From a virus (lineage: Duplodnaviria > Caudoviricetes), in IMG/VR virus record IMGVR_UViG_3300020045_003629, positions 1 through 32,258 of that record: 32,258 nt of DNA; one strand, 5' to 3'. The position numbers and the translations under genes were made by a program. Shown piece by piece: positions 1 through 32,258 of this stretch; positions within the stretch are counted from its first letter, which is position 1; the number at the start of each line of letters is the position of its first letter. Under the pieces are notes generated by a model, which made no database searches, was not told where the DNA came from, and worked only from the letters and a program-made list of their open reading frames with translations.

Positions 1-62
1 TGAATATTGCAATCGACGAGACTATAAACGAAATAAGTCACACTCAGTGGACAGTACGCTAA
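1..62 (+). CDS. 3' end of a partial hypothetical gene (possibly tail completion)
   Basis: Open frame NIAIDETINEISHTQWTVR* ends TAA at 60-62, one base before the ATG at 64, like the tight coupling elsewhere in the window. Confidence 0.45.
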   Translation, partial: NIAIDETINEISHTQWTVR

Positions 63-63
63 G

Positions 64-813
64 ATGATAACACTACTAAAACAACCCGCCCTATTTTTCA
101 ATTGCACTAACCCTGCAATTTTCGAGTTTACAACCGACTCGGTTGTCGGGAATCCCGCCGACTATGTTTGCGACGTTGCGATTAAATCACTTTACGCCGA
201 TAGGTCCGCAGTTATTCGCAATGTATTCCCGAACACCGCAACGGGTGTTTTTTCCGTGGACGCTTCGGAGTTCTTCAAGGCTCTACAGCTTAACGGCTTT
301 GAGTTTGAATTTAACGGGACTAAAAACCTTTCGATAGAAAAGTTTGAAACTAGCCTTAAGATCCGAGACGGCTCAGTACCCGAGGACGACAATTTTGTAT
401 TTGATAATTATATCTTTGATAACTTCGTGTTTACCGACGGCGTAGGGGCGATTGACGACTTAAGCGGTGTATTCTTTTCGATATTAGGCGAGCGCCTTAT
501 GTTCGATAGTTTCACTAATCCCTTAGTGGCTGATAAGCTCACGTTCCTAACGCCGGAAGTTATCGAGGTTTGTCGAGGCTTCGACAATTATCTATCGATA
601 TTCGTTAACGAGCTTACGGGCAACACTGTAACGGTGGCAGGCGTAACCGTCGCAGTACCCTATACGATAGGTGTATCGACTTTTAAATTCAGCGACGCCC
701 AACTTAACGCGATACACTCACTAAGAGCCGTAACGTGCACAAACCAAAACCCCGCTAAAATATATCTTAAATCCATATCGAATAATATACCTCAACGCCT
801 GTGCAGTTCGTAG
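64..813 (+). CDS. Putative virion tail structural protein, probably truncated at an inversion junction near 765
   Basis: 249-aa beta-rich ORF; only substantial plus-strand gene; last ~15 codons run antisense into the 767..1231 gene. Confidence 0.6.
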   Translation: MITLLKQPALFFNCTNPAIFEFTTDSVVGNPADYVCDVAIKSLYADRSAVIRNVFPNTATGVFSVDASEFFKALQLNGFEFEFNGTKNLSIEKFETSLKIRDGSVPEDDNFVFDNYIFDNFVFTDGVGAIDDLSGVFFSILGERLMFDSFTNPLVADKLTFLTPEVIEVCRGFDNYLSIFVNELTGNTVTVAGVTVAVPYTIGVSTFKFSDAQLNAIHSLRAVTCTNQNPAKIYLKSISNNIPQRLCSS

Positions 814-1231
814 CCTTGGTGTATTTCACCGAGTTGTACAGCGGGCGGAGAGAATTATTAATTACTTGAAAGTCGCAAGCGACATAATTTGTAAGCTCGT
901 TGGCAAAGTCTAAGTTTAAAAGCGCTTTGACTATGTTTGTAAATTGGCCATTGTCGAACGTTGAGGTGTTCGTGTCTGTGGCTATGTCCGAGGGCATGCC
1001 AATAAACAAAACGCCGTCAAATTTCATACGACCTCTACCCTCTACGGGTGTAGCCAAATCGATCTTATCAATAAAAAACCAATTCGGTAAGATCTCGTTA
1101 GGCGTTACGCCTGTCGCGTCTGTCTCGTAATACTGAAATTCGTTATATGCCGCGATATACGCCCATAAGTCGGACGGGTCCGCTATGGCGGGCAGTATGT
1201 AAGTTTCGTCTTTTGGTTTTAAAATGCTCAT
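767..1231 (-). CDS. Hypothetical protein, possible tail completion/terminator protein
   Basis: 154 aa, acidic, ends in beta-strand-like CTGVEVYYSIWI; downstream of terminase; function by size and position only. Confidence 0.6.
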   Translation of the reverse strand: MSILKPKDETYILPAIADPSDLWAYIAAYNEFQYYETDATGVTPNEILPNWFFIDKIDLATPVEGRGRMKFDGVLFIGMPSDIATDTNTSTFDNGQFTNIVKALLNLDFANELTNYVACDFQVINNSLRPLYNSVKYTKATNCTGVEVYYSIWI

Positions 1232-1335
1232 ATGGCTAACGTTTTTACGAGTGCTATACCAAAAAGCGCGCCAACTGCAAAAGCTAAACAGGCTACGGCT
1301 AGTATTATAGCTATGAGTTCATCGCGGTTAATCAT
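1228..1335 (-). CDS. Small single-TM membrane peptide (35 aa), not in ORF track
   Basis: MINRDELIAIILAVACLAFAVGALFGIALVKTLAI*; ATGA overlaps with both neighbours exactly fill the gap. Confidence 0.8.
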   Translation of the reverse strand: MINRDELIAIILAVACLAFAVGALFGIALVKTLAI

Positions 1336-1850
1336 TTACGCTTTGGTTTATTGCGTTCAAATTCATTGAACACGTGTAATTTGTCTGCTAAGATAGAAAG
1401 AATAATTGTATCGAGGTTAAAAAGCTCTCGATTAATTTGTTTTTTCTCGTTGTAGTTTACCGGGATATTCTTTTTATCCGCCCAATAGCTGATATAGTAA
1501 AACTTATTCACCGTATCGTGTTGGAAGCCTTTACTCGATCCCTCGACGTTGTAAGAGGCGTTAACCTCGATTATCGCGTCGCGTAAATAAATTATAGCCT
1601 GCTGGAACTTATGGGCGAACGCCTTTAAGACTATGCGCTTAAAAGCTGGTGCGGTTTGAATATTGAAACTCTCGTAAAAGCGCAAGACTATTACTGCCAT
1701 TTGCTCCTCGTTTTTAGCCTCTGAGAGATCCAGCCAGTCGAACGCGTTAATCTTATCGACTATTTGCTCGACCGTTATGCCTAGCTGTAAGTATTGCGCG
1801 AGTGCGTCCTCGTGGCGTAGGATAGCTCTGTCTTTTGCTTTTAGTCCCAT
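1332..1850 (-). CDS. Hypothetical protein, possibly tail assembly chaperone-like
   Basis: 172-aa helical ORF overlapping its neighbours; function is a guess from position. Confidence 0.65.
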   Translation of the reverse strand: MGLKAKDRAILRHEDALAQYLQLGITVEQIVDKINAFDWLDLSEAKNEEQMAVIVLRFYESFNIQTAPAFKRIVLKAFAHKFQQAIIYLRDAIIEVNASYNVEGSSKGFQHDTVNKFYYISYWADKKNIPVNYNEKKQINRELFNLDTIILSILADKLHVFNEFERNKPKRK

Positions 1851-2086
1851 ACTAACAACCTTTGTTGTGCAAGCTCTTCTATCTCGTAGGCGTTTCGCTC
1901 ACGGCCGAAGTCCCAAAGCGTTATGTAACTTAAAAACCTCTTGCCTCGTAGGTCGTCTATGCGAGTAACAGGTTTAACTTTTTCGTGATCCTGCGGGTTA
2001 ATGGTGTCTAAGAACTGAGTTTTATAAACTCTAAGGCTATGCGTTAGCACGGCTATTCTCGGTAAGGGTTTAGTGTTTGATCCCAT
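1841..2086 (-). CDS. Hypothetical protein (81 aa, basic)
   Basis: ORF in operon orientation, overlaps next gene, preceded by structured leader. Confidence 0.65.
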   Translation of the reverse strand: MGSNTKPLPRIAVLTHSLRVYKTQFLDTINPQDHEKVKPVTRIDDLRGKRFLSYITLWDFGRERNAYEIEELAQQRLLVWD

Positions 2087-2099
2087 AGCTGTAAAAGTT

Positions 2100-2151
2100 A
2101 AGCCCCAATGCTCGCTACAAACAAAGGGGCTTTAAAAGTTAATTGTAGCGA
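2100..2151 (-). promoter_or_regulatory. Structured 5' leader, H-type pseudoknot candidate
   Basis: mRNA order TCGCTACAA(2151-2143)..AAGCCCC(2132-2126)..TTGTAGCGA(2120-2112)..GGGGCTT(2106-2100): two interleaved perfect stems; TATCTTTA -7-like box at 2163-2156. Confidence 0.65.
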
Positions 2152-2178
2152 ACCGTAAAGATACAAAACTATTTCGGA

Positions 2179-3525
2179 TTAGTCCCATACCGGTCTCTTT
2201 TTTAGTTCGAATATAAATCTCATTAGCAGCGCGTCGAACCAATCGGGCGAACGGCCTGTACGCTTCTTAAGTTCTTTCTTGCTCTCGAGTCTGATCTTGC
2301 CCTCGTCGTCTGTCGGCTCTCGGCAAATTTGCTCTAAGTCTGACATGATCTGTTTCTTAAACTCTAAATCGGCGATAAAGATAAGGCCTTTCTCTAGATA
2401 TTCTTTAAGCATAAAGGCGCATTCGGTCTTTAAGTTCTTGTACTGGCTGTCTTTCAGCGGTTTGGCGTTGTTGATGAAAGGCTTTGCGGCTTCGAGTTTG
2501 CTAAGGCTGTTCGCCGTAAACTTTCTTAACCCGTCCGCGTCATAGACTATGTTTGAATACGGGACGCCGTGCTCGAGTGCCAGCTCTTTAAGCTTGGTGC
2601 CTATCGCCGTTTCGTCTATTTTCTCTATACCGTAGGTCTTAATCACCCTGAAGCCGTGCCAGATAAACACTGTGAAAATATCGGCGCCCATATAGGCGAT
2701 ATCTGCGGTCATAAACTTAGCGCCCGACGCCTTAACGTGGTTATTCGTAAAGAGGTTACAGATGAAATCGTATTCGTACATGCTGTACGGGTTATCGTCG
2801 TACTCCCAATCGCCGTAGACTAAACGCTTAATACTCTTTTCGTCGTTCTTAAGGGCGCGCATAAGGTCACGGATATAGTTTTTTGGCAGCTTTTTGTTAT
2901 CAGTCGGTAAGGCCTGCACGAATTTACGATAGTTCGGGAGGCGGTTCTCTTTGTTTGCGAGGTAATAGTCCTCGTAGGCGAAACCCTTAGTCGGGTTCAT
3001 AGTACAAAGCATTTTACCTGGTAAGTTGTAAAGGTCGTTTTTCCAACGGCCTATAGTTGCCTGTAGCATCGCCTTGGCCTTTGGGTGAAACTCCCCGATT
3101 TCCTCACACCATCCGCGGGTCATTTGGATAGACCCAAAGCGCTCGAAATCGGGATCGCTTGGCAGGTACGCAGCTTCAAGTAAAAAGACTTTGGAGCCGT
3201 TGTATAGCGTGTAGAAGTTGTCTTGGCCGTTAAAGCTGTAGTACCGTTCGTCGAGGCCCCAATCGCGTAACACCTCCTCGATTGTCGGTTGGGTAAACTT
3301 ACGTAGATCGTTTAGCTTTTTACGGGCAATAAAGAAGTGAGTCCCTGGATATATCAGCGCATCGCCAAAGATCAAAGAGGCTCCCGTGTAGGACTTCGCC
3401 GAGCCTTTCGACCCGCCGTAACCTATGTCACTTATTTCGGGATCCAGCCAATACTCAGCGACTTTAAACTGCTTATCGTTGCCGTGGGTGTTAAACTCAA
3501 TTGAGATCGTCTTCGATTGGCTCAT
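2179..3525 (-). CDS. terL: Terminase large subunit
   Basis: 448 aa; Walker A-like YGGSKGSAKS, Walker B GWCEE, motif III TMNP, nuclease motifs ADIAYMGAD and RSPDWFDAL. Confidence 0.95.
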   Translation of the reverse strand: MSQSKTISIEFNTHGNDKQFKVAEYWLDPEISDIGYGGSKGSAKSYTGASLIFGDALIYPGTHFFIARKKLNDLRKFTQPTIEEVLRDWGLDERYYSFNGQDNFYTLYNGSKVFLLEAAYLPSDPDFERFGSIQMTRGWCEEIGEFHPKAKAMLQATIGRWKNDLYNLPGKMLCTMNPTKGFAYEDYYLANKENRLPNYRKFVQALPTDNKKLPKNYIRDLMRALKNDEKSIKRLVYGDWEYDDNPYSMYEYDFICNLFTNNHVKASGAKFMTADIAYMGADIFTVFIWHGFRVIKTYGIEKIDETAIGTKLKELALEHGVPYSNIVYDADGLRKFTANSLSKLEAAKPFINNAKPLKDSQYKNLKTECAFMLKEYLEKGLIFIADLEFKKQIMSDLEQICREPTDDEGKIRLESKKELKKRTGRSPDWFDALLMRFIFELKKRPVWD

Positions 3526-3964
3526 CCGTTTGGGTTTTATTTTTAATCACCATACCGACAATAGCGGGAACGGCTAAGGCCTTGTTGTCGCTAGTCACGT
3601 CAATCTTATCGCCGTACTTAGTCGGATGCATTTTAGCTAATACCCATTTACGCGCATCGACTCTGAGCCTGGCCCTTTGAATCACGTCGTGATCGGTTCG
3701 CTCTATGCCGTCGGGGTCGATGTAGACATCTTTGAGGTTTTCGTCCGCAATGTTTAAAATGTCTTCAAAGATTGCCTCCGCCCGCTTTATGGTCGCGCGC
3801 GTGTAACGTTTTGCCATATTCTCGTCGATATCACACCATTTGGTGAACGTCTGAGAGCTCAAAGGTCCGTTTTTCTTTAAGGCGGACCGTAAAGAGGCGC
3901 CGCGTTCTATGTCTAAGAGTACTTTTCTAAAAAGAATCTCTATTTCTGAGGCTGTACGTTTCAT
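3497..3964 (-). CDS. terS: Terminase small subunit (start revised from TTG 3985 to ATG 3964)
   Basis: N-terminal HTH-like region, IQRARLRVDARKWVLAKMHPTKYGDK motif typical of Sf6 gp1-like TerS; directly upstream of terL; the TTG at 3985 lies within the promoter box. Confidence 0.9.
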   Translation of the reverse strand: MKRTASEIEILFRKVLLDIERGASLRSALKKNGPLSSQTFTKWCDIDENMAKRYTRATIKRAEAIFEDILNIADENLKDVYIDPDGIERTDHDVIQRARLRVDARKWVLAKMHPTKYGDKIDVTSDNKALAVPAIVGMVIKNKTQTDEPIEDDLN

Positions 3965-3982
3965 TTGTTTGTAATTACGCCT

Positions 3983-4015
3983 CAAAGATACACGCTTTTT
4001 AACCTAAAATGCAAA
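3983..4015 (-). promoter_or_regulatory. Bacteroidota sigma70-type promoter for terS/terL
   Basis: TTTG (4015-4012) - 21 nt - TATCTTTG (3990-3983). Confidence 0.75.
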
Positions 4016-4035
4016 CAGACTGCCAAAAATTAGGA

Positions 4036-4389
4036 GTAAACAATGGTAAACAATAGATTTTTAGCTGTTAACCCGCATGTTTAAAGGCTTTACGGCCAAA
4101 ATGTAAACAAAGTAAACAATAAACAAGGTTTCAAAGAGTTCTACACGTGTATATACGTGTTTTACGCGTTTTATGTATGTATTATGTAAGTATATACTCT
4201 GTTATTATATATTTTTATAATTTATAGTACTTTATTGTTTACATTGTTTACATTAGGGCTTACGCCTTGTCCCTGTTGACTTGGGCACGTAAACAAAGCA
4301 TTGTTTACATTGTTTATTATTGTTTACGTCTGCCTCAAATCTGCCTCAAAACCTCAAAATTGTAAACCAGGTAAACAATCATTGTTTAC
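4036..4389. repeat. Iteron cluster / putative replication origin A
   Basis: GTAAACAA at 4036, 4046, 4103, 4112, 4289, 4371 and TTGTTTAC at 4235, 4244, 4301, 4320, 4382 plus variants, flanking an AT-rich core at ~4170-4234; also CTGCCTCAAA x2 at 4330-4350. Confidence 0.8.
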
Positions 4390-4401
4390 GTTTCATGTAC
4401 G

Positions 4402-4432
4402 AAAAAACCCGCCTTTGTGGTAAGACGGGTTT
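4402..4432 (-). terminator. Intrinsic terminator ending the early module
   Basis: Minus strand AAACCCGTCTT-ACCACA-AAGGCGGGTTTTTT. Confidence 0.85.
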
Positions 4433-4456
4433 AAGGATTATTTGTTTTTGGGTGGT

Positions 4457-5092
4457 CTAACTCATGCCTTTTGGCTTCGTTTTGTTATATTCGGCTATGC
4501 AGCTTGCGACTCTCTCTTTTAGCTCTTCGGTTGTTCTCATGTCTTGTCCACCAACTCTTAAGTTATGCCTCACGCTTTTTAGTACGTTAATCGCTCTGAG
4601 GTATCGGTCCATTGACTTTTCGAGTTCTCCCTTTTCGCCGCAAACATCGCAGTCGCTTAGGTAGTCAGTGTAAGGCTTTCTATATCTCCCGCGCCCTCCG
4701 CATGTTCCGCAAACCTTATCTACTTGCTCGGGCGCTTCTACCCATTCGCCGCGAATTGGTGTGGGTTTAAGTGTTCCGTTAGTCCCGTTTCGCTCTGCCA
4801 CCTCTTTAGCGTAATCAAATGTAAGCTTAGCTATATCGCCGTTGAGGTTCTTAATCGTTTCGTTCTTTAATGCGATTGTGTGCTCTAGTGCTTCGATCTC
4901 TTTAGCTTTTCGGTTAAGCTTTTCGATTACGCCTTCTGCAGAGCTTCGCCTCTCTTCTATTCTTGGCGCAAGTATTTTATCGATACGACCCTTTAGCTCT
5001 TTGATTAATTCGTGCGCTCTCTCTGCCGATACACCAATCACCGATACGATTGCAAGCAGAAAAAAGAATAGTAATAAAGTTGGTGTTTCCAT
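4457..5092 (-). CDS. Membrane-anchored coiled-coil protein with DnaJ-type zinc finger
   Basis: N-terminal hydrophobic helix, heptad region, CGTCGGRG and CDVCGEKG motifs. Confidence 0.75.
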   Translation of the reverse strand: METPTLLLFFFLLAIVSVIGVSAERAHELIKELKGRIDKILAPRIEERRSSAEGVIEKLNRKAKEIEALEHTIALKNETIKNLNGDIAKLTFDYAKEVAERNGTNGTLKPTPIRGEWVEAPEQVDKVCGTCGGRGRYRKPYTDYLSDCDVCGEKGELEKSMDRYLRAINVLKSVRHNLRVGGQDMRTTEELKERVASCIAEYNKTKPKGMS

Positions 5093-5093
5093 T

Positions 5094-5561
5094 TTAATTG
5101 CGTGTTAGATTAATATTATAATAGGTTAACTGTAATTCTTTTGCGAGGTCTTTAAGTGTTTCGGCAAAACTATATTGAAATACTTGCGCCGTAAATACGA
5201 TAGTCTTATGGTTCGTTTTCTGCGATACTCTTCGGAGTAGACTTTCTCTAAATTGCCCGAGGGCTGAACGAACGCTTATCTCGCAGGCGTTCTCTGCTAT
5301 TTGGTTAACTAGGTAGGTCTTGCCGGATCCTGCGGGGCCCGTTACGTACATAATCGTAGTGAGTTTACCTATTTGCTTTTTGGCCTTTGGCTTATCATCT
5401 GCGAAGCCATTTTTCCAATCCCATAAGAGGGTGCCGTCCTCGAGAGCCCAAACGGACGTGTAGGCGGGGCGCATTAACTTTGCGTCGGGTGATAGTTTAT
5501 TACCGAAGTGCTTACGGACTTCTGCCTCTGTTGGCCCAACGTGCGGGTGTGTTGTATTCAT
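5094..5561 (-). CDS. Small P-loop NTPase-like protein
   Basis: MYVTGPAGSGKT Walker A in a 155-aa ORF. Confidence 0.7.
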   Translation of the reverse strand: MNTTHPHVGPTEAEVRKHFGNKLSPDAKLMRPAYTSVWALEDGTLLWDWKNGFADDKPKAKKQIGKLTTIMYVTGPAGSGKTYLVNQIAENACEISVRSALGQFRESLLRRVSQKTNHKTIVFTAQVFQYSFAETLKDLAKELQLTYYNINLTRN

Positions 5562-5869
5562 GGTTTTAAAGTTTTTAGGAATCTATAATAATCTCGGTAG
5601 TACTTAGGGTCTAAGTCTCGCAACGCTTTAGCGTCGTAAGAGTTAAGCTTTTTTACAATAGCGGGCCTGTTACATGGCACAAGGGGTAGCGTAGCAAGAC
5701 GTAAAATTTCTCGGTCTACCTGCTCAACGGGTTTCCATACGCCCGCATATGCTCGTTTTTTAAACCTCACTATGTATGCGAGAGATCCGGCGTTAACTCT
5801 ACTATTCTTCGGACGTCCTGTTTTGTAAAAACCTGCGACTACCGCCACGTACTTAACTTTTACTTTCAT
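5558..5869 (-). CDS. Hypothetical basic protein
   Basis: 103 aa, ATGA overlaps at both ends. Confidence 0.75.
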   Translation of the reverse strand: MKVKVKYVAVVAGFYKTGRPKNSRVNAGSLAYIVRFKKRAYAGVWKPVEQVDREILRLATLPLVPCNRPAIVKKLNSYDAKALRDLDPKYYRDYYRFLKTLKP

Positions 5870-6108
5870 GGCTCTACAGTTTTATGCCAAACGGCGGTTA
5901 TTGCTTTCTTTGTTTTATCTGCTTCAAATTCGCGCTTTCTCATTTCGCACTGCATAGCCACTTTAAAGGCTAAATATATTTCGATAGAATGGGTTGTAGA
6001 TCCCTTAAGCAGTAAGTACTTAAGTATCTGCTCTGCCTCTTCTTTGGGCGTTAGGTTCGCATTCCATAAGTGATTAAACCACTTCAATAAAGTTAAGGCG
6101 TATTTCAT
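5866..6108 (-). CDS. Hypothetical protein
   Basis: 80 aa, ATGA overlaps at both ends. Confidence 0.75.
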   Translation of the reverse strand: MKYALTLLKWFNHLWNANLTPKEEAEQILKYLLLKGSTTHSIEIYLAFKVAMQCEMRKREFEADKTKKAITAVWHKTVEP

Positions 6109-6368
6109 AATTTTCGGGATTGTCTAGCTAGCTCTAGGGCGTCTTTGTAACTAGCCACCTCTCGGACTGCAACCTGGTTCTTATTAAGTTGCTCGGTGTG
6201 CAGGTGCATAAGTATTGCGTGCTCTTTTAGTACTCTGTCGAGAATAGCGTAAACGCCTACGCCCGAGTGTATCGCCGTAATGGCTCCTTTGAAATAAGCG
6301 TCGCGCTCGTAACGCTGATCGCCGTTTTGAAATCTTTCTAATATTTCCTCTAGTGTTAACTTTTCCAT
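6105..6368 (-). CDS. Hypothetical protein
   Basis: 87 aa, coupled to the next gene. Confidence 0.75.
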   Translation of the reverse strand: MEKLTLEEILERFQNGDQRYERDAYFKGAITAIHSGVGVYAILDRVLKEHAILMHLHTEQLNKNQVAVREVASYKDALELARQSRKL

Positions 6369-6375
6369 GATGTAA

Positions 6376-6564
6376 TTATTTTTTAGTTTTGTGCTCGCCT
6401 ATAGCGATATAATAAAGATCCCCCGAATCATATAACAACTGTTCGGTTTTAAGTACCTCGTCGAATCTCGAGAGTATGGCCCATTGGTTGTATAGATATT
6501 GCCCTGTTGCGCCCACGGCTATAAGCGTAGCGCCTATTAGTAAGTCAAATAATAATCGTTTCAT
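6376..6564 (-). CDS. Small membrane protein
   Basis: 62 aa, N-terminal hydrophobic helix LLFDLLIGATLIAVGATG. Confidence 0.7.
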   Translation of the reverse strand: MKRLLFDLLIGATLIAVGATGQYLYNQWAILSRFDEVLKTEQLLYDSGDLYYIAIGEHKTKK

Positions 6565-6568
6565 AGCC

Positions 6569-6775
6569 TTAAAGTATTACGATTACCACTAACCCTGGAC
6601 CCGAGCGTTTGACTTTTATCTCACAGGCGTGAGTCACTGATACGCCCGCCAAGGTTAACACCTGGCCGTCGTTAAGGCTTTCCGCATTAAAACGGATAAC
6701 TCCCGCCAATTCTCTAAACTTCGCCGTTGGGAAGTTCTTTTTTAAAATCTCTAGTACTGTTAGTAATTTTTGCAT
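6569..6775 (-). CDS. Hypothetical protein
   Basis: 68 aa; shares a 19-nt start region with the 6986..7162 gene. Confidence 0.75.
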   Translation of the reverse strand: MQKLLTVLEILKKNFPTAKFRELAGVIRFNAESLNDGQVLTLAGVSVTHACEIKVKRSGPGLVVIVIL

Positions 6776-6806
6776 TTGATTTACATTTTAAAGTTATTGA
6801 AGTTTA

Positions 6807-6827
6807 CCGCCCCGACTATCGAGGCGG
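6807..6827 (-). other. GC-rich intergenic hairpin without U-tail
   Basis: Minus strand CCGCCTCGA-TAG-TCGGGGCGG (9-bp stem, one G-U). Confidence 0.55.
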
Positions 6828-6837
6828 CTATTAAGTT

Positions 6838-6981
6838 CTATTTGGCTTTGCGCACTTTGGCTACAACTCCTTGCGGCCTCCAAGCGTTTAGATACTCTAA
6901 TCCTGCCATTTTCATAGAATAGCCACTAGGTATATTTAGGACTTCAGTACTTTTATTTTCGAAAGTGAGTATAATTTTCAT
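6838..6981 (-). CDS. Small hypothetical protein (47 aa), not in ORF track
   Basis: MKIILTFENKSTEVLNIPSGYSMKMAGLEYLNAWRPQGVVAKVRKAK*; starts 4 nt after the upstream stop. Confidence 0.7.
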   Translation of the reverse strand: MKIILTFENKSTEVLNIPSGYSMKMAGLEYLNAWRPQGVVAKVRKAK

Positions 6982-6985
6982 AATT

Positions 6986-7162
6986 TTAGTTTTGTAGGGC
7001 TCTTATTTCTCTTTGGATTTTTGTACAGATAGCGCAGTACTTACCCGCTTTTTTGTTTCTGATAATTCTACCCCCTACTTTTTGACTACCTGTGTAATTT
7101 TCTCTAACCGCTTGTAGTCTCTCTAGTCTGTTTTCTAATGTCTGGATTCTTGAATTTTGCAT
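6986..7162 (-). CDS. Small basic hypothetical protein (58 aa, CxxC), not in ORF track
   Basis: MQNSRIQTLENRLERLQAVRENYTGSQKVGGRIIRNKKAGKYCAICTKIQREIRALQN*; first ORF after the promoter at 7209. Confidence 0.75.
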   Translation of the reverse strand: MQNSRIQTLENRLERLQAVRENYTGSQKVGGRIIRNKKAGKYCAICTKIQREIRALQN

Positions 7163-7208
7163 TTGATTTACATATTAAGATAATAACTTCGTTGTTGTTA
7201 TCTGAGTA

Positions 7209-7239
7209 CAAATATACAACTATATTTTAATTGTGCAAA
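7209..7239 (-). promoter_or_regulatory. Bacteroidota sigma70-type early promoter
   Basis: TTTG (7239-7236) - 19 nt - TATATTTG (7216-7209). Confidence 0.85.
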
Positions 7240-7262
7240 TATTTAACGTAAAAAAGTGTAAA

Positions 7263-8663
7263 TTATTTACTGTTTTTAAATGACAGCCCGTATTTCTTGA
7301 TCTTAGCGCGTACCGCCTCCATAAGTCCGCGTTGTACGCCGTCCTTTTTATCTAAGGTTTTAACGACGCTTTCATACTCTGTCCCCTTAACTATCAGCCT
7401 GTAAATTAATACTTGGTGTTTTTGGCCAGGGCGAGGCAGTCGGGCGCACCATTGTTGGTATAACTCTAATGACCAGTTAAGCGAAAACCAAATAGCTATG
7501 TGTCCTCCGTACTGCAGGTTAAGCCCGTGTCCTCCGCTTGCGGGGTGCATGACCATAACCTTAATTTTGCCCGCGTTCCAGTCTTTAATATGCTGATCGT
7601 TTCTAAAGTGCACGGGCCTATAAGCTTCTAGGCGTTCCGTTATTCGGGCTAACTCATGCTTAAAAGTGTACGCGATTAAAACAGGCTTTCCGTTCGCCTG
7701 TTCGACTAACTCCTCGAGGGCGTCGATTGTCACGGTATGGATCTCGTGGACGTTCTTCTCGTCGTCGTAGACTGCACCGCCCGCAAACTGCAATAACTTA
7801 CCCGACATAGCTCCCGCGGTCATAGCCGTAACCTCTGACTCTAGCAACTCCATAACTCTCTCGCATTCGAACTGTTCGTACTTCTTACGTATGGCGTCGG
7901 GCAGATGAACCGGCACGTCGATAAAGCGAGGCTTCTTATGCTGTTGATAGTCGGGCGCCTCCATAGAGATAACAATGTCTGAGATCAGCCCGTATATCTT
8001 TTCTTTGGTATCGTCGGTCGGTAAGTACTTACCGAAGTGGGAACCGGGCTTTGACACGTGGATAAAGAAGCGATCTTTATAGTGTGATACGTATGCACCT
8101 AAACGCTTACCGCGGTCGAGCATCCAAATTTGAAACCATATATCTATTAAGCCATTAGGCGCAGGCGTACCCGTTAAAATTACAATTCTTTTAAAGCAGG
8201 GCTGTATCGCCTTGAAGACTTTAGACTTTACGGCCGATGGGTTTTTAAACTTCGAGGACTCATCGACTATACACATTTCATACGGGAGCGTACCGCCTCC
8301 GAACTCCCCAACCAACCAGACGAAGTTATCGCACGAAATTAGATATATATCAGCTTTACGGCGCATAGCCTCACGGCGTTGCTTCGGGTTGCCTATTATC
8401 GGAGAGAGCTTTAAGTTTCGTAAGTGTTCCCACTTCTCAACCTCATCGGGCCAAGTCGATTCTACAACCTGCCTCGGGCCAATTACCAACACGGTATTAA
8501 TTTCGAAGTCTTCCAAGACCAGCGCGTTAATGGCGGTAAGGCTTATAACTGTTTTGGTCATACCCATGTCTAGGAATAATCCACAAAACGGATTGTCGAC
8601 GATATGCTGTGCGACTATCGGCTGGTAAGGGTAGAAGTCTTTCTTTGTTAGTTTTGAGGCCAT
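7263..8663 (-). CDS. SNF2-family (SF2) helicase
   Basis: YPYQ Q-motif, LFLDMGMTKT, IVDESS, LTGTP, SGGHGLNLQ, ARLPRPGQ. Confidence 0.93.
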   Translation of the reverse strand: MASKLTKKDFYPYQPIVAQHIVDNPFCGLFLDMGMTKTVISLTAINALVLEDFEINTVLVIGPRQVVESTWPDEVEKWEHLRNLKLSPIIGNPKQRREAMRRKADIYLISCDNFVWLVGEFGGGTLPYEMCIVDESSKFKNPSAVKSKVFKAIQPCFKRIVILTGTPAPNGLIDIWFQIWMLDRGKRLGAYVSHYKDRFFIHVSKPGSHFGKYLPTDDTKEKIYGLISDIVISMEAPDYQQHKKPRFIDVPVHLPDAIRKKYEQFECERVMELLESEVTAMTAGAMSGKLLQFAGGAVYDDEKNVHEIHTVTIDALEELVEQANGKPVLIAYTFKHELARITERLEAYRPVHFRNDQHIKDWNAGKIKVMVMHPASGGHGLNLQYGGHIAIWFSLNWSLELYQQWCARLPRPGQKHQVLIYRLIVKGTEYESVVKTLDKKDGVQRGLMEAVRAKIKKYGLSFKNSK

Positions 8664-8665
8664 AA

Positions 8666-9601
8666 TTAAAACAGATCTAAGTCTTTGGGTATATGTTTGA
8701 AGAACTCTATTATGCTATCAATTTGCCAGCCATTGCCGCACATTTTATAACGTTGGCTATTTGATACGCCTAGCGTATAATTGTCTTTAAGCCCTTGTAA
8801 TCGTTCGCACTCTATGGGTGTAAGTTTTCTAAATATACCGTTATCGGATAAATAGCTCCCGTCTGTTGGCTCTTTGGCATACCCCGCTATTAACGTGCCT
8901 ATTTTTTGGTGAGTCTTCGGATCGTAGAAAAACCCTTTACCTCTTTTTGCGTTAAGGATCCTGTCTATCTTGCTAGCCGATAATTCTAGTACCATTTGCC
9001 CTTGGTTCTTTTTAAAATACTCTCTAGTAGTTGTGCGCCCAATACTGCCGATAATGGCGTGAGACTTATCGCGGTCAGTTAAACAATGCTCGTGAACTAT
9101 ATCTTTCAGCAAGATGCCTTTGTCCTCCGGCTCGGTATAGCCTGGAATGTTTGTCCAGTATAAACGCTTACGGCTCTGCGCTGATACTAAAGCACTATTT
9201 AACTTAATAGGCTGTACGCCTAAGTACGACGAGATCACGTCTTGAAACTCTTGCTTCATTACGACGTTTTCAAGAAAAAAGTATTTAGGTTTGCACTCCT
9301 TAACAAGACGGACGAACTCAAAGAACAATTTACTCCTCGGATCCCCAAAATTCAACTGCTTACCCGCAAAGCTGAAACCTTGACAAGGTGAGCCACCGAT
9401 AACTATATCGATAGGCTCTAGGTCTTTGGCGAATACTTCCGTAACATCGCCGACGTGGATAGTATCGAGGTAGTTGTTAGCCGCTACGGTTATAGCGTAC
9501 TTGTCAATCTCGGCGGCATAATATTTATTAATTTTAAAACCGCATCGCTCCAAGGCTACACGCCCACAGCTCATGCCGTCGAATAGTGAAAGTACATTCA
9601 T
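8666..9601 (-). CDS. C5-cytosine DNA methyltransferase (orphan)
   Basis: Motif I LSLFDGMSCG, IV GGSPCQGFS, VI LENV, VIII QSRKRLYW, IX-X RKLTPIECERLQG..GNG. Confidence 0.95.
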   Translation of the reverse strand: MNVLSLFDGMSCGRVALERCGFKINKYYAAEIDKYAITVAANNYLDTIHVGDVTEVFAKDLEPIDIVIGGSPCQGFSFAGKQLNFGDPRSKLFFEFVRLVKECKPKYFFLENVVMKQEFQDVISSYLGVQPIKLNSALVSAQSRKRLYWTNIPGYTEPEDKGILLKDIVHEHCLTDRDKSHAIIGSIGRTTTREYFKKNQGQMVLELSASKIDRILNAKRGKGFFYDPKTHQKIGTLIAGYAKEPTDGSYLSDNGIFRKLTPIECERLQGLKDNYTLGVSNSQRYKMCGNGWQIDSIIEFFKHIPKDLDLF

Positions 9602-9879
9602 TCTAATAAGTCATTAAGGATTTGATTTAATTGTTTTAGTGAGTCGATCACGTGCACGGTAAAGCCTAAACGGCGTAACTTCTCATGCACTAATTTTTGT
9701 ATGGCTGTCGGCTTTTTACCCGTGGTCTTTATCTCTGCAAAGAATATAACGCCGCTCGGTAGTAAAACCAAACGGTCGGGCAGGCCTGTAACAAATTGGC
9801 ACACCATTTTAAGCGACCAGCCGCCGAGGCTTTTAACCTCAGCGTTTAGGGTTTTCTCTATGAGCTTTTCGCTATCCAT
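9598..9879 (-). CDS. VRR-NUC domain nuclease / resolvase (start revised to ATG 9879)
   Basis: GLPDRLVLLP..FAEIK..Q PD-(D/E)xK pattern; MDSEKLIEK start forms a TAATG overlap with the primase stop. Confidence 0.9.
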   Translation of the reverse strand: MDSEKLIEKTLNAEVKSLGGWSLKMVCQFVTGLPDRLVLLPSGVIFFAEIKTTGKKPTAIQKLVHEKLRRLGFTVHVIDSLKQLNQILNDLLE

Positions 9880-12281
9880 TATTTTCTCTGGTAGTATTTT
9901 TGTTTGCCGTACGCGCCAAAGTTGGCGGTTGTCGGCTTGTATTCCCAATCGGGTAAAGTCTTCATAATGTCGTTAATGTCTCGGGTAAGGTAGCGGCTCA
10001 TGTCCTCTTTATTCTTACCGAGGCACTCGCACCATATTTCAGCCATGCATACCTTAGAACGCTTAACGCCTTTCTGGTCGAACGCCTCGGCGTCGTTTAA
10101 GAACATACGGCGCTCGTCTATGCCTAACGCCTCCCAGCCTTTCGGTAACTCCCTATTAAGGTAGAACTCTATTAAGCCCTTACGCTCATCTGTGTCGCTG
10201 TGGTTAGACTGTTCGCGTCTCGCTATGGCTTCCGCTTCGGGGCTTAAATATAATCGCTCTCCCGCTTTGTAAAGCGCAACGGCTTCCGCCCATATTTGGT
10301 CCACGTCGCCGTCTAGGTCTTTCCAAACATCTTTCAAAATGTCCTCGGGTACAACGTCCCCTGGGTTGAACCTACGCCCTCCCGTTGGGTCGGTAAACAA
10401 GTTATTTGTGTTAGACGTGGCGATAAATATATTTTGTCTTGGGAAGTCCTCGGGGCTTCTGCCGTATGCGGGTCTGAACGTGTCAACTCTTTTCGATATG
10501 AACAATTTAACCGCCTCGTTATCCGCCTTTCTAAATCCCGACATTTCGGCTATCTCGATAATCCAAGCACCCTGTAGCTGTTCGAATGACTCCTTACCGT
10601 GTACCGTGGTGAAACTATCACTATACCAATCGCGGCCAAGCTTATTAATGAATGTACTTTTGTTGCACCCTTGGGGCCCTATAATGGTGAGAACTAGATC
10701 AAATTTACAACCAGGGTTAAATATTCGAGCCACTGCACCTACTAGACTTTTTCTTATCGACTCACGGGTGTATATGTTATCCACCATACCGAAGTAATCG
10801 ATAAGTAGATAATCGATCCTTTCCGACTTGTCCCATTTTAAACCGTTTAGGTAATCTTTTATAGGGTGAAAAGAATGTTTCTCGAACTCTAGGGCGAGGG
10901 CGTCGTCTATCTTTTGTACGCCTGTAATGCCGTAAATAGTTTCGATATAGTTTCTAATTCCCGAGTAATCTACATTCTTGATAGGCTCCGGCTTTTTTAT
11001 ACCGCGCCACGGAAGAGTACGGAAAACATAACGTTTATTGTCGAATAGGTTTTGCTTAAAGCTCTCCTTTAGTCGGGAGTCCATTTTAAATATAAGTGAT
11101 ATGTTTGTCGCGCTCGACAGGTAGTTGCCTTTGTTATCGGCTTCTAGTTCTGTCATCCATTCGATGCTGTCCTGGTCACCCTCTACACTCTCCGGCTCTT
11201 CCTCGAAATCACCGTCCAGTACTTCGGCAAAGTCGTACTTAATGGTCGCCTGTGACTCTTCGGCTAAAAGCTTCTTAACCGCTTTGTCTTTGCGTGCGAA
11301 GTCTTCCATCGCCGCAAAACTTTTCGGTTTTTGCCCCTGTACTTGGTTCTCGTTGTCCAAATGTCCGAACAGGTGCAAGCGTACTAAATCGAACGCGTTC
11401 GAAGTTTTTCCGCTGCAGGGGTCTGTCCCGTGGTGCGAATAGGCGAAAGTGTCTTCGTAAACTATAAGTCCCGCCGCCGTGGATCCGCCCGTATAAGTAT
11501 AGCGGTCGCCGTGATCTGTGGCGATATACTGCTCAGTTAAAAACTTGTCGATCGCTTCGGTTATTGAGAACGCGCGACAAAACGCCCCAACTATCCCGCT
11601 TTTCTCTCTCGGGTCTGCCTGCTTTTTGGCGTTTGCTCCTAGCTCTCTAAGGAGTTGCCCCGAGGTAGGCCAGAGGCTTGTATCTGTCCAATCTATATAA
11701 GAGTCGAGTATCTCGTCGGCGCAAAGCCAAGGGCCGTCTTGCACCTCCATATAGTACTCCTGATCTTTCGGCGTCGAGGGCCAAAACATAAGGCGGTTAG
11801 TTTCGAATGTGGTGTTGTCAAACACTTCAATGTCCATAGTCCCCGCAACTGAACGGGCTATCGCTGCGTACTCGTCGGGCGTCACCTCTCTATCGAGTGG
11901 CATAAGCAGGCGATAACGCGGTGCAGTCTTGCAGTGCTTATGCGTCCCGTGTATAATCGCCGCGTTTTCGAACTGTAGCGTAAAATCGCCCCAAAAATCC
12001 AAATGCGCGAAATCAATATCGAGCGTCAAGAGTTGACGGTGTACCACATTTTTAGGGTTACGGCGTCCGTTTCTCAGATACCCGCCGACATACCCGCCGA
12101 CATCTTTAATTTTACCCTGTTCGGCTTTCGTGCTCGCGATAAACTCCTTATGCGTTTCGTTCGTTATTGTTGTCTCGGATATTCGGCTTACGAACTGCGA
12201 CCAGATGAACGATTTATTTTTCCACTGTTTAGACTCGGCCGAGCGTCCTACTGCTATGTTAAGTTTTCCGTCGTGTATCAT
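9879..12281 (-). CDS. Primase-helicase: N-terminal primase-like domain plus C-terminal VirE/VapE-type helicase
   Basis: LTLDID, HGTHKH..PRYRLLMP, RLMFWPS; C-terminal FHPIKDYL, GPQGCNKST, WIIEIAE, FRPAYGR, DPTGGRRF. Confidence 0.92.
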   Translation of the reverse strand: MIHDGKLNIAVGRSAESKQWKNKSFIWSQFVSRISETTITNETHKEFIASTKAEQGKIKDVGGYVGGYLRNGRRNPKNVVHRQLLTLDIDFAHLDFWGDFTLQFENAAIIHGTHKHCKTAPRYRLLMPLDREVTPDEYAAIARSVAGTMDIEVFDNTTFETNRLMFWPSTPKDQEYYMEVQDGPWLCADEILDSYIDWTDTSLWPTSGQLLRELGANAKKQADPREKSGIVGAFCRAFSITEAIDKFLTEQYIATDHGDRYTYTGGSTAAGLIVYEDTFAYSHHGTDPCSGKTSNAFDLVRLHLFGHLDNENQVQGQKPKSFAAMEDFARKDKAVKKLLAEESQATIKYDFAEVLDGDFEEEPESVEGDQDSIEWMTELEADNKGNYLSSATNISLIFKMDSRLKESFKQNLFDNKRYVFRTLPWRGIKKPEPIKNVDYSGIRNYIETIYGITGVQKIDDALALEFEKHSFHPIKDYLNGLKWDKSERIDYLLIDYFGMVDNIYTRESIRKSLVGAVARIFNPGCKFDLVLTIIGPQGCNKSTFINKLGRDWYSDSFTTVHGKESFEQLQGAWIIEIAEMSGFRKADNEAVKLFISKRVDTFRPAYGRSPEDFPRQNIFIATSNTNNLFTDPTGGRRFNPGDVVPEDILKDVWKDLDGDVDQIWAEAVALYKAGERLYLSPEAEAIARREQSNHSDTDERKGLIEFYLNRELPKGWEALGIDERRMFLNDAEAFDQKGVKRSKVCMAEIWCECLGKNKEDMSRYLTRDINDIMKTLPDWEYKPTTANFGAYGKQKYYQRK

Positions 12282-12538
12282 AATATATAGCGGCTTTTCG
12301 GATAGGCGTTTGTAATTGAATGTTTGTCTATACTTGCGCTAATCCCATGAGACCCCCCAAAAGCTAAACATTTCGAGCCGTCCTCTCTTACTATTAGGGC
12401 TTTTCTACTCGCTTTTTCTAAAGCCTCTCGGACGTGCTCGTCTGCAAAATCCTGCATAACTTTTATTATAAACTCAGGAGACGCTCCCTTTTTATGCTCT
12501 GCTAATTTTTCCTTTAAATATCTTTCCGCTGTTATCAT
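12278..12538 (-). CDS. Hypothetical protein
   Basis: 86 aa between polymerase and primase, ATGA overlap. Confidence 0.75.
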   Translation of the reverse strand: MITAERYLKEKLAEHKKGASPEFIIKVMQDFADEHVREALEKASRKALIVREDGSKCLAFGGSHGISASIDKHSITNAYPKSRYIL

Positions 12539-12541
12539 AAG

Positions 12542-14515
12542 TTAGTCTTTTTTATAGTAGGGAGTAGTAAAGCCCTCCGCGGGTGTGCCTAGCCCTTTCG
12601 CCCAAGGCACGGGCTCGCCTAAAATTCTGCACATTTCCGAGTTAACAAATTCCGTTGAGAGGTTCGGTATATCGGCTACGACCTCATCGTGTACGTGCAT
12701 TACAATGTCGAACCCTGCGGCGTCTAATCGCCTCATACCGTCGGCGAGTAGGTCTCTCGCTATGGCTTGTATTATATTTTCGGAGAGCTTACCGCCGTAA
12801 GTGTCTGTCCAACCCCACTGCCCCGTTATTTGGTTTTTACCTTTGTACTTTATGCTCTCCTTATCCCACTTATTTTTAGACAAAACGGGGTCGCGATATA
12901 TCAGTTTACGTCCTGCTGGTAATTGAATTGTGAGGCACTTGTGCTCATACCGAAAAACTATACCTTTCAGTTTGGAGATTATAGGTGTTCGGGTTTTCAG
13001 CGCAGTAAGCGCGCACCTCTCAAACTCGTACCACATTTTAACTATCTCGGGCGAAGCCCTGCGCCAAAGCATGACTATATCTTTCATTAGGCCCTCAGAC
13101 AAGCCCATCGCCTCGCCGCCCATCGTTTTAAGTGCTCCGACTGATCCGCCGAAGCCGAGGGCGAGCTCTGCGATTTTACCCTTATCGCGGTACTCCGAGC
13201 CTTTGCCTATGCTTTCAATCGGGACGTTAAACATCATTGCGGCCGAAGCCTCGTATATTTTACCATCACCCGCGAAAACGTCAAGCCTCCATTGTTCGCC
13301 TGCGAGCCAAGCGGTTATCCGCCCCTCGATTGCCGAGTAATCCGCAACGGCTAAGATATTGTTTTCTTTTGGGATTAGCGCCGTTCTAATTAACTGGGAT
13401 AGTACTTTCGGTAAATTATCGAAAGTCATTGTAAGCCCCTCGTAATCTCCGGCCTTTACCATGTTTCGCGCCTCGTCTAAGAGTTTCATTTTGTTACGTG
13501 GCAGGTTTTGGAGCTGTACAGCTCTACCCGCCCAACGGCCTGTACGGGATCCTCCGTAAAAGTATAAAAGTCCGTGCGCCGTGTAGTCGTCTAGCGCGTA
13601 ATTAATCATAGCGTTATACTTTTTTGTTGAGGTGCTGGACCCTTGCTGCCTAAGTTTTAGGACCTCAACCGCAGCCCCGCGTTTATGCTCTTTAATCAAT
13701 GAGGTTACAGTATCTTTTGCGAGTGTTGTTATATCTTTTTGCAGGGTAGAACTCAACCACTTTTTAAGCTGTGCGGGACTGTTCGGATTTGCGAGGCCTG
13801 TTATTTCTTTTAGTTGGTCTACTACTTCGAGTTTAAATCGATCGTCGATAAGTATTGCATTTGTTGCCATTTGAACGTCGACGTTAACACCTCGGTCGTT
13901 TATCTTTTGATCTAAAAAGTAGTTAAGTCTTTCAGTCTCGGGAATTTCAAAGCAGGCCAAGCGGTCGAGTAAACCCATTTCCGCCGCAACGTCTTGACGA
14001 CAATAGTCTTTGTACATTTCCCACTTTTCGGGGTTGTGCTTTGGGAGATTGCGAAAACGTCCGCCGTTTGTTTTGGTCGGCTTCACAAGACAGGAGAAGT
14101 ATCGAATTAAGGCTTTACCCTCTGCGCTCTTACCGTCTGCGCCCATATTAAGCGCTTTGGTTGCAGCGTCCAAGGACATAGGCAATCCGCAGTAACCCGC
14201 TTTGACTGCCGAACAGTGCCACTGTTCCACGGGTACGTCGTAACCGATAGCCTTAAAGGCGTTGCGCTCAAAATTTGCATTGTGGGCGTGCTTTTCGACT
14301 GCAGGATCGAGTAGGTCTCTCGCAAAGCGGGTGTTTATCCTTTCACCGTTGGCCAAATCTTTTGTTATTATAAGCCCTTTAACTCCGTTAATCACGTAGC
14401 AGTAGCACAAAATTAGGATTTCAAAGTCGGGGCTCTCAAAATACTTGTAAGAACCGCAGTTCATAATATCAACGCTCGAGAAAGTCTCGACGTCTATGTG
14501 TAATTCAATTGCCAT
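12542..14515 (-). CDS. Family A DNA polymerase with 3'-5' exonuclease (SPO2/APSE-like)
   Basis: Exo I HIDVET, exo II HNANFE, exo III YCRQDV; RTGRWAG..LQNLP; motif A ADYSAIE; motif B RDKGKIAELALGFGG; motif C VHDE. Confidence 0.96.
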   Translation of the reverse strand: MAIELHIDVETFSSVDIMNCGSYKYFESPDFEILILCYCYVINGVKGLIITKDLANGERINTRFARDLLDPAVEKHAHNANFERNAFKAIGYDVPVEQWHCSAVKAGYCGLPMSLDAATKALNMGADGKSAEGKALIRYFSCLVKPTKTNGGRFRNLPKHNPEKWEMYKDYCRQDVAAEMGLLDRLACFEIPETERLNYFLDQKINDRGVNVDVQMATNAILIDDRFKLEVVDQLKEITGLANPNSPAQLKKWLSSTLQKDITTLAKDTVTSLIKEHKRGAAVEVLKLRQQGSSTSTKKYNAMINYALDDYTAHGLLYFYGGSRTGRWAGRAVQLQNLPRNKMKLLDEARNMVKAGDYEGLTMTFDNLPKVLSQLIRTALIPKENNILAVADYSAIEGRITAWLAGEQWRLDVFAGDGKIYEASAAMMFNVPIESIGKGSEYRDKGKIAELALGFGGSVGALKTMGGEAMGLSEGLMKDIVMLWRRASPEIVKMWYEFERCALTALKTRTPIISKLKGIVFRYEHKCLTIQLPAGRKLIYRDPVLSKNKWDKESIKYKGKNQITGQWGWTDTYGGKLSENIIQAIARDLLADGMRRLDAAGFDIVMHVHDEVVADIPNLSTEFVNSEMCRILGEPVPWAKGLGTPAEGFTTPYYKKD

Positions 14516-14546
14516 GATGTTTTACTTTTTAGTGAAAGTTATTTTG

Positions 14547-14627
14547 TGGGTGTGCGGGATTCGAACCCGCGACTATCCGAGTAGCGATTTTTCTACTCAT
14601 ACACGCTGACCTCTGCGCCAAGCACCC
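14547..14627 (-). ncRNA. tRNA-like element (pseudo-tRNA) with aberrant anticodon arm
   Basis: GGGTGCT TG GCGC-AGAGGTCA-GCGT G TATGAGTAG-AAAAATCG-CTACTCGGATA GTC GCGGG-TTCGAAT-CCCGC ACACCC A; canonical D and T arms, bulged acceptor stem, no assignable anticodon, no encoded CCA. Confidence 0.8.
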
Positions 14628-14637
14628 TGCCTTATTT

Positions 14638-15210
14638 TTAATCTAAGTCGTCGTAATCCTCGTCGTCCTCTTCCATTTCCTCGAAGACGTCTTCGACTCT
14701 TACACTAGAAGCACCTAACGGCTCACCGTCTGATATTTTTTGAATTGCTTCTAGGCTTGCCGTAATTCCTTTCGACTCATCGCCCCAATAGTAGTAAAAG
14801 TCAATCGCGACATTTGCGATTACTCCGCTGTAAATCTCTTCGGGGTCGGTAATAAGATTTAATTTTCTATCAACGATCTTAGGCTTGTTGTACTTCCATA
14901 CGTTCATATAATACCTCCCTTCGTACTCCTCCCCCTCTCGGTCCTCATCACCGTCATTAAAGGTATTTGTTATGCCCTTTTTTGGGGGTTTACCTGCGTA
15001 CTTTTCGGTAATCATTCTAGCCTCTACGGCTTTAATCGCATTTCGAATAGCCGATACACTCTTTTTATCGTCCTTGTCGATTAAAAGCAAAGTCTTATAC
15101 TTCGGTTGTGCGTCTGGCTTTTTAGCATCCGCTACGGGCTTAAATACATTAACATAGCTTAGTATAGCCCTTACGGTTACTCTAGTAGCACTTTTATTTT
15201 CTATTGCCAT
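14638..15210 (-). CDS. DUF2815-family single-stranded DNA-binding protein
   Basis: LSYVNVFKP, FNDGD, IYSG, IQKISDGEPLG, acidic C-terminal tail; sits between DUF2800 and polymerase. Confidence 0.9.
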   Translation of the reverse strand: MAIENKSATRVTVRAILSYVNVFKPVADAKKPDAQPKYKTLLLIDKDDKKSVSAIRNAIKAVEARMITEKYAGKPPKKGITNTFNDGDEDREGEEYEGRYYMNVWKYNKPKIVDRKLNLITDPEEIYSGVIANVAIDFYYYWGDESKGITASLEAIQKISDGEPLGASSVRVEDVFEEMEEDDEDYDDLD

Positions 15211-15222
15211 TTTATTAATTTT

Positions 15223-16446
15223 TTAGTTTAAATCGTCTTCTACATCGGCGATAATCTCGAAGTCTTTCGCTATTCTCGAAACGCCGTAAAGTTCCCTTTT
15301 GTCGTTCTCGTCTACTAGTGTAGGCGCGCCCGCAGGCTTAACGACCAAATGCCCTAGTAAACTGTTGAATCCTGCCTTTTTGAGTAGTTTCTCTAAATCC
15401 CCTAAACCTTTAAGTTTTGAATTTAAAAACTCTTCTGGTTCGTAAAGCTCTGCCTCTAAAATCTCCCGAACTTTCGCCTCGTCGGTTATCTGTCGAGTAG
15501 ACCTGCCCTCTACAAGCTTAAGGCCTTGCCACTGCTTACCACTTATTGCCTCCTTAAGTACTAAGGCTTTTACATCAGTTAGGAACTTGGTTATAAAGTC
15601 AGCATTCTTGTAAAGCGTTAAGAGCTCGTCGTCGTTTATAAGCTTCGGGTTGTCCTGCTCTTCAAAGTCTCGCCTTACTTGCTCCATAGCCATATCGTGC
15701 AGGGCTTTACATCGGGGGCGGACTTTACAGAATTGACACCAATCGCCGGGAACTTGTGGGCCGTCACCTCGATACGCCTCTATGGCTTTTGGTTTTAAAA
15801 CCTCTTCACCCCACTTGCGTAAGTCGGCGAGCGAAATGTCCCAGCTCGAAATGTTAGACATTCTAGGCTGTACAGCGGTTAACTTAATGTTGTGCATCCG
15901 GTTAGCCATTTTGCTAAGGGATTCCAACGCCCCCAAGCCGTAATACATGAATTGCGAATTATTTTCAGCTTTGACTTCTTTACCCGCACCGAACTTTAAA
16001 TCTATAACCTCAAGGTTACCATCGTAAGCGATAATACAGTCAGACGTCCCGAAGCCGTTTTCTACGTATTTGCGTAGATCAAATCGGGATTCAATCAGCA
16101 TCATAGCACCTTTGTCGATCCGTTTAGCCTCTGCATATTGCTGTTTCACATAATTGACATAATCCATAATTGGGTCAATCATAGCATCGCTGTAAAGCTC
16201 GTGCTTTTTAAGGACTTCCAGCTCTTCGCGATACTTCGCCATAGTCATCTTTTTAAGATCGACTTTAAGCATTATTTCGGCGAGCTCGTGGGCAAGTGTA
16301 CCCTCGGCGGCGTAGACGCTAGTCTCTTCTGGGAGACTCTCCTCTAATCGAGGCGAAGCGGGGCAGTTTATCCACCTTCCAGAGCCCGAAGCGGAGAGGA
16401 GCGCGTGCGCCCTCTCTGCGTGGCTTACCATTGGTAAAGGCCCCAA
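15223..16446 (-). CDS. DUF2800-family Cas4-like PD-(D/E)xK exonuclease
   Basis: HALLSASGSGRWINCPAS, EGTLAH, FGTSDC, IDLKFG, GDWCQFCKVRPRC, KLVEGRSTR. Confidence 0.92.
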   Translation of the reverse strand: MGPLPMVSHAERAHALLSASGSGRWINCPASPRLEESLPEETSVYAAEGTLAHELAEIMLKVDLKKMTMAKYREELEVLKKHELYSDAMIDPIMDYVNYVKQQYAEAKRIDKGAMMLIESRFDLRKYVENGFGTSDCIIAYDGNLEVIDLKFGAGKEVKAENNSQFMYYGLGALESLSKMANRMHNIKLTAVQPRMSNISSWDISLADLRKWGEEVLKPKAIEAYRGDGPQVPGDWCQFCKVRPRCKALHDMAMEQVRRDFEEQDNPKLINDDELLTLYKNADFITKFLTDVKALVLKEAISGKQWQGLKLVEGRSTRQITDEAKVREILEAELYEPEEFLNSKLKGLGDLEKLLKKAGFNSLLGHLVVKPAGAPTLVDENDKRELYGVSRIAKDFEIIADVEDDLN

Positions 16447-16448
16447 GA

Positions 16449-16880
16449 CTATTTCAATTTAGCCAAAAAGTCGTAATACTTTTGGAAGTTCTTAGGATCC
16501 AGGTCTTTTATGCCTGTGGCCCCTAGCTTACCTAATTGCGCTTTAATTGTTGCGCGGTGTTTGTCTACTTTCTCCGCTTGTAAAACCCTAATGTCGTCGG
16601 CGTCGATTTCCTCCTCTTCGGTCTCGTCTAACTCGTCGATTTCCTCCTCTTCGGTCTCGTCTAACTCGTCGATTTCCTCCTCAACTGGTGCAGGCTTCGG
16701 CTTAGCTCTTGACGGTCTAGGCGTTGGTGCTTTAACGGGCGCAGGGGATTTCACCTCTTCGGCGTCAACAACTTCCATTTTTGCAACGCTTCTAGACGTT
16801 CCAGCGATAGCCTCTAAGAATTGCGCGACTACTTTTACATTTTCCGCGCTAACTTCAATCTCTAATTTTACTGTACTCAT
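16449..16880 (-). CDS. Acidic low-complexity protein typical upstream of DUF2800
   Basis: 143 aa, Pro/Ala linker, acidic repeat, C-terminal LGKLGATGIKDLDPKNF. Confidence 0.8.
   Translation of the reverse strand: MSTVKLEIEVSAENVKVVAQFLEAIAGTSRSVAKMEVVDAEEVKSPAPVKAPTPRPSRAKPKPAPVEEEIDELDETEEEEIDELDETEEEEIDADDIRVLQAEKVDKHRATIKAQLGKLGATGIKDLDPKNFQKYYDFLAKLK
16601..16682. repeat. 33-bp coding tandem repeat (about 2.5 copies)
   Basis: CGTCGATTTCCTCCTCTTCGGTCTCGTCTAACT x2 plus 16 bp; encodes EEEIDELDETE. Confidence 0.95.
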
Positions 16881-16890
16881 AATCTCTAAT

Positions 16891-17304
16891 TTATTTATAT
16901 TTAATTATTAAATCCGTTAATTGTGAAAGGTAATCAGTCAAGCCTATACCCTTTTCGTGGGTGACCACTTTCTCGAAAAACAATAACCCGTTTCGCGAAA
17001 TAATGGTAGTCATCGTCTCGGTGTTCAGCTCGGCAAAATAGTCATAAGTCCGAAAGTTTATAATATCCCTACGACCAGCCTCAACGCTCATGTGCCAAGA
17101 GGCGTCGTCGAATAACAAGCCGATAGGCACGTTAAGCAATTCGGACAATTTGGCCACTTGTTCAGAGTTTAAAAAAGTCTCTCCTCTCGTAACGCGTCTC
17201 ACTGCGTGAGCCGGATCTACGTTATTCGGGAAAAGGTGAGCCCCGACATAAGAGGCCTTAAGGTTAGCAGTAATCATTATCTTTTTTAAGTCTAGCGTTT
17301 GCAT
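16891..17304 (-). CDS. XRE/Cro-like HTH regulator with C-terminal domain (start revised to ATG 17304)
   Basis: GETFLNSEQVAKLSELLNVPIGLLF resembles the end of an XRE fold; the track's TTG at 17355 is the -33 promoter box. Confidence 0.7.
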   Translation of the reverse strand: MQTLDLKKIMITANLKASYVGAHLFPNNVDPAHAVRRVTRGETFLNSEQVAKLSELLNVPIGLLFDDASWHMSVEAGRRDIINFRTYDYFAELNTETMTTIISRNGLLFFEKVVTHEKGIGLTDYLSQLTDLIIKYK

Positions 17305-17325
17305 ATCTGATTGTTTTAACTTTGA

Positions 17326-17356
17326 CAAATGTACAGCTTTTTTAATACTGTGCAAA
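17326..17356 (-). promoter_or_regulatory. Bacteroidota sigma70-type early promoter for the replication operon
   Basis: TTTG (17356-17353) - 19 nt - TACATTTG (17333-17326). Confidence 0.85.
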
Positions 17357-17396
17357 TTTTTAACGACAAAAATGTAAATATTTTAATTAATTTTTA

Positions 17397-17658
17397 TTGT
17401 TTACGCTGTGAGGTCTTGATTTTAAGGGGATTTTGGCTAATATGCTGAAAAACGTAAACAATAAACAATGTGCGCCCAAACTTCCCCACGGGTATAAATG
17501 CGTTTTACGTAATTCTATGTAGTCTTATTACTATATATTTATTATATTTAATATTTTAGGTATATTATTGTTTACTTAGAATATTAGAGGCTTACGCCTT
17601 ACACTTCAAGACTCGACGCGTAAACAATGCTTGTTGCTTTTGGTTTATCTTTGTTTAC
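17397..17658. repeat. Second iteron cluster / origin-like region B, homologous to 4100-4330
   Basis: TTGTTTAC at 17397, 17568, 17651; GTAAACAA at 17454, 17620; AT-rich core; GGCTTACGCCTT shared with region A. Confidence 0.8.
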
Positions 17659-17663
17659 TGCAT

Positions 17664-17689
17664 AAAAAAAAACGGCCCTAAAGCCGTTT
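17664..17689 (-). terminator. Intrinsic terminator after the lysis cassette
   Basis: Minus strand AAACGGC-TTTAGG-GCCGTTTTTTTTT. Confidence 0.85.
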
Positions 17690-17709
17690 ATGTTTTTTAA
17701 ATTGTTCGC

Positions 17710-17883
17710 CTATTTTTGCTTTTTAAGCAAATGCGCGAAGAGCCTAACGGCTAAACTCACAGGTACGAATTTAGCGATCAACCTTAATGCTACTCCGGCA
17801 TTAGTTGTTGCCTCTGATTCTGAATAAGCCGTTGCAGCTTTTTGCAAAGCGTCTGCCACGTCTGTTGGAATTGGTTTTTTCAT
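17710..17883 (-). CDS. Small amphipathic cationic lysis-cassette protein (57 aa), not in ORF track
   Basis: MKKPIPTDVADALQKAATAYSESEATTNAGVALRLIAKFVPVSLAVRLFAHLLKKQK*; TAATG overlap with the lysozyme stop. Confidence 0.8.
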   Translation of the reverse strand: MKKPIPTDVADALQKAATAYSESEATTNAGVALRLIAKFVPVSLAVRLFAHLLKKQK

Positions 17884-18311
17884 TATTTTTGTTTTAGATA
17901 TTTAAGTTCGTTCATTCGACGATTGCGGTTATCCATAAGCTTAAGTATTCGCTCTATTTCTGTAAAATCGTTAGGGTCTTTATTGAACTGTTTTACGATT
18001 AATTTACTCGGGCCATACCAACCAGTACCGTAGTTCCATGCAATACTAAATAACACGTTCCACTGTCTTCGAGTGAGCTCTTGCGTACTATTGGCGTTAA
18101 CATCATTCTCGAAGCGTACAGCCTCTTTATAAAATAGCTGTTCTGATTGGGCTTGTGTTATTGTATCGCCTTTTTTTACAGGAATGTTATTTACAGTCGT
18201 TGCCCCAGGCCCTATGGTCCATATACCCTCGGTGTCCATGTAGGCGGTAAGTTTTTCGCCCTCTATCGCAGGGGACCTAATGAGATCGTATGTGCTTTTG
18301 TCAGCTTTCAT
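17883..18311 (-). CDS. Endolysin, GH24 phage lysozyme
   Basis: E-x8-D-x5-T triad (EGEKLTAYMDTEGIWTIG), WNYG, C-terminal NRRMNE. Confidence 0.92.
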   Translation of the reverse strand: MKADKSTYDLIRSPAIEGEKLTAYMDTEGIWTIGPGATTVNNIPVKKGDTITQAQSEQLFYKEAVRFENDVNANSTQELTRRQWNVLFSIAWNYGTGWYGPSKLIVKQFNKDPNDFTEIERILKLMDNRNRRMNELKYLKQK

Positions 18312-18313
18312 AA

Positions 18314-18511
18314 TTAATAGTCTTTATCGGTTTTGTTTCTTTTCTCCATTATATACCAACGCCTTAGGGTGAAAGCCGATATAAGAACGAAACTAAAAAC
18401 TCGCGTAAATGAATCGTTATTTATTAAATTAACAAAGAAGTACCCCAAGCCTGCAAGGGACACTTTGAAATCAAGTAGGTTATTGTCCATATTCTTATAT
18501 TTGCCTTTCAT
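18314..18511 (-). CDS. Holin-like membrane protein (start may be ATG 18490)
   Basis: One to two hydrophobic segments, charged C-terminus, directly upstream of the endolysin. Confidence 0.65.
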   Translation of the reverse strand: MKGKYKNMDNNLLDFKVSLAGLGYFFVNLINNDSFTRVFSFVLISAFTLRRWYIMEKRNKTDKDY

Positions 18512-18522
18512 GGCGTTAGGAT

Positions 18523-18720
18523 TTAGGGTTTGTTCTTATCTCTATCGTTTGCGCTCTTGCTGTCCCCGAAAAAATAGCTTACAGGCTGACCTATTACGCC
18601 TATCAGAAAACCTATGATTATCTGTTCCAAATGCACAAACACCAAAGCCGTGCCCCCGAAAACTATTATAATTAAAGCTAAGATAGATTTTACATTGTAC
18701 TCTTTAAATTGTGGCATCAT
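18523..18720 (-). CDS. Holin-like two-TM protein
   Basis: Two TM helices followed by SYFFGDS and a charged tail. Confidence 0.7.
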   Translation of the reverse strand: MMPQFKEYNVKSILALIIIVFGGTALVFVHLEQIIIGFLIGVIGQPVSYFFGDSKSANDRDKNKP

Positions 18721-18747
18721 ATTTGTGTTTGTTAATTAATTAATTAA

Positions 18748-21675
18748 TTATTCAGCTGTAGAGTATTGAATAGTTACGGTGCCACTTGTAGCGCCTGTAA
18801 CTCCAGTAGTCCTATAGCTAACTAAAAATGAGCTATTGTTTGTAGTGTCAAAAGAGGCTCTTATTGGCTTTTCTCCTGTTGTGCCGTTATCAATTACAAC
18901 CCCGCTGCCTATCGCTATTTTAGCCGTTGAACTGGTTCTATTCACTGGTAAAGTGATTCTAAAAGATGTAGCAGCATTTGCGGAAGTTTCAGTTAAATTA
19001 AACCTAACAGTCAACGTAATTATATTCCCAAAGTTAGTGTAATAACTTGTTTGTCCAGATAGCGAAGAAGTGTTTGCTATATTTGTAACGGCCGGCGTGT
19101 AGCTCCCAGATGTTAAATTAGCGGCCGTTATGTTTCCCGAAAATGTAGCATTTCCATTTCTAAAAATATCTAATAAATTAGTCCCAAACCTTGAAAATCT
19201 AAAAGCTACAGTTGTTAATGTAGAAAAATCAGTGTTATCGTTCTCTCTTACGTTAAATATCATATCTGGACTAGCATTCGCATCATTTGCAGCGGATATA
19301 AAGGTAAGTCCTGTGGAGTCATTGGACTTACCAACTAATGTAGGGATCCCAAGACTACTACTTCCGTTCCCGAAATCGAAAGACCCATTAAATTGACTGG
19401 GGATATTTAAAGTCGCTGTAAATCCAGTGTTTACACTTAATTTTTTAATAACACTTAACGGTTGCTCATTTGTGTCTGTAAATCCAATAGGCGGGGACCC
19501 TGTCCACTCAGTAGAAGAGAATAGGCAACTAGAAATACCAGTAAAAACACTCGGGGTCGTAGTAAATTTGCAATTTTTAAAGTTTGTGTTTGTGCTTGTC
19601 GTTATAGATATATTTGTAGACCTAATATTACAATTTAAAAACTGGGTGTTGTCCGATCCACTTATATATATATCATTGTTCAATATCTGAACTCCATTAA
19701 ATAATGGTCCGTCCCCAAGATTCACTACATCTACACCTTTGTCTATATTATGATTAATACTACCCCCTGAAATTGTAGAGTGGCCAGGATTCACTCCTGT
19801 CGTGTAGTACATTCCAGTTCTATTTCTCTCAAAAGTAGAATTAGAAAAAGGATTATTTCCACCTATATCATATACACCATACTCTCCCCCATAAGCTTTA
19901 ACATTTGAGAATGAATTATACTCCCCTCTTTCAGCTAAAAAATATCCTATATAGCAAAGCTCTGCGTAGCAATTAGAAATAATTGCATTACCTTCATTAT
20001 TTACGTTTTTGTTAGATGCTATTTTTACTCCAACCCCACCCAGATTATAAAAAGACACGTTTGAAATTCTTATGTTTTTATAAACGGTTACATCTACAAC
20101 ACCTTCAAGATTAACGCCTATTTGCAAAGGTCTTGTGGTAACATAATTAGTTACGGACCCCCTACCGTTACCTTCAAACCTGATGCCTTCTACAACTACG
20201 TCATTAGCTTTTATGTCAAAAATAGGCAGATTAGATGTAGTGCTTATCCTCCCGTTACCAATGATAGTAGTTTTATTAGATATAGTAATTGTCCCGGATG
20301 TATAATAATTACCATTAAGTAATACCATTTTACCTGAATTTATAGCGTTTTGAATGGGCGTTTTATCGTCAGAAATACCGTCGCTGGCGGCTCCAAATTC
20401 TTCTGGAGTTGTATATGTCGATTTTGAATTTAAAGAATTTAGAGCGGCTGTAGCAGTAGACCCTGGAGCATTAGAAAGATTCTGAATAGCTGTCGTGTTT
20501 AAATCGGTTACGTTGGCGGGCGTATACCCTATCGCTGCTACCACATTAGCGTAAGTCAGCGCTACCGACCCATTCCCAACGATATTACCGAATTTGTCTA
20601 CGGGCACGAATTGAGCTGTTCCACCAGCGACCGCACTAGCTAGATTAGTCGTGCCTTGCTGGACTATCAAATAACAACGAAAAACGGCATTATCGGCGAT
20701 GTTTTGTTCGGTTACGAACGGTTGTGTAGGTAACGCTGTAACTGCATCGTTGAAACTATTGTAAATCGTTTGCCCTGGTTGTATTCTTGAAATGCCCGAT
20801 TGAAATAAATTGATACGCTGTATCGTCCATTTATTGGATGGTGTGGCCGTTGAAGTTCCGCCAACATCATAAATGTTTGGGTTAATATTTTGCGTATCGG
20901 CTAATTGATCCCCGTTTTGAAATCTGTACGCAAAAGTTAAAGCGGTTTGTGCGCCTATCGTTAATTTATGCGGTTGAGTGTAATCTGATGCATTAATACC
21001 CATCCCCCAGATGTCGCCTAATGATTTGTTAATTTGTAAATTCGCACCGTTGGCCGAATAAATATTCCCGCTTTCATTCAGAAAGCCAATGGCTTTCATA
21101 AAATCATGCAGTTGATTTCCTATTGCAACTATCGGGGCTTTGATCTCATTTGTAACATTTATCGTCGAGTTGTTCGAGTGTACGACGTTCCCAACAATAG
21201 CCAAAGTTCGCCTTTGTGCGTCCGAGAATGGCGAGGCGCTCGGAACCACGTTGCCGTTAATGTCTAGCGCTATGTAGGTGCTGTTTGCGCTCGCTAGATA
21301 GGCGGGAGTAAGCCCTGTTGCCCCTGGGTAGGTTATAATTTTCACAACTGGTTGGGCTAAGTTGGTAAAATCCGTAACAACGTAGTAGCCCGGCGCAATA
21401 TTATACTTTGTCGGATCTACATTTATTGAAAGTTGTAGCCCTTGCAAAAAGCCTGTTGGTAGATTTAATTTTTTATTCAAAGAATCTCTTACGGGGTATG
21501 AGACGGGTAAATCAGACATGAATCGCCAGTTAACCTCATCGGTTGAACTCTGCACGTTTACTTTTATAGCCGTCGCGTCTTGCGCGTTTTCGGTTATTTT
21601 CAGCTTTTCTGTTTCTTGTTGCCCGTAAATAGTAGAGGCAAAAAGCGCTAATAGTATTAAGATTGTTTTTTTCAT
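18748..21675 (-). CDS. Tailspike/depolymerase-like protein with pectate-lyase-type beta-helix and N-terminal Sec signal peptide (start revised to ATG 21675)
   Basis: TPEEFGAASDGISDDKTPIQNAINSG pectate_lyase_3-type entry motif followed by Asn/Gly/Ile-rich beta-helix rungs; MKKTILILLALFASTIYG-Q N-terminus; the track start at 21768 overlaps the upstream gene. Confidence 0.85.
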   Translation of the reverse strand: MKKTILILLALFASTIYGQQETEKLKITENAQDATAIKVNVQSSTDEVNWRFMSDLPVSYPVRDSLNKKLNLPTGFLQGLQLSINVDPTKYNIAPGYYVVTDFTNLAQPVVKIITYPGATGLTPAYLASANSTYIALDINGNVVPSASPFSDAQRRTLAIVGNVVHSNNSTINVTNEIKAPIVAIGNQLHDFMKAIGFLNESGNIYSANGANLQINKSLGDIWGMGINASDYTQPHKLTIGAQTALTFAYRFQNGDQLADTQNINPNIYDVGGTSTATPSNKWTIQRINLFQSGISRIQPGQTIYNSFNDAVTALPTQPFVTEQNIADNAVFRCYLIVQQGTTNLASAVAGGTAQFVPVDKFGNIVGNGSVALTYANVVAAIGYTPANVTDLNTTAIQNLSNAPGSTATAALNSLNSKSTYTTPEEFGAASDGISDDKTPIQNAINSGKMVLLNGNYYTSGTITISNKTTIIGNGRISTTSNLPIFDIKANDVVVEGIRFEGNGRGSVTNYVTTRPLQIGVNLEGVVDVTVYKNIRISNVSFYNLGGVGVKIASNKNVNNEGNAIISNCYAELCYIGYFLAERGEYNSFSNVKAYGGEYGVYDIGGNNPFSNSTFERNRTGMYYTTGVNPGHSTISGGSINHNIDKGVDVVNLGDGPLFNGVQILNNDIYISGSDNTQFLNCNIRSTNISITTSTNTNFKNCKFTTTPSVFTGISSCLFSSTEWTGSPPIGFTDTNEQPLSVIKKLSVNTGFTATLNIPSQFNGSFDFGNGSSSLGIPTLVGKSNDSTGLTFISAANDANASPDMIFNVRENDNTDFSTLTTVAFRFSRFGTNLLDIFRNGNATFSGNITAANLTSGSYTPAVTNIANTSSLSGQTSYYTNFGNIITLTVRFNLTETSANAATSFRITLPVNRTSSTAKIAIGSGVVIDNGTTGEKPIRASFDTTNNSSFLVSYRTTGVTGATSGTVTIQYSTAE

Positions 21676-21689
21676 TTTATGGATTTTTT

Positions 21690-22226
21690 TTAAGGTGTAA
21701 CGTAAATTTTTCTGCCTGCGGCTAGTACCACCCCTATTATCTCGATCTCGTCCCCCGATTGTTCCCATTCGGTACCTACGTAACGCATCCCTCTGTCGAG
21801 ATAGAGATTCTGCACTTTCATACCCGATTGGGTCAGGGAGAAGAGATTGGATGCCCCCGTAGAGATGAAAAGCTCAGGCTCGAAGCTGTCAACTATTCTC
21901 GTATAATTAGCTTTATCTAGCGGATCCCCGCCGTTATATATGGCGTTATCCCAAATTATGCCCGAGGCGTAATAGCCGTGAACTATATCTCCGACCTCTA
22001 ATACCGCAGGGTTTAAATTCCCCTCGCCTTTAAATTTTAAAGCGAACAGGGGGAACAGTGGTACGCCTACGGCGTTAACCGCATCGACGAGCTCGTTAAG
22101 CTTAGCTCTTATATTATTTGTCTCATCGGCCGATAGCTTGTTATAAAGCTGAATAGTCGCCCCGAGTAATCGCTCTTTAAGCCCCCCGCTTCCGGGTTTA
22201 CTGTCTATAAATTCGTAATGGTCCAT
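21690..22226 (-). CDS. Hypothetical virion-associated protein
   Basis: 178 aa between the head-tail gene and the tailspike. Confidence 0.7.
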   Translation of the reverse strand: MDHYEFIDSKPGSGGLKERLLGATIQLYNKLSADETNNIRAKLNELVDAVNAVGVPLFPLFALKFKGEGNLNPAVLEVGDIVHGYYASGIIWDNAIYNGGDPLDKANYTRIVDSFEPELFISTGASNLFSLTQSGMKVQNLYLDRGMRYVGTEWEQSGDEIEIIGVVLAAGRKIYVTP

Positions 22227-22230
22227 AAAC

Positions 22231-22686
22231 TTAGATTTTATCGATTTGGAAAGACGAGTAAGGGGCGTAAGTGTTGGCGGGCTTTTCGCTTGCGGTCTGT
22301 AAAATCTTTTTAGCTTCTAAAAATTGAATTTCGATAGCGTTATTTAATTTTAGCAAAGCAGTGTTTTTAACTTGTGCCGTAGGACTTGACCAATTAGGCT
22401 GATTTATGGCTTTAAGTCCCGCATTTGTGTGTACGTAGGTCTCTTCGCAAAGTTGCCCCGCTATGCACATAGCAACGAAAAGCCTAAATCCTAAAAAGTT
22501 TGCACTATTCTGATTTGTTATAACCCCCGAAAAAATACGCGTTGCTATATCCATACCGAACATTTGCATAAAAATCACATTTTGTACGTTAGCCATAAAC
22601 TCGTCAATCTTAGCTTGCGATAGTGACGCCGTTACGGGGTAGAACTTTTTAATTTCGGCGACCGTTATGTTTTCAATTGATGCCAT
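22231..22686 (-). CDS. Putative head-tail connector/adaptor
   Basis: 151 aa, helical, immediately downstream of the portal; position-based. Confidence 0.6.
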   Translation of the reverse strand: MASIENITVAEIKKFYPVTASLSQAKIDEFMANVQNVIFMQMFGMDIATRIFSGVITNQNSANFLGFRLFVAMCIAGQLCEETYVHTNAGLKAINQPNWSSPTAQVKNTALLKLNNAIEIQFLEAKKILQTASEKPANTYAPYSSFQIDKI

Positions 22687-22689
22687 GAT

Positions 22690-23964
22690 TTAAGAATTAG
22701 GGTTAAGGGGCTGCGCTGGGGCAGGCTCTATAATCGGCTGGCCTAAAAGTCTGACTGCTTCGGAGTTATTGTACCCAAAAACTAGCTCAATCATAGCAAC
22801 TGCACTATCGTACGTCGTTAATTTCTGAGAGTAAGACGTTTGGATACTTAAAAGCGCCTGTACGCCTCCTACGCTTCCGCGTAACTGCGCTTGCGCGTCT
22901 AAAGTGGCTTGATCGACCGTTAAGTCCTCCTCTTGTTGGGCGTCTTCGGCTGGATCTATGTTCTGAATCAGCACGCCTATCTCTAAAAAAGCCGCTTCAA
23001 TTTTAGCCGCTTCAAACTCGCAAGTTTTTGACCAAAAATCAATGGCGGTTTGATAGGCGTCCCCGCTATTACCAAAAAGCCCCTCGCTAGGACTAGAGAG
23101 AATCTGAGGAAAGCAGTAAGCTGCAGTACAGATCTTTTTACCCGCTTTATCATCGACGTTATTAAACTTGTCTAGCTCAATATCGTTACCAATTGGCACT
23201 TTTACAAATACCTCGTCGAGTTTTTTTTCGGTGTTTACAGTAAGGACGTGATTTGTCCCACTATTTTTTACTGCTTTGGCTTGACGTAAAGCTGAGATAA
23301 CTTTATCGGTATTCGAGATCACTTTAGGCTGACCCTCTCCACCCTCACCCTCCGAGCTTTCCGAGTCCTTAGCCATTACGAAAATGTTATTACCAAAAAG
23401 AGCATTATCAGCGCTCGCCGTTATAAAAGTAGGCGTGTCGGCTTCAATTTCCATCCATTTAAACACTGGGTAGAACACACTATACTCGTAATTAGCCGTC
23501 GTCGTGTTGTATTGGTATATCTGCCCTGTAAATTTTTCGAATCCGCCCGCTTTCTCTATTTGAGCGGCGACAATTTTTTTATCTTTATTGAAAGCTGGGA
23601 AAACTGCGTTAGTGTTCACGTTTAGATATTGCGAGGCTCTCCCTAGATCGTCTTTACATTTTACACGGTAATTTTTAGACAATCTAAAGTGTGCCGCTTT
23701 CACGTTGCAATCTATATCGTACTCAATCCAAAGAGTAAAATAGCCATAGTGTATTTTCTCGTGCTTAACTTTATCGAAAGTCGTAAGATATGCGGGTTTT
23801 ATGTTAGGTAGCCCGCAATATTTTTTGAACATCAACACAGCCATAGAGGCAGTGGGGCTGTTCATAATTGCGTGATCCATTTCCTTAAAATAGTCACCCT
23901 TTTCGATAAGCTTTACAAACTCTTTTTTCTCCTTTACAGGCTTGTTTATCTTTACTATTTGCAT
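22690..23964 (-). CDS. Putative portal protein
   Basis: 424 aa; NSPTAS near the N-terminus, KICTAAYCFPQILS..GLFGNSG region resembling portal signatures; position in the head module. Confidence 0.75.
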   Translation of the reverse strand: MQIVKINKPVKEKKEFVKLIEKGDYFKEMDHAIMNSPTASMAVLMFKKYCGLPNIKPAYLTTFDKVKHEKIHYGYFTLWIEYDIDCNVKAAHFRLSKNYRVKCKDDLGRASQYLNVNTNAVFPAFNKDKKIVAAQIEKAGGFEKFTGQIYQYNTTTANYEYSVFYPVFKWMEIEADTPTFITASADNALFGNNIFVMAKDSESSEGEGGEGQPKVISNTDKVISALRQAKAVKNSGTNHVLTVNTEKKLDEVFVKVPIGNDIELDKFNNVDDKAGKKICTAAYCFPQILSSPSEGLFGNSGDAYQTAIDFWSKTCEFEAAKIEAAFLEIGVLIQNIDPAEDAQQEEDLTVDQATLDAQAQLRGSVGGVQALLSIQTSYSQKLTTYDSAVAMIELVFGYNNSEAVRLLGQPIIEPAPAQPLNPNS

Positions 23965-23976
23965 AATGTTAGGTTT

Positions 23977-24006
23977 AAAAAAAGCCTATTTATGAGATAG
24001 GCTTTT
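23977..24006 (-). terminator. Intra-operon intrinsic terminator upstream of the portal
   Basis: Minus strand AAAAGCCTAT-CTCATAA-ATAGGCTTTTTTT. Confidence 0.85.
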
Positions 24007-24029
24007 CAGTTTTCAAAGAGATAAATCTG

Positions 24030-24524
24030 TTATTCTAAATCGTCGGCTTTAGCTGCTGCTTCCGCTTCCGCTGCTGCTTCCGCTTCCGCTGCTGCCTCTG
24101 CTTCCGCTTTAGCTGCTGCCTCTGCTTCCGCTTTAGCTGCTTTTTTGCTCGCTGAGGCTAACGCTGCGCCAACTAAAGGGGCTTTCTTTGTCTCTCCTAG
24201 GATTTTTTTAATTTTATCCTGCTGGATATCTGAGAATCTATCAGGCGCTACGGCGTAAACCTGTAGGGCTTGTTCTAGCTTCTCTTTTATTTGCGCTTCT
24301 GAGTCTTTTGGTTGGATCGGATAAAGGATCCCGCCCTCACCATTTTCTTTTTTATAAAGAACGGCTCCGCGCCTTAACGTGTATAGTGTTTTTTTTGACA
24401 TGAGTAAGTAATTTTTGTAGAGTGTACCAACGTCCTTTGATTTACCGCAGGACGCACACCCTTGTTCCTGTTCTATCCATCGCCGCGCCCCTAAAGGCAG
24501 AGCGTTAAACTCTTCGGCTGTCAT
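24030..24524 (-). CDS. Hypothetical protein with CxxC and an Ala/Glu-rich repeat tail
   Basis: GCASCG; (AEAEAAA/K)n C-terminus. Confidence 0.8.
   Translation of the reverse strand: MTAEEFNALPLGARRWIEQEQGCASCGKSKDVGTLYKNYLLMSKKTLYTLRRGAVLYKKENGEGGILYPIQPKDSEAQIKEKLEQALQVYAVAPDRFSDIQQDKIKKILGETKKAPLVGAALASASKKAAKAEAEAAAKAEAEAAAEAEAAAEAEAAAKADDLE
24046..24140. repeat. 18/24-bp coding repeats (AEAEAA / KAEAEAAA)
   Basis: GCTGCTGCTTCCGCTTCC-type units in tandem. Confidence 0.9.
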
Positions 24525-24525
24525 G

Positions 24526-25137
24526 CTATATTACAACTACTTCCAGGCGGTTATTGAACTGCGCTAACGTAGTAGCGTAGTCAGTATCTAACCAGTTCAC
24601 CCCGTTTGGTGTTGCCTCCTCCCCGCCTGCAATGCTGGTGAAGTTCCCCGCTACGCGGTTACCGAACTCTACCGCTGTCGGAACAGGTAAGAACTTCAAG
24701 CCATTAGTAACGCCGTAGATGTGGAACGCCGAGGCGTCGGCTACTGCGCCCTTAACTGGCCCAACTAATGCCCAAAGGTTAGAGTTTAGCGCCTTAACAT
24801 TTGCCTTCCCTAACGCTGTTTCAGAGTCTGAGATCACTAAAGGCCCTACTGTCTGAATGTAAGAGTCCGAAACGCTTGTCCCCTCGGTAACTTCATAATT
24901 TTGAAGCACGGAGTTATATAGCCACTCCATATTAACAGGGTAGTAGGCCGAGGCAGGCAAAGGGTAAACCCCTGTAGCTGGATCGATAACCTCAACGGCT
25001 GTTATTAAGTACGGATTCGCAGGATCTCTGGTCACACTTAAAGCCTCTAGCCTCACCGCTACGAGCGAGGCTTTAAGGTTCAAAGGTGTAGAGTCGCAGG
25101 CCTTGTCAATGTCTTTTGGTTTTCCGCAAAATGCCAT
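24526..25137 (-). CDS. Major structural protein, probably tail tube
   Basis: 203 aa, acidic, beta-rich, MAFC..C N-terminus, directly after the capsid gene as in other Bacteroidota siphoviruses; could instead be a head decoration protein. Confidence 0.55.
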   Translation of the reverse strand: MAFCGKPKDIDKACDSTPLNLKASLVAVRLEALSVTRDPANPYLITAVEVIDPATGVYPLPASAYYPVNMEWLYNSVLQNYEVTEGTSVSDSYIQTVGPLVISDSETALGKANVKALNSNLWALVGPVKGAVADASAFHIYGVTNGLKFLPVPTAVEFGNRVAGNFTSIAGGEEATPNGVNWLDTDYATTLAQFNNRLEVVVI

Positions 25138-25157
25138 AGTATTTTATGAATTAAAGA

Positions 25158-26183
25158 TTAGTATGCCACTACGTAGAAATCCCCGTCAACCGCTTCGGGT
25201 TGTTGGATAGTCGCCAAAGTGGCGGCTGTGAATTTTCTAGTTGGTTCGATAAAATCAGTTGAGTAAGCAGGAGTCTCTCCGATAGGAAAAGAAATCATAG
25301 GCAGACCAACTGTAAAGACGATACGGTGGGGTAACTCTAGGGCGTCCGCTACTGGGTTCGCTAAATCGCGAATTGCAGCAGATAAATGCTCATAGTTTAA
25401 CCAAAGAGAGCCACGGAAAGTAAACGCAGGGAATACCCCGAACTCGTTTTGAATTTCTGTAAAAGCAATACCCCTAAGGTTGTTTACGTCTTTCTCATCT
25501 AAAACGATGTTAAACATTTCGTCGGTCATCCAACCGATTTTCTCAGAAGCTAAAACCATTTTCAAAGATGTGGACTGAGCGTCAACAACTTTTTTCAAAA
25601 TAGCGATTACCTGGTCAAAAGTCATAGTCATCTGCAAAGCAAGAGTTAACTCAGCATTTTGCGGGATAACTACGTGTACCGGAGTGTTGGCTAGAATCTT
25701 TTTCCACTGGCCGTCGTCTTTGATGTAGGCAGGCAGTAACGCCGCGTTTTCCAAATCCGCCGCAATGTAGGTTTTATCCCCCAACCAATACGTTTTAATC
25801 ATTGAGAAGTTAAGGCGCATAGCCTGCTCTTGCTCTTTTGCGGAGATTAATGCATCTGTCGGTTGCGGATCCGCCAAATTAACGCCATAGACTTCTCTCT
25901 GCCCTACTGACAAGTCAGTTAAGCAAATGTTACACGCTGCGTTCATTTGGATAGTCGTGTTAGTCAAAACCTCAGGGGCTTCGCACTCAGTGCCCGCCGA
26001 GCAGTTCGCTGCTAGGATTGCGTCGGTTATTACCGTAGGCGCTAGTGTGTAAATCTGAGGCGTCAAAGTTACCGAAGTATTATACTTTCGTGTAACCTCT
26101 GCAAGTCCTCTGATTAAAGCCTGTTGAAAGTGGCTTTCTTCTAAAGAGAAGCCAACGGGCACCATGTTATTTGATGAAATCAT
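25158..26183 (-). CDS. Major capsid protein (putative)
   Basis: 341 aa following protease and scaffold; YWLGD..DDGQWKKI motif like Bacteroidota phage capsids. Confidence 0.8.
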   Translation of the reverse strand: MISSNNMVPVGFSLEESHFQQALIRGLAEVTRKYNTSVTLTPQIYTLAPTVITDAILAANCSAGTECEAPEVLTNTTIQMNAACNICLTDLSVGQREVYGVNLADPQPTDALISAKEQEQAMRLNFSMIKTYWLGDKTYIAADLENAALLPAYIKDDGQWKKILANTPVHVVIPQNAELTLALQMTMTFDQVIAILKKVVDAQSTSLKMVLASEKIGWMTDEMFNIVLDEKDVNNLRGIAFTEIQNEFGVFPAFTFRGSLWLNYEHLSAAIRDLANPVADALELPHRIVFTVGLPMISFPIGETPAYSTDFIEPTRKFTAATLATIQQPEAVDGDFYVVAY

Positions 26184-26189
26184 AGTTTA

Positions 26190-26774
26190 CTATTTAAGAT
26201 TGATTTTTGATAAGTCTATCGATTTACCCGCAACTTTGAAAGTCTTAGGTTTTGGGTCTGTGCCCTCGCCCTCTGCAGGCGCGGCGTGTGACATAGTCGC
26301 TCTAAAAGTAGCGATAGTGCCTAGTGCTGTGGCTAAGTCCGTCTCAAGCTTAGTGATACGCCCCTCAGCCGTAGCTTGGAACTCTCCCGCAACTTCTAAC
26401 GCTTCGGCTACCGCCTCCACGAACTCCGCAGTTTCGGCGCTCATTGCTTCGGCTGCAGGGTCACCCTCGATTGGAGTCTCCACAACGCTTACAACTTTAC
26501 CCGCTAAAACTTCCACCGTATAGGTAGTAGTGTCGGACGTAAATACGTGAGTGCCGTCTGTAGCCGTTACGGCTACGCCCTCGGCGATTTCTGAAACGTC
26601 GCCTATTTCGGTAAAAATTAATTTCTCACCGCTTACCGCGTCATCAATTTCTAGCTTTGCGGTTGCTGAGCGAGGAGCTTTCGAGCCTTTCAGCTTGGCC
26701 AATCTCTCACGCCACCCTAAACTCACGCCCTCTGCTTTGGCAAAAAATCGCGCGCTAATTGTTCTTTTGTTCAT
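26190..26774 (-). CDS. Putative scaffold protein
   Basis: 194 aa, acidic, ATDGTH motif and coiled coil, between protease and capsid. Confidence 0.7.
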   Translation of the reverse strand: MNKRTISARFFAKAEGVSLGWRERLAKLKGSKAPRSATAKLEIDDAVSGEKLIFTEIGDVSEIAEGVAVTATDGTHVFTSDTTTYTVEVLAGKVVSVVETPIEGDPAAEAMSAETAEFVEAVAEALEVAGEFQATAEGRITKLETDLATALGTIATFRATMSHAAPAEGEGTDPKPKTFKVAGKSIDLSKINLK

Positions 26775-26782
26775 ATCTGTTT

Positions 26783-27295
26783 TTAAATTGGTTCGTACTC
26801 TCTTTCCATGAAGCCTAAAAATATGAGGTCTTCTTTGCTTAAAAAGTTGTCATTCTTTTTTAGAACTTCTAACATACCAGGCTCAACTGTTGTATTTTCT
26901 GCGACCACCCTGTCGGTGATTTCGTCGTGTAATTCTAAAACTTGCAACATTTCTTTTAGGTCGTTAACGATAAGTCTCTCGTCTTTAATGCTAAAGCCCG
27001 AAGAGTGATAGAGGAACCTAGCCCAATCGGTACAAAGTTTTATGTCCCCTAATAAAAATAAAAACATTCCGCACGAGTAGGCGTAGTCTTCTACGTTTGT
27101 TATAATGAAATACCCCTCCGCTTTTTTAGCTGCGATAGCTTGCTCCATTTCTATAAAAACATCGGTGTCTCCTCCGATGCTTTCAATATCTATAAGAACT
27201 ATACAAGGTCCCGTTAAGCTATTTATAAAAGCGTTGAACCTAATTAAAAGATCCTGCGTAAACTCTTCATAAATGTTAAATTCTACTGTGTCCAT
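26783..27295 (-). CDS. ClpP-like prohead protease
   Basis: IESIGGD, AYSCG (catalytic Ser), FLYH (catalytic His), FLSKEDLIFLGF. Confidence 0.85.
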   Translation of the reverse strand: MDTVEFNIYEEFTQDLLIRFNAFINSLTGPCIVLIDIESIGGDTDVFIEMEQAIAAKKAEGYFIITNVEDYAYSCGMFLFLLGDIKLCTDWARFLYHSSGFSIKDERLIVNDLKEMLQVLELHDEITDRVVAENTTVEPGMLEVLKKNDNFLSKEDLIFLGFMEREYEPI

Positions 27296-27525
27296 TTAGG
27301 GCAAATGTTTTCGGGTTCTTTTGCAAATATTTTTGTGGCTAGTGGGCAGGAGCAATGCCCTGTACAAACGTAGCCGTCTATGTCTACCATTACGGCGTTA
27401 AGGATTTCAGTATAAGAGCTTAACTTTTTAGTCGGGCACTCCGCGCAAATGTTAGCACGTCTTTTCTCCTCCTCGCCTACTTTACCTATAATGTTCTGTT
27501 TTAGGGCCTGTAAAAAATCTCTCAT
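27283..27525 (-). CDS. Small Cys-rich putative zinc-binding protein
   Basis: RANICAECP..CTGHCSCPLATK..CPKW. Confidence 0.8.
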   Translation of the reverse strand: MRDFLQALKQNIIGKVGEEEKRRANICAECPTKKLSSYTEILNAVMVDIDGYVCTGHCSCPLATKIFAKEPENICPKWTQ

Positions 27526-27543
27526 CGTAAAGTAGTTTAAAAC

Positions 27544-27674
27544 AAAAAAGCCTTATCCACGTAGAGCGGATAGGGCTTTTTAAATTGGTCTTAGAGATAA
27601 ATGGCTGTGCAGTACATCATCATACTGGGTTAAAGTTGTGGCAAATATAACTATTATTTTTATATATATGCAAC
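27544..27674 (-). ncRNA. Promoter-to-terminator cassette 2 (about 90-nt sRNA or attenuated leader of the head operon)
   Basis: TTG (27673-27671), TATATTTG (27649-27642), hairpin CAGTA/TACTG 27610-27627, terminator GCCCTATCC..GGATAAGGC-TTTTTT 27576-27544. Confidence 0.6.
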
Positions 27675-27684
27675 ACATACGCAT

Positions 27685-27814
27685 AAAAAAAAGCTCGAAC
27701 TTTCGCCCGAGCCTCCCCCTTTCACTAAAAAGTTAATAATTTCCCCAAATCTAATAATCTTTTAATTTCTACTATTCGGCTACAAATATAATAATTTATT
27801 TAATAGCCTTTCAA
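27685..27814 (-). ncRNA. Promoter-to-terminator cassette 1 (about 90-nt candidate antisense sRNA)
   Basis: TTG (27814-27812), TATATTTG (27790-27783), no ORF, terminator GCTCGGGC-GAAA-GTTCGAGC-TTTTTTTT 27712-27685 (probably also ends the tape-measure transcript). Confidence 0.65.
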
Positions 27815-30493
27815 CTAATTGGAATTTATTTTTATATTCTGATTATTTTTAACCTCGTCAAAATCTGATACAACTAGAACAGGCTGACTCGTTGGCGCTA
27901 TGTCTTGTACGGGTGGAGCGTCCACCGTGGCGACCGTTTGCGTTCGCGCAGGGTTTGAGAATACCGCTGCAGGCGTTGACGTTGTGCCACCCGAAGCGCT
28001 CGAGCTTGTGGAACCTCCCCCGCCTCCGTTTTTATCCGTTTTAAGTATATTCTTAACGGCCATAAATCCGGTAGCCGCCGCAGCTGCTACCGCTGGAATT
28101 GCCGCAGGGTACCCAAGCGCTACCCCCGCAGAAATACCCTCATAGGTATTTATTAAAGCCAAACCGACTGCAACCGCTTTACTGTCCCCGAATATAGCAG
28201 ACGCCGTCGCTAAAGAGTCTTTAACCATTCCGACGTTAGTCGCACGTTTGGCCGCCGCAATCTCTTTATCTATTTTCTTTGTGGCCGTAGCGTACTTTTT
28301 GTCTTCTAATTCTTTCAAGACCCTTACCTCTTCGGCGGTCTTCTTTTCATTTGCGAAGTCTTGGTCTAGGGCGAGTTTTTTCTGCTCGGTCTGTAAATCT
28401 AGCGCAGCCTTTTGTATTTCAAGCTCAGAAAGGCCTTTATCCTGTAAGGCCAAAAGCTCTAACTCTGTACGGACGTCAAGCATAGTTTGCGCCTCTTGAC
28501 GTGCCACCTCTTCGGCTTGTTTTTTACTCGCCTTGTAGTTATTTTCGATTATATCTATACTCTCGAGATACCCCTTTTGTATTTCCAACTTAGCGGCGGC
28601 CTTTTCGGAATCCAAAAGTTTAGAGTCTTCGACGCTTTTCTCTTGTACAGATTTTAGAAATGCGGCGTTTGAGAGCTCGTCTAGCATTGCTTGCTCCGAT
28701 AACTTTTTACGGTCTTCGAATTTACTCTTTTGTGCGTCAATCTCTTCGGTTATCGTCTTTTGCGTTAGCTCGAGTATCTCGGTGGACTGCGCTTTCGCCA
28801 AAGTTATAACAGCGAGTTGCGCCTCTTTTTCTGTTATTACGGTTTTAGATCTTTTAAACTCTACAAGAGCGATCTCTTTTTCTGTAATGCTTCGAATAAA
28901 AGCGAGACGCTCCTCGGCGGACTGGTTTAGCTGCGCATTTTTGGCGCGCTCTATAGCTATCTCAGTCTCTTTATTTTTGATCGTGGCCTGTAGCGCTTTT
29001 TCGGCGTCCGTTCTCTGCTTATCTGCGCGCTCTTTGGCTTTGGTTGCTGCGTCGTCCGCGAGTTTGTCCTCGGCGTTTTGCGACTTCTCTAGTCTTTTTG
29101 TCGATTCCGCTTGTATATCGATCTTTCCTAACTCTGCTTTTTTAATGGCCTCCAGTTGGTCCTCGGTAATCTTTCCGGTATTGAGTAAATAGTTCCCGTA
29201 GGCCAAGGTGTTGGCTTTCAAATTGGCTACCTCTTTTTGGGAAAGTTCGCCTTTAATCCTCGCCGCCTCTATAGCATTTTTAAGTTCGGCGTCCGCTAAA
29301 GCTGATCTTTGTTTAAAATTCTGCTCCTCGATCTTTTGGGCTTTATTCAAAAACGCGATACGCTGTTGCTCGGTTAGCGTTCTATTCTTGGACTTAAGTA
29401 TTAACTCGTCGTACTGTTGAGAGGCTTTCGCGTTGGCGACCTCTTGGGACCGTTGCAGGTCTGCGAGTTCTTGCTGAGCTTCTTTTAATTTCGAGGCGGC
29501 GTCGTAGGCCTTTCCCATTCCGCCGATAAGATTACTAAAATCTAAATTGTACACCGCTTTGCCTAGTGCGCTAAACGCTGCAGCTACCCCCGCCGTGATC
29601 TGTTCTATCGCGTCGAGTACAGGATCCAATTTACTTAAGTAACTGATAAGCGCGACGACTAAAATAACGATTGCCCCGATACCCGTGGCGGCTAACGCTG
29701 TGGCAAAACTCCACATAGATACCGTACTCACATCTGTAGCAATTGCGACAACCTCCTGTCCTGCTGCAAGCTCTACGGAGGCGACCGCTTGGGCTTCGGT
29801 AGCCGCGGTCTGGACCGCTTGAGACTCTGCGGCCAATTGCGAAGAGGTCTTAAATCCTAATTGCGCACGCGTGCCCTCGACAAGTTTAGCGGTGTAATCC
29901 GTAACGCCTTTCGCGGCGCCTGTTACACCCTCGCCAAAGCCTCTAACTATTGTACGCGCCTGTTCGCCGTTAACGCCAAACTTTTCTAGAGCTGCGTCTA
30001 CACCAAAAAGCGCCTGTCTATAATTGCCTGATATCGTCGAGGCTTTCTCTTGCGCGCTCGCATTGCTTTTTAGATAGGCGTCGTTTTGATTTATTTTGGC
30101 GTTCAAAAGGTCTAAGGCTTGCGCCCCCTCTTCCGTGGAAGTGTTCACCTGGTCGCGTATAGTTTTTAGCTCCTTCGTTTGGGCTAAGGCTTGCGCCCTG
30201 CTTTTCGCCGACTCGGTGAGCGCTTTATTTTCCTTAAGCTCCGAAAGAGTCAAATCATTAATCGCCGCCGACTGCGCCTTATACTGAGCGTTAAGCTTTT
30301 TAAGCGCCTGCTCATTTTCGACGAACTTTTTAGTTTGCTCACCCGTGGCGTCACCGTTTTTCGTTATGTCTTTCCTTAATTCGGAATTAGATTTCTGTAA
30401 TTCGAATATTTGCTGTTTGGTGTCAGCTATAGACTTATTGGCCTCGGTCTTATCGATCGTAAGGGTCGCTATGTTTATTATCTCTTCGGCCAT
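27815..30493 (-). CDS. Tail tape measure protein
   Basis: 892 aa, Ala/Glu/Lys-rich helical; ALAATGIGAIVILVVALISYL and AVGLALINTYEGI hydrophobic motifs; C-terminal PVLVVSD. Confidence 0.9.
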   Translation of the reverse strand: MAEEIINIATLTIDKTEANKSIADTKQQIFELQKSNSELRKDITKNGDATGEQTKKFVENEQALKKLNAQYKAQSAAINDLTLSELKENKALTESAKSRAQALAQTKELKTIRDQVNTSTEEGAQALDLLNAKINQNDAYLKSNASAQEKASTISGNYRQALFGVDAALEKFGVNGEQARTIVRGFGEGVTGAAKGVTDYTAKLVEGTRAQLGFKTSSQLAAESQAVQTAATEAQAVASVELAAGQEVVAIATDVSTVSMWSFATALAATGIGAIVILVVALISYLSKLDPVLDAIEQITAGVAAAFSALGKAVYNLDFSNLIGGMGKAYDAASKLKEAQQELADLQRSQEVANAKASQQYDELILKSKNRTLTEQQRIAFLNKAQKIEEQNFKQRSALADAELKNAIEAARIKGELSQKEVANLKANTLAYGNYLLNTGKITEDQLEAIKKAELGKIDIQAESTKRLEKSQNAEDKLADDAATKAKERADKQRTDAEKALQATIKNKETEIAIERAKNAQLNQSAEERLAFIRSITEKEIALVEFKRSKTVITEKEAQLAVITLAKAQSTEILELTQKTITEEIDAQKSKFEDRKKLSEQAMLDELSNAAFLKSVQEKSVEDSKLLDSEKAAAKLEIQKGYLESIDIIENNYKASKKQAEEVARQEAQTMLDVRTELELLALQDKGLSELEIQKAALDLQTEQKKLALDQDFANEKKTAEEVRVLKELEDKKYATATKKIDKEIAAAKRATNVGMVKDSLATASAIFGDSKAVAVGLALINTYEGISAGVALGYPAAIPAVAAAAATGFMAVKNILKTDKNGGGGGSTSSSASGGTTSTPAAVFSNPARTQTVATVDAPPVQDIAPTSQPVLVVSDFDEVKNNQNIKINSN

Positions 30494-30497
30494 AATT

Positions 30498-32258
30498 TTA
30501 TAATTGTTCGGTTACTTTAAATCTCCAGGTCATGTTCGTTATTGATATAGACCCGTCCATCGTCCCCGAGCCTGCTCTATTCTCTTCGGATAAATCTAGG
30601 TAGGCGTCAATGAGAATAACGTCCCCCGCCTCGGCCCTAAAAATACCTATCGCGCTAACGTTAGGGTACTCTATATCAGAGCTCGAGTTTTTATACCTGT
30701 CTATTATACCAGCGGAATATATCTGTATGAATTTAGCCCCGTTTTTCCACAATTGAAAAAATATTTTAGTTCTAGCCTCAGCCTTACCTCCTCTGTTTGA
30801 GCAGTGCATTTGTAAAAGTTCTATAGTTAGATCAACGGTCACGATAGAGGGCCTGTCGAATTGTAGGACTTTAAACTCTACGGGCGGGCGCTCCGAAAAG
30901 CCTGTGTAAAAATCTAGGTCGCCGATAGCAGGCGCGAAAGTGTCCGCTATGTTTATAGGCGAGGTGATCTTAGTAGAGTAGTTTAATCGCCGTTTAATCC
31001 CGTTAGTGTCATTTGCCCCATATGTGAAAATAGTGTCTTGCTCACTTTTAAACTCGCTGACAAAATTGGCCCTCCCGTCGTGCGCCACATTTACAGTAGC
31101 TTCGCGAGAAACGCCCCCCTCTTGGGACGTAAATCTGAAAAGTATATCAGAGTTAGACTTTACGTTTTCCGCTTCTATGTTTGAAACTTTCAACTCAAAT
31201 GCGACGCTTACGTCGAAAATAGTAGGGAACGCTAAGACCTGCACGCCGTTTACAAATATATTGTTTTTGGTAAGGTCTGCCGCTGTTACGGTCATAGTCG
31301 CGGGGGGCGAAACATTTTGCGCTGAATATAAAGCGTTCACGTCTAGTATGAAAACGTCGCCGTAAAAACTAACTTTTAAATTTTGGTCAAATACTACAGG
31401 TGCGTCGACTATAGTTTTTTCGATCATCAAGCACTTAACCTTAACACCATCTTTCTTAGAGGTGAAATTTAATTCTATCGGCAGCCAATAAGTTGATAGC
31501 TGTTTAATAAAAAATACCTCGGCCATTTTAAAGTTAGCCAAAAATATAGCGTCATACCTAAATGACAATTGCCCTATCGTTGGCAGGGCTATGTTATTGC
31601 AATACGGTTGGTGAAAGTATTGCCAAAGCTCTAATATATTAGGCGAAAAGGCTTTATTTAAAGTTTGGTAACTCAGTTCACCGTTAGAGTAAATAGGTAC
31701 AGAGGTTACAGCCGTCTCAAATCTAAAAATATTCATAGATTGAGGCTCGGTAATCTCATCGAACGCTCGAGGCAAAATAGTACCGTCCTCCTCGAGATCC
31801 TGATCGGAGAAAAGGCGTAAATCCCCCGCGCCGAAATCACTCTTTAGGTATTCGGTTTTGTCGACTATCGATTTATTGTTATTAAAAAACCCGTTGTAAA
31901 AGTCGGGGCTGTCTGAATACGCCAAGGTATTGACTTTTGCCAGGCCCCCCTCAAATGCGTACTCCTTAAATCCCGTGAACTTGTCGGAGTAATCGACAAA
32001 ACGGCTCTTTATACTCTCGATGTTTTTCCACAAAAATAGCCCCAGGCTCCTGGATGAATCCGAAACCTCGATATAGCCGTTGAACGTTTCCAAAAAGTCG
32101 AGTATGAAGTCGTAAGCTGTCATAGTATCAGCGAAACGCGGCGTACCGTCGGGGCCGTAAACCCCCACGTTTGAATTAGTATAGTACTTTCCGATGTTTT
32201 CGTCGGTAAGAATGTCACCCGTGTAGGCGTAGCCTAGAAAGGTGAATACTTTTAGAAT
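30498..32258 (-). CDS. Tail tip/minor tail protein, 5' partial
   Basis: Frame stays open from 32168 to the window end (ILKVFTFLGYAYTGDILTDENIGKYYTNSNVGVY..); beta-rich; adjacent to the tape measure. Confidence 0.75.
   Translation of the reverse strand: MLKVFTFLGYAYTGDILTDENIGKYYTNSNVGVYGPDGTPRFADTMTAYDFILDFLETFNGYIEVSDSSRSLGLFLWKNIESIKSRFVDYSDKFTGFKEYAFEGGLAKVNTLAYSDSPDFYNGFFNNNKSIVDKTEYLKSDFGAGDLRLFSDQDLEEDGTILPRAFDEITEPQSMNIFRFETAVTSVPIYSNGELSYQTLNKAFSPNILELWQYFHQPYCNNIALPTIGQLSFRYDAIFLANFKMAEVFFIKQLSTYWLPIELNFTSKKDGVKVKCLMIEKTIVDAPVVFDQNLKVSFYGDVFILDVNALYSAQNVSPPATMTVTAADLTKNNIFVNGVQVLAFPTIFDVSVAFELKVSNIEAENVKSNSDILFRFTSQEGGVSREATVNVAHDGRANFVSEFKSEQDTIFTYGANDTNGIKRRLNYSTKITSPINIADTFAPAIGDLDFYTGFSERPPVEFKVLQFDRPSIVTVDLTIELLQMHCSNRGGKAEARTKIFFQLWKNGAKFIQIYSAGIIDRYKNSSSDIEYPNVSAIGIFRAEAGDVILIDAYLDLSEENRAGSGTMDGSISITNMTWRFKVTEQL

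Follow-up and report, generated by a model that had tools for sequence, protein, structure and literature searches.

A candidate trans-encoded small RNA predicted to repress translation of the phage's own DNA polymerase

The antisense RNAs sar, OOP and aQ act in the choice between lysis and lysogeny and are transcribed opposite their targets. They share with the locus described herein the antisense control of a phage gene by a phage, which in the case of sar blocks translation initiation (PMC12197685, in its available part), whereas our candidate is unlinked to its target and its complementarity is imperfect in relatives; a cis-encoded antisense RNA of the sar/OOP type was rejected, since candidate and target do not overlap and lie 13 kb apart. 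PreS of lambda and VpdS of VP882 are, like the candidate, trans-acting phage sRNAs that bear on phage DNA replication, but according to the same source PreS has a host message, dnaN, as its target, and the two RNAs bind Hfq in Proteobacteria and favour replication, whereas for the candidate we predict repression of a polymerase that the phage itself encodes. The C4 antisense RNA of P1 and P7 also controls a phage gene through pairing of a phage RNA; it targets an antirepressor in the immunity region of temperate phages (PMC8201110, accessible text), whereas the candidate is predicted to target the replicative polymerase 13 kb away. Phage T4 likewise limits its DNA polymerase at translation initiation, although there the effector is the polymerase protein gp43 itself, which binds a hairpin operator (PMC3014915, accessible text), and here the predicted effector is an RNA transcribed elsewhere. 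GibS and FopS of B. thetaiotaomicron (PMC7366714, PMC11697453) resemble the candidate in their Bacteroidota setting (for Bacteroides, PMC7366714 notes the lack of obvious Hfq or ProQ homologues) and in being largely single-stranded RNAs that pair with start codons (in one case through two seed regions) and block translation, features that are predicted here; as described in the accessible parts of these papers, they are encoded on the host chromosome, regulate several metabolic targets and have their seed at the 5′ end, while the candidate is phage-encoded, with a seed next to its terminator and one dominant predicted target. In the main text of the review PMC12197685, as far as available, phage sRNAs act on lysogeny, lysis or host genes and the word “polymerase” does not occur, and a supplementary table holds 38 uncharacterised RNAs that may bear on novelty. 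Our own literature search, largely confined to papers outside subscription, returned no phage sRNA that represses its own DNA polymerase. Against this background, the locus reads as a clade-specific, trans-encoded and essentially single-target phage sRNA that would repress translation of the phage's DNA polymerase, to which we assign a probability of roughly 0.7.

The stretch of DNA that was analysed (the window) is a virus record of 32,258 bases, with nearly all genes on the minus strand. Its replication cluster encodes an exonuclease (DUF2800), a single-strand binding protein (SSB), a family-A polymerase, a virulence-associated-E-type helicase/primase, a nuclease and an SNF2-type helicase, the polymerase ORF thus sitting within an exonuclease-SSB-polymerase-helicase early cluster, and the other genes include terminase, portal, head protease and tape-measure genes. 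The host is probably one of the Bacteroidota, probably of the Flavobacteriaceae, because the polymerase matches Croceibacter phage P2559Y best among isolates (53.6%), the portal C-terminus matches Flavobacterium phages only (8 of 8 records), promoters in the window carry TAnnTTTG boxes, and the translation starts are A-rich and poor in Shine-Dalgarno (SD) sequences; the Bacteroidota promoter consensus and the position of its box at −12 to −5 are given in the available text of PMC9723704. Membership in the C4 family was rejected, since Rfam gave no match in the unit, the best target is a DNA polymerase, and family searches found no antirepressor or integrase family among the ORFs of the window (40 ORFs) or of the complete relative G004 (45 ORFs, the integrase scan covering those of at least 60 aa other than the SSB gene).

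Relatives were found via portal, polymerase, protease and terminase searches, and their contigs were then taken whole. Eight genomes are close (G000, which is the window, G002-G007 and G010), with portal identities of 64-86%. Paired counts use the six in which both the unit and the polymerase start are present (G000, G002-G006), which leaves out G007 and G010, without the polymerase start, and G001, G008, G011 and G012, without the sRNA region. A portal-based scan of genome contigs gave zero relatives, and a metagenome scan at least three further ones (L059, L061, L062) among the matches listed. With a loose pattern for the unit, 3 of the 120 loci listed from 39 of 64 database parts contained it, all of them relatives already known. 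A tight pattern matched nine viral stretches, eight from known relatives and one unrelated, besides 11 genome matches that were all discarded as unrelated promoters (five of them ahead of tRNA genes), and isolated phages gave no similar DNA. Some features of these genomes were recorded in passing. The polymerase ORF of G008 (L010 3001-5274) has 759 aa, ~100 more than its relatives, and its match is split around residues 282-318, where an insertion or repeat is possible. In G004, an ORF of 583 aa (L042 4760-6511, minus strand) lies immediately ahead of the small terminase gene; it has a cysteine motif of the DnaJ type, weakly matches Q-like antiterminators and has no counterpart in the window. 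The window itself holds an exact 19-nt direct repeat (6768-6786 and 7155-7173) over the starts of two small minus-strand genes and, where the tail-fibre gene ends, a self-complementary (TAAT)n run of 18 nt (18732-18750).

The features on which the argument turns are the following.

27815 to 30493, minus strand: tape-measure gene (PHROG 9483), directly upstream of the candidate sRNA unit in 8 of 8 close genomes
27783 to 27814, minus strand: promoter P1, read from the sequence, with a −33-like TTG (27814-27812), a 21-nt AT-rich spacer and the −7 box TATATTTG (27790-27783)
27685 to 27778, minus strand: candidate sRNA of ~94 nt with a U-rich, weakly structured body; predicted start at 27778/27777
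27719 to 27733, minus strand: predicted seed ACUUUUUAGUGAAAG, the complement of the polymerase leader and conserved core in the alignment
27685 to 27712, minus strand: intrinsic terminator T1, an 8-bp stem (two G-U pairs) with GAAA loop and U8, from fold and scan
27544 to 27673, minus strand: P2 unit, with a −7 box (27649-27642), a conserved small hairpin and terminator T2, which precedes the head-gene cluster and served as negative control
14524 to 14538, minus strand: target site CUUUCACUAAAAAGU, −23 to −9 of the polymerase gene, over an A-run at −15 to −11, from exact complementarity
12542 to 14515, minus strand: family-A DNA polymerase gene, 657 aa (PHROG 17 and Pfam DNA_pol_A), the predicted target

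A preliminary description of this DNA had proposed that a consensus promoter and a GAAA-loop terminator enclose about 90 non-coding nucleotides, and this is borne out by the box at 27790-27783, the end of the U8 tract at 27685 and reading frames of only 1-7 codons wholly inside the unit on the minus strand, which also led us to reject a small protein. P1 scored 10 of 12 in a sigma-70 scan and is among only three minus-strand boxes with an AT-rich stretch upstream, and a TA[CT][AC]TTT[GA] box stands at its position in all eight close genomes. T1 was missed by a simple terminator scan and picked up by a second, custom one; it is likely also the 3′ end of the upstream tail-operon message. The fold of the unit has a z-score of −3.2 (1 of 200 shuffles as good), and a search against 4227 Rfam families returned no match at E up to 1. 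Judged by sequence signals, the unit has features expected of a trans-encoded sRNA, namely its own promoter and intrinsic terminator, no ORF of protein length, and a distance of 13.2 kb from a target on the same strand. The seed is partly tied up in weak A-U helices; in the window, opening it costs 3.9 kcal/mol and leaves a net duplex energy of −10.9, and over the genomes the net energies after opening both RNAs range from −8.2 to −17.3 kcal/mol.

The match that drew attention to the locus is exact as described, with positions 27719-27733 of the plus strand forming the reverse complement of minus-strand 14538-14524, i.e., a perfect 15-nt complement at −23 to −9 from the ATG at 14515 and 13 kb away. 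The 15-mer has no further copy in the window within two mismatches and is the only distant exact inverted repeat of at least 15 nt there, longer ones being self-palindromes. Among 5000 dinucleotide-preserving shuffles of the unit, 9 matched one of the window's 39 start regions over at least 15 nt and 102 matched the whole window to that length, while 98 of 200 shuffled windows held some distant inverted 15-mer. By the shuffle test suggested in the preliminary description, the 15-mer on its own is only modestly rare, which is suggestive, not decisive, and the case rests on the relatives. A 13-nt match lying within the ORF at 27420-27432 is retained in G006 alone.

Past the tape-measure gene, all eight close genomes have in turn a −7 box, a U-rich body, a purine block and, at the end, a hairpin with its U-run; the box, which is conserved, lies 60-85 nt ahead of the hairpin. 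Mean column identity in the alignment of the eight homologs is 60%, with a conserved core of roughly TTTTTAGTGAAAGGAGG; the best-conserved block is AAGGAGG or a near variant, which reaches past the duplex with the polymerase leader. The terminator hairpin and its U-run are present in all eight, with stems that differ. A consensus fold recovered the terminator base only, with zero two-sided changes, since the stems misalign. An RNA model built from the eight homologs matched below E 1e-6 only within those eight clade genomes; across 49 sources its single match beyond them had an E of 0.59, and it found no homolog in G011-G022, P2559Y or TCUEAP1. The more distantly related L061, L062 and G014 lack the unit and have a promoter alone between the tape-measure gene and the next ORF, and in G013 this position is taken by an unrelated U-rich unit.

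To rank possible partners, the polymerase start was placed among the 39-50 start regions of each genome using five scorers, which were run on the same data and are not five independent tests. In the order G000, G002, G003, G004, G005, G006, the ranks were 1, 1, 1, 1, 1, 4 with one scorer, 1, 1, 1, 1, 6, 1 with another, 1, 1, 1, 1, 1, 1 with a further one (G005 and G006 being near ties), 1, 1, 1, 1, 5, 1 with the fifth, and 1, 1, 3, 1, 19, 4 (first in 3 of 6) with the strictest, bearing in mind that a U-rich RNA readily pairs with A-rich starts and that several scorers were tried. The mean z-score was −3.3 for the polymerase and −1.1 for the next family, the G005 entry being an internal-ATG fragment (true rank 5). 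In the reverse search, from the polymerase start against non-coding 40-nt windows (489-774 per genome), the unit came first in five of six genomes and third in G005; against all genome windows, coding included, it led in G002 and G004 only, came fourth in G003 and fell below sixth place in G000, G005 and G006. Shuffled sRNA cores reached the observed energy 0, 0, 3, 0, 37 and 1 times per 1000 in G000 and G002-G006, respectively, the pairing in G005 being weak (37 of 1000 shuffles, and rank 19 of 45 under the strictest scorer). The leaders themselves carry a distinguishing tag, since CUUUC occurs at −30 to −10 in every one of the 6 polymerase leaders but in just 1 of the 261 remaining start regions; the leaders of G001 and G008 have CUUUUC, and those of G011 and G012 lack the motif. 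In G002, G003, G004 and G005 the transcribed strands give better pairing than their opposites, an asymmetry that is partly compositional and is missing in G000 and G006. As a negative control, the RNA of the P2 unit showed no preference for the polymerase, which ranked 18-36 of 39-49. The seed is thus complementary to the initiation region of its target beyond chance, if weakly in G005, and the relatives give good support to the predicted pairing in trans at the polymerase start, through synteny, a polymerase-specific seed complement, first or near-first ranks and some two-sided changes. The perfect 15-nt match is particular to the window genome.

Relatives do not keep the perfect 15-mer, as their longest perfect runs (10, 9, 10, 5 and 9 nt) are equalled or beaten by 1-41 other starts; instead, longer bulged duplexes stretch from about −20 to +14..+19, over the AUG, with 34 pairs in G002, 34 in G003 and 29 in G004. 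Those of G005 and G006 are weaker, and the window has little of this second helix. Two-sided changes were seen at seed position 7 (C-G in four genomes, A-U in G002), position 12 (U-A in G004) and position 14 (G-C in the window, A-U in G003), and at the pair with mRNA +7 (U-A in G002; A-U in G003, G004 and G006). The change of the +7 pair in G002 follows its different polymerase N-terminus, which reads MTFKLH instead of MAIELH and whose codons its RNA pairs over ten ungapped positions. When the RNAs were permuted among leaders, 21, 12, 6 and 6 of 720 permutations were as good as the own pairs, and 2 of 21 other gene families used as a control reached an equal or lower count; the second helix alone gave 42 of 720 and is not significant. 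G003 and G006 each have one uncompensated A-C mismatch, and in two scorings the G006 sRNA pairs the window leader as well as or better than its own. The sRNAs of G000 and G006 are nearly identical, which leaves ~5 independent lineages, and the pair tables were fitted. The compensatory changes expected in relatives were therefore found in part, with two-sided changes and own pairs better than foreign ones (6-21 of 720) set against two equal control families and the uncompensated mismatches, and co-variation between RNA and leader is likely but thin.

The plainest alternative takes the unit for a mere tail-operon terminator and 3′ spacer that insulates the next promoter, and the match for a product of U-rich and A-rich composition and inherited coincidence. 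T1 is indeed the first terminator past the tape-measure gene, a GGAGGG stretch can pair with the terminator U-run, three genomes (L061, L062 and G014) have no unit at that place, the 15-mer is only modestly rare genome-wide (102 of 5000) and two control families pass the permutation test; we nevertheless consider a spacer unlikely, since it leaves unexplained the CUUUC tag (6 of 6 vs. 1 of 261), the repeated first rank under composition-preserving shuffles, the changes in G002 that track its altered N-terminus, and the conserved promoter box that stands 60-85 nt upstream of the hairpin. Specificity is also what speaks against an RNA whose U-rich body dampens many A-rich early starts (SSB, the pre-exonuclease gene and others), with the polymerase just the strongest. 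Such breadth would fit the 18-bp duplex formed at the SSB start of G002, the pairing of the RNA 5′ end with the PHROG-408 start in G002, G003 and G005, and the energies in the window of −10.5 at the SSB start and −11.7 at the 6368 start vs. −19.9 kcal/mol at the polymerase, but no other family is consistently high (mean z −1.1 for the next vs. −3.3) and SSB ranks anywhere from 2 to 42, and we regard a multi-target RNA as less probable than a spacer.

The conserved GAAAGGAGG core could alternatively be a decoy for the anti-SD tail of 16S rRNA or the immature 30S subunit, the polymerase match being secondary. This would account for the AAGGAGG-type block being the best conserved and extending beyond the polymerase duplex, and for its complementarity to the CCUCC core (PMC13000453); yet the accessible text of the same paper has the anti-SD tail sequestered in Bacteroidia ribosomes, the predicted fold has the GGAGG part paired at the base of the terminator, the window reads GGGGG here, and the polymerase-specific co-variation would be left without a reason, all of which makes a decoy very improbable. 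Least probable of the four is that both sites are DNA operators for a phage repressor (an imperfect palindrome, TTMACT-N4-AGTDAA) or inversion sites. Both window copies are roughly palindromic and the first early gene (17304-16891) is helix-turn-helix-like by atlas features (score 0.96), but the two copies within a genome are set apart by 1-2-nt insertions in G002, G005 and G006, accept G-U-type changes and run into polymerase codons, the polymerase leader showed no promoter box, the GTAAACA repeat clusters lie elsewhere and at neither site, and gene orientation is identical across close relatives.

Returning to a trans-acting sRNA against the polymerase start, the consequence of pairing depends on how these phages initiate translation. 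The preliminary description had built on Bacteroidota ribosomes initiating from A-rich upstream sequence, and the clade agrees with this: among the start regions of six genomes only 2 of 267 have an SD sequence, and A stands at −13 in 170 and at −12 in 167 of the 267. Initiation in F. johnsoniae is stimulated by adenines at −3, −6, −12 and −13, and reporter output fell by 60-90% when −14 to −11 were replaced (PMC6847099, in the part available). The window duplex covers −23 to −9 and with it the −12/−13 adenines, and the duplexes of relatives also cover the AUG; because of this coverage, repression is the likely sign of the predicted pairing. From the observed sequence, synteny, computed target specificity and some two-sided changes, we infer transcription, pairing in the cell and repression as follows. 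The host RNA polymerase would transcribe the sRNA from a Bacteroidota housekeeping-type promoter, or the sRNA would be the 3′ end of the tail-operon message, its own 3′ end being set in either case by the GAAA-loop terminator. The seed (AGUGAAAG plus a U-run) would bind the polymerase-specific tag CUUUC(A/C) and the A-run at −15 to −11, and a second helix, in several relatives, would carry the duplex on across the AUG and codons 2-5. Pairing would hide the adenines used by SD-less ribosomes and lead to less polymerase, with the SSB and exonuclease genes untouched. Bacteroides lack obvious homologues of Hfq and ProQ (PMC7366714, PMC11697453, accessible text), and the long duplexes may make an RNA chaperone unnecessary.

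As for timing, we tentatively prefer a damping that grows with tail-gene expression, since the unit lies at the 3′ end of the tail operon and the tail message would therefore also contain the seed or set it free, favouring late build-up. A constant dosage set-point is our second choice and rather doubtful; it is allowed by P1, which is housekeeping-like and without GTAAACA repeats. The carrier state raised in the preliminary description may apply, but no observation on these genomes speaks for it. Clusters of GTAAACA/TGTTTAC repeats occupy AT-rich gaps at 4036-4383 (including a 29-nt inverted pair, 4095-4123 and 4231-4259) and 17398-17652 of the window, where they are likely protein-binding sites or an origin. 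The PHROG-408 gene (start 16880, minus strand) and its homologs have a leader with a conserved GATTTAATAATTAAA-like motif, and in G002, G003 and G005 the sRNA 5′ end pairs across the AUG of this gene, which is possibly a second target that was lost in the window genome.

A further element lies between the SSB and polymerase genes, its end 8 nt before the target site.

14547 to 14627, minus strand: tRNA-like cloverleaf that lacks CCA and whose anticodon arm is long and abnormal, from fold and T-arm match
SSB-polymerase gap of other loci: equivalents at L037 12263 and 12524, L040 9099 and 9368, L042 17498, L212 26757 and others

Measured against a canonical tRNA (7-nt anticodon loop, ARAGORN or Rfam call), the window element falls short: ARAGORN at default settings made no call, and in Rfam its T-arm matched the tmRNA model only. 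Nine equivalents in 18 other loci passed the Rfam tRNA cut-off, several with odd anticodon arms, and ARAGORN made calls at this position in G017 and G018. The elements are degenerate, and while they share an invariant T-loop and the lack of a CCA end, the anticodon arm varies. In 20 phage genomes the T-arm pattern gave 22 matches, 21 of them within 800 nt upstream of a polymerase start, such that 15 of the 20 genomes have a match in this interval. We predict that the window element is a processing signal, and its equivalents may be processing signals or tRNA mimics. Given the way tRNAs are processed, a 3′ cut at the element would leave a polymerase leader of ~31 nt, so cleavage would produce a message that starts just before the target. 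On tRNA-like elements ahead of phage polymerase genes our literature search, again largely of papers outside subscription, returned nothing.

The neighbouring P2 unit has a hairpin whose stem changes on both sides among the eight genomes, with a GAUGAU-like loop. A leader peptide was rejected, as the ORF is absent in G003 and G010, and P2 is possibly an attenuator, an antitermination site or a second sRNA. Distant Bacteroidota phages have unrelated U-rich promoter-terminator units.

L201, 8389-8455, plus strand: unrelated U-rich promoter-terminator unit
L214, ~17634, minus strand: unrelated U-rich promoter-terminator unit
L218, ~15865, minus strand: unrelated U-rich promoter-terminator unit
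L213, ~38205, minus strand: unrelated U-rich promoter-terminator unit
L200, 7523-7600, plus strand: unrelated U-rich promoter-terminator unit

In six such units, which were chosen from 11, partly after reverse search, and are leads only, the polymerase ranked 1 (G014 and G018), 3, 6, 20 and 34; the G014 unit forms 12 perfect pairs at −4 to −15 and the G018 unit 11 across the AUG. In P2559Y (L212, NC_023614.1, ~27115-27150, plus strand), 28 pairs of antisense complementarity to the polymerase start are found ~224 nt ahead of it and running in the same direction, possibly a cis switch in a cultured phage, and weaker matches lie upstream of the polymerase start in G022, G014, G005 and G013. As leads only, these suggest that the start of this polymerase is often under antisense control. 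Speculative, and in our view improbable, is a wider extension in which Bacteroidota phages with this polymerase share an all-RNA throttle on replication, made of a tRNA mimic and an unlinked sRNA and repeatedly reinvented. Host tRNA-processing enzymes would cut the mimic between the SSB and polymerase genes and free a short leader, which the unlinked sRNA from the end of the late operon would then seal; reinvention would be represented by the unrelated sRNAs in G014 and G018 and by the antisense copy ~200 nt upstream on the same message in P2559Y.

It is poorly known by what means small phages that encode neither an RNA polymerase nor a sigma factor restrain DNA replication or hold polymerase down within a polycistronic early message. 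The candidate would be a phage RNA directed against the phage's own replicative polymerase, for which the relatives supply natural, putatively compensatory pairs ready for Flavobacterium reporters, and since P2559Y is cultured, the putative cis version is directly testable there. If true, our reading would show antisense control where ribosomes disregard SD sequences.
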